Positions 1-64,000 of a DNA stretch of 64,000 nt are shown in pieces. Each line of letters opens with the position of its first letter. Position 1 is the first letter of the stretch. Position numbers and translations under genes: made by a program. Below the pieces are notes generated by a model, which saw only the letters and a list, made by a program, of their open reading frames with translations, had not been told where the DNA came from and searched no databases. The stretch spans positions 144,821 through 208,820 of the forward strand of contig JBBAPZ010000004.1 in NCBI GenBank assembly GCA_040400605.1. The letters are read 5' to 3'. The stretch comes from Candidatus Sericytochromatia bacterium. GTDB lineage: Bacteria; Cyanobacteriota; Sericytochromatia; S15B-MN24; JAQBPE01.

Positions 1-1
1 G

Positions 2-2209
2 CGGGCCCGGGGCTTTGATGTCTTGCATCCAATGGGATGGGATTCATTTGGTTTGCCCGCTGAGCAGTATGCCATGAAGACGGGACAAAGCCCTCGAGTC
101 ATCACGGCTCGCAACATTGCTAATTTCAAGCGTCAGATCAAGATGCTGGGCCTCAGTTACGATTGGGATCGTGAACTGGCCACGTCGGATGAGCGTTATT
201 ATCGCTGGACCCAATGGATTTTTCTGAAGCTGTATGAGGCTGGCCTCGCCTACGAGGCTGAGATGATGGTGAACTGGTGCCCGGCCTTGGGGACGGTGTT
301 GGCGAATGAGGAAATCGTGGATGGCGTCAGTGAGCGTGGGGGGCACCCAGTGGTGCGGAAGCCCATGCGTCAGTGGGTTTTGCGGATTACGGCCTATGCC
401 GAGCGTTTGCTTGCGGGGCTTGATGATTTGGACTGGCCTGAGAACATCAAGGAAATGCAGCGCAATTGGATTGGCCGTTCGGAGGGTACCGAGATTCGGT
501 TTGCGATTGAAGGCACGGATCAACACTTCACGGTGTTTACGACACGCCCTGACACAGTGTTTGGCGCAACCTACTGTGTCTTGGCTCCGGAGCATCCGGC
601 AGTCACACGCATCGTGACACCGGAATGCGCAGCGGAAGTGTCGGCGTATCAGGGACGAACGGCGACCAAGAGTGAACTTGAACGCACGGAACTCGCACGC
701 GAGAAGACGGGGGCTTTCACGGGTGCCTATGCCGTCAATCCGGTTAACGGGGAACGTATACCCGTCTGGATCGCCGATTATGTGCTGGGGCATTATGGGA
801 CCGGGGCGGTGATGGCGGTGCCTGCGCATGACCAGCGGGATTGGGAGTTTGCGCGTGCCATGGGCTTGCCGCTCAAGGTGGTGCTTGTTGGCCGGGACCC
901 AACTTCGGCGGCTTTCAGCGGCGATGGCCCTCATGTTCACTCAGGCTTTATGGATGGCCTGAACATCGCTCAGGCAACGGAACGCATCAATGCCTGGCTG
1001 AGCGAAAATGGTTGTGGCGGGGTCAAGGTCAGTTATCGCCTGCGGGACTGGTTGTTTTCGCGCCAGCGGTATTGGGGCGAACCCATCCCCGTGTTGCACA
1101 TGCAAGACGGCACGCTACGCGCATTGGATGAGTCGGAGTTGCCACTCACCCTGCCGCATTTGGTTGTCATTGCACCGACCGGTACTGGCGAGTCTCCGCT
1201 TGCGCAGGCCGAGGACTGGTTGACGGTTGAACGTGACGGGCAGGGCGCGCGACGTGAAACCAACACGATGCCGCAGTGGGCAGGTAGTTGCTGGTATTAT
1301 CTGCGGTTCATTGATCCACTGAATGACAAGGTCTTTGCTGACCCTGACCAGTTAAAACGTTGGTTGCCGGTCGATCTCTACATTGGCGGTGCGGAACATG
1401 CGGTCATGCATCTGCTTTACGCCCGATTTTGGCATATGGTGCTGTTTGACCTGGGTTATGTCCCGACGCCAGAACCGTTTCAGAAATTGTTCAATCAAGG
1501 GATGATCTTGGGCGAAAACAACGAAAAAATGAGCAAGTCACGCGGGAATGTGGTGAACCCCGACGATATCGTCAAGACCTATGGCGCAGACACCTTGCGC
1601 CTATACGAAATGTTCATGGGCCCATTGGAGGCGACCAAGCCTTGGAGCAATACGGGAGTGGAGGGTTTGTACCGCTTTTTGCAGCGGATCTGGCGACTGG
1701 TGGTGACCGAGCGTGACGGGATTAATCCCGCCATCGTTGAAGCTGACAATGTGGGTTTTACACGGGTGCTGCACCAGACGATCAAAAAGGTTACCCACGA
1801 TATCGAAAACCTGCGCTTCAACACGGCGATCGCGCAGTTGATGATTTGTATCAACGAAGCGTACAAAACGGAGACCCTACCCTTGAGCGGCGTGCTGCAA
1901 TTTGTACAGTTGCTTGCACCATTTGCGCCTCATCTGGCTGAAGAATTGTGGGAACGCCTGGGACGTCGGGATCCCCTCACTTATGCACTGTGGCCCGATT
2001 GGGATGAGGAATTGCTGGTTGCGCGCGACGTGGAGTTCGCCCTCCAGATCAATGGCAAGATCAAGGGTAAGCTCGTCGTCGCCACCAATACGCCTGAAGA
2101 GCACATACTTGCCGAAGCACGATCGGCTTTGGCGGACCAATTGCTGGATAAAACCGTGATGAAAGCGATTGTGGTCCCCAATCGCCTCGTGAATTTCGTG
2201 GTGAAGTAA
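2..2209 (+). CDS. leuS: Leucine--tRNA ligase (5' end lies outside the window)
   Basis: The frame is open from the window edge ([24 protein letters not shown]). It contains the LeuRS signatures FTTRPDT (editing domain), [23 protein letters not shown] and KMSKS, and ends in LVNFVV. The HIGH motif is upstream of the window. Confidence 0.98.
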
Positions 2210-2387
2210 GCACCTGGGTTTCAACAGCGACGGCCATTTCGACAACCGATACAGACTGATAGCCGTACTCGGGTTCGTGTTAATAGGATGCGACTAAAAA
2301 GTTAATTAAGTTTTAACGAAAGGGGTCAGCCTCATGCTTCGATATCTGGTTCAGATTCACAAAACCACCATCTGAAGGAGATAAATA

Positions 2388-3326
2388 ATGCCGACCATCA
2401 GCCGTAATCGGAATCGAATTTTGGCGGCGCTTTTGCTCGGGGTTCAGTTGGTTGCAGGGTGCGGTCAGCTTCCACTGACAGGTATGGAACGTGGCTCATC
2501 GGCAGCAAAGATGACCGAACGCAACACTTTGATGGCTGATGTGCGTGGAGTGCTTGAATAACTCGAGGGCGAACCCGTCAATGGCTTGTTGTCGACCCTT
2601 GGTTTTTATGTGGATGCGCTTGGATCGGATGCAACGCCAGGTTCAGCGCTTGGTCGTCGCGTGGCGGACGACGTGGTGGCAACAATTCATTCGGAACCTG
2701 GTGAGCGTGATGCCGTTTATGGTTTGCAAAATGTGGCTGTCAAGGCACCTCTGTTGGCGCGACAGTTGCTGGTGCAGGCTCAAACCTTGAGTCATCTTTA
2801 TTTCTTGCTTTGGGACCAAAACAAGGATCAAAAACTTGTTTTATCGGAACTTCCCAAAGAGTTCTCCTTCCGAGGATGGGACAAAGACAAAAGTGGCGCC
2901 ATCGATAAGGCTGAACTCAAAGCCTTCATGACGCGAGCAACCGCTGAATCACGGCGAAAGCAGCTTGAGGACGGCATGAAACGGGCGGAGCGAATCATGG
3001 CTGCAGCCGACACCAACAAGAACGGGTTTTTGTCCTTGAAAGAGTATGAGGCCAATTACAGCGCTGCGTTTATCCCAGTCATCAGTGAAGCGCTTCAAAT
3101 GAAGCCGTCATTCAATGCCAAGGATCCTGAGTCAGTGAAACAAATCCGCAAAACCTTTGCACAGTTTGCCATTAAGAATGGTACGGCACTGACCCAGGAA
3201 GGTGCTGCACAGGTGGTTGAGTATACCTCGTTTAACTTCCAAGTGTTCTTCATTGGACTTGCGGTTACTCTCTCGCAGGCAACGCCCCCTGCGCCGTCTG
3301 CTGGACCCGCTAAGCCGAAGCCCTGA
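2388..3326 (+). pseudogene. EF-hand calcium-binding lipoprotein interrupted by one in-frame TAA (2559-2561); the downstream part is the 2586-3326 ORF
   Basis: AAGGAG RBS precedes ATG 2388. Translation gives the signal peptide MPTISRNRNRILAALLLGVQLVAGC (lipobox) and reaches TAA at codon 58. The same frame continues into 2586-3326, which has EF-hand loops DQNKDQKLVLSE, DKDKSGAIDKAE and DTNKNGFLSLKE. Confidence 0.8.
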
Positions 3327-3345
3327 CGGAGATTAGGCATTGTTG

Positions 3346-3380
3346 CTCCCCCGACCACGGTGGTTGGGGGAGTTTTTTTT
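3346..3380 (+). terminator. Rho-independent terminator
   Basis: GC-rich hairpin CTCCCCCGACCA-CGG-TGGTTGGGGGAG followed by T8, 20 nt after the stop at 3326. Confidence 0.9.
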
Positions 3381-3453
3381 GACGGGACGTGTCCTGTGTC
3401 TTGGTCTGGTTGGCGTTGTCCGAGCCGGTGACTTGACGGCTCTCCTGATGTCT

Positions 3454-3580
3454 CATCCGTCAGTTTTTCTGATTGTTTGCTAATTGTCAGTAACATTCTG
3501 CGGCGGGTAGCGGCATGGTTTGGTTTATTTTTCGTCACGGTGTTGTCGCAGCACGCTGGTTTGATCAGCGAAATTGATGG
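3454..3580 (+). repeat. Dispersed imperfect-palindrome repeat, family B, copy 1
   Basis: Aligns without gaps over 127 nt to 9117-9243 (about 72% identity by hand count). The two ends are complementary to each other. Confidence 0.85.
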
Positions 3581-3687
3581 TTCCCAATGATGTCGTTGAC
3601 GATTATCGTTTGGGTCGCTTGGGTATCTTATTGTTACGGGTGTGTGGGCTCATCGCGTCGTCGCGCCGATATTCAAGGGTATAGTGG

Positions 3688-5481
3688 ATGCTGCATCAAC
3701 GACGATATCGGACATTTTGGTTGACGCTGCTCAGTGTGGGCAGCCTTTGCGCGTGCCGTGTTTCGGTACCCACCCCGGTGCTCCGCCCAGCAGCTGCGCC
3801 TAAAACTGCCACTTTGCCAAGCACAGCGCCAAGTCTGAGGGAATCCTCGGACCCGAACGCAGTGCTCTCGCCGGAGTGGCCAACAAACCCTGGTGTCCAG
3901 CCTTCGGCGTTGGCAAGTCCGGAATCAGATGCAACGGTAAGGCAGGCGAGTGCCGTTATACCGACTCAAGCATCGGTGGCGTTGGCTGGTCGCATTCGAC
4001 TTCGTGCGGATGCGTTGCTGCGGAATGGTGGTGTTGCCGTCTTGAGCGGCGAAAAAGGTCCAGTCGTCAGTGGTCTTGAGATCACGTCGCTTGCTTTGAT
4101 CAGCAACAATGGTGGCGGCGTGGTCAGTAATAATGGCGGGGGTTTGATCAGTAACAATGGCGGGGGGTTGGCGGTTTTCCAAAGAGATGGTGCGACGCTG
4201 ATTGGTGCGGGAGGGGTAGGGCTCCGTGGTGCTGCAGCGCTTCAAACAGCGTCTGCCAGCCGATATGCGGTGATGGCACTTGGCAACGCTTGGGGCTTGC
4301 TGACTGCCAGTGCAAAGCCGAGTGATTCTCAGTCTGAGGCCACACCGCCTTCGAACGAGGAACTTACTGCGATTGGCATGAGTGTGCAGATCATTGATCT
4401 TGATACGGGTGCCCCGATACAGATGGTTGATAACTCGGGGCGTCTGGGTGACACGGTGTTGTCTGATTTTGAGGGGCGCTTCACGGTGATGGTGCCGGAA
4501 AAATTGCAAAACAACGTCATGATCCGTGTGAACGTGCCGGGGCATCTTGCAAACCCGCGGGCACGCTTCGGCATGCTCACGATTCCTGCTGCCAGTGATC
4601 AAACCGTACTGGACGAGGCATTCGCTGCCTACACCACGCAGTGTCGTTTGTTGGGTGTCAGTCGTGTGGCCAATGGCCTGCTGGATTTGAGAGACGCCGA
4701 TGGTGTTATCACTGCGAATCCAAGCTTTGTTAAAACCTTCAATCAGACGGCGCGCGATGCGGGCATCACCCAGTGGTCCCGGTCTGATCGTCAGTTGCTG
4801 GCACAACGGGTGGCCGACAGCGTTTTGGCTCGGGTGGGAAATTTGTCCCGCATACCGGTGTATCAGGGACTCGAACAAAGCCAGGTGATGCTGGCATTTT
4901 TGGCAGGGACCAATCCGCCTGATACCGGCGAGATGGCTGGACCGATTTGGGAGCAATTCATCCGTCGCGTGGCCCAAGCCACCGATGAACGCACAAAAGG
5001 TGGTGAAGACCTGTCAAAAAATCCGGTTATCCGACGCGTGAATGATTATCTCGCTAACCGGCGCGCAAACCTGCCCACTTACCCCGCTTGGGCGCCGGAA
5101 GAAGGTTTCGAGTTTCAAAAAGGCACGGATGTCACGTATTTTGTTTTTCAGGCGGTGTTTGCCGCCCGTTTGTCGGAGATTGCCGAGATTTCGAATGATG
5201 CAGATTTTAAGGCTGCCTTGACTGCTGCTGGTGTTCCCCAGGTACAGGTGATGCGTGATAGCCGTCGTTCGTTATTTATTAAATTGGGCATCACGCTGGG
5301 GTTATCGGAAGCGGAATCGGGTGCTGAGTATGATCGGGCGATGGCGGCCTTCCGGTCAATCGGCGCGGTTTTTCAACGCGAATACGTTCGTGACGAGCAG
5401 CGCTATCTGGATATTTTGAAGGATGCGGCAACACCCGAGGGCTTTGCGCGCTTGAAAGCGATGAACAGCGCGCGCCTTTAG
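3688..5481 (+). CDS. Hypothetical lipoprotein with SNNGGG repeats
   Basis: 597-aa ORF with a basic N-terminus, a hydrophobic stretch and SLCAC (lipobox-like), a Pro/Ser/Ala linker and 3x (L/V)(I/V)SNNGGG. Confidence 0.8.
   Translation: MLHQRRYRTFWLTLLSVGSLCACRVSVPTPVLRPAAAPKTATLPSTAPSLRESSDPNAVLSPEWPTNPGVQPSALASPESDATVRQASAVIPTQASVALAGRIRLRADALLRNGGVAVLSGEKGPVVSGLEITSLALISNNGGGVVSNNGGGLISNNGGGLAVFQRDGATLIGAGGVGLRGAAALQTASASRYAVMALGNAWGLLTASAKPSDSQSEATPPSNEELTAIGMSVQIIDLDTGAPIQMVDNSGRLGDTVLSDFEGRFTVMVPEKLQNNVMIRVNVPGHLANPRARFGMLTIPAASDQTVLDEAFAAYTTQCRLLGVSRVANGLLDLRDADGVITANPSFVKTFNQTARDAGITQWSRSDRQLLAQRVADSVLARVGNLSRIPVYQGLEQSQVMLAFLAGTNPPDTGEMAGPIWEQFIRRVAQATDERTKGGEDLSKNPVIRRVNDYLANRRANLPTYPAWAPEEGFEFQKGTDVTYFVFQAVFAARLSEIAEISNDADFKAALTAAGVPQVQVMRDSRRSLFIKLGITLGLSEAESGAEYDRAMAAFRSIGAVFQREYVRDEQRYLDILKDAATPEGFARLKAMNSARL
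4096..4167 (+). repeat. Intragenic tandem repeat, 3 x 24 nt encoding LISNNGGG/VVSNNGGG/LISNNGGG
   Basis: Read directly. Codons differ synonymously between units, so the repeat is conserved at protein level. Confidence 0.9.
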
Positions 5482-5689
5482 CGCTTTGACATCATTCATT
5501 ATACGGGGCAGGTTGAGACTGGTGTTGACTTTGTTCAAAACCCCAGTTTTGCGAGCTGATAGCGGGGCGCTGATGCGGAGGAGAATCGGTTAACCGTTCA
5601 GAAATGGGTCCGAGGGGGCCATAACAAACTTGGTTGCATAGGATCAGGTGCCAGCCACGATGCCGGCCATTTTTCGGAGGATTATCACC

Positions 5690-6472
5690 GTGACGTACAT
5701 TAGCTCTTTTGGAAATCCTGCGCTGCAGCCCACTGTTTCTTCCGGACCACCCAAGAATTTGCGGAAGTCGCAGGCGTTGCAGATGGCGGGTGATCGTTTC
5801 GATTCAACGAAGCGCCATCAAGAAGCCGATGCACTTGAGGGCCGCATCATCAAGATTATTGGCAAGGCGCCCAATCCGACGATATCGTTTGTTATGCGTG
5901 CAGGTGAAGAACTGCAAGACCCATCCGCCCGCCTCGCTTGGTATCACGCGGTGTTGCTCGACCATGACTTACCTGCTTCGGACAATGATCCTACGGCAGC
6001 TCGAGTGATGATCGGACGGCTTGCATCGGAGTTTATGGATGCACCGGTCGGTGTGGCGCGATTGAATGATACGCGCGCGAGGCAGTTGGGCACGCGGGCG
6101 TTGGACGCAATCCACGATGACACGCGGGGTCTTGCGCACTTTGCCCGCGATCAAGCGCAACGTTTACGCAATCCAGCCGAAGCACGCAGCTTGATTCGCG
6201 ATACATTGTTACAGCTTCACGAGTTGCCGGATGATGCCAGCCCGATTGATGGGGCGATGCTGGCTGCGACGCTCGCGGTAAAGCGCATTGATGACACCAC
6301 GCGCAGTTTATCAGAGCAAGAACGGGCGGAACTGGGCTTGGCTGCCTTGCAACTTGTGGCCGAGACGTTCGAGGACCCTTATTTGATGAGTCAGTACAAA
6401 CTGGCCAAGAAAGAGCGTCTCGTGGAGGAGCGCCTGGCAATCGTCCACGAAGCTTTGATGGGTGCGCTATAG
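5690..6472 (+). CDS. Hypothetical protein (predicted helical)
   Basis: Long ORF (5648-6472) with GGAGG 9 nt before GTG 5690. No recognisable motif. Confidence 0.7.
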   Translation: MTYISSFGNPALQPTVSSGPPKNLRKSQALQMAGDRFDSTKRHQEADALEGRIIKIIGKAPNPTISFVMRAGEELQDPSARLAWYHAVLLDHDLPASDNDPTAARVMIGRLASEFMDAPVGVARLNDTRARQLGTRALDAIHDDTRGLAHFARDQAQRLRNPAEARSLIRDTLLQLHELPDDASPIDGAMLAATLAVKRIDDTTRSLSEQERAELGLAALQLVAETFEDPYLMSQYKLAKKERLVEERLAIVHEALMGAL

Positions 6473-6920
6473 GGTTCCGGTATAGCAAGTCCTGCACGAA
6501 CCGTCTGGTCGTGGTTTTGTGGGAGCTCGGGCAACAGCCACGTGTGCTGCGTTCGGGCCTCACAAATTTTTTTACGCAAACAAGATGGGCCGGTACAGTG
6601 CATGTGCAAGCGTGATAACTATTTTGGTAAACGACATCATTTGAGTGATGGCTTGGAGAGCGATCCGGTCATTACCTGTTGTTGCTTCGCACGTCATGCG
6701 TGCTTCGTGATCTGGCACTAAACAAGTGTTCGAATCGACCTGAACCAAGCGTTCTGCCAAAGCCATTGCGATGTGGTCCCTGGGATTCTTGGGTTAATGC
6801 GTCGACTGCCGGTTTTCCTTTTGGAACGTCATCTGAGTTCGTGCGTGCCACTGTTGTTTTGTGTAATACCCGCTATGATGGGAATTCGTACGTCTCACTC
6901 GGGGGAGGGGGCTTGTTGGC

Positions 6921-7313
6921 GTGCCAGCGCTGAATACAACATCCTTTAAATGGATTTTTCACGGCCTGAACGGGGTGGGTACCGCCTTGCATCTAGCTGG
7001 AATGATTTGGATGGCCAGGGATATGTGGGTGGCCCTGAATCCGATTGCAGTCTGGTTAGTGGCGCCGGCTCTGATCCTGGTCCTTTTAAGCAAGTGGACG
7101 TGGGGCCGATTATTCTTAAGCATTTTGATATGGGGCGCAACGACCGTTTGCTTAAGTGGCTTGTTTCTGGTGAGTCATTTATGGTTTGGACCAAGTGATC
7201 CACAAGATGGCCTCATCCTGCTCGTATTGCCTTTCTTGCAAGGTCTGGCGACTCTTGCAGGAGGGATTTGCATCTACCTGATGTCCTATCTGTTTACTCG
7301 GCTCAAATCGTGA
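6921..7313 (+). CDS. Small hypothetical membrane protein (about 4 TM)
   Basis: GGAGG upstream of GTG; four hydrophobic segments in 130 aa. Confidence 0.7.
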   Translation: MPALNTTSFKWIFHGLNGVGTALHLAGMIWMARDMWVALNPIAVWLVAPALILVLLSKWTWGRLFLSILIWGATTVCLSGLFLVSHLWFGPSDPQDGLILLVLPFLQGLATLAGGICIYLMSYLFTRLKS

Positions 7314-7415
7314 TAGGTAAGCAACACGCTTCAGAACGGGTGTAGCAGTTACAATGCACGATACAGGCATTTTTTCGCGAGACACCCTGCTACCCGTCAA
7401 GGGGCGAGCGATACC

Positions 7416-7530
7416 GAAAAGCGTTGATAGGTGATCAAATTCTGGCTACTTTTGAATAACAGCGTGTGACGGCTTGATGTTTTTGCGTTTGCTACACGGA
7501 TTTTGAACGACAATTTATGCGCCACGGTAT
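7416..7530 (-). repeat. Dispersed intergenic repeat, family A, inverted copy
   Basis: The reverse complement reads ...GTTCAAAATCCGTGTAGCAAACGCAAAAACATCAAGCC...CGCTGTTATTCAAAAAGTAGCCAGAATTTGATCACC..., matching the copies at 9008, 14483, 31568 and 42052. Confidence 0.75.
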
Positions 7531-7892
7531 AGATTCGCTTGATCGGCGCTGTCTTGATCCGGTTTTTCGGCAAGTATCCGCGTTTCATGTTTGCAGCGCA
7601 CACCGAAAAGCCTTCAGCGCAACCCAGCTTGTCAGACTCAGACGGAAGACCAGACAAGCACCAGAAACCGTGTATGGTCCAGTTGCGGACTTGATTCACG
7701 GCATGAAATTGTTGGGATCCGCATGTGAGCGACGTGTATTAACCCGCACTCCGAAAACGTTGGTCAAAAGACAGTATCGAAGCCGTAAAATCGAATCTTA
7801 TGAACAATTTTTTTTCGGTTAAGGCCAGTGGGCTAAGTCTGACACCATTTTGACACAATAGATGGTTAAGCTTTAATGCGAGGGGTTTTAGG

Positions 7893-8570
7893 ATGCGGAC
7901 GGTGTTGTTGGTTGATGATGACGAGACTTTCGCGCGTTTACTCAAGGAGTTGTTGCGCAGTCACGGATTTAACATGATTTGGGCTGACCGGCCCTCGTCG
8001 GGGCGTGCCTTGCTGGCTTCCGGGCCTGACTTGCTGTTGTTGGATGTCATGTTGCCAGAACAGAGCGGGTTGGAGTTTTGTCAGGCGCTGCGTGCGGAGG
8101 GTCACGACTTGCCGATTGTGATGTTGACTGCCCGTGGCACGGATGTCGATCGGGTGACGGGTTTGAACCTTGGTGCTGATGACTACATGGCCAAGCCATT
8201 CAACCATTTGGAGTTGATCGCCCGGATGGAGGCCATTTTACGTCGTCGTACGGTGGGTCGCCTGGTGGTACACGATCCGATGGTTTCTGATGGTTTGGAT
8301 GCGGATCGGAGAATACTCTGCCTACGCGGCCGAGAGATTAATTTAACCCCCATGGAGTTTCGACTTATGGAATTATTCACCCGCCACCCGGGACGGACGT
8401 GGTCGCGTCGGGAATTGATTGCCTGGTGCGATGAGGTGGGTATCAGTGATAGTTTGGATCGGGCCATTGACTCGCACATTTCACGATTGCGCAACAAGCT
8501 GGAGCGTGATTCTAAAAACCCTGAACATCTGTTCACCATTCGTGGCGCAGGTTATCGTTTCGTTTGGTGA
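7893..8570 (+). CDS. OmpR/PhoB-family response regulator
   Basis: Receiver motifs LLVDDD, LLDVMLP (phospho-acceptor Asp), MLTA and DDYMAKPF; winged helix RAIDSHISRLRNKL, TIRGAGYRF. Confidence 0.95.
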   Translation: MRTVLLVDDDETFARLLKELLRSHGFNMIWADRPSSGRALLASGPDLLLLDVMLPEQSGLEFCQALRAEGHDLPIVMLTARGTDVDRVTGLNLGADDYMAKPFNHLELIARMEAILRRRTVGRLVVHDPMVSDGLDADRRILCLRGREINLTPMEFRLMELFTRHPGRTWSRRELIAWCDEVGISDSLDRAIDSHISRLRNKLERDSKNPEHLFTIRGAGYRFVW

Positions 8571-9007
8571 TGCGGGTATGAATGAGTCTTTTGGCAGCGT
8601 GTTGATCAACAGTGCGCACTTCAAGGGTTTATTCGCTGCTGGAGGGGTTGTTACCTGTTTCACACGTCATCAAGTCGACAAGTGCTGAATGAGTGGCTTG
8701 ATGCTTATTTGAGTGTGCATTGGCTGGAAGTCGAATGAAAGCACCGATGATGTCGTCAGCCTGGATGACCGGTGGCTCACGGGCATCCAGAGCGGGCGCG
8801 TGTTTGTGGTACGCAAATGATGGCTGTAGATGCCTTGAAGCGTCAATACACGCGAGCTGTTGGCGATAACTTGAAGGGTCAATTGCCCACGTCGATGCGA
8901 TGGGTCGGGCGTAGGTATAAGACTCCGCGATGGCTTGATTAGACGGCATCCAGGGTAACAGTCGTGCCGCACGCCCGATTTTAGAGAGCGTGCGTTGCCT
9001 TGCTCCA

Positions 9008-9116
9008 GCGATACAGCGACGCATCGATGTCTGTTCAAAACTTGAGTGGCAAACTCAAAAAATTAGGCCCGGACTCGCTGTTATTGAACACCAATCAATG
9101 AACTTGAACGATAATC
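9008..9116 (+). repeat. Dispersed intergenic repeat, family A
   Basis: GCGATACAGCGACGCATCG...GTTCAAAA...GTGGCAAACTCAAAA...GACTCGCTGTTATTGAA is shared with the other copies. Confidence 0.8.
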
Positions 9117-9243
9117 CATCCATCAAGTTCATTGATTATTTGTTCACTGTTTGCAACATTCGACGGTCGGTATCACCATGACTTGGTTTCTTTTGCGTCA
9201 CGATGCTGTCGCAGCAAATCAGGACGATCACCGAAATTGATGG
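9117..9243 (+). repeat. Dispersed imperfect-palindrome repeat, family B, copy 2
   Basis: Gapless 127-nt match to 3454-3580. The ends CCATCAAGTTCATTGAT and ATCACCGAAATTGATGG form an imperfect inverted repeat. Confidence 0.85.
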
Positions 9244-9305
9244 CTTCAATCGACAATCAACGCGTTTCTATATAGCTACCCGCGGGTCAGAGTCGAAGCG
9301 CCCAG

Positions 9306-9339
9306 CGCCACGAAACACTGCGCGTGGTGTTTCGTGGCG
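9306..9339. terminator. Perfect 13-bp stem-loop downstream of the sugar-binding protein gene (possible terminator or mRNA stabiliser)
   Basis: CGCCACGAAACAC-N8-GTGTTTCGTGGCG lies about 20 nt past the stop at 9361. There is no clear U-tract. Confidence 0.55.
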
Positions 9340-9360
9340 TGGCTCAGGTTGGAAGCGTGC

Positions 9361-10293
9361 TCAGGGATTAAACTGATCGACGTTTTCACGGGTAACAGTG
9401 ATGACGCCTGTATCGATAACAGGCGGCAGTTTTTCACCTTTGAGGGCCTTATTCAGGCACTCGACTCCTAATTCGCCCATTTTTTCGGGTTGCTGGGCAA
9501 TCAAGACCTGCACGACACCCGCTTTCAATTGCTTGACCAAAGTGGGGGTGACATCAAACGAAACAAGCTTGATCACGCCTGTTTTTTTGGTGGCACCTAG
9601 CGCCTGCGCAACACTCGGGCCCCCAATCGCGGTTGTGCTGAAAAAAGCCGCAACGTCGGGATTGGCTGTGATGGTGTTTTCCGCAATGGCCATTGCCTTA
9701 TCCTTGTTGCCGTTGTCAGGCTGCGTGTTCAACAAGGTCAATTGACTTCCTACTGCCTTGCGAAAACCTGCTTCTCGCTCCATCAGGTTCTGCGCGCCAA
9801 TCACGCCCGTGATGGTGGCCACCTTGGCATTCTTTTGCCCATCCAAGAGTTTAAGCATTTCTTGGCCCGCCACCTCACCGGCCGCAGCGTTGTCAGTGCC
9901 GATATAGCAGAGCCGATCCTTCGCTGCGGTATCCGAATCAATCGTCACCACCTTGATTCCGGCATCCACTGCTTTCTTGACTGCCGGTGACAGCGCTTTG
10001 GAATCGGAAGGCGAGATGGCAATACCTGCAACCTTTCGTTGGATGAGGCTTTCGACAAGATCAATTTGCCCCGCGATATCCACCTCCGTGGGTTGCCCCA
10101 GATACAATAACTTGAGTTTGAGTTCATCTGATTTCCGCTGAGCACCACGTTTGACCGCCAACCAATACTCCCCACCAGCGGCTTTGCCAACGACTGCGAT
10201 CGTCGTGCGTCTTTCGTCCGGTTTACAAGCTACAAGGCTACCAATCAGACCTAGCCCCACCAAGGTGCAGATGCTGCGTTGCAGATGTATCAC
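9361..10293 (-). CDS. Sugar ABC transporter substrate-binding lipoprotein (RbsB-like)
   Basis: GGAGG before GTG 10293; lipobox LVAC; Peripla_BP motifs YIGTDN..AG, VSFD and AQQPEKMG. Confidence 0.92.
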   Translation of the reverse strand: MIHLQRSICTLVGLGLIGSLVACKPDERRTTIAVVGKAAGGEYWLAVKRGAQRKSDELKLKLLYLGQPTEVDIAGQIDLVESLIQRKVAGIAISPSDSKALSPAVKKAVDAGIKVVTIDSDTAAKDRLCYIGTDNAAAGEVAGQEMLKLLDGQKNAKVATITGVIGAQNLMEREAGFRKAVGSQLTLLNTQPDNGNKDKAMAIAENTITANPDVAAFFSTTAIGGPSVAQALGATKKTGVIKLVSFDVTPTLVKQLKAGVVQVLIAQQPEKMGELGVECLNKALKGEKLPPVIDTGVITVTRENVDQFNP

Positions 10294-10294
10294 G

Positions 10295-11275
10295 TTAAAA
10301 ACCTCCCTGACGTCGTTGCGTGCGCCATTGATCCGCCGCAACCGCCATAATGATCACGATACCAATCACCAATTGCTGCCAAAATGCAGAGACATCAAGT
10401 AAAACCAAGCCATTACGCAAGACCCCGATGATCGTCACCCCGACGATGGTGCCCCCGATACTGGCCTTGCCCCCCATCAACGAGGCACCCCCGATGACAA
10501 CGGCAGCGATCGCATCCAGCTCCATCAAGCCGCCACCGCTCGGTTGCGCCGAGGATAGACGTGCCATCAACATGATGCCCGCCAACCCTGCTAGCGCCCC
10601 GTTGAATGCATAAATTGCCAGTTTGAAGCGGTGAACTGGTATACCGGATAAGCGAGCCGCTTCCTCATTGCTGCCAAGTGCGATCGCCACCCGACCCAGA
10701 CTGGTGCGATTGAGGATCACGGCTCCAAGAACGGCAACCACAACCATCACCAATAAGGGCACCGGGATGGGGCCAACCTGCCCCGCCAAGGCATTGAGCC
10801 CCGGCGGCAAGTCATCGATTGGCATCCCATCTGTCAGCACCAACGCGCCACCACGGGCCATGCTCATCATTCCCAAAGTCGCAATAAATGGACTGATGCG
10901 CAGCAATGTGATCAAAAGCCCGTTGAACAAGCCACTAAGCGCCCCAACCACGATACCACCCATCAAAGCCACTCCCAGCGGCACATGACCTGTCATCAAG
11001 GCCGCAGTACACGCCGACAGCGCCACGACTGAACCCACGGACAAATCAATTCCCGACGTGGCGATGACAATAGTCATACCAACTGCCACGATCCCGTTAA
11101 TGGATATTTGTCGCGCCACATTCATCAAATTGTCGACACTTAAAAAATTTGACGACAAGATGCTGAGTACACCGCACAAGAGCAACAAGCCCCCCAAAGC
11201 GCCAAAACGCTCAAACCACCCACCCGTGCCACGCGACTCGGGAGCCAGGGATTCACTTCGAACAGGGCTACTCAT
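10295..11275 (-). CDS. Sugar ABC transporter permease (RbsC-like)
   Basis: GIDLSVGS, ALGSNEEAARLSGI, ELDAIAAVVIGGASL.GG. Confidence 0.95.
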   Translation of the reverse strand: MSSPVRSESLAPESRGTGGWFERFGALGGLLLLCGVLSILSSNFLSVDNLMNVARQISINGIVAVGMTIVIATSGIDLSVGSVVALSACTAALMTGHVPLGVALMGGIVVGALSGLFNGLLITLLRISPFIATLGMMSMARGGALVLTDGMPIDDLPPGLNALAGQVGPIPVPLLVMVVVAVLGAVILNRTSLGRVAIALGSNEEAARLSGIPVHRFKLAIYAFNGALAGLAGIMLMARLSSAQPSGGGLMELDAIAAVVIGGASLMGGKASIGGTIVGVTIIGVLRNGLVLLDVSAFWQQLVIGIVIIMAVAADQWRTQRRQGGF

Positions 11276-11281
11276 GGCAGG

Positions 11282-12766
11282 TCATTCCTTTGTGGCCAGT
11301 TGCAGGATGGATTCCTGGCTCGCTTCCGAACGCTTCAATTCGCCCATCACACGGCCGTAGCCCATCACCAGAATGCGATCACTCATACCCAACACCTCGG
11401 GCAGATCAGAAGACACCATGACAATCGATTTACCCTGAGCCGTCAGTTGGCGCATCAATGCGTAAATCTCCGCTCTTGCTCCGATATCAATGCCACGCGT
11501 GGGTTCATCAATCAATAGTATGTTTGCATCACACAACAACCATTTAGCCAGCACCACTTTCTGCTGATTACCACCACTCAGATTAACGACCCGCTGTTCG
11601 GCGGACGGGGTTCGAATCGCCAGCCGTTCGATATACTCAGCACTCACTTGTCTTTCCGCTTCCTCCAGCCAGAAGCCGACTGGAAAAAACCGTTTGAGGC
11701 ACGCCATGACCATGTTTTCGCGAATGCGCATGCCAAGGGCCAAGCCTTGATGCTTGCGATCCTCCGTCAAGAATGCCAAACCCGCTTCGACCGCTTGCCG
11801 GGGATTGCGTAGGTCTTTGAATTCTCCGTTGATACGCACCTCACCGGTTGCCGGATCAGCCCTGAAAAGCGCGCGTAACAACTCGGTTCGACCCGATCCC
11901 ACCAACCCGGCGATACCCAAAATCTCACCGCGCCTTAGCGAGAACGACACGCCAAAAAGCACGCCAGGCCGGTTGAGATTGGTCACCTCAAGCGCCAACT
12001 CGTCACGCTCAAGCGGCGTTTGAGGGGGATAGACGTCGCTGAGCTCGCGCCCCACCATCAGGCGAATAAGATCATCCGGTGTCGATTCACCAATCAGCTT
12101 AGTGGCAACACTACAACCGTCCCGCAAAACGGTGACGCGGTCGCCCAACTCGAAAAGTTCCGGCATGCGATGCGATATATACACCAACGCGACACCGCGA
12201 TCCCGCAGCTTCCGCACCGTCGCAAACAAAACCTCGCACTCTTTCTCCGACAAGGCAGCGGTTGGCTCATCCATCGTGAGAATCCGAGCACGTTGGGTGA
12301 GCGCCCTGGCAATTTCGATCATTTGCATCTGCGCCACACTCAGTCCCCGCACCACGCAGTTCGGCGCAACTGAAATCTGCAACTCTTCCAAGATTTGGGC
12401 GGCCTCGCGATTTAATGACCTAAAATCAATCAGGCCGTGCCGGGTTTTTGTGCGACCCAGATAAAGATTCTCCGCCACTGTCAAGTCCGGAACCAGGCTG
12501 AGTTCCTGATAAATCGTCGCGATTCCCAACGCTTGAGCCATCCGAGGTCCCAAGAATTTAACGGGTGCGCCATCCAACACAATGCGGCCGCTATCCGGTT
12601 GGTGCACGCCAGCCAACATTTTCATCAGCGTGGACTTGCCCGCCCCGTTTTCACCGAGCAACACATGAACTTCACCGGCATGCAACTCAAGGTTGACACG
12701 CTCCAAAGCCCGTACCCCGGGAAAGTGCTTGGAAACGGCTTCGAGTGTGATGATGGGTGCTGCCAC
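11282..12766 (-). CDS. Sugar ABC transporter ATP-binding protein (RbsA-like, two ABC domains)
   Basis: GENGAGKS Walker A, MDEPT, LSGGNQQK, IDEPTRGID. Confidence 0.96.
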   Translation of the reverse strand: MAAPIITLEAVSKHFPGVRALERVNLELHAGEVHVLLGENGAGKSTLMKMLAGVHQPDSGRIVLDGAPVKFLGPRMAQALGIATIYQELSLVPDLTVAENLYLGRTKTRHGLIDFRSLNREAAQILEELQISVAPNCVVRGLSVAQMQMIEIARALTQRARILTMDEPTAALSEKECEVLFATVRKLRDRGVALVYISHRMPELFELGDRVTVLRDGCSVATKLIGESTPDDLIRLMVGRELSDVYPPQTPLERDELALEVTNLNRPGVLFGVSFSLRRGEILGIAGLVGSGRTELLRALFRADPATGEVRINGEFKDLRNPRQAVEAGLAFLTEDRKHQGLALGMRIRENMVMACLKRFFPVGFWLEEAERQVSAEYIERLAIRTPSAEQRVVNLSGGNQQKVVLAKWLLCDANILLIDEPTRGIDIGARAEIYALMRQLTAQGKSIVMVSSDLPEVLGMSDRILVMGYGRVMGELKRSEASQESILQLATKE

Positions 12767-13236
12767 GATGCGAACCTTGCAATGTTTCGGATGCGGAGGA
12801 CCGGTTGCGCCAGGAACGTGAAGCTGACTGCATCATCATACCGCGAGTCACGCCCCTTCGGCACCCCACCTGTTGAAACATCACGCGGATCGCCTTTGTA
12901 AGGCATCGCGGTTCGGGGTACGGGACCCATATGCAGTGTTTTCTGGATTTGATGTGAAGTGCGTGCGAATCCGATGGGGATTTCGGTGTCATTGCGCGGT
13001 TGGCTGGCGGCTCTGTACATCCGTTTTTAAAAGCACTTGATTGCTTGGTGCCCGATTATCTGATGGGTAAATCTGGTGACGTGCTTTGCAAGGAAAAAAT
13101 CAATGCCCTTGTTTCATCGAGCGATGATCGTTGCCGACGCACGCCGACAGCGGCACTTCTTGGTGTAGTTTGTTACACTTTGTAGCGTGAGGTCGTGGCG
13201 AGGTTGTCACGCGTCTGATGAAGAGGCACTTCAATC

Positions 13237-13941
13237 GTGTGCGCAGACCGTCCGTTGGTCCTTGTTGCGACATCCGTACCGAGTCAGGCCCGCTTACTAA
13301 TGCGGCTTGTCAACGAGGCAATTGAGTGTGTGTGTGTGGTCGTGACCAGCGGTCATCAGGTGCTGGAATACTCGCTCCAACGGGTTTATGATCTTAGCAT
13401 TTTAAGTGCCGACCTCACTGGTATCGACGGTCACACCGTCTGCCATCGCCTGCGCCAGTTTGCTGGATGGCAGCACGCATCCATCATGATTTACGGCAAC
13501 AGAGGACAGTCCGAACTGAAGTACCGCTCATTTTATGTCGGCGCCACCGAATATATGGAGTGGCCGTTTGACTCCCTTGAGTTTGTGTGGCGTGTACGCG
13601 TGCAGCTGCGGCACTGCGTGCGTTCAGCAGACGAAACAAAGAGCCTACAATGCCCACCTTACCGTCTGGAAGTATCCACGCGTCTGATTTACGTGGCAGA
13701 CCGCGCCATTACCCTGACACCATCCGAGTTCAACCTCGCTTGGGTGCTGATCAGCCGTTTCAATCAATGGGTAACGACGGAGCACTTGCTGCTTGACGCG
13801 TTAAAGCGTCCTCGTGATGCACGGTCGCTGGCTTTGCTGCACACGCACATTCGCAATCTGCGCAAAAAATTGGAGACAGATCCCCATCAACCCCAGATTC
13901 TGCTTGCTACCAACGGTGCCTACCAATGGCGCACCGTCTGA
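13237..13941 (+). CDS. Atypical OmpR-family regulator with a pseudo-receiver domain
   Basis: The winged helix is clear (LTPSEF, HTHIRNLRKKLE.DP, GAYQW). The receiver lacks the acidic pocket, the phospho-Asp (ILSADL) and the Lys (YMEWPF). Confidence 0.85.
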   Translation: MCADRPLVLVATSVPSQARLLMRLVNEAIECVCVVVTSGHQVLEYSLQRVYDLSILSADLTGIDGHTVCHRLRQFAGWQHASIMIYGNRGQSELKYRSFYVGATEYMEWPFDSLEFVWRVRVQLRHCVRSADETKSLQCPPYRLEVSTRLIYVADRAITLTPSEFNLAWVLISRFNQWVTTEHLLLDALKRPRDARSLALLHTHIRNLRKKLETDPHQPQILLATNGAYQWRTV

Positions 13942-13942
13942 C

Positions 13943-14170
13943 TCATACCATCGCAGGCTCCCATAATCGCAGCGCATAACGTTTGATGCACTGGGCGTCT
14001 GGCACACGCTCCGTTTCAATGGCCGTACAGATGTACTTGCCTTCAAGCCCCTCGCTGATGCGCGCACGCTGTGCACCTAGCAAATTGCCTACATTCAGCT
14101 GTGGATCCTCATCCACCTCCTGAACCAAACCATCCGAAAATACCAGTAAATACCGCCACGCTTTCAGCAT
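13943..14170 (-). CDS. Small hypothetical protein (75 aa)
   Basis: AAAGGAG RBS before ATG 14170; abuts the convergent regulator. Confidence 0.6.
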   Translation of the reverse strand: MLKAWRYLLVFSDGLVQEVDEDPQLNVGNLLGAQRARISEGLEGKYICTAIETERVPDAQCIKRYALRLWEPAMV

Positions 14171-14482
14171 GCCAAGCTCCTTTTTTCTCGTCATTATGCT
14201 GCGCGCTGCGGTCCAAACCGACATACAAACAGGAGACGCCAAGACGCGTTTGCCGACATTCGGCCCCTAATTGTCTTTACTCCCGAAGACCACTCGACAT
14301 CGTTGCGGTTGCCCGAACGTAAACGCCGGGTGTCCGGCTGAGGCGCTTGCAAGGATGAATGATTGTCTCCGAGGGTAAGAATTGGTATCCGTGATTGTTG
14401 TCAAGGTCGCGATGCAGCAACTGAAGAGCATCGGAATGGGATGCAATATCGCGTCTGGGTTTTGGGGATAGAACGGTTACTG

Positions 14483-14578
14483 TACGGCGACGCATCGGTT
14501 GTTGCTCAAAACATTAGACACTGACTTGCTTTTATGCTGACCAACAGCCAAAACTGATCACCAATCCGCACGTTTCTG
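14483..14578 (+). repeat. Dispersed intergenic repeat, family A (internally deleted copy)
   Basis: TACGGCGACGCATCGG...CTCAAAACATTAGACACTGACTTGC...CCAACAGCCAAAACTGATCACCAATC. Confidence 0.75.
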
Positions 14579-14800
14579 TTTAACGGAAAAGGGTCTGAAA
14601 AACCGCTTGGATGTTTTTTGGGGGCACTTCGCCTGCAAGCCGACCCACATGATTTTGTAGGCAGAATGTTTTTGAATAAGAAGACGATGAGTTGGTTTCC
14701 AGGAATTTTCCCCCAGGTTGTTGAATGCGCGTGATTGTGCGGTATAACGAGCGGTCTGAAGCCGCGGTTGCAGGCGCCAGATGCGAAGGACGTCGTGCCG

Positions 14801-16780
14801 TTACACGTCTGAGTAGCTGTCGGAATCCTGACGACTTTCGCTGCCTGGTTCGGTGCGGGCCCACGCCTGGTCGCGCTGCCTGAATCCTTGGGACCACTGG
14901 TCAAACCACACGCCAGGTCCTTTTGGCAAGGTATCGTCATCCAGACGAACGACATCAACGCCGATTTCCGAACTGAGTTGCACGCGCAGGTTTTCACTCA
15001 AGACGGCATCGCGCCCGGTGGTAATAAAAATCGTGTTTAGTCTCCGGCTTTTGCCATATTCGGGTAAAACCTCCAACAACGAGCCGGGTAAGACTTTTAA
15101 ACTCAAAATGAAATCACGGGAATCATAGAATTCTTCAATCTGTTGGGAAATCAGTCGTTCGAGGCCTTCAGACAGACGGGCAGGCCCGGCGCTTTGTTCT
15201 TCGGCGTGGAACAATAAAATCTCAATGTTCTCACCGAACTTTTTTAACAGGTAACTGATCTCGGTAACCAGGCGGGTCGCATTCGAGCCACTGGTACAAA
15301 TCACGTACGTGGGAAGATCCGGTAAATTTTCCATTTTGCGGTACTTGCCCAGCCCCAAGCGCAAGTCTGGCAGTTGCACCATCCGGGTCTCGACCTGTCC
15401 GAGGCGATAAAAAGCCATAAGCAAAAGTACCGCCAAGAACAACTGCAGTCCTAAACCCCTTGCCTCGTGTGCGGTGATAATCAAAACGCCCTGCGCGAAA
15501 ATCAGAAGGATTGCACCCAGTAACGGCGCCCACGGCAGCGTGACGTGGCGAATCTTAAAGGTCCACGTGTTGATGTAGGGCGCTCGTGCGATTTTGACGG
15601 GCTGATGCAAACGCAGCAGAAGCACGCCGGCGCAATAAAAAATCATGACCCCCAAAAACGCAATCCCATAGACCTCACCGAGGCGATCGACACTGCCGGG
15701 AAACGCGACCAACATCACCACACACAGTGCCATAAAGGGTAAAACGGCCAAGGGATAACCTTGCAAAGCCGGTCTCCAGTCTGTCCAACGCTGCAACACC
15801 AGAGCGGGCAAGTTTCCTTGCTTGCCCATGGTGGTGATCAAACCGGTCGCGCCGGCAAAGGCTGTATTGACTGCGGCAAAGAGCGTCAAACACGCATTGG
15901 TGACCAAAAGATACAGCATCGGCGTGCCTCCTTCCAGAACGGCGACACCCGATAAAAACGCGTCTTTATATTTGACGACATCGGCATCCGACAGCAAAAC
16001 AATGCACAACAAGGACGAAATGGGTCCCGTAAAGCTGACGAGTATCACAATGGTTGTATAAATGCGGCGAATCGACAGCCAACGGGGTTCCGCAATCTCC
16101 TCGATAATTTGCGCCGCGGATTCAAAACCCGTAATTCCCAAAAAAGCGGCAGCAAATGCCATGACCACCGCATGGGGAGCCAGTGCACCAAAGCCTTCCG
16201 TCAAACGTTCCCAATGAGCCCCTTGGGTAAAAGCCAGGAACAAACCATACACATCCATGCCAATCAGGGTCACGAAATGAAACGCTGCGATGGCAAAGGT
16301 TAACTTGGTGGATTCGCGCAAGCCAAATACGTTCAGAATCGCGAACCCAACGATCGGAACTGCCGCAACCAATGCGATTTGCCAGTTGCTCCAAACGGTG
16401 TGACCGAGAATGGGCAAGGTGCTGAGGTATTTGGCCCCGGACAATGCACTGACCACTGCGGTAGCCAGGTAAGACAATATCGTCATGGAGCCCACAATCA
16501 ACGCGGTGCGACGACCGATGGTCTGCAAGACCATCGTGTAAGCGCCGCCGTTGAGAGGGCTGACTGCGCAACCTTCCTGGTAGGTCAACTTGAACAACCA
16601 CATGGCCGAACAGACAAAGGTAATGAAAAATGGAGCCGCACCGCCAACCAATGGATATAAAATGCCCGTGCTGTAAAAAACGGACGTTCCGATGTCCGCG
16701 CCCACCAAGCCGGCAGCAAGCCACCAGGTCAAAGCGGGTGCGTGCGCAGGGCGGGATTGTTGCAGTTGAGCCGTACTCAC
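14801..16780 (-). CDS. APC-superfamily permease with a C-terminal soluble domain (KimA-like K+/amino-acid transporter)
   Basis: About 12 TM segments with GADIGTSVFY, NGGAY and ITGFESAA, plus a ~190-aa cytoplasmic tail. GTGA overlap with the upstream trkA-like gene. Confidence 0.85.
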   Translation of the reverse strand: MSTAQLQQSRPAHAPALTWWLAAGLVGADIGTSVFYSTGILYPLVGGAAPFFITFVCSAMWLFKLTYQEGCAVSPLNGGAYTMVLQTIGRRTALIVGSMTILSYLATAVVSALSGAKYLSTLPILGHTVWSNWQIALVAAVPIVGFAILNVFGLRESTKLTFAIAAFHFVTLIGMDVYGLFLAFTQGAHWERLTEGFGALAPHAVVMAFAAAFLGITGFESAAQIIEEIAEPRWLSIRRIYTTIVILVSFTGPISSLLCIVLLSDADVVKYKDAFLSGVAVLEGGTPMLYLLVTNACLTLFAAVNTAFAGATGLITTMGKQGNLPALVLQRWTDWRPALQGYPLAVLPFMALCVVMLVAFPGSVDRLGEVYGIAFLGVMIFYCAGVLLLRLHQPVKIARAPYINTWTFKIRHVTLPWAPLLGAILLIFAQGVLIITAHEARGLGLQLFLAVLLLMAFYRLGQVETRMVQLPDLRLGLGKYRKMENLPDLPTYVICTSGSNATRLVTEISYLLKKFGENIEILLFHAEEQSAGPARLSEGLERLISQQIEEFYDSRDFILSLKVLPGSLLEVLPEYGKSRRLNTIFITTGRDAVLSENLRVQLSSEIGVDVVRLDDDTLPKGPGVWFDQWSQGFRQRDQAWARTEPGSESRQDSDSYSDV

Positions 16781-17442
16781 GCCTTGACTCCCACGAGCAC
16801 CGCGCGGAGTTCGGCTTCGTTGCTGCGCAAGGTGATCGCGAAGACCTCATCGGCGGGCAACAGCACCGTGTTCCCATCTGGTACGACGAGTTCGCCCGCG
16901 CGCCAAATGGCAGCAATCAGGGAATCTTTGGGCAGGTCCAGTTTTCGGATGGGTAAACCGACCACTGGTGCGTCTTGTCTGAGATCAACTTCAACGACAG
17001 ACATCCGTTCATGCCATGTGAAGAGGGTCATCGCCTCGTGGGGAATGATTTCATACTCAATGGCACGGGACACCAACGATGTCACACTGATCACCAGGTC
17101 GACTCCCGCCAACCGAAACAACTCTTCATTGCGCGGATCATTGACCCGTGCCAAGGTGCGTCTGACATTGAACAGATACTTGGCCATCTTGCAGATCATG
17201 TAATTGTCCTGGTCCCGCCCAGCGACCGCCACGATGACATCGGCCCGACTGATTCCCGCGCGCAACAGTAACTCCGGATTCGTTGCATCACCCGCAATGA
17301 CTGACACTTCCTCGTACTCTCGATACACCGCCTCGCATACGCGTCGATCCCGTTCAATCAACGCCACTTCGTGCTGCTGTTCAAGCAATGCCCGAATGAG
17401 GTGTAAACCAATTTTGCCGCCACCTGCAATAATAATGAACAT
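16777..17442 (-). CDS. trkA: TrkA-family K+ uptake regulatory subunit (RCK_N + RCK_C)
   Basis: IIIAGGGKIG Rossmann motif, GDAT, DQDN, TLARVNDP and a C-terminal RCK_C domain. Confidence 0.92.
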   Translation of the reverse strand: MFIIIAGGGKIGLHLIRALLEQQHEVALIERDRRVCEAVYREYEEVSVIAGDATNPELLLRAGISRADVIVAVAGRDQDNYMICKMAKYLFNVRRTLARVNDPRNEELFRLAGVDLVISVTSLVSRAIEYEIIPHEAMTLFTWHERMSVVEVDLRQDAPVVGLPIRKLDLPKDSLIAAIWRAGELVVPDGNTVLLPADEVFAITLRSNEAELRAVLVGVKA

Positions 17443-17481
17443 GCAGTCTCCCTGCGCACTTTCTGGTACCCAAAAACCCGG

Positions 17482-17886
17482 TCAAAGCTTCAACTCCAAC
17501 GCACGCTCCAACGCAAGCGTTCCCTCGACAATCGGGCTGATGACCTCGAACCCTTCTTCACGATACAAATTGGCCAGTCGCGGTTCATCCACACGTACGA
17601 CAATGCGCGGCACGTTAAAGATTCGGCGCGCGACATCAGCGGCCATCATATTTGTGCTTTCATCGCGAGCGACCGCTGCGAGCGCGACAGCCCGCTCGAT
17701 GCCGGCACGTTTAAGCACATCATTGTCAATTTCCATGCCCTCGATGGTGCGCCCTTTAAAGTCGCGGGGCAAGTTCAAGTCAAAGTTGCGGCGCTCATGA
17801 TCCACCACGACCACTTCCTGACCCGCTGCGGCCAGTTTGATGGCGAGACTGCCCCCTAGCCGTCCGCATCCGATGATCAATACCAT
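17482..17886 (-). CDS. TrkA-family protein, RCK_N domain only
   Basis: LIIGCGRLG, AGIERA, DESTN, IVVRVDEP; 134 aa with no RCK_C. Confidence 0.9.
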   Translation of the reverse strand: MVLIIGCGRLGGSLAIKLAAAGQEVVVVDHERRNFDLNLPRDFKGRTIEGMEIDNDVLKRAGIERAVALAAVARDESTNMMAADVARRIFNVPRIVVRVDEPRLANLYREEGFEVISPIVEGTLALERALELKL

Positions 17887-17997
17887 TGCGCCTTACCTCT
17901 TCCGCGCCAAGTGCCTGTCAGAACAAACTTCCGCTCACCTGGCCCCAAGTCACACACTATACTCCTGCGCCGCACCGCTAAGCAAGCAATCCCATTT

Positions 17998-19227
17998 CTA
18001 GTTAAGTATGCCAACCATTGCAGCACTCAAGCACGACGCGAGCGCGCCTGCCAACATCGCGCGCGGACCCAAACGTGCGAGATCCCGCCGACGCTCAGGG
18101 GCCATTTGCCCAATGCCGCCGACGTTTTGTGCGACAGACGACACATTCGCAAAACCACACAACGCAAAGGTCGCCAACATCGCGCCACGTTCACCGATCT
18201 TTCCGTCGCGCAAGGCCTCGGACAGTTGGGCATATGACACAAACTCATTCAGAACCAACTTCTGCCCGATTAAATGCCCAACCATCCAAGCATCTGCATA
18301 GGGCACCCCAATCAAAAACGCGAGGGGAAAGAACAACACGCCAAGGATCGCTTCCAGGCTTAGCGCCGTTACACCCACGTAACTTCCAACCCACGCGATG
18401 CCACCATTCACCATCGCGACAAGCGAAATGAACGCCAACAGCATCGCAGCGACCGCCAACGCCAATTGCAGACCGTCTTGCGCCCCCTTTGCCGCCGCTT
18501 CGATCAGCGACGACTCTCGACGCGTCAGTTCAAAGTGAACATGACCCACCGTTTGCGAGGCCTCGGTCTCCGGCACAATCATTTTGGCCATGACCAACCC
18601 GGCGGGCGCTCCCATCAGCGAAGCAGCCAGCAAGTGCGGAGCCCAATTTTCACCCAACATGCCAATGTAGGCTGCCATAACCCCACCCGCGATGGTGGCC
18701 ATGCCACCCGTCATCAGTGCCATCAGTTCCGATCGCGTCATCCCTGAGATGTAAGGTCTGACAAGCAAAGGACCTTCAACCTGCCCCACAAACACACAGG
18801 CCGCGGCAGACAAACTTTCAGCACCGGATACGCCGAGTGTCCTTGCCATCAGCCACGCCATCGCGCCAACCAGGCGCTGAATCAGCCCCAAATGGTACAA
18901 AACCCCAATAACGGCAGCCATAAAAACAATTGTCGGCAAAACCTGAAACGCAAAGATAAAGCCAAAGGACGGCACATCTTCAACCAATTTTCCAAAAACA
19001 AATTGCGACCCAACCTTGGAGAAGTCCAACAAGCGTGTGATACCTCGCCCCAACCACTGAAACAATGCTTGACCGGCACGCGTGTTCAAAATAAAAATTG
19101 CCAAGGTAAATTGCACACCGAGGCCCCATGCCACCAAACGCCAGCGAATCGCTTGGCGATCCACCGATGCGACGTAAGCGATCGCCAAAATGATTGCAAT
19201 CCCGGCAAGGCCTATAAGGTGCTGCAT
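17998..19227 (-). CDS. NupC/CNT-family nucleoside transporter
   Basis: FAFQVLPTIVF, GAESL, FVGQVEGPL, MATIAGGV, KLVLNEFVSY, FALCGFAN. Confidence 0.95.
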   Translation of the reverse strand: MQHLIGLAGIAIILAIAYVASVDRQAIRWRLVAWGLGVQFTLAIFILNTRAGQALFQWLGRGITRLLDFSKVGSQFVFGKLVEDVPSFGFIFAFQVLPTIVFMAAVIGVLYHLGLIQRLVGAMAWLMARTLGVSGAESLSAAACVFVGQVEGPLLVRPYISGMTRSELMALMTGGMATIAGGVMAAYIGMLGENWAPHLLAASLMGAPAGLVMAKMIVPETEASQTVGHVHFELTRRESSLIEAAAKGAQDGLQLALAVAAMLLAFISLVAMVNGGIAWVGSYVGVTALSLEAILGVLFFPLAFLIGVPYADAWMVGHLIGQKLVLNEFVSYAQLSEALRDGKIGERGAMLATFALCGFANVSSVAQNVGGIGQMAPERRRDLARLGPRAMLAGALASCLSAAMVGILN

Positions 19228-19252
19228 ACCAGTTTTAATCCCCTTTGCGGAC

Positions 19253-20497
19253 TCAGCTCAGCAAGCCCGCGATGGTGGCTGTCAAACATGACGCCAAGGC
19301 GCCGCCAAACATCGCACGCAGACCCAGTTGCGCCAGCTCGCTGCGCCGCTCTGGCGCGATGCCGCCGATACAACCGACGTTGATGGCAATCGAGCTAAAA
19401 TTGGCAAAGCCACACAAAGCATAGGTTGCAATGGTCGTGCCCATTGGGGTTAAACTCAAATTCGCCACTTTTCCGCCAATGATTTCAGATAGCCGGGCAT
19501 AGGCGACAAATTCATTTAACACAATTTTTTGTCCAAGCAGCGCCCCAACCGTCTGGACATCCACCCAAGGCACACCCATCAAAAAGACCAAGGGCGCAAA
19601 TGCAAAGCCAAGCAACTTCTCCAACGACAAACCACCCCAGCCCAAAGATGCACCAAACAGCCCGATGCCGGCATTTAACATTGCCAGAAGCGATATGAAT
19701 GCAATCAGCATCGCGCCCACAATGAGCGCCAGGTGTAGGCCATCTTGTGCACCTTTTGCGGCGGCTTCAATCAACGATGACTCTTGACGTTCGATGGTGA
19801 GATCAACCACGCCCGCGGTCTCCGGGAGTGCTGTCTCCGGTAATAGCATTTTTGCCATCACCAAGCCCGCCGGCGCCCCCATGATCGATGCCGCCAGCAA
19901 GTGCGGTGCCCAGTCACTTCCCAGCATTCCGATATACGCCGCCATCACGGAGCCCGCGATGGTTGCCATGCCACTGGTCATAATGGTGTTCAATTCGGAG
20001 CGCGTCATCCCCTGAATGTAAGGTTTAATCAACAAAGGTGCTTCGGATTGACCGACAAAAACCGTACCCACCGCATTCAGACTTTCGGCCCCGGACGTCT
20101 TCATCGTTCGCACCATCAACCGCGCGGTCCATGTCACAACCAACTGCATGATACCGACGTGGTAAGCAATGCCCATCAAGCTGCCCACAAAAATGATGGC
20201 GGGCAGGACCTGAAAACAAAAAATGAACCCAAACCGGTCCATTTTGGTCACGAGGTCGCCAAACACAAAGGTACTGCCCTGTTTCGAAAAATCGAGCAGG
20301 GTGGTTACCGCTGCCCCCATCCATTCGAAGCACTGCCGACCAAAGGGCAGTTTGAGTATGAACAAGGCCAGTAACAACTGGAGGCCCAAGCCCCACAGGA
20401 CCAGTCGCCAGTTGATGTGACGGCGGTCCGTTGAAAAGGTCCACGCGATCGCCAAGATGGCCCCGATACCAAGCAGACCAATCCAGTTTTCAGGCAT
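19253..20497 (-). CDS. NupC/CNT-family nucleoside transporter (paralog)
   Basis: FQVLPAIIF, SGAESL, FVGQSEAPL, MATIAGSV, KIVLNEFVAY, YALCGFANFSS. Confidence 0.95.
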   Translation of the reverse strand: MPENWIGLLGIGAILAIAWTFSTDRRHINWRLVLWGLGLQLLLALFILKLPFGRQCFEWMGAAVTTLLDFSKQGSTFVFGDLVTKMDRFGFIFCFQVLPAIIFVGSLMGIAYHVGIMQLVVTWTARLMVRTMKTSGAESLNAVGTVFVGQSEAPLLIKPYIQGMTRSELNTIMTSGMATIAGSVMAAYIGMLGSDWAPHLLAASIMGAPAGLVMAKMLLPETALPETAGVVDLTIERQESSLIEAAAKGAQDGLHLALIVGAMLIAFISLLAMLNAGIGLFGASLGWGGLSLEKLLGFAFAPLVFLMGVPWVDVQTVGALLGQKIVLNEFVAYARLSEIIGGKVANLSLTPMGTTIATYALCGFANFSSIAINVGCIGGIAPERRSELAQLGLRAMFGGALASCLTATIAGLLS

Positions 20498-20602
20498 AAC
20501 CAACGCTTTCAGGTATCAATCGCGGATATCATGGCTGTATGAACGACACGGGCGTTATTCTAGGTGCAGCGCCGAACAAAAGCAAGCGACCGAACCAGAC
20601 CG

Positions 20603-21259
20603 TCACGACGCAGCAGCGGTCTCGCCTTTGCGATGGCGCCAGAGTTCGATCATCATCGGCGCGATGGAAATGGCGATGACAGCTAAAATCACCAGTTTGA
20701 AATTGGATTTGACGAACGGCAAGCCGCCAAAATAATAACCTGCAAAGACGAACAGGCTGATCCACAACCCGCCACCCAGGATCGAAAACATCAAAAAACG
20801 ACGATAACTCATGCGGCCAACGCCCGCCACAAACGGTGCAAAGGTTCGCACAATCGGGACAAAGCGCGCAATAACCAGTGTCTTTGCGCCGTAGCGCTCA
20901 AAATACGCATGCGTCTTGTCCAGATGCGACCGCCTGAAATAACGGTTTTTTTCCGCAGAAAAAACTTTTGGACCCACCTTTCGCCCAATCATGTAGTTCA
21001 GATTGTCGCCCAAAACAGCCGCACACCACAGCAACAGCCACAACCCCACGACATTGAATGGCAAGGACGCGCACAAAGCGCCCGCCGCGAACAGCAACGA
21101 ATCACCGGGCAAAAGGGGCGTTACAACCAAGCCAGTTTCACAAAAAATGATCCCGAACAAAATGACGTAAGTCAAACTGCCGTATTGCCCCGCCAGGTCG
21201 ATTAAATGCCTGTCCACGTGGATGAAGAGATCAACCCAGGTCTTTAAAACGTCCAACAT
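20603..21259 (-). CDS. dedA: DedA-family (VTT domain) membrane protein
   Basis: IFCETGLVVTPLLPGDSLLFAAG, ARFVPIVRTFAPFVAG. Confidence 0.95.
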   Translation of the reverse strand: MLDVLKTWVDLFIHVDRHLIDLAGQYGSLTYVILFGIIFCETGLVVTPLLPGDSLLFAAGALCASLPFNVVGLWLLLWCAAVLGDNLNYMIGRKVGPKVFSAEKNRYFRRSHLDKTHAYFERYGAKTLVIARFVPIVRTFAPFVAGVGRMSYRRFLMFSILGGGLWISLFVFAGYYFGGLPFVKSNFKLVILAVIAISIAPMMIELWRHRKGETAAAS

Positions 21260-21301
21260 GGTCTGATTCGCCCATTGCCCTCTCAAAAAAACAGCGACAC
21301 C

Positions 21302-22360
21302 TCAGGACTTTGAACGGGGCTCAGTCGCACTGCTGTTAGGTCGCGATTTGCGCCATACCGGTTCTGTGGGTGTTAATGGGTGCAAGAAAATCTTGATGCC
21401 GTTACGCATCAACACATCTTCCGTAAAGCGCTGCAGTTGCGCCTCATCAATGGCGTAAGCCCGATCCAGAAGCGGATTCAATTTGTGCAGGCTTGTTTTG
21501 ACCTCACCGTGCAATCTGGCCAATTCGTCTGTCGTCAACGCCACTTTCGGCAGTGCTTCGAGCGCCGGTTTAGCCTTGGTCAGCAGTGCTGGCGCATGTT
21601 CACGTGCCGCTTGCGCGACCGCCCCAACATCACGCAAGATGGCAGGTGATTGGTGCGCCAATTCTGCACTGAATCGATCCAGATTGGTGACACTGCGTCC
21701 CAGGGCGGCTTTATTCTGGCTTAGCAAAGTTGCACCATCTTGACTCACACTCGCCAGGTTTCGCCCGATTGTATCAATGTTTTTTCGATTGTTGCGCAAA
21801 ATATCTTCCAGTTCATCCGCGATGGCCGCTGCATTTCGAACCACCCCAGCCAGGCTTTCTTGTTCAGCGTCCAAGGTCTTGGCCAAGGTTCGCACAATGG
21901 TTGACACATCTTTGGGATTGACCTCGCGCAACAATGGCGCTGCCGCAGCCAGCAAATCATCCACTTCGACACTCGCCCGGGTTGTCTCAATGACATCCCC
22001 TGTGGCCAACAGTGCCGCATCACGAGAACGCGGCCGAAGTTCAACATATTTCTCACCCAGCAAAGACTTTGCACGTATCACCGCCTCAACGTCCTTGCGA
22101 ATCTGCGCCTCAGGCTTCAGATAAAGACTCACCACGGCTTTGTCGTGCTCAACCGCCAAGCCCTCGACGTGGCCCACTTGTACCCCGGCTACACTGACAG
22201 CAGCCTGCTTGACGAGGCCAGAAGCATTGACAAAGGAAGCCTTGACCCGGACACCACCGCCGAAGGATATGTTGCCAACCATCAATGTCATGTAGGCCAA
22301 TAAACCCGCAGATAGCAGAATGAAGCCGCCCAACATCCACTCATTGCGATAACTTGCCAC
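21302..22360 (-). CDS. MlaD/Mce-family protein with a long helical C-terminal region
   Basis: N-terminal TM, NASGL..AAVSVAGVQVGHV, SLLGEKYVELRP, followed by helical repeats. Confidence 0.9.
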   Translation of the reverse strand: MASYRNEWMLGGFILLSAGLLAYMTLMVGNISFGGGVRVKASFVNASGLVKQAAVSVAGVQVGHVEGLAVEHDKAVVSLYLKPEAQIRKDVEAVIRAKSLLGEKYVELRPRSRDAALLATGDVIETTRASVEVDDLLAAAAPLLREVNPKDVSTIVRTLAKTLDAEQESLAGVVRNAAAIADELEDILRNNRKNIDTIGRNLASVSQDGATLLSQNKAALGRSVTNLDRFSAELAHQSPAILRDVGAVAQAAREHAPALLTKAKPALEALPKVALTTDELARLHGEVKTSLHKLNPLLDRAYAIDEAQLQRFTEDVLMRNGIKIFLHPLTPTEPVWRKSRPNSSATEPRSKS

Positions 22361-22381
22361 GCCGTTGCCTTCCTGTCTGTC

Positions 22382-23128
22382 TCACACTACCTGAATGGGG
22401 CCATCCGCACTGCGCGAAAAGAACTGTTGCAAAATGGGGTTGTCTGAATGACGAATCGCACGTGCTTCGCCGTCGGCAATCAACTTGCTCTTATATAACA
22501 TGGCGATGCGATCGGCAATCTGAAAAGTACCCTCCAGGTCGTGCGAAATGACTACAAACGTCAATCCCAATTCCCGTTGCATCTGCAAAATCAACTTGTC
22601 GATCGCATCACTCATCACCGGATCCAGCCCGGAATTGGGTTCGTCAAACAAAACTACCGCAGGCTCCAGTGCCAATGCTCGCGCGATCCCCACGCGCTTG
22701 CGCATGCCGCCTGACAGTTCCCCGGGAAATTTTTTCGCCGCACCCGGCAATCCCACCTGACTCAGTTTTCGCCGAACGACTTCCTTGATTTCCTGCGCCG
22801 TCTTGCGTGTATGCTGCTCCAACGGAAACGCAATGTTCTCTTCAACGGTCATCGAATCGAATAAAGCCCCGTCCTGAAACAACATGCCAAATTTTTTTCG
22901 AACCTCAAACAGATCCGTTTCAGCCAGTGTCGTGATATCCTGCCCGTCTACCAAAATTTGACCTGCGTCCGGTTTCAATAAACCGACCAACAACTTGATG
23001 AAGACACTTTTGCCCGTTCCGGAGGGGCCAATGATCACGGTTGTTTGCCCTTTGGGGATAACCAGACTGACATCGTCAAGCACCTTTTGTGCACCAAAAG
23101 ACTTGGATACACGCCTGAATTCAATCAC
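22382..23128 (-). CDS. mlaF: MlaF/Mkl-family ABC ATPase
   Basis: GPSGTGKS, LFQDGALFDSMTV, LSGGMRKRVGIARAL, DEPNSGLDP. Confidence 0.93.
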   Translation of the reverse strand: MIEFRRVSKSFGAQKVLDDVSLVIPKGQTTVIIGPSGTGKSVFIKLLVGLLKPDAGQILVDGQDITTLAETDLFEVRKKFGMLFQDGALFDSMTVEENIAFPLEQHTRKTAQEIKEVVRRKLSQVGLPGAAKKFPGELSGGMRKRVGIARALALEPAVVLFDEPNSGLDPVMSDAIDKLILQMQRELGLTFVVISHDLEGTFQIADRIAMLYKSKLIADGEARAIRHSDNPILQQFFSRSADGPIQVV

Positions 23129-23167
23129 GGATTGCCCTCCGGTTCGAATTGGTTGAACGCATTACCA

Positions 23168-23938
23168 TCAATACATCCACTCCGTCAGCACGTAATTCAT
23201 CAATACCAAGGTGGTGCATCCAACGACTACAGCCAGGTTGATGGCGCGACTCACCCCCGCAGGGCCCGGCGCCGAATAATAGCCATAAAAACACGATACC
23301 ATGCACACAATCAGCGCAAACACTTCGGCGCGCACGATACCCTTGTAAAGGTCAGATACCGTTAAAAATCGCACAACATCCGCCATGAAGACACCGGGGT
23401 TCAAGCCCAACTGGTAGACCGAGGCCAAAAATCCGCCTCCGATGGCCGACACGATGGCAACCGCCAACAAGCCCGGCGTGACCAACAGGTGCGCGAGTAC
23501 GCGTGGCACCACCAGATACCAATACGGGTTAACGGCCATCACTTCGAGCGCATCAATTTGTTCTTTCACACGCATGGAAGCAATCGTCGCCGAAATCTCC
23601 GTCCCGGGTTTGGCGGCAAGAACCGCACCGACAATGATCGGTGCCAGACCAATCACGGTGGACAATCCGACATATATTCCCAACATATCCTGCGCGCCGA
23701 ACTGTTTGAAAATGGCGTGCCCCACCAATGCCAAATTGGCACCGATAAAAAACAGGATGCACGCCAAAATGCCAACCGTGTTCACGCCGATGCGCACACT
23801 TTGCTTGACCACTTCGCGCCATGAAGGCGATCGCCTGACGAACGCCCGCAACACCGTGACACAAAAAAAAGCCATTCGGCCAATCAGCGCCAATAAAACA
23901 ACCATCGGATTCAACAGTGCATTGCTCATCTGACCCAT
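23168..23938 (-). CDS. MlaE/YrbE-family ABC permease (second copy)
   Basis: MRVKEQIDALEVMAVNP..YLVVPR, G..GVSRA. Start placed at ATG 23938, overlapping the upstream stop (TGATG). Confidence 0.92.
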   Translation of the reverse strand: MGQMSNALLNPMVVLLALIGRMAFFCVTVLRAFVRRSPSWREVVKQSVRIGVNTVGILACILFFIGANLALVGHAIFKQFGAQDMLGIYVGLSTVIGLAPIIVGAVLAAKPGTEISATIASMRVKEQIDALEVMAVNPYWYLVVPRVLAHLLVTPGLLAVAIVSAIGGGFLASVYQLGLNPGVFMADVVRFLTVSDLYKGIVRAEVFALIVCMVSCFYGYYSAPGPAGVSRAINLAVVVGCTTLVLMNYVLTEWMY

Positions 23939-24681
23939 CACGCGAAGACTTTCATGATCAATGTGGTCAAGCAGTAATTCAAAACCGCCACTGCAACGAT
24001 GGACTGAACGACCGTGTTGTTGGCGGCTTGGCCCACCCCAACTGCCCCACCGCGGACATGATAACCGTAATAACACGCAATAAACGCGACGGCGCCACCG
24101 AAGACCACGCTTTTGAACAAGCCCGAATAAATATCCGTGATAGAGACGAAATTTAACAAATTGGCCACAAAAACACCGTAATTCTGCCCCTTCGCCAAGA
24201 CTGCCACGCCCATGCCCCCTAGCATGCCAGCGACCGTTGCGATGACACAGATAAATGGGCATACGAACGCCAACGCCAGCAACCGTGGCACAATCAGATA
24301 TTTGATGGGATCCACCGACATCACGCCAAGTGCATCGATTTCCTCTTTGACCCGCATGGTGCCAACCTCACCTGCGATCGCCGATCCGGCCTGCGATGCG
24401 ATCATAATCCCGGCCAAACTGGGCGCCAACTCACGAATGATGCCTTGTGCCAACAAACTTGACAACAAACGCTCCGTGCCAAAAAGCGTCATCACCTTGA
24501 GTCCCATCAAAGCGGCAATCATGCCGGTTGGCACCAGAATGGCCACAACCGGTATCACGCACTGATAGGCCACCCGATTGGCCGATCGCACGACCTCACG
24601 CGGATAAAACGGCGGCGACAACAAAGCCGACCCAATTTGTCCGGCAAAGTGCCACCCGTCTCGAAGTCTCGACCACTGCAC
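23938..24681 (-). CDS. mlaE: MlaE/YrbE-family ABC permease
   Basis: IRELAP, GTMRVKEEIDALGVMSVDPIKYLIVPR, GGAVGVGQA. Confidence 0.93.
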   Translation of the reverse strand: MQWSRLRDGWHFAGQIGSALLSPPFYPREVVRSANRVAYQCVIPVVAILVPTGMIAALMGLKVMTLFGTERLLSSLLAQGIIRELAPSLAGIMIASQAGSAIAGEVGTMRVKEEIDALGVMSVDPIKYLIVPRLLALAFVCPFICVIATVAGMLGGMGVAVLAKGQNYGVFVANLLNFVSITDIYSGLFKSVVFGGAVAFIACYYGYHVRGGAVGVGQAANNTVVQSIVAVAVLNYCLTTLIMKVFA

Positions 24682-24952
24682 CCGTTAAACCCTCACCCAC
24701 TTGAGACGCTACAGCTTGGCTCGCTTTGGCTGTTATACCCCATCTCAGGCGATCATGCATCGCCAAATCGCTACTGAAGGAGGTGTTCATTGGGGGAGTT
24801 GGGCAAGTCAGATTGTGACGATTGTTGGACACATAATCCAATCTAACCGAAGCGACTCGCCTGATTTTAAACGCTTCGCTCGGGAAAACCGGAATCATCC
24901 GCTGCTTTTACCGAAGCGTTTCACGCAGTTGTGGCTTGAACGGGCACGGATC

Positions 24953-26830
24953 TCAAGAATCTGTTTGTTCGCATTGGTTTGTTGCCGCTTCAAACGGCAG
25001 ACCAAACAAACGCACCGTCGCTTGGCGCCCTTTTACCCGTACTTCGCCCAGATCCTCCGGTTCGAATGCGGTGCCGAGCAATTCCCGCGTTCGGCCGCTC
25101 AGAAGCACGTAACCCGGGTATTCCTTGGTTAGCCCTTCCAAACGCGAGGCGACGTTGATCGCATCCCCAATGACGCCAAATTCCATCTTTTTGGGTGATC
25201 CCAAATTGCCCACAACGGCATCACCGGTGTTGAGACCGATACCGATGTCGATTCGTGGAAAGCCTTGCGCTTGCCAAGCAGCACGACACTGCGCAAGCCG
25301 GGCCTGCATGCCAATCGCCGCGCGGGCCGCACGATTCGCCCCCTCTTGTGGTGACAGGCGCTCGACATTGCCCCATACCGCGAGAATCGCATCGCCGATG
25401 TATTTGTCAATGCACCCGCCTGATTCCAGAATGACATCGGCCATTTCGGTGAGATAAACGTTTAAAAAACGCACGACCTCTTCTGGGCTGTGTGCCTCGG
25501 ATATCGTGGTAAAACTGCGAATGTCTGAAAACAACACGGTCACCTCGCGCCGCTCTCCACCCAAATTTGGCAACATATCAGGGGATTTGAGGATGTGCTC
25601 CACAATCTGGCTGGATACGTAACGCTCGAAGGTTTGCCGCAACTCACGCCTGGCTGCCTCCGAACGCAAGAGGTGGATCACCAGGTTCCAAACGTAAACC
25701 GTCAGCAAAAGCCCCACCGGCGCGATAAAGTCGAACCACAAGCCAAAAGATGAGAACGCCACGGCGCTGAGCGTCACAACCAACGCAGCCAGGGTTAGAC
25801 CAATCAACAAAGCGCTTCGAGGACGCAAGCTGGCAAACAATGGCCCAAGCAGCATCCCCAGTATCAGCAACACAGCGGCTTGACTTCGCAGCGGCAGTTC
25901 CCGAATGGGATCGTTGGCCAGTCGGGTGGCGATCGCATTGGCATGTATCTCAACGCCCGGCATGTACGACGCCGCTCCCTCGCCCGTCACGGTCGCTGTA
26001 TACGGTGTCGGATACAGGTCCTGTAACCGTGTCGAGGCCGCGCCCACCAACACCACCTGCCCCCTAAAAAGCGCCAGGCGCGCGTCGTGCCCTTGACGGA
26101 TGGCATCCAATACGGCAGACAGTGACGCACTCGGGAAAGTTCCACCGGGTCCCCGGTAATGAATCAACCAAGGTGCCCAATCTTCACGCTTGGCAAGTGG
26201 AAACCCCTGTTTTTGGGCCAAGCGGGCGACCACCTCATCAAACGATGGTTTCCAAACCATTTCCGTTGGCCGATCCGGCCGCACGCACGCAAAACGCCGC
26301 GCCATCCGATGAATGGCGCCATCCGCATCCAGTTGAAAATTGACAATCCCGCTCGCCGCCACCGCGTGCAAGCCGGGTGTCGGTTCTACCAAGCTATGGC
26401 TTGACATGCCTGCATGCCCCAGGGGCTGTATATTGGCTGCCAATACCACGTGATTGGGATGACGCGTCAAGGCTCCAATCAAGCGCGCATCATCAGGCGT
26501 GGATTCTGCGAACGCAATGTCAAAGGCAACCACGTGCGCGCCGGCACGCATCAAACCATCCACCAGCGAGGCGTAGGTCCGGCGCGGCAGCGGCCAACGC
26601 CCCAAATCTTCCAATGTCGCCTCATCGATGAGCACCAACGCAACGGGCGCACCCGGTGCAACCGGCCCCCGCCACTCATACAGCCAGTGATAACCCCACC
26701 ACGAACTTCGGGCAAGCACACCCGTTGCAACCAAAGCAAGCCACACGGCGCCTATCACAAGCCCCGCGGCACCTGACCGGAGCCACGCACCGTTTAAGTG
26801 CCTCATTACAGTTGACCCAGTATCGATCAA
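24953..26830 (-). CDS. CHASE2-domain class III adenylate/guanylate cyclase
   Basis: CHASE2 motifs IDEATL..LGRWP, FDI, DADG, QD.YPTP and PGVEIHA; three TM segments; cyclase motifs LFSDIRSFT, DKYIGDA, GIGLNTG and IGDAINVASRLE. Confidence 0.93.
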   Translation of the reverse strand: MIDTGSTVMRHLNGAWLRSGAAGLVIGAVWLALVATGVLARSSWWGYHWLYEWRGPVAPGAPVALVLIDEATLEDLGRWPLPRRTYASLVDGLMRAGAHVVAFDIAFAESTPDDARLIGALTRHPNHVVLAANIQPLGHAGMSSHSLVEPTPGLHAVAASGIVNFQLDADGAIHRMARRFACVRPDRPTEMVWKPSFDEVVARLAQKQGFPLAKREDWAPWLIHYRGPGGTFPSASLSAVLDAIRQGHDARLALFRGQVVLVGAASTRLQDLYPTPYTATVTGEGAASYMPGVEIHANAIATRLANDPIRELPLRSQAAVLLILGMLLGPLFASLRPRSALLIGLTLAALVVTLSAVAFSSFGLWFDFIAPVGLLLTVYVWNLVIHLLRSEAARRELRQTFERYVSSQIVEHILKSPDMLPNLGGERREVTVLFSDIRSFTTISEAHSPEEVVRFLNVYLTEMADVILESGGCIDKYIGDAILAVWGNVERLSPQEGANRAARAAIGMQARLAQCRAAWQAQGFPRIDIGIGLNTGDAVVGNLGSPKKMEFGVIGDAINVASRLEGLTKEYPGYVLLSGRTRELLGTAFEPEDLGEVRVKGRQATVRLFGLPFEAATNQCEQTDS

Positions 26831-28227
26831 GGCGTTGACGTGTTGCGCTGAGCCAAGCGGCTATGCCGCACGCCGTATGAAAAATAACAAACAATGCCGA
26901 TGACTGACCAAATGGCGAACAGTTTCCACGTCTGTGGCGATAAACTAAGCATCATCCAACTGCACGAAAACACGGTGAAACCGGCCACCAGCGGCAGCAA
27001 TGGCGAGCGAAAGCCACGCTTCAGTTCTGGCTCCTGAATGCGCAACAACCACACCCCGATCGCCACCACGATGAAAGCGGATAAAGTACCGATGTTGGTC
27101 ATCTCCGCTATCTCATCCAGACGCAAAAATCCGGTGATGAGTGCAACCGCCACACCGTTGATCAGCGTGGCCAACCAAGGCGTGCAGAATCGGGGATGAA
27201 CCTGACTGAACACCGACGGCAAGAGGCCATCACGCGCCATCGCAAACCAGATGCGCGGCATGCCCATCATCAAGACCATGATGACACTGGTCAGCCCAAA
27301 AATTGCACCAAATGAAATGAGCGCGGACCACTTCGCCTCGCCGACCGCAGCGAGTGCGCGTGCCAGCGGCGCAGCATCATTCAGGACCGTGTAAGGCACC
27401 ATGCCTGTCATAACCGCTGCCACCACGATGTAGAAAACCGTGCAGACAACCAGCGACATCAAGATTCCCAGCGGCAAGTCACGCTGGGGGTTGCGAGACT
27501 CTTCGGCTGTCGTCGCGACGGCATCAAAACCGATGTACGCAAAAAAGATCAGCGCTCCCCCCGTGACCACGCCCTGAAACCCAAATGGCATAAAAGGTTG
27601 CCAATTGGCAGGCTGAACGTGCGGCAATGCGACGAGGACAAAAAGCAGCAACACCCCAATCTTTAAGGCCACGAACGCGCTGTTGACCCGCACGCTTTCT
27701 CGGACGCCGATAACGAGCAACGCGGTGACCACCAAGGCAATGATTGCAGCAGGCAAATTGACGTAACCGGGGTTCACGCTTTCAAGCGGGGAACGCGTCA
27801 GCGCATCGGGTAGTCCCAAATTCAACTGATGTAAAATCTTGTTAAGGTACCCGGACCATCCACTGGCCACGGCGGCACTGGCAACGGTATATTCCAACAC
27901 CAAAAACCACCCGATCATCCATGCCGGAAACTCTCCCATTGTCGTGTAAGTGTAAGCGTAGGCACTGCCAGCAGCAGGAATCATCGAGGCCAGTTCCGCA
28001 TAACACAAAGCGGCACACAGACACGCCAGACCGACCAACACGAACGACAGCATAATGCCGGGACCGGCCACTTGCGCACCTTTGCCAGCGATGACAAAAA
28101 TGCCTGCGCCGATGATGGCCCCGATACCCAGAATCGTGAGGTCAAAAGCCCCTAACGATCGTTTGAGCCCACTGTCTTGAGCACCATTACAATCAATGGG
28201 CTTGCGCTTGAACATTTGCTGCCACAT
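26827..28227 (-). CDS. APC-family amino acid permease (CAT/YfnA-like)
   Basis: GIGAIIGAGIF, CYAELASMIP.AGSAY, FFAYIGFD, AEE.RNPQRDLP. Start placed at ATG 28227 after AAGGA. Confidence 0.95.
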   Translation of the reverse strand: MWQQMFKRKPIDCNGAQDSGLKRSLGAFDLTILGIGAIIGAGIFVIAGKGAQVAGPGIMLSFVLVGLACLCAALCYAELASMIPAAGSAYAYTYTTMGEFPAWMIGWFLVLEYTVASAAVASGWSGYLNKILHQLNLGLPDALTRSPLESVNPGYVNLPAAIIALVVTALLVIGVRESVRVNSAFVALKIGVLLLFVLVALPHVQPANWQPFMPFGFQGVVTGGALIFFAYIGFDAVATTAEESRNPQRDLPLGILMSLVVCTVFYIVVAAVMTGMVPYTVLNDAAPLARALAAVGEAKWSALISFGAIFGLTSVIMVLMMGMPRIWFAMARDGLLPSVFSQVHPRFCTPWLATLINGVAVALITGFLRLDEIAEMTNIGTLSAFIVVAIGVWLLRIQEPELKRGFRSPLLPLVAGFTVFSCSWMMLSLSPQTWKLFAIWSVIGIVCYFSYGVRHSRLAQRNTSTP

Positions 28228-28380
28228 GCCTGTCAATCCTTTCCCCCGCCTGGCTGAACCCAAGTATTCTAACCGGTTCCTGCCGAGGCGTGTTAACGCG
28301 CGCAGCAATCTCACTGGCTGGCCACGTTATGTTATGATGGTGCAGCGTGTTGGTAGTGACAGACGCAAGAGGGTGTTTTT

Positions 28381-28797
28381 ATGGAACGCGATCGCCTGAT
28401 TTATGAAACTGCCGTGCAATTGTCTGATGCTGCGGGGTTGGTGTCACGCTGCAGCAAGCCGTGTGTATTGGATGACTCGATGCGCAAGCGCCTCTTTGAG
28501 ACGGCAGCAGTTTTACACGAATTCGGGCTCGCGCAGCGCGGCGCAAGCGGTGCCTGGCGATTGCAAGGGGTTGCCTTGACGCTTCAGGAACAGATGGGGG
28601 CTTTATGCAACCAGGCGGACTTGATAGAATGGATTGGCAGAGCTGAAACCGCCTTGGCCATGCTTGCTCAAACGGAGCCTCATCCGAGCAATTTGGTCTG
28701 GCATCCCGCCCATTTGGCGTGGCTTGAGGAATTTCTGCTTGATTGTTGCCATCATCTCTTGCGTGCAGTGGTCACGCAACGGCACGCCCCTCGCTGA
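28381..28797 (+). CDS. Hypothetical protein
   Basis: GAGGG RBS before ATG; 138-aa ORF divergent from the permease; no known motif. Confidence 0.6.
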   Translation: MERDRLIYETAVQLSDAAGLVSRCSKPCVLDDSMRKRLFETAAVLHEFGLAQRGASGAWRLQGVALTLQEQMGALCNQADLIEWIGRAETALAMLAQTEPHPSNLVWHPAHLAWLEEFLLDCCHHLLRAVVTQRHAPR

Positions 28798-28814
28798 CCG
28801 GGAAGTGATTCAAA

Positions 28815-29165
28815 ATGCACGAACAAACGCCGCCCAACGATACCTTTGTGATACCGGAATCTGACGGCGCGCTTGAACAACCGGTGGTTGACACACCTAT
28901 CGAGGGTGATGAACGGTTGCAACGCGCGTCGCGACCGTTTGAAAATGTCAAAGGCATTCATCCTGAGTTGTTGTGTCAATGTCCGGAGTGCGAGCCTGAA
29001 CACGTCGAACTGCAGTGGTTTTCGCCTGAAGAGGTCCGTAAGCAGAAGGGTGATGCGATGCTCTATTGTCAGCGCAGCAGTCGCAAGTACTTTACGCCGA
29101 TCCTTGACCTGAATCGTTGGCTGGCCAGTCGGGCACCTGTTAGCCGGCGTCGAACCAAGGACTGA
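28815..29165 (+). CDS. Hypothetical protein, possibly Cys-coordinated metal binding
   Basis: 116 aa, 17 nt after the previous ORF; contains CQCPEC and a later Cys. Confidence 0.6.
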   Translation: MHEQTPPNDTFVIPESDGALEQPVVDTPIEGDERLQRASRPFENVKGIHPELLCQCPECEPEHVELQWFSPEEVRKQKGDAMLYCQRSSRKYFTPILDLNRWLASRAPVSRRRTKD

Positions 29166-29166
29166 A

Positions 29167-31434
29167 TCACCCTTCGATCAGCACTTTGATCGGGCCACCG
29201 CTCTTGCTCATGACACGCGCGCTCGTCACGCCTGATGCTTGCACAAATTGAAGATCCAAGGTGCTGTCGCCCACTCGTAGACCGTTCAGGTTCAAGCGAT
29301 TCAGCCAATTTGGCAGTGTTGGCTTTTTGATGATCAACTGCCGCTTCGCGGCATCAGGACACAAACCCAAGATACTTTGCAACAGCAGAAAGCTCGCGCC
29401 TGACGCCCACGCTTGTGGTGCACAGGCGACTGGGTAGGGCACGGGCCGATCCAGTTCACCACTTCTTGGAAAGCCGCAGAACAGCTCGGGCAAGCGGTAA
29501 TAGGGGAACTGAAGGGCCGCTTGATACAGCGATTCCATGAGGCACAACGCCTCATAAACGTAACCGTGCTGGGAGAGGCCTTTTGCAATGAGACTGTTGT
29601 CGTGTGGCCAAACCGAGCCGTTGTGGTAAGACAAGGGGTTATAGGGGGGCATCGCTGCACTCATGGTCCGGATGCCCCAACCGCTGAACATATCGGGGCC
29701 CAGCAATTGTGCAACAAGGGTACGCACGCGCTCCGGCGCGATAATACCGCTCCACAGGCAGTGTCCCACGTTGGAGCCAAGGGTTTTGATGGGGCGTTTG
29801 TTACCATCGAGTGCCAAGGCGTAAAAGTTGTGATCTGGCAGCCAAAAGGTTTCATTAAAGGCTTGTTTGAGGGCCTCGGCTTCACGGAGCAGGCGATCGC
29901 CCATCACCCGCAGGTCCAATACGTCGCATAATTCGGCCATGCGCCGCTTGGCATCATAAACGTACCCTTGGACTTCAATCACGGCGACCGGTGGTCGCGC
30001 GATCGCAAAGTCGGGCCCGATATTGCTCTTGACTGAGTCTTTCCAGCAATGATTCAGCAAACCCAGTTTGGAACGCGTCGCATACTCCAAAAAACCATCG
30101 CCATCTTGATCCCCATAGGCATCAATCCACATGAGTGCCTGTTCAATGGCTTCCCACAGTTCTTTGACGAATGCCAGATCACCCGTCCATCGGTAGGTCT
30201 CGGAGACCAGGATCAAAAACAACGGTGTGGCATCGATGGTACCAAAGTAGGGTGAATGGGGCACCTCGCGCAGTTGTGCGAGTTCCCCGAAACGCACTTC
30301 ATGCAAAATTTTGCCGGGTTCTTCGTCCCGAAAATCATCGAGGTTTCGACCTTGCCTGTGTGCCAGGTAACGCAAGGTGCCCTTGGCCAGTTCAGGGCCG
30401 AGCAACAAACTTTGATAGGCGGTGATCAATGCATCTCGACCGAATGGACAGGCGTACCAAGGGATCCCTGCCATCACGTAGGGACCGGTATCCGGCAAAA
30501 CGGCCGTCAAGCAGTCCAGATCCGTCAGGCTGCGCTGCAAGACCAGGTTGTAAATTTCGTTGTCACTCACCAGGTGGGTATACGTCTCGCGCCGGCGCGT
30601 CTGGTCACATGAAAGGCGCTGGCTCAAGGATCGAAACAAAGGTCTGGAAGCCTCTTGCGCTGCCACCTCCTCATCCCCCTGCAACGTCAACACCCAGAAT
30701 TCAAGGGCTGCCTGCCCGCCTCCTGCACCCACGTGAAGGCGAAACACCACTTCCGCGCCGGTAAAACCTGCTCCTTCCGCAATAACCAGCGTTTCAGGAT
30801 TACGGTCAAACCCGATGCGTGTCTGTCGCAAGGCGCCGTCCAATCCCAGATAGCCCAAGACGACGCGCTGTGCGTCGAGAACGACGGGCTGAAACTCGCC
30901 CCGCTTGGGCCGTTGTCCGCCCCGGACTTCAAACATGTCCGCAAAGTCAGCCGTGAACGTCAGTTTCAGCGACAAACTCAGCGGAAAAGGGTTGTAATTA
31001 ACCAATACCAACCGCTCGCAGATACGTTCGGCAATCAAGCGACTGCATGATAAATGCAGGCTCTCCTGTGGAACCAAGGTACCGTCATCCAAAATCAAAT
31101 GCCCGTTCATGAATTCAACCTGAGACAGGTAGTTCTTCTCGGTGGATGACGACAACAGGGTCAAATTCGAATGTTCCAGTTGCATCAACCAACCATTCAA
31201 ATGGCGCGTATCTGACCGATACAGACCCGTGCCGCAATGACAATCGCGATACAGGCGACCGTCGAGATCCGATACCACAAACAACCAATCTTGCTTGATG
31301 ACCTGTCGACCGTGACGACAAGATTCCAATAACGCCGGCAAGCCGCCCTGCAAGAGCTTGTCCAGTCCGCCACCGGGGTCGTCCGCACGATGGCCCAAGC
31401 CGGCATCGTCAGAGCCTGTCGCGCCACTATCCAC
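29167..31434 (-). CDS. Amylo-alpha-1,6-glucosidase / glycogen-debranching-enzyme-like hydrolase
   Basis: GLY..DTRHL, ADFADMFEVRG, AGIPWY..FGRD, EEPGKILHE, YFGTIDATPLF, WKDS, YNPLSYHNGSVWPHDN, RLPELFCG. GGGAGGG precedes GTG 31434. Confidence 0.93.
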   Translation of the reverse strand: MDSGATGSDDAGLGHRADDPGGGLDKLLQGGLPALLESCRHGRQVIKQDWLFVVSDLDGRLYRDCHCGTGLYRSDTRHLNGWLMQLEHSNLTLLSSSTEKNYLSQVEFMNGHLILDDGTLVPQESLHLSCSRLIAERICERLVLVNYNPFPLSLSLKLTFTADFADMFEVRGGQRPKRGEFQPVVLDAQRVVLGYLGLDGALRQTRIGFDRNPETLVIAEGAGFTGAEVVFRLHVGAGGGQAALEFWVLTLQGDEEVAAQEASRPLFRSLSQRLSCDQTRRRETYTHLVSDNEIYNLVLQRSLTDLDCLTAVLPDTGPYVMAGIPWYACPFGRDALITAYQSLLLGPELAKGTLRYLAHRQGRNLDDFRDEEPGKILHEVRFGELAQLREVPHSPYFGTIDATPLFLILVSETYRWTGDLAFVKELWEAIEQALMWIDAYGDQDGDGFLEYATRSKLGLLNHCWKDSVKSNIGPDFAIARPPVAVIEVQGYVYDAKRRMAELCDVLDLRVMGDRLLREAEALKQAFNETFWLPDHNFYALALDGNKRPIKTLGSNVGHCLWSGIIAPERVRTLVAQLLGPDMFSGWGIRTMSAAMPPYNPLSYHNGSVWPHDNSLIAKGLSQHGYVYEALCLMESLYQAALQFPYYRLPELFCGFPRSGELDRPVPYPVACAPQAWASGASFLLLQSILGLCPDAAKRQLIIKKPTLPNWLNRLNLNGLRVGDSTLDLQFVQASGVTSARVMSKSGGPIKVLIEG

Positions 31435-31567
31435 ACGCCAACCCTCCCGATCACCATCCGCATTTGCGCATCCTAATCGGGACTGCAATCATTTGACAAC
31501 ACTGGCTTTTATGCTCAGACACGCTCGAAGGCACCAAGTCCGCTTGACCGCCCCTTGGTTTCAAACC

Positions 31568-31678
31568 GCCATCCGGTGACACATCGGCTCTATTCAAAAA
31601 TTGTGTGGCAAACTCAAAACATCAGGCCTAGACGTGTTGCCCTTCACCAACAGCCAAAACTTGATCACCAATCAGCGC
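31568..31678 (+). repeat. Dispersed intergenic repeat, family A
   Basis: ...TTCAAAAATTGTGTGGCAAACTCAAAACATCAGGCC...CCAACAGCCAAAACTTGATCACCAATCA. Confidence 0.8.
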
Positions 31679-31754
31679 CTGCCAGCGTGGGTATACTGCA
31701 AACACCTTGCTCCGGTTGTTTGGGTGGTGGCTCGTCCCACAGTTGGTGCCCGTT

Positions 31755-32942
31755 TCAATCCGTGAGAAACGCTGTAAACACCTCGTTGGCAAGGGGCAAG
31801 CCCGCCGGGCTCAAGACCAGGTGTTCGCCACGCCATTCAAGCAAGCCGCGGTCGATGTAACGGGCAATGACGGAACCGTAGCGGGTTTGCAGTTCAATCC
31901 CGAAGCGCTGCGCAAAGCGGGAGGTGCTGACGCCTTCGCGTGTCATCCGCAGTCCCAAAAACATGACATCTTCCATTTCTTCATCCACGGACTGCGGCGC
32001 GGGTTGCTTGGGCGGATCCCCAGCCTGAATCGCTTGAACATACTGGGTGATGGTTGCCGGATTGGACCAACGAATGCGGTTAAGGTAGCTATGTGCGCCT
32101 GAACCCAAGCCCAGCCACGGTTCATTAAACCAGTACACCTGATTGTGCCGGCTTTCGTGACCTGGCAGCGCCCAGTTGGAGATTTCGTACTGGCAGTAGC
32201 CCTGGGCTGTCAGCATGTCGTGGGCGAGACCCGCCATCTCCTGTTCCAATTCATCGGTTGGCAGGTGCAAACGTCCCTGTCTTTGCCACGCTTCAAAAGG
32301 CGTGTGCGGTTCGACAATCAGGCTGTAGGCTGACAGGTGGGGCACGCCCAAGGCGATCGCCCGTTCCAGCGTGGTACGCCACTGCGCAAGCGTCTGACCG
32401 GGCAGGCCATACATGAGGTCAATGCTGCCATTGGTAAAGCCAGCCTGCTGGAAAGCCGCCACCGCACGCGTGACATCCCCTGAGCGATGGATGCGCCCCA
32501 AGGTCTCAAGCAAGCCATCATCAAAGGACTGCACCCCCAAACTGATCCGGTTGATGCCCATCAAGCGATACGCAGCCCAAGCACTCGTATCACTGCTGTC
32601 ATGCAGGCGTTCATGACCCGGATTGGCCTCCATCGTCACTTCGATGCCGTCCTCCCAGTCGAAACGCTCCCGTAAGGCATCCATGACGGCCTGCATCCAT
32701 TCCTGCGGCAGATAAGAGGGGGTCCCGCCGCCCAGAAAAATGCTGCGCACTTTCAAACGAGGAGCCGCCAGAATCTCCTCCAGCAAGGCATCCTTGTAAG
32801 CAGCCATGAGATGATCCTGTCCCGCATAGGACGGAAAATCACAGTAATGGCACTTTCGAGCACAGAATGGAAAGTGGACATAAAGGCCCACCGCCGGAAA
32901 CAGCTCGGTGTGGTTCGGTACACTGGAAGCAGCAACAATCAT
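31755..32942 (-). CDS. hemW: Radical SAM heme chaperone HemW (HemN-like)
   Basis: LYVHFPFCARKCHYCDF (CxxxCxxC), GGGTPS, SLGVQSF, YEISN and HNQVYW (HNxxYW, typical of HemW). Confidence 0.9.
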   Translation of the reverse strand: MIVAASSVPNHTELFPAVGLYVHFPFCARKCHYCDFPSYAGQDHLMAAYKDALLEEILAAPRLKVRSIFLGGGTPSYLPQEWMQAVMDALRERFDWEDGIEVTMEANPGHERLHDSSDTSAWAAYRLMGINRISLGVQSFDDGLLETLGRIHRSGDVTRAVAAFQQAGFTNGSIDLMYGLPGQTLAQWRTTLERAIALGVPHLSAYSLIVEPHTPFEAWQRQGRLHLPTDELEQEMAGLAHDMLTAQGYCQYEISNWALPGHESRHNQVYWFNEPWLGLGSGAHSYLNRIRWSNPATITQYVQAIQAGDPPKQPAPQSVDEEMEDVMFLGLRMTREGVSTSRFAQRFGIELQTRYGSVIARYIDRGLLEWRGEHLVLSPAGLPLANEVFTAFLTD

Positions 32943-33016
32943 GAAACCATTTTAACCCCTTTATGCCATCAAAGGGACGCCTGAATGCGATTCTGGCAAC
33001 CCTTTGTCCCTAGTTG

Positions 33017-33961
33017 TCAGTACCTTCCCGGTGCAACCTCCTGCAATTCCACCAATGGCAAGAAATGCTGCACGTCTGCCAGGTGCGCGAGTTCGGTGCC
33101 GACGGCAGCGGCGCAGGCCGTGCCACTGGCAATGCCCCAACGCAGGGCTTCTTCGAGTGCCGCGCCTTGGGTGTAACGGTGCAGAAACCCTGCTACGAGC
33201 GAATCACCGGCACCGACAGTTGATCGGGCCTCGATGCGGGGTGGGATGCCGACCCAGCGTGTTTGAGCAGTGGCTGCGATGACCGATTTGGCACCGTTGC
33301 TGAGGATGATCAACTCAACTTGTTTGGAAGCGAGAATCTCATCAAGAGCGCGGTGAACGGCAGCATCATCCGGCAAGGGCTGATTCACCATGCGTTGCAG
33401 TTCATGAAGGTTCGGTTTGATCATGAAGGGATGGGCCTTGAGCCCTTCGCGCAGGGCCTCGCCGTCGGCGTCAAGCACCACGCGATCCTGGCGAAGGGTG
33501 GCTTCCTGGGCCAATTCGCGGTAAGCCCCCGCACCCAGTCCAGGCGGAATGGAGCCTGAGAAGACGATCCACTCAAAGTTGTGAGTTTGGCCAGAAATCT
33601 TGCGTTTGAGCCGGTGGAATTCATCTTGTGAAACGGTTGGACCACTGAGGCTGATTTTGGTCTGAACGCCGCTGCGGTTGGAAATGATGAGGTTTTCGCG
33701 CGTTTCGCCAGCAATCCAGTTAAAATCGCCTTGCAAGCCCTCATCTTGGAGGTAGCGGGCAATGCGCTCGCCCGTTGCACCGCCCAGAAAGCCGAAAAGG
33801 AGCGATCGCTCCGCAAACTCCCACAGCACCCGCGAGACATTCAAACCCTTGCCACCCGGGTCGAAGCGATGATCCAGCGCCCGATTGGTGTCATCCACCA
33901 CCAGATCGTCCACATAAATGGTTTTATCCAGCGACGGATTCAATGTTACCGTGGCGATCAC
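33017..33961 (-). CDS. 1-phosphofructokinase-family (PfkB) sugar-phosphate kinase
   Basis: TVTLNPSLD, GGKGLNVS, SGSIPPG, IKPNLHE, STVGAGDS. Confidence 0.93.
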   Translation of the reverse strand: MIATVTLNPSLDKTIYVDDLVVDDTNRALDHRFDPGGKGLNVSRVLWEFAERSLLFGFLGGATGERIARYLQDEGLQGDFNWIAGETRENLIISNRSGVQTKISLSGPTVSQDEFHRLKRKISGQTHNFEWIVFSGSIPPGLGAGAYRELAQEATLRQDRVVLDADGEALREGLKAHPFMIKPNLHELQRMVNQPLPDDAAVHRALDEILASKQVELIILSNGAKSVIAATAQTRWVGIPPRIEARSTVGAGDSLVAGFLHRYTQGAALEEALRWGIASGTACAAAVGTELAHLADVQHFLPLVELQEVAPGRY

Positions 33962-34207
33962 ACCACACCCCCTTTTTTGCCTCAGTCTTCGCCCACCCAA
34001 TATACCCGCTCAGGCGAAACAAACGCATGGTCGATACACCCATTGTTTGACACGATTGACCTGCAGGCGTTCCAGGCAAAACCGGTGCCCTATGTATTCA
34101 AACAACGCCTGCAATGGTTCAGGTTCGTCTCACGGTACTCACCTTTCATCAGAACACGTTCAAGGCTTTTTCATGATTTCACAACAACGTGCAATGCCTT
34201 TGTTCTG

Positions 34208-34321
34208 TCATCTAGTTTTGCGGATACGGTGATTAGCTTTATCAGCGACATAGATGTTCCATGCGCCGTCAACCGCCACACTACAAGCGTGATTGAATCG
34301 CGCCGCAGCGCCCGTGCCATT
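34208..34321 (-). pseudogene. Isolated NHL-repeat fragment
   Basis: Hand translation: [37 protein letters not shown]. No start codon or RBS; below the ORF-track length cutoff. Confidence 0.75.
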
Positions 34322-34633
34322 GCACCGAAAAAAATGGTGGTCGATTGTTTAGTTCTGACAACCCGTTTTTTTAGAGACTCCGTCACGCCGCAGGTTGGTA
34401 CCGAGTCGTGACATGATGCGCCAAGTTTCAACCCGTGTTGTGAGGCTTGATTGTGAATTATTCACCGACGTCCGAGGCCTTCGTCTGCATCCTGCGGCAG
34501 TGATGATGATGTGTTATGGGTCGTGAGCAGACAAACCACGCCTTGTCCACGGCAAGATGTTTGGTGACCACTAAACCTGGAGGAGTCTCCGACCACCCGC
34601 AGCTTGCGGGGCTTACGCTTGGAAATCCGTTTG

Positions 34634-36907
34634 TTAACGGGTGACGGCCCCGGGGTTGGCTGCTCCTTGCTCAGACTCGCCATGAACGCGCGCAAGTTCC
34701 GTGATGTGCCAAGCTGCCACCAAATAAGGATATTTGGATTGACTGAATTCACCAGGAACCTGAAAGCCGAGGCGTAAAATCTGCTTCGCACGCGTGATGC
34801 CCACATACAGCAAACGCAAGCGCTCCGCCACCTGTTCAGCCGCTGCCACGGCAATGGGATCCGCCGCATCTGCCGATTCAGGCTGGGCCAGGCGTTTTAG
34901 AATATGCTCCACGAGCAGGAGGCGCTGATCACTCACCCGCGCCTGCTTGAGCTCCCACGGGTAATGCCGGGACTGGTTCAATCCTGGCAACCAGACACAG
35001 TCAAACTCCAATCCTTTGGCGCTATGCAGTGTCATGATGCGAACCGGCAACGGCTCTGTTGCATCAGCATCCGGCTCATCGGTCGTTTCATCACGCGACA
35101 CACGAAATATTCGTTGGGCACTGCCCTCAAAGTTGGTCATCGCCAACTCGGTAACAACGTCCTTGAGCCGATAGTCCGGATGTTGGTGCAACATCCGCCG
35201 AACCATCATGGCGATCGCCTCGGCCACACTCAGTTGATACGGGTCACGAAAATAGCAATCAGCCACCGCCGTGATGAGGTCAACCGGAGACAGATGCCGA
35301 CGATGCAAGAGCACCCCCGCCTGCCTGACAAACTCAAGCCATGCCGCCCACACACCGGGCTCACGTGGCCATTCGTATCCGGTTATCGGGTAAAGCACAC
35401 CATCCGGGTTCAACAGTTTGCGCCAATCCACGCGCCGCTGCGTGATAAACACCAGTAGCGCGCCACGAAGGTCCTCCAGTTGCTTGTCCCAACGACTCAA
35501 GTGATGGATGCCTCGCCAGTAAGCCACAAACGCATCGACCAATGCCCGCCTGTAACCATCGGAGTCCGTGTCAATCGCCAAAAAACGCAGCACGTGCAGA
35601 ACAACTTCCGCGCACACACGCACTTCTTCATTTGACGCACCATCGGCCACAACCGGCACATCAAGAGCCAGCAATGCCTTCCGGTATGATTCAACCTGCT
35701 CATGCGTCTGAACCAAAATGGCCTGCGACAACGGACGACCATCTGGCCGGAAGGCCTGCGCCTGTGCGACCCCCTTGGCGATCGCCTGGATTTCATCATC
35801 CTTGGTCCCTTCAGTGGGCAACCACTTCACGGCGCCACGCCGCGACACGGGATTGGAACCATCTGCCGCCACTTCAATCAAATGTGCGCGAAATGCGTTT
35901 TGGCGCACATGCTCATCCGGGTGTGAACGCGCCACCAGCGTGACCAAACCGTTCGCAAGATCCAAAATCGACTGACAACTGCGCGACGACTCGGTCATCG
36001 AAATCATCGGCACCGTTTCACAAAATTCGCGAAAATAACGCGGATCATTCATCGTGAACGACGCATAAATCGATTGGTTGGCATCCCCAACCCGCACCAA
36101 ATTGCCGTGGCGCGCCACGATCTGATCAATCAGGCGCTTCTGCCCAGGCGTTGAATCTTGCGCCTCATCCTCCAACACATAACGGTAACAATCCTGCAAA
36201 CGCCCCAGCACGCCAGCGTCACGGCTCAGCAATACATTCACCATCAAGACAAGTTCGTCATAATCCAAGGCACCCCGCCGCCGACGCTCCGCTTCATAGT
36301 GCGTGATCATGGCCGGCACCTCCGATAAACCGTGCTGGTTCAACGCCTCACACACCTCTACTTGAGACAGCATCAGATTCTTCATGACGGCCAACGCTTT
36401 AAGTGCCACCAGGCGTGAACGTTCCATCGCTTTTAATGTGGGGTCAATCGCCTCAGGAGCGTCCGCATCCAGGCCCGCACGCACGCGCCAGTCACGCCGA
36501 TTGACCGGATCAGCCAGATACCCATTCAAAGCCTGCTGCAAAATTGCCTCGCGCTCGCGTTCCTGCAACACCTCGAAACCTGGTAGAAGCCCGATCCGCG
36601 CCCCATAGCGCGTCAACACCTCGTGGCAAAAGCTATGAATGGTCACAGCCTTGATACCATGTGATGGAATCCCATCCGCTTCGAGTGCACGGCGAATCCG
36701 TTCACGGATATTGGTTGCAGCCGACCGTGTGTAGGTAAGAATCAACAGTTGGCCAGGTCGTGCACCCAAGTCCTTGATGAGCCGTGTTGCAAGCATCACA
36801 AGCGCCGTCGTTTTACCCGCACCAGGCACCGCGGCAACCGCCAAGGCGCCCCCTGTATACTCAAGTATCGCTTGTTGTGCCCGTCGCGGCTGCATGGCCA
36901 TCATCAC
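34634..36907 (-). CDS. UvrD/Rep-type SF1A ATP-dependent DNA helicase
   Basis: AVPGAGKT (motif I), LTYT..AA (Ia), TIHSF, LEDEAQD (II), VGDANQSIY (III), SR (IV), MTLHSAKGLEFD (V), RLLYVGITRA (VI). Confidence 0.95.
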   Translation of the reverse strand: MMMAMQPRRAQQAILEYTGGALAVAAVPGAGKTTALVMLATRLIKDLGARPGQLLILTYTRSAATNIRERIRRALEADGIPSHGIKAVTIHSFCHEVLTRYGARIGLLPGFEVLQEREREAILQQALNGYLADPVNRRDWRVRAGLDADAPEAIDPTLKAMERSRLVALKALAVMKNLMLSQVEVCEALNQHGLSEVPAMITHYEAERRRRGALDYDELVLMVNVLLSRDAGVLGRLQDCYRYVLEDEAQDSTPGQKRLIDQIVARHGNLVRVGDANQSIYASFTMNDPRYFREFCETVPMISMTESSRSCQSILDLANGLVTLVARSHPDEHVRQNAFRAHLIEVAADGSNPVSRRGAVKWLPTEGTKDDEIQAIAKGVAQAQAFRPDGRPLSQAILVQTHEQVESYRKALLALDVPVVADGASNEEVRVCAEVVLHVLRFLAIDTDSDGYRRALVDAFVAYWRGIHHLSRWDKQLEDLRGALLVFITQRRVDWRKLLNPDGVLYPITGYEWPREPGVWAAWLEFVRQAGVLLHRRHLSPVDLITAVADCYFRDPYQLSVAEAIAMMVRRMLHQHPDYRLKDVVTELAMTNFEGSAQRIFRVSRDETTDEPDADATEPLPVRIMTLHSAKGLEFDCVWLPGLNQSRHYPWELKQARVSDQRLLLVEHILKRLAQPESADAADPIAVAAAEQVAERLRLLYVGITRAKQILRLGFQVPGEFSQSKYPYLVAAWHITELARVHGESEQGAANPGAVTR

Positions 36908-36913
36908 CTCAAC

Positions 36914-37750
36914 TCACAACGAGACCGGCTCATCGTCGAATTCGTACTCTGGTAACAACGCCAGGTAATCATCCGGGCCCACCTCGGGAACATCGTCGTC
37001 CGCTACCTGCTCTTCAATGCGCATGTCAGCCAGATGACACAACGAATAGAAACGACAAGGCGCAGGCTTTAAACACCGCTGACCCTGCTTGCCCGTCGGC
37101 TCGTATCCGGACCGCGCCATCGACGCCATTACCCGCAGCAAATTCGACCGAACCCCCTCATGTCGCTCACTGTCATGCTGGATGACGACTTCCTGTCCGT
37201 GCTCAACATAGTAAAAGACCATTTTGATGGCCTCCGGTGCGATCGCCACCCCCCCGTTCAGCGCGCTACCCACCTCAGCCAAAACAAAAGGGTACAACAA
37301 CGCTTGCCAATCATCTGCCAGAACGCGCGCATCAGGTAACCGTTCACTCGTTTTCCAATCCACAATCACAAACTCGGAACCACGCTGAATCACGCGATCA
37401 AACGTCGCACGAACAACCATATCCCCCACCGAAGCGCTCAAGTGCAGCTCGGAATGGACAGGTCCGTCCAGCGCCGCATATGCACTGGCTCGATAACGTT
37501 CAAACCACCGCCGCAAATCCGGATCCGTACGCGCCAACGATCGCGGATCAAGCCCCAGCGCATGTTGGTGAATCAGGTGGTGCAATTGTGTGCCCAGAGA
37601 CGTTCGCCGTTCGCTCAATTGCGGGTCCGTGCCTTGCGGCCCCGGCCAGGGCATCGGATGAATGTAAGTAAACGCGAACAGCCGCTCGCAACGATCCCAC
37701 GCGCGCAAACCCGTCGCCGACAATACCAAGGCATGCGATTCACCCGTCAC
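36914..37750 (-). CDS. Stand-alone PD-(D/E)XK nuclease (RecB/AddB/Cas4-like) with a putative Fe-S cluster
   Basis: LSAT...C(21), GTQLH, E..., TFDRV, IVDWKT, QALLY, and C-terminal C-x5-C-x5-C. Confidence 0.9.
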   Translation of the reverse strand: MTGESHALVLSATGLRAWDRCERLFAFTYIHPMPWPGPQGTDPQLSERRTSLGTQLHHLIHQHALGLDPRSLARTDPDLRRWFERYRASAYAALDGPVHSELHLSASVGDMVVRATFDRVIQRGSEFVIVDWKTSERLPDARVLADDWQALLYPFVLAEVGSALNGGVAIAPEAIKMVFYYVEHGQEVVIQHDSERHEGVRSNLLRVMASMARSGYEPTGKQGQRCLKPAPCRFYSLCHLADMRIEEQVADDDVPEVGPDDYLALLPEYEFDDEPVSL

Positions 37751-39885
37751 AGCGAGACCTCCGTGGCAGTCCCATTGGCGATCGCCCGGGTGGCGTGCGC
37801 AAACTCAGCGAACCAACCCAACAACTCACCCGACAACTCCGCCCCATCCGACCCGTGATCGGATGCGAACACATCCAGCCCAACGCGACACTTCGACACG
37901 ATTGCTCTCAGCGTACGTCCCAGTTTTAACGCCTGATCACGCTGATCATGGTCTTCTGTGTACATCCCTTCATCCCAATTGCGCGACAACACCCGCGGAT
38001 TGATAAACTCGCGGATATCCGACTTCCACCACAAAGGCGACGCCACATCCACCCACAATTGATGAGCGACTGGCGCGCCCTCTTCGGCATATTTGGCTGC
38101 CGTGTACAGCGTTACTGCCGCAGGCAAACTGCCACGCGGAATCAACGGACGTTCGGCCAGTTCTCCCGCATAAATGGATCGTAGAAAACGTTTGGGATCC
38201 CCCGCGCTGCCCTCCCCCAAAGCCGCCATCAAATGACGATGGGTGCGCGCATTCTGGATCAATTGATCGATCTGCAACACATCCATCGCCACATCCGCTG
38301 ACTTCAAGCTCCCAGCTTCCCCTTTCACGCCATCCGGCGCCAAACCAAGCAGACATCGAGGGGCATACACCTGCGCGAATGCCTGCTCCAACAGCACATC
38401 CAATGGCGCTTCGCTTTCGCACATCTGCTTGACCCACCCGTAAAGACCGTCATACGACGCCCGTCGGTTCTCAAGCAAACGCGGCCAATTCACCGTATCC
38501 GCGACGTTCAGTTGCCCATCCTGATAAACACCCCGCTGCACGTGCGGCGATTCCAAAGGATGCAGATTCAACAACGTTTCAAGCATCTCCGTGACATCCG
38601 CTTCTGGCGGCGGCATCTGCCATTGGGGGCGTGCCAGACGAACCAGCGTCGTCAACACCCGGACGGGCCGGTGATCCACCACACGATTCGTTCCAGTCAA
38701 CACCCTTAAGGGCAAACCATCCTGGGCCAGCCCCTCGCGCAAATGCCAAAGTAACAAAGGGTCCACCATCGGCGCGATCACCACGATTTGCTGCGACGGA
38801 ACACCCTGCGCCACCAGCGCGCGAACCCGTGCGATCAGTACATCGAACATCTGCACCCGCAACACACAAGACGGATGCAAACTTAAAATCGACCGTTTCC
38901 CACTCGGATTGACCGAAGCCGCCGCTTCATCCACCGCCCGCGCATACAGGTAATCAGCAAGGCTCGCAGCCGGCAAAGCGGCTTCTGAAATCATCAAGTA
39001 ACGTTCTTCAAAGCCCTGACTCAATGCCCGCGCACCCACCGGATCACCACCCAAATACTCCCGCAAGCCACCAAGCGGATTGCAAGCCACCAACACACTC
39101 CGTGCCTTTTTACTCACGTGATCAATCACCCGCAACGCGACCGGACAGCACTCTTCAAAATCATCCACCAAAACGTGCTGGGTATGCGCCGCCAAACGCT
39201 GCAAGTAACCACGATGATTCAGTAAAGCCAACGTAAACAATTCGAGCTGCAAGGCATGATCCAACACCCGATAAGTCATGCAACGCGAGCGGTAAGCCGC
39301 AATCGCTTCAGCAATATACACATGGAATGCCTGCGACTGCGGCCCCGCATCATGACAGGCGTTTAAACGGGGCAACACCGTGTCATACGGCAGACCGTGC
39401 TCGATCACCCGCGCATACGCATCCAATACCTGGACCCGCCGCATCGCAGGCGCTGTAAAACTTTCGGCAAGAACATCGTGTTTTGGGTCAATCTCCGCGC
39501 AGCAATCAGACAAAATATGTTGCGCAGCCATCAAACCAATAAAAAACGGCCTCGCTTGCGGCGGTTTGCCTGGTAATACACCACTGCTTTCAACCAACGC
39601 CCAGTTTTGCATTAACTCTTGCCGAACCCACGAACGAAATGTCATCACGGTCGCGTTAACACCCCGGTGATTCCAATCGCGAATGACCTGTTGCCAATGC
39701 TGTACCGCCTGCTGGTTCGACACCCACACCACTACGCCAGTTGGAAATTCTCCAGACTGTAACAACTGCCGAAAACGCATCAACAGCACGCCGGTCTTGC
39801 CACTGCCTGGCGGCCCGTTCAAAACCCTGGGAGGATGCGACAAATCAGTGCTCCACCCATCTAACACGCCGTCAGCCCCACTCAC
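37747..39885 (-). CDS. Degenerate SF1-helicase-like protein (AddB/RecC-like scaffold, no nuclease domain)
   Basis: Walker A GPPGSGKT and Walker-B-like VLVDDFEE, plus IVVIAP; motifs III, V and VI are not recognisable. GTGA overlap with the nuclease gene. Confidence 0.75.
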   Translation of the reverse strand: MSGADGVLDGWSTDLSHPPRVLNGPPGSGKTGVLLMRFRQLLQSGEFPTGVVVWVSNQQAVQHWQQVIRDWNHRGVNATVMTFRSWVRQELMQNWALVESSGVLPGKPPQARPFFIGLMAAQHILSDCCAEIDPKHDVLAESFTAPAMRRVQVLDAYARVIEHGLPYDTVLPRLNACHDAGPQSQAFHVYIAEAIAAYRSRCMTYRVLDHALQLELFTLALLNHRGYLQRLAAHTQHVLVDDFEECCPVALRVIDHVSKKARSVLVACNPLGGLREYLGGDPVGARALSQGFEERYLMISEAALPAASLADYLYARAVDEAAASVNPSGKRSILSLHPSCVLRVQMFDVLIARVRALVAQGVPSQQIVVIAPMVDPLLLWHLREGLAQDGLPLRVLTGTNRVVDHRPVRVLTTLVRLARPQWQMPPPEADVTEMLETLLNLHPLESPHVQRGVYQDGQLNVADTVNWPRLLENRRASYDGLYGWVKQMCESEAPLDVLLEQAFAQVYAPRCLLGLAPDGVKGEAGSLKSADVAMDVLQIDQLIQNARTHRHLMAALGEGSAGDPKRFLRSIYAGELAERPLIPRGSLPAAVTLYTAAKYAEEGAPVAHQLWVDVASPLWWKSDIREFINPRVLSRNWDEGMYTEDHDQRDQALKLGRTLRAIVSKCRVGLDVFASDHGSDGAELSGELLGWFAEFAHATRAIANGTATEVSL

Positions 39886-39972
39886 GGTCGCACCGCCGCC
39901 CCAACTCTGAGCGCTACCCCGACAACCTGCCCAAGCGACCCGGTACGGAGGAAAAAGCCTGCTCTAAAAACC

Positions 39973-41718
39973 TCACCCATGCCCATGCCCTCCACCAAAC
40001 GATGGCGACGCGGCAAGGTGTCTGGCCTGGGCCGGCAAGATATGCTCGGCACGAAGCCGTAATAAAGTAGCGCCACTAAAAAAATCCGTTGCCCGTTCCA
40101 GATGAAACAACACATCAACCCGCTCCGGCAGAGGCGCCAAATGTCCCTTGAACCACCCCACCAACTCAAGATCATGTCGCACCTTGCCGAATAAATGCCC
40201 CTTTTGAACACGCACGGCATCAATCGCCACATTCTCAAGTGCCAGCAATGGACGCGGATTCTCTTGACCGTGCGGCTCCAGCAACTCCAACGCATCCATC
40301 AGCGCCGAATCAATCTCATCAACCGTGACAACTGCTGCAACAATCGGCAAGGCAGTCCCCACGCGCCAGCCAGTCTGATTCAATGCATCATTGAGACAAT
40401 CGCGAAACGCATCAAGATGATGTTTCTCCACCGCACAGCCAGCCGCCTGCGCATGCCCACCCCAACGGGTCATCAGTGCATCCGCATGCGACAGCAAGCC
40501 GACGAGATCAACACCCTTCGGCGCCCGCGCAGAGCCGCGGTACAATTCCGGTTCGTGTTCTTCTTGCCCCAATAACACCACCGGCCGCCCAAAGTCTTGC
40601 AAGACTTTGCCCGCAACCAAACCCACCAAGCCGTGATGCCAACCGACACCATCCAACACGATGAAGGGGTACCGTTCAGGTGGCATTTCGCGTTCAATAC
40701 GCCCCCGCACCTCCTCATACAACGCCTTGGTAACGTCCTTGCGGGTCGCGTTCAACTGGACCAGATGTGCTGCCCGTCGCTCCGCAAACTGGCGGTCATC
40801 CGTCACCAACAATTCATAGGCCAGGGCCGGGTGTTCCAAACGTCCCGCAGCGTTCACCATCGGTGCGATCACAAAACCGAGATCCTGCGCCGTCACGTGA
40901 CGCACCGGGTACTTGGGATTCGCGGCATTGTGCGCATCAAGCAAAGCCTGGGCACCCACCCGTTTATGATTCAGATTCCAGCGTTTCAACCCCAGATGCA
41001 CCAACGCACGGTTGTAGTCCGTGAGCGGGACCATGTCACCCAGTGTACCGATGCAAGCCAGGTCCAACAATTGCCCCGCACGGCGCAGATCGTGGTCACT
41101 CAGCACCACACACAGCATCAAGGCCACGCCTGCTCCCGAAAGCGCTGCGTATTCCGGAAAATCAACCTTGGGGTGAACCAGGGCCAACGCATCAGGCAAG
41201 TCGCCTTTGGCACTGTGATGGTCCGTCACAATCAGATCAATGCCGTGCGCACGACACGCACGCGCCGCCTCCACCGCCGTAATGCCATTGTCTGTGGTGA
41301 CAATGAGCGTGGTGCCTGCCGCAGCCAGTTCCGGAATCACCGAAGCGTTGAGTCCGTAGCCTTCCTTGAAACGACTGGGCAAAAACACGTGTGAATCCAA
41401 CTGCATGCCCACTTTAAAGTACCGTTGCAGAATACTCGCGCCACTCACCCCATCCGCATCGTAATCTCCGTAAATGACCACCCGTTCGTCGGCCGCCTGG
41501 GCCTCTCGCAAGCGCTGCACGGCTTTAATCATATGGGGCGAAGGCTTGAACGCCGCCATCCAGCCAAGATCACCCCTGGCATACAACCAACGCTGCGCAT
41601 CCTCCGCGCAGTTGGCACCCATCTGCGCGAGGACTTGCCCCAAAATCCGCGGCAACTGCAAGCGCCGCGAGATGTCGCGCGCCGCGCGCTCGTTCGTTTC
41701 TGCGAGTATCCAACCCAT
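39973..41718 (-). CDS. recJ: Single-stranded-DNA-specific exonuclease RecJ
   Basis: YGDYDADG, R.KEGYGL, TTDNG, TDHH, GTLGDMVPL, NAAGRL, WHHG..GLVAG, GSAR, GGHAQAAG, PHGQENP.P. Confidence 0.95.
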   Translation of the reverse strand: MGWILAETNERAARDISRRLQLPRILGQVLAQMGANCAEDAQRWLYARGDLGWMAAFKPSPHMIKAVQRLREAQAADERVVIYGDYDADGVSGASILQRYFKVGMQLDSHVFLPSRFKEGYGLNASVIPELAAAGTTLIVTTDNGITAVEAARACRAHGIDLIVTDHHSAKGDLPDALALVHPKVDFPEYAALSGAGVALMLCVVLSDHDLRRAGQLLDLACIGTLGDMVPLTDYNRALVHLGLKRWNLNHKRVGAQALLDAHNAANPKYPVRHVTAQDLGFVIAPMVNAAGRLEHPALAYELLVTDDRQFAERRAAHLVQLNATRKDVTKALYEEVRGRIEREMPPERYPFIVLDGVGWHHGLVGLVAGKVLQDFGRPVVLLGQEEHEPELYRGSARAPKGVDLVGLLSHADALMTRWGGHAQAAGCAVEKHHLDAFRDCLNDALNQTGWRVGTALPIVAAVVTVDEIDSALMDALELLEPHGQENPRPLLALENVAIDAVRVQKGHLFGKVRHDLELVGWFKGHLAPLPERVDVLFHLERATDFFSGATLLRLRAEHILPAQARHLAASPSFGGGHGHG

Positions 41719-42051
41719 GGTAGCCCCTCGTTTTGTGTCACAGCCTTTGTAGTTTAACAGGGATCATGTGGTGCTTGGGTTGGTGGGATAAAAGCGACCG
41801 GCAAGATACCAGTTAACTGGCAAATAACACCATTTTTCGTTATCACTGGGCACTCATCATTAAGCGACACACAAAATGGTCAGCCAAACACAGAGCGTGG
41901 TCCAGACGTGACGAAAAAAACGCCCCTTTTCCACCCTTATCGCACAAACAGCGTGTCGGCGTCTATCTCACGACACGCTGATAACCTGGTTCTCGATGGC
42001 GTTGAAGTCAAACAATCAAGCAACAGCACAAAAATTACCATTCAAAGTAAC

Positions 42052-42169
42052 GCGATACAGGGACGCAAAGGTTTTGTTCAAAGCTTGTCTTGTAACCTCA
42101 AAACATCAGGCACTGACTCGCTGTTTTTGAATAGCAGCCAAAATTTGACCACCAGTCAATGCATTTCTG
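42052..42169 (+). repeat. Dispersed intergenic repeat, family A
   Basis: GCGATACAGGGACGCA...GTTCAAAG...CTCAAAACATCAGGCACTGACTCGCTGTTTTTGAATAGCAGCCAAAATTTGACCACCAGTCA. Confidence 0.8.
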
Positions 42170-43332
42170 TACCGTTGATAGTGATGGGCCGGATTCGGGC
42201 ATTACCCGTATCTGCAACATATATGGCACCGGAGGTATCGACAGCCACGCCAACAGGGTCTATCATACCGCGCCGCCGTTCCAGAATCATCAACATAACC
42301 CGGAGCCAAACCGGCTAAGGTGCTAACACGACCCTCGGGCGTGATTTTTCTGATTCGGTGGTTGTCAGTGTCAGTCAAATCGTTGTTGCCGTCGTTGTCC
42401 AACGCCAATTTTGTAGGGGAGTTAAACTGAGCCATGGCGCCGATATCGTCTGCATCACCTTCGACAGCCCCAGCGACTGTCGTTACCTCGACAGAGGGAA
42501 GAGGTTGTGACGCAGTCGCGTTGGGCAATACACTTTGGGATAGCTGCGCAGATTTTGAGCGATCGCTTCCATACCTTCCGATACCTTGGACACGTCATCA
42601 GCCAACAACTTCAGATCTTTCTCGAGTTGCCGTTCGTTTAAACGATTAACGGGCATCATCAGGTGTCAATGCTCGCGCAACGTCCACTACCAGTTGTTGA
42701 TAAGCGGATTCGTTCAAACGCCCCCAAAGACCCTGAGCCGTTTGCTTCAATTGCGTCAGCGCAAGCGTGCGCGCATCGGACACCGTCGTATCGGTCTCCG
42801 ATGCTGCCAATACCGAAACCTGAATTTTTCCTTTGGCCGTTAGTCGCGATGCAACAACTGTATGGGTCAGTCCGACAGGACCCTCCTGTGATGCGATAGC
42901 GTCCGGATGCATCCGTATTAACAGGCTTGATGGCCTCAAATACTTTTCCTGAAGCACAATCGGCATACCAGCCAATGGTTGCTCTTCAAAAGGCTGTGCG
43001 ACATCGCTCGCCTGTAACAATGCGCTTCCTATCGCGTTCCTATCTTGGAATCCACACGCGTTATCTGTAATCAGTCTACTCGCGTTGTTGGCAGTCAAGG
43101 CACCCCCAGTCTGAGTCACCAAACTGCTTTGCAGGAGCACGTGATCTTTCAGCGTCATCACTGGTAAGCGTTTCGGATCTGTATTGAATGTCGGCCGTGC
43201 AACAAGTCCTTCGTTATCAGTTACAACAGAACCGAGCGGTGAGGTACCCACGCACGCTGGAAGTGCCAACAAAGCAACCGTAATCAGCCAATGATAGCAA
43301 CGGTTTGACCTCACTATCGGCACACCGCACAC
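42156..43332 (-). pseudogene. Frameshifted lipoprotein gene with degenerate NNGG-type repeats and C-terminal NHL repeats
   Basis: ORF 43332-42646 has a lipobox (LPAC) and LVTQTGG/LTANNAS/LITDNAC. After frameshifts near 42650, 42530 and 42260 it continues RLNERQLEKDLKLL..., VTTVAG...AQFNSP..LALDNDGN...DTDNHRIRKI and PVGVAVDTSGAIYVADTGNARIR. Confidence 0.75.
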
Positions 43333-43550
43333 CCTCCCATGACGAGCATCACGGTCATCAGTTACTCCGTGGAATCGATGACAAAACGGGGGTCAATTTC
43401 AACGTTCAGGCTAACCTACTGCGCGGGCATTATGACCCCAAAGGTGCCTTGCAAGCGTGTCACCGGCCGCTGCGCAACTAAAACATCCCTCGAATGTACG
43501 TGGTTATTTTCGACGGCTTTGTTACGCTGGGTGGCATGGGGGGGCGTAAG

Positions 43551-44687
43551 ATGAATGGTACGTGGCGTGTGGGGCGGGTGATGGGCATTCCCATCGAGAT
43601 TGCGCCGTCGTGGTTGATTATCGCCTTTTTGCTGAGCAGCGGCTTAGCGCTGGAAGTGTTCCCGGCGTGGCAGGCCGATCTCGCCGGTTACCCCGCCTGG
43701 ATCTGTGGCGTTGCAACCAGTTTGGTTTTTTTTGCGTGCCTGCTCGGTCACGAGTTGGCCCACGCATGGGTAGCCAAGCGTTTTGGCCAACCTGTCAGGC
43801 GTATCACGCTGTTCATTTTTGGCGGCGTGGCGGAAGCCAGCCAAGAGATGCGCTCACCGCGTGAAGAATTATGCATCGCGATTGCTGGGCCTGCGAGCAG
43901 CCTTGGTTTTGCCTTGGTGTTTTTTGTGCTTGCCATCCTGGCGCATCAACTGGCTGGTCCGCCGGCGTTAGGTGCTGTCTTGGATTGGCTCGCACTCATC
44001 AATACGTCTTTGGCAGTGTTTAATCTCGTGCCGGGATTTCCCCTTGATGGGGGGCGCGTGTTACGCGCAATCCTGTGGGCGCGCACTGGGGATCTGGAAT
44101 GGTCCACGCGTGTGGCGGCGACTGGTGGTGAATGGTTTGGCTGGGGGTTGATCTTTCTGGGCTTGACGCGTTTGTTTGCGGGGTCGATCATCACGGGTGT
44201 GTGGCTGATGATGATCGGATGGCTGATTGGACAATGCGCCCGCGGCGTCCAACTGGACCAAGGGATCAAAAAAGCGTTGTCCGGGCTAAAGGTCAAGGAC
44301 CTGATGAGCACGCCCGTGATGGTCCTGGGTGCCCACACGCGTTTGCAAGAAGCCATCGAAAGTCATTTTTTGAAGCGTCCTTATGGCAGTTACCCTGTGG
44401 TGGATGGCGCCCGTGTCGTCGGTATCCTGGACCGGGCGCAGGTTCGTGCGCTGAGTCCTGAACAATGGCGTGTGCTTGAGGCGGTTGATGTGATGCAGCC
44501 CATCGATGGCGCCGAACGCCTGACGCCAGACCAATCCGCTGCTGATGCGATGACACGATTTGACAATGTGGGCGCCAGTCGCCTGCCAGTAATGCAAAAC
44601 AATGAACTGGTCGGTTATCTGAGCCTCAACGATATCGCCCGTCAGGTGATGTGGCTGGATCGCAGCGCCCGCGTCCAAAAAAATTGA
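43551..44687 (+). CDS. Site-2 protease (peptidase M50) with a CBS domain pair
   Basis: HELAH zinc motif, IAGP, FNLVPGFPLDGGR and two C-terminal CBS domains. Confidence 0.95.
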   Translation: MNGTWRVGRVMGIPIEIAPSWLIIAFLLSSGLALEVFPAWQADLAGYPAWICGVATSLVFFACLLGHELAHAWVAKRFGQPVRRITLFIFGGVAEASQEMRSPREELCIAIAGPASSLGFALVFFVLAILAHQLAGPPALGAVLDWLALINTSLAVFNLVPGFPLDGGRVLRAILWARTGDLEWSTRVAATGGEWFGWGLIFLGLTRLFAGSIITGVWLMMIGWLIGQCARGVQLDQGIKKALSGLKVKDLMSTPVMVLGAHTRLQEAIESHFLKRPYGSYPVVDGARVVGILDRAQVRALSPEQWRVLEAVDVMQPIDGAERLTPDQSAADAMTRFDNVGASRLPVMQNNELVGYLSLNDIARQVMWLDRSARVQKN

Positions 44688-45240
44688 TACGATACCCCAT
44701 CCAGAAATCTGCCTGGTCCGTGGCAATGGCAAAAATGCCACACGAAGTGACTTGGTAACGGGAGGGTCTTCATCAACCACCAAAGACATTTCCAGCAATG
44801 GGATGGTTTCAACGGGCATCTGTCGGATTCGCTGATGATTCGTCGCAACAATACAGGTTGTAGCAGTTGGAATCGGACTTGTTACCCTTGCGCCTGGCGT
44901 CTGAGCAGCGAATCTGATCGTTTCTTCCAACGACGTTTGAGCGCTGACCGATGGGGGTAATTTGTTCCTTGATGAGTGCGCGTGATGAACAACGAAAGCG
45001 GTGGGGTGATACCATCGAATCGAATCCGGAGGATTCAGACGATGGCTCGGTGTTCAAGTCGGACATTGAGGATGATTATCATTGCCCCAACTGTGCATAT
45101 CTGACCAATCCTGGCAATCCAGGGACCGGTTTTTGGGCGTGTCAGAATCGTTGTATCCGAACGCTGTAACGCGCACGGCGTTTGTCTTGCGTTCAAGGTG
45201 CCAGAAACGGTTTTGCGCAGTTGGGGCAAGGTTGACCGGC

Positions 45241-46308
45241 TTAGGGTTTGCCGCCTTTGTCAGTGTCTTCCGGGAGGTTAAATTCGGTTTGCACCTGAAT
45301 GGTGCCGCCCGAGAAGGCTTCGAACACTTCCGTGTCGGTGTGGAAGATGGCTTTGCTTGCGGTGAGCCAGTCGCCGCTTGCTTGCTGAATGCGAACCTGG
45401 TCGGTCATGGTGATGATGTTGTTCGCATCTGAGAAGACTGCTTTTCGGCTGGTTGCGACCTTGCCTTTTTGTTCGACCCGAACGACTTTGCCGGTCGCGA
45501 CCGCGTCGTTGGTGCGTTGATTGATGACCATGCGATCAGCCGTGATGACGGCTTGTTCCCGCAAGGCTTCATCACGAGTGTCATCTGGCGGATCATTTTT
45601 GACGATATCTTCATCAATCAACCACTGGCCATCCATCTGTAGCAACTTGACATTGCCATCCAGCGTGATCGTATCCGCTGCCTGATTCAAAAAGGCTTGG
45701 TCGCCATACACCTTTTTCTTGTCATTCACCACAACGACCTGATCACGGAACAGCGCATCTTTTTTCTCGGTCCAGTATTCCAGGTGCTCAGCCGTAATCA
45801 ACGTGTCAACCTTTTTAACGGCCGCCTGAACTTTGTCCTTGCTGGCAGAGCCATTCGACTTCGCTTTGGGATCCTTCGAACGCAAAAATCGCACCTTACC
45901 ATCCGCGAGTAAACGTTTTTCACGATGAAAATTAACCATGCGCTGTGACCACAGTTGCGACTTGGGCTCGGATTTTTTTTGTTGAACCAAATGTACCGGT
46001 TGATTCATGTAAGAAACCTTTTTGGCCTGATCGAACTGTAACTCACTGGTTAAAATGCGTGTGTGCGACTGTAGAATCTCGACGTTGCCATTGGCCAGCG
46101 CCAGCTTGGCTTTGCGATCGTACTTCATATAATCCGCACGAATCTGCAAACGTTCTTTCGTGCCGCCGCCAGCTTTTGTCGCAGCAGGCGGTTTGGGCGG
46201 AGGAGGCACGACAGGTGCCGCACTCGCGATGTCAACGAGCGATACCAGCATCGCCATAAGACTGGTTAAAGTGCCGTACGCGACACGATAGGCGAAACCG
46301 CTCATCAT
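45241..46308 (-). CDS. LptA/OstA-like periplasmic beta-jellyroll protein (extended)
   Basis: Signal peptide (ASA-A); repeated I.AD.M.Y..., A.GNVEI.Q and ITLDGNVKL.Q patterns; follows the lptC-like gene. Confidence 0.75.
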   Translation of the reverse strand: MMSGFAYRVAYGTLTSLMAMLVSLVDIASAAPVVPPPPKPPAATKAGGGTKERLQIRADYMKYDRKAKLALANGNVEILQSHTRILTSELQFDQAKKVSYMNQPVHLVQQKKSEPKSQLWSQRMVNFHREKRLLADGKVRFLRSKDPKAKSNGSASKDKVQAAVKKVDTLITAEHLEYWTEKKDALFRDQVVVVNDKKKVYGDQAFLNQAADTITLDGNVKLLQMDGQWLIDEDIVKNDPPDDTRDEALREQAVITADRMVINQRTNDAVATGKVVRVEQKGKVATSRKAVFSDANNIITMTDQVRIQQASGDWLTASKAIFHTDTEVFEAFSGGTIQVQTEFNLPEDTDKGGKP

Positions 46309-46934
46309 AGCCGATCCCCTTCCTCCAGATCGGTAGAGACGTGTACGTGGCCCTTCAGTTCAAAAACCTCCGCTTCCGTGTTGGCTTCAATCGCGTCAGC
46401 ACGAATGCGCGTCTTGTCGTTAGTGACAATCAATGTCTTTTGCGGCATCATCAAACGCTTTTCACGACTCTGGTATTCAAGCCGCGCCGTGGTGATGCGA
46501 TCGCGATCATCCGTCACGATCACCACATTGCCTTCCATCGTCAAGCCTTCCGTGACGGTGTCATAGGTGGCTTTGTCGGACTCCCAATCAACGGTACGAC
46601 GGGTCTCTGAGTTGTCGGGTTGTTCAGACTTCCAGTCCTTCAAGTTGAAGAAACGGCCCTTCGGCCGCGACTCAAAATAGGTAAAACGGCTATCTTGACT
46701 CAGTTTCACAGTTTTGCTTTCAATGGTCCAGCGCTTATGCCCCTTTTCGCGACCCTGCATAACGACATCCGCAAACTGAATGTCAATGTTTTGGGTTAAC
46801 TGTACTGTTGGTGGCAAAATGGCATCGGGTGTTCCGGGCGGGCGACGGGAAATCGTATACCACGTGACGACACAGACGACGACCAGCAGCAGATAAATGG
46901 GCCAGGCACCCACACGCGGAAAGCGCAAATTCAT
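46305..46934 (-). CDS. LptC-like LPS export protein
   Basis: Single N-terminal TM, G.KRWTI.S, MEGNVVI, ITT.RLEY, LKGHV; ATGA overlaps with both neighbours. Confidence 0.75.
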   Translation of the reverse strand: MNLRFPRVGAWPIYLLLVVVCVVTWYTISRRPPGTPDAILPPTVQLTQNIDIQFADVVMQGREKGHKRWTIESKTVKLSQDSRFTYFESRPKGRFFNLKDWKSEQPDNSETRRTVDWESDKATYDTVTEGLTMEGNVVIVTDDRDRITTARLEYQSREKRLMMPQKTLIVTNDKTRIRADAIEANTEAEVFELKGHVHVSTDLEEGDRL

Positions 46935-48517
46935 GGCCCCGATTCACCCCGCTTCTGCGTCCGCCATCCTTGCAATAGCAACAGCATCAATAATCCGAGG
47001 CATATCGGAGACAACCAGTCTCCCCACAGCACAAAAAGACTGTGACTGCTCATCTTGGCTACTCGCCCATTCAAAACCACTTCCTGGTACAGAGGGGTTG
47101 CCGCCAGCACTCGACCGTGGGCATCAATGATGCTACTAATGCCGGTGGTTGCTGCGCGACAAATCCAGCGGCGATTTTCAATTGCCCGCAACACCGCATG
47201 GGCATTCAACACGCGCGGTGCAACGGTGTCTTTGTACCACGCGTCGTTGGTGACGAGAACGATCAACTCGGCGCCAGCGCGCACCGCGGGGCGAATCGCA
47301 TCCGGGAAAATGCCGTCGTAGCAAACCCCGGAGCCAACCTTGGCAAAAGGAAACTCAAACACCTTTGGTGCAACACCGGGGTAAAAATCAAGCCCGACGA
47401 TGTTCATTTGCATCAAAAAATTTGGCATCCATTGTCTAAATGGCACATACTCCCCATAAGGAACCAAATGCCGTTTGTAATCGAATCCCATCAGACGGCC
47501 GCCGTCGTCGATCGCCGCCACGGCATTGAACAGTTTGATGTTCGGCTGTCGCCCTTCCCAATCCATCGTGCCAAACATCATCGACCGCTGCGTGTCGCGT
47601 GCCCTGTTTTCAAGACGGGCCAGCGTTGACGGCTCATTGCGCAGATAAGTCGGAACTGCCGTCTCTGGCCAAATGGTCAATCCTGGGCCGAGGGCTGATT
47701 GACTCAAGCGTTCATAGCGTTCCAACGCGCGGGTAATGCGTTCCGGCCCTTGCAGCCACTTTTCAGAACCCGCCAGGTTGCCCTGCACAAGCTGCACATC
47801 AATGGTTGCCGCGGGCAAGGGTTGCATCAGACGCCAGGCACCATAACCAAGGTTGAGCATCGCGAGTGCGGAAGCGATCCATAACGGACGACTGCGCCAT
47901 AGTTCTTTGCCATGCGTATGAATCGCCAATGCCAGCGCCGCGTTGAAACCCACCAGCAAGCCAGCGAACGGGAAGGGGCCAACGAGGTCCAGGATTTGAA
48001 CCGGCAGCAGCCACCGGGTCTGTGTGAGGGCAAGGTTGCTCCAGGTAAAACCGAAGGGGCCAAGGCTGATCAACCATTCAAACACCACCCACGCCAGTGC
48101 GAGCATCAGCACCGTCACACCATCCCGTTTCGGCCGGACTTTAAAATAAACCCCAATCACCAACCCAACACCCAATAACTGCAACAGCATCAACGCCGTG
48201 GCGCCGGCGTACGCAAACGTTACTACACCCAGGCTGGACAACTCCGAAAAGCCTAGCCAGGTTAACGGATGCATCGCCATAAACCAGTACAGCAAGGTGA
48301 GAAAAAACCCTGCTCCCATCCATGCGAACCGTGCGCAAACCCCGCGGATGGTTCGTACTGGCCACAGTGCGTAGAAAAAAGGCACCCAGGCAACCCACGC
48401 GAGAATCGTCCAATCGAAGCCAGGAAAAGATAGCGCCATCACAACGCCGCTCACCATCACCACGAGGTTTTGAATTCTTGAATCGAGCGGGTTGACCGGA
48501 AACGCCAGGCGTGACAT
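46931..48517 (-). CDS. lnt: Apolipoprotein N-acyltransferase
   Basis: Multiple TM segments plus a nitrilase domain: VQGN, IWPETA, YKRHLVPYGEYVP, VCYD, TNDAWY, RAIENRR, TGIS. Confidence 0.96.
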   Translation of the reverse strand: MSRLAFPVNPLDSRIQNLVVMVSGVVMALSFPGFDWTILAWVAWVPFFYALWPVRTIRGVCARFAWMGAGFFLTLLYWFMAMHPLTWLGFSELSSLGVVTFAYAGATALMLLQLLGVGLVIGVYFKVRPKRDGVTVLMLALAWVVFEWLISLGPFGFTWSNLALTQTRWLLPVQILDLVGPFPFAGLLVGFNAALALAIHTHGKELWRSRPLWIASALAMLNLGYGAWRLMQPLPAATIDVQLVQGNLAGSEKWLQGPERITRALERYERLSQSALGPGLTIWPETAVPTYLRNEPSTLARLENRARDTQRSMMFGTMDWEGRQPNIKLFNAVAAIDDGGRLMGFDYKRHLVPYGEYVPFRQWMPNFLMQMNIVGLDFYPGVAPKVFEFPFAKVGSGVCYDGIFPDAIRPAVRAGAELIVLVTNDAWYKDTVAPRVLNAHAVLRAIENRRWICRAATTGISSIIDAHGRVLAATPLYQEVVLNGRVAKMSSHSLFVLWGDWLSPICLGLLMLLLLQGWRTQKRGESGP

Positions 48518-48715
48518 CGCTTTGGTGACGTCCTTACAGTATCGTTGGTCGCATCAAGCGGGTGTTGGCCTGTGTCAGCTACCGGGTTCGGTTACGGACA
48601 AAGGGCACAAGGACCCGTGGTTGCGCCGGAAATAACGGGCTTTATTGTATCACAAAGGGGTCTTTGACCCGCGGGTTAATCGGCACGGTTTGAATGGGCA
48701 TGTTAGGATGACAAT

Positions 48716-49795
48716 GTGCGTTTGACCATCCTTGATCGCTACATACTCACGGAATTGATTGGCCCGTTTATGATCGGGGTCTCCGGTTTCTTGGTGATGT
48801 TTACCCCCATCATCTTGATACCCCTCGCGGACCTCATCATCCGCGCTGGTGCGTCTGTGAGCGATGCTGCGCAACTGTTGTTCTACAATTACCCATACCT
48901 GATGGTACTGGCGCTGCCAGTGGCCTTTTTGTTCGCCACCTTGCTCACAATCGGGCGGATGACCAAGGACTTTGAAATCATCGCCATGCGGTCGGCCGGC
49001 ATGAGCCTGAAACGCATTGTGGCGCCCATCTTGCTTACCTCGCTCGTGCTATGCGCAGCGGCCTATTATCTTAACGAAACGGTTGTGCCCTATGCCAACA
49101 AACAAATCAACCTGACCGTGCAACGGATGACCAAATCCCTCGCCAGGCCGCCGATCAAGGAACACACATTTTTCCAGGGAACAGACGGTCGCTATTTTTA
49201 CATCCGCGATGTCAAACCCAATGGTGTCATGAGTGGCGTATTTGTTTTTGACAAGACGCGTGAAGGATTGCCACAGGTGATTCATGCTGAGCGGGCACGT
49301 TGGATTGACAAGGTTTGGCGTTTCGAGTTCGGGACCCATTATCGTTATAACCGCGACGGCTTCATCGAGACGGAGGTGGCTTTCAAGACGATGGATATCC
49401 TGATTACGTTGAATGCCAACGAGATGATGCCCGCCGGACTGAACGCACAGGAAATGTCATCCAAGCAATTGGCTAGCCAGATCAAGGATTTGCGTAAAAG
49501 CGGCGCGGCCACGAACCAGGTGGAGGTGCAGTATTACAAGAAGTGGGCCGTGTCTTTGATCAGCTTCTTCGCGGCCTTGCTTGCAGCGCCTCTTGGACTG
49601 ATGTTCTCGCGGATGGGTGCTTACGTCGGAGTCGCTTTTTCCATCATTCTGGTGTTTGTCCATTACGTGACCATGCAAGTTACAGAAGCGATGGGTAACT
49701 ATGGCAAGATTCCGCCATTTTTTGGTGCCTGGAGCAGCAACCTCATCTTTTTGGTCATCGGCGGTTTCCTGGTATGGCGACTGGATCGACGCTGA
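48716..49795 (+). CDS. LptF/LptG-family LPS export permease
   Basis: ILDRYI..E, EIIAMRSAGMS, 3 TM - periplasmic domain - 3 TM topology, C-terminal PPFFGAW..N. Confidence 0.92.
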   Translation: MRLTILDRYILTELIGPFMIGVSGFLVMFTPIILIPLADLIIRAGASVSDAAQLLFYNYPYLMVLALPVAFLFATLLTIGRMTKDFEIIAMRSAGMSLKRIVAPILLTSLVLCAAAYYLNETVVPYANKQINLTVQRMTKSLARPPIKEHTFFQGTDGRYFYIRDVKPNGVMSGVFVFDKTREGLPQVIHAERARWIDKVWRFEFGTHYRYNRDGFIETEVAFKTMDILITLNANEMMPAGLNAQEMSSKQLASQIKDLRKSGAATNQVEVQYYKKWAVSLISFFAALLAAPLGLMFSRMGAYVGVAFSIILVFVHYVTMQVTEAMGNYGKIPPFFGAWSSNLIFLVIGGFLVWRLDRR

Positions 49796-50040
49796 ATCTT
49801 GGAGGCTTTCTTTGCCATCTGATACCTCGGCGGAGATGGGCCAGCCAATCAACGCGTCGTCAAACGCCGGTTCATCGGACAAATCGAGGTTATTCAAGGT
49901 ATGAGCGAAGACCATCGATCACAACCGCGTGACAGCACGCGACAGCTATGTTTGACGGTCTTGGCGTTACGGTGGGTTGCGTATTGCAAGCACAAACAGG
50001 CGATAGGGCAGGTGACCCCACTGCTTGGCCATTCAATCGC

Positions 50041-51297
50041 TTACGGTGTGATGATTTCACCCGTGGATGTCACGCTGCCATTTTTGATGGTCCAGATTTG
50101 GTAGTTACCGGAACTGACGTCACCACGTTCGTCGAAGTCGATGTTGCCCGCATAGCCATCGTAGTTGACGGTTTCTCCTGCGCGGAGAAGGCGCAAACCC
50201 TCAGCGATCGCTTCGGGACGAATGCGGGTGCCCGCGGGGCCCGATACCTCGCGCAATTTCATGCGGATGGCGTCGCGATCCGTGCTTTTCGCCGCCTCGA
50301 TGGCCAGCGCGAACAACATCGTGGCATCGAACGCCGCGGCTGCGCGAAAATTCGGTTGTTTGTTGAAACGCGCACGGTAGGTTTCAATGAATGCCGGATC
50401 GATTGCAGGTGCGGTGCCTTCTTTCCCTTCCAGCACGCGTGCGTCACCCACATTGTCCACCAACGACTGACTGTTCAGTCCATCCGAAAACAGCCAGGGA
50501 AGATCCAACCGGATACCCCCAAGCTGCCAATCGTTAATGATGCCGCTCCCTTCACCGGGATAACCAACCAAGACGACGGCATCCGGTTGAGCGGCCAAGG
50601 CCTGCGTCACAAAACTTTTGTAGGTGCTGTTAGGATTCGCGGCCTCCGGATAGGCAATCAAGTTGGCACTTGCCCCCGCGTTTTTTTCAAAGTTTTCTTT
50701 CAAGGTTCGCGACAGCCCATTGCCATACGTGCTGTCGACGTGAATGACGGCCAACTTTCGATAACCCTTTTTAAAGGCACGCGCCGCAAGCACCTTGCCT
50801 TGGAGCGCATCATTCGGAACCGTCCGAAAAAAATAACCCTTTGAATCAACCTGCGTCGGATCCGTGAGCTCGGGCGCTGTCGCCGAGGGTGACATAAACA
50901 CAATTTGATTGACGGCAGCCTGGTTCAGGATCACCTCGCGGGAAATGCTGCTGGAATTGGGGCCAACGACTGCCACAACACCGGCGCCAAGCAACTTGTC
51001 ACTCACCCGAACAGCCCCGGTTTTATCGGATTGGTCATCCGCGACAACAGGGTCCAATTGGCGCCCCAAAATGCCACCCGCCGCCTTGATGCGCGCAAGC
51101 GCGAGTTCCACACCCTCCAAGGTTGCCTGACCGGCACCCGTGCCAGAAAATGACGATAACACCCCCAGCTTGATGGCGTTGCTCGTTGTGGTCAAACGAT
51201 TCGTCGGTTGCACAAAGGCACACGCACCCAGCAACGCCAAAGCAAGCGTCAAGCCCAAGGCTCGACAAGCTGTGGTGGCAGTTGAATCAAAATACAT
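50041..51297 (-). CDS. LivJ/LivK-like (Peripla_BP_6) substrate-binding lipoprotein
   Basis: Lipobox LLGAC; IKLGV, AGGILGR, DDQSD, VVGP.SS, SPSAT, FFRTVPND, YG.G, G.IDFDERGD. Confidence 0.9.
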   Translation of the reverse strand: MYFDSTATTACRALGLTLALALLGACAFVQPTNRLTTTSNAIKLGVLSSFSGTGAGQATLEGVELALARIKAAGGILGRQLDPVVADDQSDKTGAVRVSDKLLGAGVVAVVGPNSSSISREVILNQAAVNQIVFMSPSATAPELTDPTQVDSKGYFFRTVPNDALQGKVLAARAFKKGYRKLAVIHVDSTYGNGLSRTLKENFEKNAGASANLIAYPEAANPNSTYKSFVTQALAAQPDAVVLVGYPGEGSGIINDWQLGGIRLDLPWLFSDGLNSQSLVDNVGDARVLEGKEGTAPAIDPAFIETYRARFNKQPNFRAAAAFDATMLFALAIEAAKSTDRDAIRMKLREVSGPAGTRIRPEAIAEGLRLLRAGETVNYDGYAGNIDFDERGDVSSGNYQIWTIKNGSVTSTGEIITP

Positions 51298-53422
51298 AGC
51301 CCATCCTCACCATCCAGGCTCTGCCGCGACCAGGATAATCAATGCCCCCGAAACCCGGTTGAGCATAGACCGCATCCAGTGCATTGCTCACTTTAAACTG
51401 TGCCATGAGCGGCCCCCAAGGCGTTTGCCATTCACGTCTGGACAACGTTGCGTCGATGAGACCATACCCAGGCAATTCATACGCGACACGTCCATTCGCA
51501 TAATAATTGGTCTGCGTGGCTGGAATGGCTGTGACATAGCGCGCTTCCAGATAGGCGTGCAACGACCACAGGCCCAATGGCGCACCGATTCCGAGATTGA
51601 GGGTGCCTGTGGGATACGGCTCTCGCAAATTCAAGACATCCAGACCAATCACCGTGGCCTCCGCGGGGTTGATCACATTCGCTGCGGTCTGAATCGCAGC
51701 ATTCAACGTTCCGTGCAGGATACCCGCACGCCACTTGAGTTCGGATTCAAGGCCAATCGCATCCAACGCATTCTGGTTGACGGCTCGGGCATTGCCCGCT
51801 TCTGACACAAAACCGATTCTATCGGTCAAGCGCATCAAATAGGCATTGCAGATACATTCCAAAAAACGGCTGGGCTGCCAATAAAGCGCTGCCTCAACGG
51901 TTTGCGCGCGCTCGGGTTTTAACTGCTGATTGCCCAACACATCCCCAAAAATGAGCGATCGTGCAAACAACTGCTGTGGCGACGGCGCCATAAAGGACGA
52001 ACCGTATAGCAGTTTGGCCACCAAACCTTGCGTCAGCGGGGTCACAAATCCCAAACGAGCGTTCCAAACGGGCCCGTACACGCTGTGATCGTCCAGACGC
52101 AAGCCAAGGGTCACATTCTGTTCATCAGTCGGGTGCCAGATGCCTTGGGTATAAAGGCCCAGGTTATTGAAAACGAGTGCATCACCCGCAGCACCAGCCG
52201 GTGTCTCTTCGCCTTGGCGATTCCCGCTGATGAATTGGTTGAAGTAACTCGGCAGGCGATGGAACGTCCGATTGAAGTCCGAACCAACCGTGATCGCATC
52301 GCGCGTGCCAAGTGCCATCGTCAACTCACCCGTGCCGTCAACCGCGGTGCTTGACATGTCGCGTCGCAACACGATGTCATCACGTCCAATGCCGACGCGA
52401 TCCCCCGTTACCGGTTGCCCGTGCGACACAATGACGCTCACTTGACTGCCCACCGACGGAAAAGGCTGACCACGCCACTGAGCCCGAAGCAGGCGGTTTT
52501 CCAGTACATGCCGGCTTTGATTGGTGAAAGGACGACTATCTCGAAACTCCGCCACGCTATCCAGTCGCTGAAAGCTGCCGTCAAAAGCAATCTGTCCAAA
52601 TGGCGTGGTCAATCGCCCCAGACGACCAAAAATGCTCGCCGGGCTGGCAACATCATTGCGCGTCACGGCCCCGCTGGCAGCCCACCGCGAACTCAATGGA
52701 CTGCCAGCGGGGGCTTGTAGTCCGCTTCGCTCGAATCGTGACAGTGCCGCTGCGACGACCCATTCGGCATCTTGTTCAGGATGGGTTTCACCATAGAGTA
52801 AACCCGACTCAAACTGCCCCTGATTCATGAACTGACCACCCGTTGCACTCAATTGACCACCGGCAATATCGTCTCCGCGACGCGTGATGATGTTCACAAC
52901 CCCTAAAAAGGCGTCAGCGCCATACAGCGCTGAACCTGGGCCGCGCACGACTTCGATGCGTTTGATGAGTTCCATCGGAACCAGCTCAGGGCCCAGAAAA
53001 TGCGTCGCATCCGGGCGATAGGGTACCGGCATGCCATCAATCATTATCTTGACGGAACGGCTCCAGGCCCGCTGGCCCCCAGGTATACCCCTCACACCCA
53101 CATTGGGCAATACATAATCATCCACCAGGTAAAACCCTGGCAGCGCACGCAATGCCTCAGCCACCGAAAAGTAGCCGCGCTCACGAATCTCTTGCTCAGT
53201 AACCACTGAAACAACCGCTGGCGCTTCTTCCAGCGATTGGGAACGCTTGGTGGCCACTTCGACGTTAGTATGCAGCAATGCTTCCAGATCCAGCGCATCG
53301 CCCGCCGCCTCCGCCGGTATCGAATCAGCTGCTTCAGGTTCAGCCTGGACGACTGAACAGTTGATTGCCGTTAATCCAAACGGCAACAGGGCGGATATCA
53401 GGACACGTGTGGCAGCTATCAT
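51287..53422 (-). CDS. TonB-dependent outer-membrane receptor
   Basis: Plug motifs EAPAVVSVVT..EI...G..SVAEAL..LPG and IKRIEVVRGPGSALYG..A..GVVNIIT; LKPE..QT.E; C-terminal Phe. Alternative start at 53521. Confidence 0.93.
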   Translation of the reverse strand: MIAATRVLISALLPFGLTAINCSVVQAEPEAADSIPAEAAGDALDLEALLHTNVEVATKRSQSLEEAPAVVSVVTEQEIRERGYFSVAEALRALPGFYLVDDYVLPNVGVRGIPGGQRAWSRSVKIMIDGMPVPYRPDATHFLGPELVPMELIKRIEVVRGPGSALYGADAFLGVVNIITRRGDDIAGGQLSATGGQFMNQGQFESGLLYGETHPEQDAEWVVAAALSRFERSGLQAPAGSPLSSRWAASGAVTRNDVASPASIFGRLGRLTTPFGQIAFDGSFQRLDSVAEFRDSRPFTNQSRHVLENRLLRAQWRGQPFPSVGSQVSVIVSHGQPVTGDRVGIGRDDIVLRRDMSSTAVDGTGELTMALGTRDAITVGSDFNRTFHRLPSYFNQFISGNRQGEETPAGAAGDALVFNNLGLYTQGIWHPTDEQNVTLGLRLDDHSVYGPVWNARLGFVTPLTQGLVAKLLYGSSFMAPSPQQLFARSLIFGDVLGNQQLKPERAQTVEAALYWQPSRFLECICNAYLMRLTDRIGFVSEAGNARAVNQNALDAIGLESELKWRAGILHGTLNAAIQTAANVINPAEATVIGLDVLNLREPYPTGTLNLGIGAPLGLWSLHAYLEARYVTAIPATQTNYYANGRVAYELPGYGLIDATLSRREWQTPWGPLMAQFKVSNALDAVYAQPGFGGIDYPGRGRAWMVRMGYVF

Positions 53423-53481
53423 GGCAATTGATGGCAATATTCCCCGGTCAGGGACACATTTTTCAACAAAAGTGGTCGAAT

Positions 53482-54729
53482 TTAACCCCAACCTTGCCAG
53501 GCCCACGCGCTGATCCCCCATAGTTCAACGAGGATGCCCAAACAGGTTACAAGATAGAGTATTCGAGGCGGCGCCGTGCGTGCCGCATCTGCGATGACAA
53601 CCATAAACAGTGGCCAGACATCCATAAAATAACGGCACCCAAACTGCGTAAAACCGGACCAGTAGTAAAACAGATAGGGCGTAAATGCCAACACTGCTGC
53701 GAACATGAGCAAACGATTTTCCCAGGTGCGAAAAGACGCCCAAAACAAAAGCCATAACCCGGGGTACGACAGCCAGAGTGGTGGACCGTTTAAACTGGGG
53801 TCCAACCAACGGATCGCCCAACGTGAAGCACCATCGGTTGCTCCGGGTGGCCAATGCCAAGTGACTGGCTTGGGCCAATGCCAAAAATAGTCACGGAGAC
53901 GATCACCCAGATACGAGGGGCTGAAAATACCATAAGGCGGATGGTCCTTCGCGATGAAACGGGCGTACCCATTGTCGAACCAATCATCAAAACGGAGGTA
54001 ATTGTAAAGCCCATTGATGCCCATTACCCCGCCCGTCACCAAGCCGAAATCAAACAAGCGCCGCAGGCGATCGGGCCACACGCGATCGGGCGCGCCATCG
54101 GGTGCGGCACGCCACAACCAGTACAGAAAAATTGGCATCGTTAGCACGCTCAACTGACGGGAAGAAATCGCAAGACCGAGATACAGCGCGACCAAAACAC
54201 CACGTCGAGCGCCGAGACATTCTCGGATGGCCAAACTCAGACCTAGAATGGTCACAACGTGCATCAAAAACCAGGTCGTGCCAGGCCGACCGGCAGTGAA
54301 CCATACCGGGGATCCCAGTGCCCAGAGCACAAGCAGCCAGACACGGAGTCGGGTGCTCAGTGCCAGGCGCTTCAGGATGCTCCACCAAATGTTCACGGTC
54401 AAGGCGCCAAGCGCCGCTGTCACCAAAGCCTGATGGACTGATTGCCCCCAAATGGCCACCAACGGCAACATCAACAAGGCAGGCGCAAATCCGTAATTGA
54501 GGTAGGCCCGGCCTTCATGCCAGGCCAACTCGAAGTGTCCTGGTGGATCGACAAGGTGCAGACGACCGTTCAGAAACGCATCAGCCAGGTAAACGTGCGC
54601 ATTGTAGGGTGTCACCCGCCAGCACCCTGATGCCGTGTAAATGGCAAAGGCCACCACGAAAAGGGCCAGGTGCACGCTGAAAGACCGCCAGGTTGTGGAG
54701 ATGGCCCGCTCAGGCATCACACACGTCAC
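53482..54729 (-). CDS. Polytopic membrane protein, probable GT-C-fold glycosyltransferase
   Basis: About 10 TM segments, YN..RF, QFGCRYFMD; overlaps the GT2 gene. Confidence 0.65.
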   Translation of the reverse strand: MTCVMPERAISTTWRSFSVHLALFVVAFAIYTASGCWRVTPYNAHVYLADAFLNGRLHLVDPPGHFELAWHEGRAYLNYGFAPALLMLPLVAIWGQSVHQALVTAALGALTVNIWWSILKRLALSTRLRVWLLVLWALGSPVWFTAGRPGTTWFLMHVVTILGLSLAIRECLGARRGVLVALYLGLAISSRQLSVLTMPIFLYWLWRAAPDGAPDRVWPDRLRRLFDFGLVTGGVMGINGLYNYLRFDDWFDNGYARFIAKDHPPYGIFSPSYLGDRLRDYFWHWPKPVTWHWPPGATDGASRWAIRWLDPSLNGPPLWLSYPGLWLLFWASFRTWENRLLMFAAVLAFTPYLFYYWSGFTQFGCRYFMDVWPLFMVVIADAARTAPPRILYLVTCLGILVELWGISAWAWQGWG

Positions 54730-55477
54730 GCTTCGTGCTCAAAGCCCCGGCAGGCCGCGCCTGCTCGAGACCATCAGGCCGCGGGAGGGGAGTCCGATCG
54801 AACCAACGGTAGTAGATCAGCACCCACAAGGCTTCGACGGCGTCTTTGAAGCCGATTTTTTTGCCTTCGCTGTAGGAACGACCGTGATAGCTGATCGGGA
54901 CCTCATAAATCCGAAAGCCGGCACGTGCCAACTTGACCGTTATCTCAGGCTCAAAGCCGAAACGCCGGGATTCAAGGGGCATCGCCTGAATCACTTCGCG
55001 TCGGAACATCTTGTAACAGGTTTCCATGTCAGTCAGGCTGATGTTGGTGACAATGTTGGACAGCACGGTCAAGACGCCATTACCGATTTGATGCCAATAA
55101 TTGAGTGCGCGCCTCGGCCAGCCAATGAACCGCGAACCGTAAACCACATCCGCGATGCCATCCGCGATGGGCTGAATCAGGCGGGGCAAATCGCGCGGGT
55201 CGTATTCCAGGTCGGCATCCTGCACCACCACGACGTCACCCGTCGCGAGCCGAAAACCTTGCTGCAGCGCGGCTCCTTTGCCTTGATTACGGGGCTGCAA
55301 GACAACCGTGTACTGCGTGGGATCAAGGGTCTGTAAAAAATCGCGCGTTCCGTCGGTTGAACCATCGTCCACCAGAATGAATTCGCAGGCAAAGGGCAAG
55401 GCACGAAGCTTATCGAGCACAGTCGCCAAGGTGCGGATTTCATTAAAGATGGGGACGACGATGGATACTTTCATCAT
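54710..55477 (-). CDS. Glycosyltransferase family 2 (DPM1-like polyprenol-phosphate glycosyltransferase)
   Basis: SIVVPIFNE, VDDGSTDGT, NQGKGAAL, QDADLEYDP, VYGSRF, DMETCYK, FGFEPE. Confidence 0.95.
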   Translation of the reverse strand: MMKVSIVVPIFNEIRTLATVLDKLRALPFACEFILVDDGSTDGTRDFLQTLDPTQYTVVLQPRNQGKGAALQQGFRLATGDVVVVQDADLEYDPRDLPRLIQPIADGIADVVYGSRFIGWPRRALNYWHQIGNGVLTVLSNIVTNISLTDMETCYKMFRREVIQAMPLESRRFGFEPEITVKLARAGFRIYEVPISYHGRSYSEGKKIGFKDAVEALWVLIYYRWFDRTPLPRPDGLEQARPAGALSTKRDVCDA

Positions 55478-55623
55478 GCGGCAGCAAATCCGTCTCGGTC
55501 ATTGGTGTGTTTACAGTTAATGCAAAGGGGCTTGAAGCGGGTTGACTCGCGTGTCAGAATGGCTCAGTCTAACTGATTCTCGCTGATTTGTAACGTATGG
55601 CCCAATCGGGCGTGTGAGGCTGA

Positions 55624-56808
55624 ATGCTCAAGACTGCAGAAGATGAGACTTTGTCACGGGACCTCGTCGCGTGGCGACGGCATTTTCATCGTCATCCGGA
55701 GTTGGGCTTCAAGGAACATGACACGGCGCGTTTCATTCTGGACACCTTGGCTGTGATCGGGGGTCTCGAAGTCACATATCCTGTCGCGGAAACCGGGATT
55801 GTCGCGCTTTTGCGTGGTGCCAAGCCGGGACCCACCTTGTTGGTGCGAGCGGACATGGATGCATTGCCCATCCACGAACTGAATGATGTGTCTTATCGTT
55901 CAACGCGGGATGGCGTGATGCACGCGTGTGGTCACGATGCTCATATGGCCATGCAGCTAGGGGCGATTCAGCAGTTGGTTGCGCGGCGCGCTGAGCTTGC
56001 GGGGCAGGTCAAGTTTGTTTTTCAACCTGCCGAGGAGGGGCCCGGTGGTGCGAAACCGATGATCGATGCGGGTGTCATGTTGAATCCGACGGTGGACGCG
56101 GCCATCGGGTTTCATATTTGGACGCCGTTACCTGTGGGAACGATCGGAATCACGGAGGGGCCGTGTATGGCGCACACGGACGAGTTTGAAATTAACATAC
56201 AGGGCAAGGGTGGGCACGGGGCGGCGCCGCATTTGTCCGTTGATTCCGTGGTGGTGGCGGCACACGTCGTTACGGCTTTGCAGTCGGTGGTGGCGCGCAA
56301 CGTGGATCCGGTTGAGCGTGCTGTTGTGACGGTTGGCAAGGTTGAGGCGGGCGATCGCCACAACATCATCGCGCACAGTGCGCGAATGACAGGCACTGCG
56401 CGCTCGTTTGCCCCTGCGATTGCCGACTTGTTGCCGCAGCGCGTGGGGGCGATCGCCCACCACGTCTGCGAGGCCTTCGGCGCCCGCTGCCACCTCGATT
56501 ACCGCAATGTCTATCCCGCCACGGTGAATGATCCCGACATGTGCCGCCGGGTCTGGGCCTCCGCCGAAAAAGTCGTCGGCCCAAACAAAGTCGTTGCGGC
56601 GCCTGCCAGCATGGGTGGTGAAGACATGAGTTTTTTCCTGCAGGCGGTGCCGGGCTGCTACTTTTTTATCGGCGCAGCCAACCCGGAGAAAGGGGCCAAC
56701 ATGCCCCACCACCACCCGCAGTTCGCCATTGATGAGGATGCGCTCGGCGTAGGCTGCGCGGTTATCACGCAGGCTGTCATTGATTTTTTGGCGAGCCCCG
56801 CACCATAA
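55624..56808 (+). CDS. M20-family amidohydrolase
   Basis: RRHFHRHPELGFKE, RADMDALP, MHACGHDAH, FQPAEEG, GKGGHGA.PH, GEDMS, HHHP.F. Confidence 0.95.
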   Translation: MLKTAEDETLSRDLVAWRRHFHRHPELGFKEHDTARFILDTLAVIGGLEVTYPVAETGIVALLRGAKPGPTLLVRADMDALPIHELNDVSYRSTRDGVMHACGHDAHMAMQLGAIQQLVARRAELAGQVKFVFQPAEEGPGGAKPMIDAGVMLNPTVDAAIGFHIWTPLPVGTIGITEGPCMAHTDEFEINIQGKGGHGAAPHLSVDSVVVAAHVVTALQSVVARNVDPVERAVVTVGKVEAGDRHNIIAHSARMTGTARSFAPAIADLLPQRVGAIAHHVCEAFGARCHLDYRNVYPATVNDPDMCRRVWASAEKVVGPNKVVAAPASMGGEDMSFFLQAVPGCYFFIGAANPEKGANMPHHHPQFAIDEDALGVGCAVITQAVIDFLASPAP

Positions 56809-56814
56809 GCGGTC

Positions 56815-56942
56815 CATCCATCAAGTTCGCTGATTGTTCGTTACACGTTTATTTTTAAGGTGTGGGCTATCTCGTTGAAAAGCGATTTTGCTGCCCTTGT
56901 GTTTTAGTCTGGTGGTTGCTGCCTGATCGGTGAAATTAATGG
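56815..56942 (+). repeat. Dispersed imperfect-palindrome repeat, family B, copy 3 (ends conserved, middle diverged)
   Basis: Starts CATCCATCAAGTTCGCTGATTG and ends GATCGGTGAAATTAATGG; 128 nt versus 127 nt for the other copies. Confidence 0.65.
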
Positions 56943-56990
56943 TGCGATAAGCGGCCTTCCGGTTAAAAAATTGACTTTCCGGTTCAGTTG

Positions 56991-58250
56991 TTATTGCCTG
57001 GTGGCCCAAGCGCTTTCGATGACCCAGCGTTGGGTTGTGAGTGCCTCTGCGCCCATCGGGCCCCAGGCATGCAGGCGACAGGTGCTGATGCCGATTTCGG
57101 CGCCGAGTCCGAGTTCGCCGCCGTCATTGAAGCGGGTACTGGTGTTCCACATGACGGCTGATGCCTGCACGTGGCGCTGGAAACGGCGTGCCGCGGTTTC
57201 ATCCCGGGTGAGGATGGCTTCGGTGTGTCCGGAGCCCCATTGCTGGATGTAGGCGATCGCCTCGTCCACGCCGGTAACCAGCTGCATTGTGAGGTCCAGA
57301 CTGAGCCATTCGTGCCCTTTGAAGGCATCCCCATCCGGCTTGATGCGGGTATCAAGGGCGGAAAGTTCGGGTGAGCCATGGACAGTGACGCCAGCCTCGG
57401 TGAGGGCGTCCATCAGGGGGAGGAGAAGTGTGGGGGCGATCGCCCGGTCGATGAGCACCCCCTCGGTGGCGTTACACACACCCGGGCGCTGGGCCTTGGC
57501 GTTAAGAATGACGGAAATGGCCCGTGGCACGTCACAATCGGTGTGCACGTAGGTGTGGCAGACGCCTTGCGCGTGCGCGAGCACAGGGACGCGGGCCGCT
57601 GCCTGTACGGCATGAATCAGAGCCTCGCCGCCGCGGGGGATGAGCAGGTCGACCACGCCGACGGCACCCAGCATGGATTGAAACCACTGCCGCTCGGGGT
57701 CGTCGACGACCAGCACGGCGGATAGGGGTAACTGGACGGCTGCGAGCGCGTTTTGGATCAAGGTGCCCAGGACTGCGGCGGTGCGGGCGATTTCCTTGCC
57801 CGGACGCAAGACGATGGCGTTGCCTGAAAAGATGGCAAGGGCAGCGGCTTCGATGGTGACGTTGGGGCGGGCTTCGTAGATCATGGCGATGAGTCCGAGG
57901 GGCGAACGCACCCGATAGACGCGGATACCGGAGGGTTGCTCCCCGCGGTCCTCAATGGTTGCCAACGGGTCTGGCTGAGCGGCGATTGCCCGTGCGGCGT
58001 CGGCCATCTGCTGGATGCGCCCCGCATCAAGGCGCATCCGATCGTGTCGGGCTGCGTCCAGTCCACTGGCCGTCGCTTGCGCCAAATCGTCCGTGTTGGC
58101 TGTCAGGATCGCCGCTGTGGCCGCTTCAAGCTGTTCGGCCAGTGCCATAAGAAAGACCACGCGTACCGCACCGTCTGTCGCTGCCAGCGTCAGGCTGGCC
58201 TGTCGCGCGCGCTGCAGGCATTCCAGGTGGGCGCTTGTTACCGTGCTCAT
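56991..58250 (-). CDS. proA: Gamma-glutamyl phosphate reductase (glutamate-5-semialdehyde dehydrogenase)
   Basis: PLGLIAMIYEARPNVT, SGNA, DLLIPRGG, GVCH.YV, RPGVCNA.E, SGHTEAI, NTSTRFNDGGELGLGAEIGIST. Confidence 0.96.
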   Translation of the reverse strand: MSTVTSAHLECLQRARQASLTLAATDGAVRVVFLMALAEQLEAATAAILTANTDDLAQATASGLDAARHDRMRLDAGRIQQMADAARAIAAQPDPLATIEDRGEQPSGIRVYRVRSPLGLIAMIYEARPNVTIEAAALAIFSGNAIVLRPGKEIARTAAVLGTLIQNALAAVQLPLSAVLVVDDPERQWFQSMLGAVGVVDLLIPRGGEALIHAVQAAARVPVLAHAQGVCHTYVHTDCDVPRAISVILNAKAQRPGVCNATEGVLIDRAIAPTLLLPLMDALTEAGVTVHGSPELSALDTRIKPDGDAFKGHEWLSLDLTMQLVTGVDEAIAYIQQWGSGHTEAILTRDETAARRFQRHVQASAVMWNTSTRFNDGGELGLGAEIGISTCRLHAWGPMGAEALTTQRWVIESAWATRQ

Positions 58251-60616
58251 CACTCGTGCCTCCTGTCGGATGGGATATCCTCGCCCCGTAGCCGCTGCCA
58301 AGCCGATCCGGCCGCACGCCACAGTCCTTGGGCCAGTGCACCGAGATCCACCTTATCGACGTTGGTGCGCACTTTGCTCAACAACTCTTGCCTGAGTGGT
58401 TGTCCACTGTCAGACAAAATGAATCCAACGGCAGGGAAGGCCAAGTCAAACACATTTAACTGCTTTTCTACCACCAGGTGACGCAGGGTGCGCCAGACGA
58501 CTTCCACACGGCCATTTGCATTCGTTTGGTCCGCCTGCAGCCATATCACGAGCAAGCGCTGCCAACTTTGAGCTTCGGGGCGGGTGGCCAGGGTAAAAAC
58601 CGTTTCAATCAACGGTGACAGGTTAAGGTGCGGGTGCGTGGCCGCCAAAGACAGCACCGTTGCAAAGTGCCCACTGAGCAGAGCGGAGCGGGCCAACAGG
58701 CGATCGCCCACCTTGAAAAACCATTCCGCACCAGCCGGGGTCTCCAAGAAATCGACAAACCACTCAAGGGCTGGTTGCCAGCGCAAATCCGGATGACCAA
58801 GTGCGATACCAAGTAAACGCGCCACGTCAGCCAACCCCGCATCACTGAGTTCACGACCCTCAAGCAACGCCCAAACGGCGCTTGGCGCGGCGCCTGGCGA
58901 TCGTCGGCCCAAACGCGCCAGCAACCGAGATGTGTAATCAACGCCATCCGCGTGCGCGGCAAAGCGCAAAAACGGCAAAAACAGATCATCGAGTGTCCAG
59001 TTGGGATCCGCTTCCGCCAGCGCAATGTAGCGCGCGACCACCTCGGCATCCATGGCCACGCCACCGCCCCCGTCGAGACACACGAGCAAGCCCTCGCGAA
59101 TCCGTTTTGCATCTGGTGATCCCAAGTACTGCAAAACGGCTTGCGCGACTTCACCGAAGCGAAATGAAGGTTCCCGCGTAGCCGCTCCAAACAGGCGCTG
59201 CAGACGTTCCGGTTTGAAACGCTCACCATCGAAAAGCTCATCGACGAGCTTGTCGCGAATTCGAGCTTTGGCATCGGTCAGCAGGATCTTCGCGGCGTAG
59301 GGCGCGGCAACCTCCAAAAATCGAAAATCAGGCCACAACTGATGGATGATGCCCTCCAACGTGATGATGGTGCGCAAGATGAACGCGATTTTTTCCGGGA
59401 TGCGAAAGGGATATTCATACAACACCTCCGATACGGCGGTGAAAATTTCGCGCATGCTCATCCGTTGTCCGGTTTCACCGTATTGCGCTTCAAAAATGCG
59501 CTTGGCAACAGGGATCAAACGTTGCCGATCCACGCGCGGGGACAGAAACTCAAGCGCGATGAAGTCATCCACCAAGGCTGCGTAATTGCGATGAACGGAA
59601 TGTAAAAAGATGTCAACAATCTTTTCCTGCATCCAGTCACTGAGCTCGCCAACCATCCCAAAGTCGATGTAGACCAAGGTGCCGTCACGCTCGACGAACA
59701 GATTGCCCGGATGAACATCCGCGTGAAAAAAACCGTCCTCCAACAATTGTTTGATGGTTGCGCGTACCCCCACCCGCACCACATCCTGAAATGAAACGCC
59801 TGCTCCTTCGAGTGCGACCAAATCAGTGACCTTGAACCCATCCACGAAATCCATCGTCATCACCCGAGGCGTCGTCAAGGGCCAATGCACGCGCGGTGTG
59901 CGTACACCCGCAAAGGAAGCGAAAGCCTCAGCAAACCGCTCGGCGTGTTGCCCTTCAGCCGTGTAATCACACTGTTCCAGAAAGCTCGCGGCGAACTCGT
60001 CGATGATCGCGCCATATGGCATATGTCGCCCGCTCCAAGGCAAGCGTTCAATGAACCGCGCGACGCGGCGCATGATGGCCAAATCTAGCGCAACAACTGC
60101 CATGAGGCCCGGGCGTTGGACCTTGACCACGACATCGGTACCGTCAGCCAGACGTGCCTTGTACACTTGTCCGATGCTGGCGGCAGCCAATGGGTAAGGA
60201 TTGAACACCGCAAATACGTCGCTGATTGGTCGGCCCAGTTCCGTCTCAATAATCCTGTAGGCCACATCCGAATCAAAGGGCGGCACGCGATCCTGCAAGG
60301 AGGCCATCTCCTGCACATAAGGCAACGGCACGAGGTCGGGGCGGGTCGACAGCATCTGTCCAATTTTGACGAAAGTCGACCCCAACTCGATAAACCGCTC
60401 CTTCAGCCAGGAGGCGCGCCGCCGTTGGCGGCTTGCGCGACGTTCGCCCGCGTAGCGAGCATCCACCCAGAAACCGATGGCAAAACGGGTAAATATCCAC
60501 ACGAAACTTGCGGCGCGGCGGTAGCCGTTCAGGCCGCCAACTTGCGTGCGTGGTGCAAGGGCAAACGCTGCATCGATTGACGCGGTTGAGACAGAGGCGT
60601 TAGGTTTGCTTGACAC
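58250..60616 (-). CDS. ABC1/UbiB/AarF-family atypical kinase with a long C-terminal extension
   Basis: LG.TFVKIGQ.LSTRPD, LQD.VPPF, AAASIGQVYKA, VKVQRP, FFHADVHPGN, IDFGMVG. Confidence 0.93.
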   Translation of the reverse strand: MSSKPNASVSTASIDAAFALAPRTQVGGLNGYRRAASFVWIFTRFAIGFWVDARYAGERRASRQRRRASWLKERFIELGSTFVKIGQMLSTRPDLVPLPYVQEMASLQDRVPPFDSDVAYRIIETELGRPISDVFAVFNPYPLAAASIGQVYKARLADGTDVVVKVQRPGLMAVVALDLAIMRRVARFIERLPWSGRHMPYGAIIDEFAASFLEQCDYTAEGQHAERFAEAFASFAGVRTPRVHWPLTTPRVMTMDFVDGFKVTDLVALEGAGVSFQDVVRVGVRATIKQLLEDGFFHADVHPGNLFVERDGTLVYIDFGMVGELSDWMQEKIVDIFLHSVHRNYAALVDDFIALEFLSPRVDRQRLIPVAKRIFEAQYGETGQRMSMREIFTAVSEVLYEYPFRIPEKIAFILRTIITLEGIIHQLWPDFRFLEVAAPYAAKILLTDAKARIRDKLVDELFDGERFKPERLQRLFGAATREPSFRFGEVAQAVLQYLGSPDAKRIREGLLVCLDGGGGVAMDAEVVARYIALAEADPNWTLDDLFLPFLRFAAHADGVDYTSRLLARLGRRSPGAAPSAVWALLEGRELSDAGLADVARLLGIALGHPDLRWQPALEWFVDFLETPAGAEWFFKVGDRLLARSALLSGHFATVLSLAATHPHLNLSPLIETVFTLATRPEAQSWQRLLVIWLQADQTNANGRVEVVWRTLRHLVVEKQLNVFDLAFPAVGFILSDSGQPLRQELLSKVRTNVDKVDLGALAQGLWRAAGSAWQRLRGEDIPSDRRHE

Positions 60617-60763
60617 TGCCCAATCATGGTCGATTGAGCGGCGAAAGTCCAGTTGAAACCAGTCGAGCGTTTAATGCGTCGTACGATGCAAGCCATTGTG
60701 CACTCGCCAGTTTTAGCCCGCGTACGCTATACTCGCCGTAGAAGGGTTGTCACGGTAACAGCG

Positions 60764-62089
60764 ATGATGGCAAGTAATTTTCGCAGGCGGGCGATCGTGT
60801 TCCTGGGTTCGCTAAAACTGGCGATAGCCCTTCTTTTGCTGATTGCAGCCGCATCCATCATCGGTACGCTGATTCCACAGGACCAAGGGCCCAGTGTTCT
60901 CGAAACCGCGAGTTTTCATCCGCGCCTGATCCAGTTCCTTCTCGCGATTAAGGCCTACGACGTGTACCACGCGGCGTGGTTCGTAGCCCTTCTCACAGCC
61001 CTCTTCGTCAACCTTGCCGTCTGCACTTGGCTGCGATTTCCACCGACTTGGCGCCGATATGGTTTGCAGTGGGTGGCACGCCCCAAGTCAACGGCCGAAC
61101 AGGACCTTCTTCCCCTGCTTGGCGCACCCAATGCCGTGCGGCTCGATATCTTGCGCAAGCGTGGTTTCCGTGTCAGCGAATACGCACCCCAGCAATATTT
61201 TGTTGAGAAAAACAAGTTTGTGCGCCTGGGTCCCACCTTGATTCACATCAGCCTTTTTGCCATCATGGCGGGCGCCATCTGGGGCGGTCTCAGCGGCGTC
61301 AACGCCAGCATCCCCATACAGGTGGGTGAATCCGTTCGAGCTGAAGATATCGTGCGGACCGCCCGGATTCGTGGTCCGCTCAGTCAACCTTTCGCGCCGT
61401 TTGAGCTCAAGCTGGATGCGTTTCGGATCGACTTCCGACCAACGGGACAAGTCAAACAATACTACTCACGTGTGATGCTGACTGCGCCCGATGCGCAAAC
61501 CCAGACGCGTCAAGTGTGGGTGAACGAACCGCTCATTTACCGGGGAGTTTATTTTTACCAGGCGTTTTGGGGAGTGGCAGCGTTAAGTTTGACGCGCAAT
61601 GGGCAAACCGAGCGTCTGTCGATGACGCCAGCGAAGACGGGCGCGTATATGTCCTCGCCGTTCCTGGTGGGCGGCCAGGAGTTTTTGATCTTTTTACGCA
61701 GTTTGGAAGAGCCTGCTTTGCTGGTGTCCACCAAAAATTTCGAGGCCGTGGGGCAGTTGGTTCCCGGCATTGAGACATCCTTGGGTTCGGATCGGTTTGG
61801 GATTGACAGTTATCACCTCTATTCAGGATTTCAGGTCAAGCACGATCCTGGAATTCCCCTGGTTTATTTTGGGTGTGGTTTATTGGTGATGGGATTGTTG
61901 ATGGTGCCGTTTCGTCATCGGGAATTGTGGATCACCCAAGACGGTGACCATTGGGTGTTAATGGGACGAAGCCACAAAGGGCGTGTGATTCTCAAACGGG
62001 AAATGGCTCAACTCGCGCAGGTATGGAATGATCACTGCATTCGCGGGGATGGTGGAGGCTTGAATGGTCGTGAATTGGCCGGAACTTGA
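60764..62089 (+). CDS. ccs1: Cytochrome c biogenesis protein Ccs1/ResB
   Basis: SLKLAI.LLL.IA.ASIIGT.IPQ, VYH..WF, GP.LIH.S, VNEPL.YRG..FYQ, DPGIP.VY.G. Confidence 0.92.
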   Translation: MMASNFRRRAIVFLGSLKLAIALLLLIAAASIIGTLIPQDQGPSVLETASFHPRLIQFLLAIKAYDVYHAAWFVALLTALFVNLAVCTWLRFPPTWRRYGLQWVARPKSTAEQDLLPLLGAPNAVRLDILRKRGFRVSEYAPQQYFVEKNKFVRLGPTLIHISLFAIMAGAIWGGLSGVNASIPIQVGESVRAEDIVRTARIRGPLSQPFAPFELKLDAFRIDFRPTGQVKQYYSRVMLTAPDAQTQTRQVWVNEPLIYRGVYFYQAFWGVAALSLTRNGQTERLSMTPAKTGAYMSSPFLVGGQEFLIFLRSLEEPALLVSTKNFEAVGQLVPGIETSLGSDRFGIDSYHLYSGFQVKHDPGIPLVYFGCGLLVMGLLMVPFRHRELWITQDGDHWVLMGRSHKGRVILKREMAQLAQVWNDHCIRGDGGGLNGRELAGT

Positions 62090-62942
62090 AACTTGGGGTG
62101 CCGTGACGGCGTGCTGGACAACCGGCCTTGCCTTCTTGGCCTTTCTATTTGCCTTGGTGCTGAAGCGTGGGGCAATGACCTGGGTCGGGCGCGGGCTCAT
62201 GGGGGCCGGCTTGGTCGGCGCGCTTGTCACGCTGGTTGCTCGTGGGCTGGTTGCGCAACACGCGCCTTGGTCAAATCTATGGGAGAGCATGGTAACCCTG
62301 CTATTTTGGGTTTTGGTGTTTTACTTCGTGACAGAGATTTGGTACCGCCCGCGACATTTTGGTTTGATTGCTTCTCCTTTGGCATTTCTGACGATTGCGT
62401 CGGCTTCGATGCTGCCGGCCGGATTCAAGGGTGCGGCGCCGTTAATGCCCGCGCTGCAAAGTTATTGGATCAAGATACACGTCGTGATCATCATCAGCAG
62501 TTATGCCGCGTTCACCATGGCTTTTGCGGCGGCTTTGGGCTATTTTTTCTTCCGATGGCGAGCGGGGTCACAGGCATTGGTGTCAGCCGGTGGTCCGGAG
62601 GTGTCGCACGCCGCGGATTTCAACGCGCAATTGGCGTTTTTTGATGAACTGACCTACCGGCTGATTTTGCTTGGTTTTCCCTTGTTAATGGTTGGCATCA
62701 TCACTGGCGCGATGTGGGCCAACAATGCGTGGGGCACCTACTGGAGCTGGGATCCGAAGGAAACATGGTCGCTTATCACCTGGTTTGTGTACGCGGCATA
62801 TCTTCACGCCCGAATCACGCACGACTGGGCTGGCGACAAAGCCTGCGGACTGGCGGTGCTTGGCTTCGTTGCGATGCTGATTACCTACATTGGAGTCAAT
62901 TACCTGTCATCAGGCTTGCACTCGTACGGGTTCATCCGTTGA
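62064..62942 (+). CDS. ccsA: Cytochrome c biogenesis protein CcsA/ResC
   Basis: P.SNLWE, PALQSYW..IHV, WWD motif GAMWANNAWGTYWSWDPKETW, GLHSYG. Confidence 0.96.
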   Translation: MVVNWPELETWGAVTACWTTGLAFLAFLFALVLKRGAMTWVGRGLMGAGLVGALVTLVARGLVAQHAPWSNLWESMVTLLFWVLVFYFVTEIWYRPRHFGLIASPLAFLTIASASMLPAGFKGAAPLMPALQSYWIKIHVVIIISSYAAFTMAFAAALGYFFFRWRAGSQALVSAGGPEVSHAADFNAQLAFFDELTYRLILLGFPLLMVGIITGAMWANNAWGTYWSWDPKETWSLITWFVYAAYLHARITHDWAGDKACGLAVLGFVAMLITYIGVNYLSSGLHSYGFIR

Positions 62943-63737
62943 ACCCTCGCGTGCAACCGCCCAGTAAGCGATGCGTTCGGTGTGCGGGCCAAGCTTTCCA
63001 AAACTGAAGCACGGGTAGGCTGCAATCAGGTCAAAGCCTGCAGCGTCAAGCCAAGATGCGATCGCCTCGGCGTCATAGCCCCTCGCCTGATGTCGAACCG
63101 TCACACGTCGATGGCTGCTGCCGCCTTCCTCCCGGATGTAATAGGTGGCCTCCAAGTGCGCCAAACCCGTTGCAGGCTCGTAGCGCGTGCGCCAAATGCG
63201 CGCATAGTCATCAGCAAGATAGCTGTCATGGCTTTTTCCCCATACCTGAGCCAATGCATAAGGCGTATTCACATCGAAAAAGAAGACCCCCCCGACGCGT
63301 AACTGCGCACGCACCGCCACGAACATCGCTTGAACATCCTGGACTCTCACAAGATGGTTCACGCTGTCAAAGTAACACGTGACGAGATCAAAACACCCAA
63401 GAGGCGCAGGATCTGTCATCAGCCGGTTATGCCACTGCACGGTGACACCCCAGTGCCGGGCCCGCGCACGAGCCCTTTCAAGCATCGCAGGCGATGCATC
63501 GGCGCCTGACAGTTCAAAACGACGCCTGGCAAGCGCGACAGCCGCGGCTCCTGTACCGCAGGCGAGATCCAGCACGCGCCGTGGCGTCATCCGGTGAATC
63601 GCCAAACACTCCATTAAATAAGCCGTCATCCGGAGACTGAAACGACTCTGTCCGCTTTGATCATACACCGCCGCGATCGCCTCGTAAAACGACCACGAAT
63701 CATCGATTCCCCCACAAGCGGAACCATTTACCGCCAT
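62910..63737 (-). CDS. Class I SAM-dependent methyltransferase
   Basis: VLDLACGTG, GADASPAML..A, FDLVTC.FDSVNH, L..GGVFFFDVNT. AAGGAAGG precedes ATG 63737. Confidence 0.92.
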   Translation of the reverse strand: MAVNGSACGGIDDSWSFYEAIAAVYDQSGQSRFSLRMTAYLMECLAIHRMTPRRVLDLACGTGAAAVALARRRFELSGADASPAMLERARARARHWGVTVQWHNRLMTDPAPLGCFDLVTCYFDSVNHLVRVQDVQAMFVAVRAQLRVGGVFFFDVNTPYALAQVWGKSHDSYLADDYARIWRTRYEPATGLAHLEATYYIREEGGSSHRRVTVRHQARGYDAEAIASWLDAAGFDLIAAYPCFSFGKLGPHTERIAYWAVAREGSTDEPVRVQA

Positions 63738-64000
63738 TAATACCTTCCTTGCTACGTATAATTCAACCATCTTTGGGTAAGAATTCTGCGGAATCCCCTG
63801 AGAATACGCAAGTTTTGAGGAAATACACCCGATAATCACCTCGCTTGTTTGTTATGAAAAAATTAAATAATTGTAAAAAAAAATTAAAATTCATCCATTC
63901 ACGCGCAAACGAGAGAAAGGATGCAAAAAACGAAGAATAATACCTGATTTTCGGGGAATATCGGGTTTGGAAGCAATGGGTTTCACCTCTTATCATGGGG

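Follow-up and report, generated by a model that had tools for sequence, protein, structure and literature searches.

A recJ-helicase-nuclease operon of Candidatus Sericytochromatia encoding a probable AddAB/AdnAB-like DNA-processing module of separate chains

Introduction

Can a helicase-nuclease machine of the AddAB or AdnAB kind be divided among separate chains? This question is raised by a locus in which recJ is followed by genes for a degenerate helicase-fold protein, a stand-alone nuclease, and an intact helicase. The distribution of RecBCD and AddAB has reportedly been surveyed by Cromie in 2009 and by Gurung and Blumenthal in 2020. Most cyanobacteria have been stated to be without RecBCD and AddAB, and the generation of Argonaute guides in such species to be unclear (PMC12094033, 2025). 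The AddAB nuclease is of the PD-(D/E)XK type with an Fe-S staple (PMC12094033), and AddB keeps its Walker A motif yet cannot hydrolyze ATP (PMC5314763).

Two genetic screens in Synechococcus elongatus (Taton 2020, 2023) recovered uvrD, cas4, recJcy, and Synpcc7942_0992 as separate hits with unknown roles, and no link was drawn between them; 0992, annotated “pcx,” was presented as a hypothetical protein resembling PD-(D/E)XK enzymes, and the main text of Taton 2023 mentions neither AddAB nor RecBCD. Our analysis tests the link of these screen hits to an operon, a fusion of the dead helicase to the motor, and the joint loss of the genes.

Locus and gene layout

The window, meaning the whole stretch of DNA analyzed, comprises 64,000 nt of Candidatus Sericytochromatia bacterium GCA_040400605.1 (contig JBBAPZ010000004.1, positions 144,821-208,820; GTDB lineage Bacteria; Cyanobacteriota; Sericytochromatia; S15B-MN24; JAQBPE01). 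The four genes are co-directional, as the initial annotation had stated (Table 1), with 87 nt between recJ and the dead helicase gene, a 4-nt overlap between the latter and the nuclease gene, and 6 nt between nuclease and motor. Housekeeping genes surround the operon and GC content is uniform; neither recD nor an Argonaute gene is present at the locus. A promoter and terminator scan returned fewer sites than shuffled sequence and was uninformative.

Table 1. Coordinates of the four operon genes within the window
Product	Length (aa)	Coordinates	Strand	Features or basis
RecJ	581	41718-39973	minus	DHH + DHHA1 + OB single-strand exonuclease
Degenerate SF1 helicase-fold protein (“dead helicase”)	712	39885-37747	minus	Pfam, AlphaFold, motif survey
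Stand-alone PD-(D/E)XK nuclease	278	37750-36914	minus	PF12705, 1+3 Cys
Intact SF1A helicase (“motor”)	757	36907-34634	minus	All SF1A motifs, UvrD-helicase

An intact motor and a degenerate partner

The motor matches Pfam UvrD-helicase (E 2.5e-45) and carries motifs I (AVPGAGKT), Ia (TYTRSAA), Ib (TIHSF), II (DEAQD), III (GDANQSIY), IV (SSRS), V (TLHSAKGLEFD), and VI (LYVGITRAK, residue 700), ending soon after the last of these, so that its initial description, 6-nt gap included, holds in full. With all motifs present and conserved, the protein is predicted to be an active SF1A motor subunit of the 3′-5′ type. No PF12705 nuclease domain was found in it, and the NCBIfam addA and recB models scored far under their cutoffs against the proteins of the locus. 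Its family is that of Sll1121 and Synpcc7942_2515 (“uvrD”), a clade separate in our tree from PcrA/UvrD and AddA (the branch leading to the PcrA/AddA outgroups has a support of 1.0).

The 712-aa protein also matches Pfam UvrD-helicase (E 3.7e-7), with an intact Walker A motif (GPPGSGKT) and an altered Walker B motif (VDDFEE). It has neither the catalytic Glu of Walker B nor motif VI. A conserved block (GGLREYLGGDP, residues 272 to 282) aligns to the position of the motor's motif III, and we infer that it is a remnant of that motif lacking its Gln; the earlier reading of this protein as having Walker A/B-like motifs and no recognizable motif III, V, or VI was right about the Walker motifs and motif VI and probably too strict about motif III. 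The degeneration extends across the family: among 143 full-length homologs, DExQD occurs in 2, motif VI in none, and Walker A in 114, and Walker A is found in 0 of 20 fusions.

The AlphaFold model of the protein (pLDDT 88, pTM 0.87) has a whole SF1 fold, as had been anticipated. Over its whole length it matches AdnB (Z 23.7, rmsd 4.2, 610 aligned), AdnA (Z 22.8, rmsd 5.3, 572 aligned), AddB (Z 22.0, rmsd 5.5, 600 aligned), and UvrD (Z 27.8, rmsd 8.9, 560 aligned), and it also matches the AddA fold; the lowest whole-length rmsd is to AdnB (4.0 to 4.4 over about 610 residues). RecC was absent among the 50 entries listed in this comparison, and PF04257 (RecC) and PF12705 gave no match in the protein. 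Fold and motif survey together point to an inactive helicase-fold partner, as in AddAB/RexAB. At the sequence level no link to AddB was detected: ADDB_N gave a nonsignificant E of 0.066 (0 of 25 family members at E 0.01), and a dead-helicase profile did not match the AddB-like protein encoded in the same genome (probability 2.6%). The family includes Synechocystis Sll1516 and S. elongatus Synpcc7942_0992, under the database name “recombinase family protein.” One 1,025-aa protein, P0009, has an N-terminal extension that is unrelated and corresponds to neither nuclease nor motor.

The nuclease and RecJ

The 278-aa protein matches PF12705 (E 2.4e-19) and has exactly four Cys (21, 226, 232, and 238), which together with its position and 4-nt overlap bears out the annotated nuclease with one N-terminal and three C-terminal Cys. 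All 15 of the relatives aligned with it share the four Cys, D118, and D131-W-K133 without variation, and C-x2-C-x5-C occurs in 16 of 20 cyanobacterial members; we predict an Fe-S staple as in AddAB/RexAB. By profile, its best solved relatives are the nuclease domains of AdnB (E 1.7e-5) and AdnA (E 1.2e-4), and its family is that of Slr0479 and Synpcc7942_2273 (“cas4”). At the C terminus, 19 of 20 cyanobacterial proteins conserve a tail, [IV]xE[IV], that may serve for docking. Complex prediction for motor residues 1-720 with nuclease residues 1-250, a construct with the nuclease tail removed and the dead helicase left out, scored 0.00 in two runs, which we count neither for nor against an interaction.

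RecJ matches TIGR00644 (E 3.4e-116) with its catalytic motifs present, and a search of the genome found no second recJ. One-to-one orthology with recJcy (0517) of S. elongatus was not supported: RecJs of the same class form their own clade, outside that of 0517, and BLAST scores slightly favor the 1886 type among the 20 matches listed.

Linkage, fusion, and joint loss

In 13 of 17 loci from the same order the four genes stand together; of the remainder, three are cut by contig ends and one lacks recJ. Among 13 Bacillota loci, 10 have the full cluster and three are again truncated by contig ends. The genes are thus co-conserved in related genomes, and the co-encoding of RecJ with the helicases and nuclease, noted at the outset from a single locus, recurs. 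In family f9 the dead helicase and motor, in that order, are one open reading frame in 26 of 26 loci, with the nuclease directly behind in 24, which supports the association of the two helicase-fold proteins. AlphaFold folded both halves of such a natural fusion (1,200 residues, mean pLDDT 75.8, pTM 0.57); a low-confidence linker (residues 589 to 623) leaves their relative position unfixed. Within the DNA fetched for 80 Chloroflexota-type metagenome loci, the motor was found at 6, the nuclease at 3, and RecJ at 8; 15 of these loci had 4 kb or more of DNA on each side, and there the counts were 3, 1, and 4.

Across 201 genomes of the phylum, the dead helicase is present in 189, the nuclease in 172, and the motor in 186, and the genes are single-copy in about nine of ten genomes. 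Three cyanobacterial drafts carrying dead helicase and nuclease lack a motor match. Outside one family that carries RecC and three small groups, nearly every sampled cyanobacterial genome has the module: families f25 (0/5), f27 (0/3), and f29 (0/1) and genus g9 (0/2) yielded neither dead helicase nor nuclease, and g9 carries an AddAB-like pair. Among 41 genomes of f25, neither gene was found in any and RecC is present in 39. In family f14 the module occurs in 26 of 26 genomes and RecC in none, with a single strong PF12705 match per genome. Synechocystis likewise gave no RecC match and no strong PF12705 match beyond the first.

Strict mutual exclusivity with AddAB or RecBCD, which the initial proposal had put forward as a check, is ruled out. 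The Sericytochromatia genome carries an addB-addA pair besides the module (a PF04257 match was not found in it), canonical-type AddAB (1156/1157) and the module likewise coexist in S. elongatus, and RecC stands alongside the module in 10 genomes of the same class. The module is therefore not a simple replacement for either enzyme.

Comparison with known systems

Like AddAB of Bacillus subtilis (PDB 3U44/4CEI), the module has one live SF1A motor, an inactive helicase-fold subunit retaining Walker A whose fold matches both AddA and AddB, and a PD-(D/E)XK nuclease with an Fe-S staple, here predicted. It differs in that its helicases have no fused nuclease, whereas each AddAB/RexAB subunit is C-terminally fused to one, and in having a single RecB-type nuclease rather than two and a co-encoded RecJ. 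AdnAB of Mycobacterium (PDB 6PPR/7SJR/9NP6) shares the two whole UvrD-like subunits, AdnB being closest to the dead helicase, but AdnA retains its ATPase and both subunits have fused nucleases; such a pair of ATPase-competent, nuclease-fused motors is absent here, as is the combination of RecC (PF04257) and RecD that defines RecBCD.

The description of a Clostridiales operon (Hudaiberdiev 2017, PMC5704561) pairs a UvrD gene with an unfused, stand-alone pfam12705 (Cas4-like) nuclease, predicts a nondefense function, and suggests a repair role; a dead helicase and RecJ are not named in its text. ACE1 of the Argonaute-associated Cas4 family (PDB 9IAC/9IAB) is likewise a free nuclease with 1+3 Cys and of about the same length (E 8e-5), but it is encoded with a long-A pAgo and has no helicase partner; the pAgo-ACE1 pairing of APACE1 has no counterpart here, with no Argonaute in the locus and no Piwi match in the genome. 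Gabija GajB is a UvrD-type helicase, but no GajA-type gene was matched: PADLOC (2023 library) returned generic GajB/UvrD and weak Cas4 matches and no complete system. Profile, PADLOC, and literature searches yielded no characterized system covering the whole four-gene set; in the literature searched, which included few subscription papers, there was no description of this system and no paper on sll1516.

Genetics of the S. elongatus counterparts

The S. elongatus counterparts, 0992 (dead helicase), 2515 (motor), 2273 (nuclease), and 0517 (recJ), are scattered in the genome. We matched the four gene functions by locus mapping to published screens, which concern S. elongatus and not the source organism of the window. 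In the RSF1010 plasmid restriction screen (Taton 2023), the four are among only six hits in 1,886 genes, with Argonaute (fitness: 0517, +2.24; 0992, +2.26; 2515, +2.39; 2273, +3.39; ago, +5.58), and the paralogs recJ 1886 and pcrA scored -0.07 and 0.00; the probability of three named genes all falling within six hits of 1,886 by chance is 1.8e-8. The transformation screen (Taton 2020) gave +1.12, +1.11, +1.34, +2.68, and +5.16 in the same order. In these screens, counterparts of all four genes hinder incoming foreign DNA, and four formerly unconnected hits can be explained as parts of one conserved operon. The nuclease knockout is the strongest of the four in both screens, so the nuclease also acts without the other three. 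Foreign DNA survived no better in the absence of addAB (-0.50/-0.58 and -1.01/-0.71), so AddAB and the module differ in function.

In neutral-site conjugation, mutants of the motor (-0.51, t -4.9), dead helicase (-0.35), and RecJ (-0.26) paid a small fitness cost, and the nuclease mutant (-0.02) paid none. AdnAB mutants in the motor and in the nuclease are reported to differ in the same way. Two hours after UV, transcripts of all four genes are elevated (log2 +0.57 to +1.66); a UV role was rejected, since no UV fitness defect was found in any of the four mutants.

Proposed mode of action and alternatives

Conserved linkage, the helicase-fold fusion, and the joint loss of genes, together with the folds and motifs of the products and the knockout phenotype shared in the published screens, make it probable that the four products together constitute an AddAB/AdnAB-like DNA unwinding and degrading module of separate chains. 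The split AddAB-like machine originally envisaged is thus supported in part. For the physical complex, its polarity, the strand cut by each nuclease, action at double-strand ends, and guide supply, we propose the following scheme. The motor would pair with the dead helicase, the latter in the role of the AddB/AdnA N-terminal part; the pair would load at a DNA end or fork and travel 3′ to 5′, the displaced strand being threaded through the Fe-S nuclease while RecJ trims it from its 5′ end. The outcome would be a 3′ tail for recombination and released fragments, amounting to destruction of incoming DNA or, where Argonaute is present, to its guides.

The same proteins might instead jointly clear intermediates in which a strand is single or displaced, such as transforming DNA, strand-displacement replicons, D-loops, and stalled forks, rather than resect double-strand ends for repair, an account that we consider unlikely but deserving of weight. 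RSF1010 replicates by strand displacement. Both positive screens have single-stranded intermediates and so fit this account equally, and the phenotype is positive in natural transformation and RSF1010 maintenance and not in neutral-site conjugation; the lack of a UV defect, the coexistence with AddAB, and the cutting of only ssDNA by ACE1, a stand-alone cyanobacterial Cas4-family relative, point the same way. Against it, a dead and a live helicase paired with an Fe-S nuclease is the end-processing architecture of AddAB/AdnAB, the module is lost in the family that gained RecC, and motor, dead helicase, and RecJ are mildly prorecombination.

It is improbable that the products share a pathway without forming a stable multichain machine, the two helicase-fold proteins pairing while nuclease and RecJ act alone downstream. 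The genes are scattered in oxygenic cyanobacteria, the nuclease knockout exceeds the others, and a search for members of this nuclease subfamily fused to either helicase found none, a weak test in which the best long hits were AddA-type at E 2e-6 or worse; yet nuclease reading frames overlap or abut in several phyla, loss is joint, and the nuclease tail with its possible docking function is conserved. A dedicated defense system, whether anti-phage, as the initial proposal had allowed, or Argonaute-accessory, is very improbable: knockouts phenocopy ago in direction and PADLOC matches the helicase domain to GajB, but those matches are generic UvrD with the partner gene absent, Piwi was found in 18 of 201 genomes and not in this one (by a search that misses some known Argonautes) against a near-universal, single-copy module, the neighbors are housekeeping genes, and GC is uniform.

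The AddAB/AdnAB-like module is a candidate for the end-processing system that has been missing in cyanobacteria. A bolder proposal, in which we place slightly less confidence than doubt, would add it to RecBCD, AddAB, and AdnAB as a fourth class of helicase-nuclease machine in bacteria. On this view the machine would have four chains, would date back to the ancestor of the cyanobacterial phylum, would occur in parts of Bacillota and Chloroflexota as well, and would have given way to RecBCD in one cyanobacterial family; in cyanobacteria said to lack such an enzyme it would be both the main end-processing enzyme and the source of Argonaute guides. Genes in which these proposals can be tested are S. 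elongatus 0992, 2515, 2273, and 0517 and Synechocystis sll1516, sll1121, and slr0479. As a practical pointer, laboratory cyanobacteria can be made to transform more readily and maintain plasmids better by knocking out module genes.

The four genes and their products

The four minus-strand reading frames described in the initial annotation, with their lengths, a 4-nt overlap and a 6-nt gap, were all borne out by an ORF check. The 757-aa motor has a complete SF1A motif set and, by motif and Pfam checks, lacks a nuclease domain. The 278-aa product, which carries four Cys, belongs to the PF12705 nucleases. The recJ frame is intact and is the sole recJ found in the window's genome, G000. The operon has the GC content of its flanking DNA and housekeeping genes as neighbors. 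Broken NHL-repeat remnants lie on either side (see the table), the upstream one giving a weak Pfam NHL match; they may mark the rearrangement behind the window's unusual gene order.

By its sequence, the 712-aa protein is a dead helicase, like the N-terminal part of AddB, because among the 143 listed family members longer than 600 aa motif VI occurs in none and DExQD in 2. Walker A is kept in 114 of these 143, and the family's Walker B consensus is D-N-x-E-E. The family, named “recombinase family protein” in databases, is a large one, with 453 clusters at E 1e-30, and includes Synechocystis Sll1516. An AlphaFold model (alignment of 25 sequences; pLDDT 88, pTM 0.87) matched UvrD, PcrA, AdnA, AdnB, AddA, AddB, and RecB from end to end in a structure search. 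UvrD gave the highest Z (27.8; rmsd 8.9, 560 aligned), and AdnB the lowest whole-length rmsd (4.2; Z 23.7, 610 aligned), followed by AddA (rmsd 5.1, Z 22.0) and AdnA (rmsd 5.3, Z 22.8). The profile also aligned with that of the neighboring motor over 419 columns (probability 96%). The helicase fold proposed for this protein in the initial annotation is supported by the matches to AdnA, AdnB, AddA, and AddB, but profile comparisons found no sequence-level link to AddB. One 1,025-aa member, P0009, is extended at its N terminus by 290 residues that bear no relation to the module.

The nuclease ends in [IV]xE[IV] in 19 of 20 cyanobacterial proteins (L171-L190) and in P-x-F in relatives from the window's taxonomic order, and this conserved tail is a possible docking peptide. 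Some cyanobacterial nucleases, Synechocystis Slr0479 among them, lack one of the three C-terminal Cys (loci L114, L130, L132, L185, L186, and L190), so their Fe-S staple may be altered.

Coordinates of features in the window and in other loci
Feature	Location	Strand	Remark
NHL-repeat remnant, upstream	window 42180-42528	minus	
NHL-repeat remnant, downstream	window 34210-34290	minus	
Nuclease C-terminal tail	window 36914-36960	minus	
addB-like gene	L052 4140-6743 (G000:C21)		867 aa; same genome, separate from module
addA-like gene	L052 6744-9977 (G000:C21)		1,077 aa; same genome, separate from module
Stand-alone PF12705 nuclease gene	L042 (G000:C24)		further to module
Stand-alone PF12705 nuclease gene	L044 (G000:C20)		further to module
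Nuclease with two C-terminal Cys	L114 4195-4917		
PF12705 domain in long ORF	G114:C22:6810-7556		family f9 example

Gene linkage and fusion

Twenty loci around relatives were compared, 17 from the window's taxonomic order and 3 from other orders of its class. All four genes occur in 13 of the 17, and in 12 of these 13 their order is dead helicase, motor, nuclease, recJ; the window's own gene order is a rearrangement. Of the remainder, one has no recJ in the retrieved DNA and three stop at a contig edge past the motor. In the three other loci, the dead helicase stands alone or adjoins recJ. The claim that the genes are co-conserved holds for same-order loci and for Bacillota (all four genes, in the common order, in 10/13 loci), but linkage is weaker in Chloroflexota-type metagenome loci (motor in 6, nuclease in 3, and RecJ in 8 of 80, mostly short), and in oxygenic cyanobacteria the dead helicase, nuclease, and motor genes are scattered. 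There, among 20 loci hand-picked to span families, 8 have recJ after the nuclease, and a single family accounts for 7 of these; G149 shows the same arrangement, and its RecJ at that locus groups with the S. elongatus 0517 type at 100/100. In two Peptococcaceae records (L202 and L203), motor and nuclease are whole and the dead helicase and recJ are fragmented, through either decay or assembly error.

In family f9, which we infer to be Melainabacteria, similar long proteins carrying that group's name, dead helicase and motor form one ORF of about 1,250 to 1,480 aa in all 26 loci retrieved out of 82 genomes (one ends at a contig end). The nuclease lies directly behind the fusion in 24 of the 26.

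Distribution and coexistence with other systems

Among named homologues, the one nearest to the 712-aa protein comes from Candidatus Sericytochromatia, and the sampled phylum is therefore presumably cyanobacterial. The sample comprised 201 genomes with a completeness of 90% or more. The dead helicase was scored in 189 of them, the motor in 186, and the nuclease in 172. These counts are too low, since closer queries recovered G055, G061, and G063, and the nuclease is present in five f9 genomes that had been scored without it; nor are they independent, because 82 genomes come from one family. The motor threshold may admit a PcrA-type match, probably so in G135; in G173, G187, and G207 no motor was matched even with closer queries.

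Dead helicase and nuclease are both absent from families f25, f27, and f29 and from genus g9, which has an AddAB-like pair. In f25, apparently the picocyanobacteria, single-protein queries found neither in any of 41 genomes, a loss that counts as one evolutionary event, and RecC occurs in 39; picocyanobacteria are reported to carry recBCD (PMC5101192). In family f14, all 26 genomes have the module and a single strong PF12705 match, and none has RecC. Module and RecC are both absent from G124, G146, G158, and G129; G124 and G146 also have no PF12705 match, so the searches turned up none of these types of end-processing enzyme in those two.

Mutual exclusivity with recBCD or addAB, raised in the initial annotation, is not general: G000 itself has an addB-addA-like pair, and 10 genomes of its class have RecC. 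By eye, both C-terminal nucleases of that pair show the 1+3 Cys pattern. Many f9 genomes encode an additional PF12705 domain, within an ORF of some 1,000 to 1,070 aa; this long protein would be either AddAB type or the fused UvrD-Cas4 described by Hudaiberdiev 2017.

Phenotypes in S. elongatus

A screen of 1,886 S. elongatus genes for mutants in which RSF1010 plasmids persist (Taton 2023, PMC10653904) yielded six hits: ago, rpoD2, cas4 (2273), uvrD (2515), recJcy (0517), and 0992. Four of the six are the module, as judged by lengths and coordinates and, for three of them, by back-searches. In the congeneric genome G212, the best matches of the three module profiles and one of that genome's two RecJs have exactly the annotated lengths (0992, 1,998 nt; 2515, 2,268; 2273, 768; 0517, 2,328), and their coordinates stand in a fixed relation to those of the annotated genes; searched back, the 0992, 2515, and 2273 counterparts best matched the window's genes. 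The window RecJ did not group specifically with 0517.

Fitness values given there are +2.26 (0992), +2.39 (2515), +3.39 (2273), and +2.24 (0517), against 0.00 for the paralogue pcrA (2168) and -0.07 for recJ (1886). The same four are among 12 genes whose loss increases natural transformation (Taton 2020, PMC7125226), at +1.11, +1.34, +2.68, and +1.12, respectively. S. elongatus addAB (1156/1157) is not among the positive hits of either screen. Effects on neutral-site conjugation were mildly negative for the motor (-0.51), dead helicase (-0.35), and RecJ (-0.26), with addAB at -0.22 and the nuclease at -0.02, all below the authors' threshold. In Weiss 2022 (PMC9659335), the four genes are induced 2 h after UV and their mutants have no UV fitness effect.

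Proposed mechanism and relation to known systems

In AdnAB (PMC5314763), the motor moves 3' to 5', with the 5' strand fed through the nuclease of its partner. By analogy, the simplest model is that the motor and dead helicase would open DNA as a pair, the displaced strand would be degraded by the Fe-S nuclease and RecJ, and the 3' strand would be spared because a second RecB-type nuclease is absent. Alternatively, as first proposed, RecJ may degrade the 5' strand, leaving the opposite strand to the nuclease. In the AdnAB-like model, degradation fragments would account for a partial ago-like phenotype, because RecBCD and AddAB supply guides elsewhere (PMC12094033; PMC10269773). With Piwi matches confined to 18 of the 201 genomes, however, the main role of the module cannot be to supply guides.

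The putative complex of motor, dead helicase, nuclease, and RecJ would work like AddAB and AdnAB but lacks their fused nucleases, which places it outside both; it is likewise not a RecBCD, Gabija, or APACE1 system. The unfused UvrD and Cas4-like operon of Clostridiales noted by Hudaiberdiev 2017 (PMC5704561) possibly belongs to the module set, and a Synechococcus PCC 7002 preprint concerns a plasmid-borne fused addAB. We found no published account of the four-gene system in a search of the open literature. The module ties an open cyanobacterial question to named, nonessential genes with existing phenotypes. One of these, Synpcc7942_0992, is annotated “pcx, proton extrusion protein,” a label apparently transferred from the adjacent gene 0991; its COG (COG0210) and the match reported here identify it as the dead helicase, not a proton extrusion protein.
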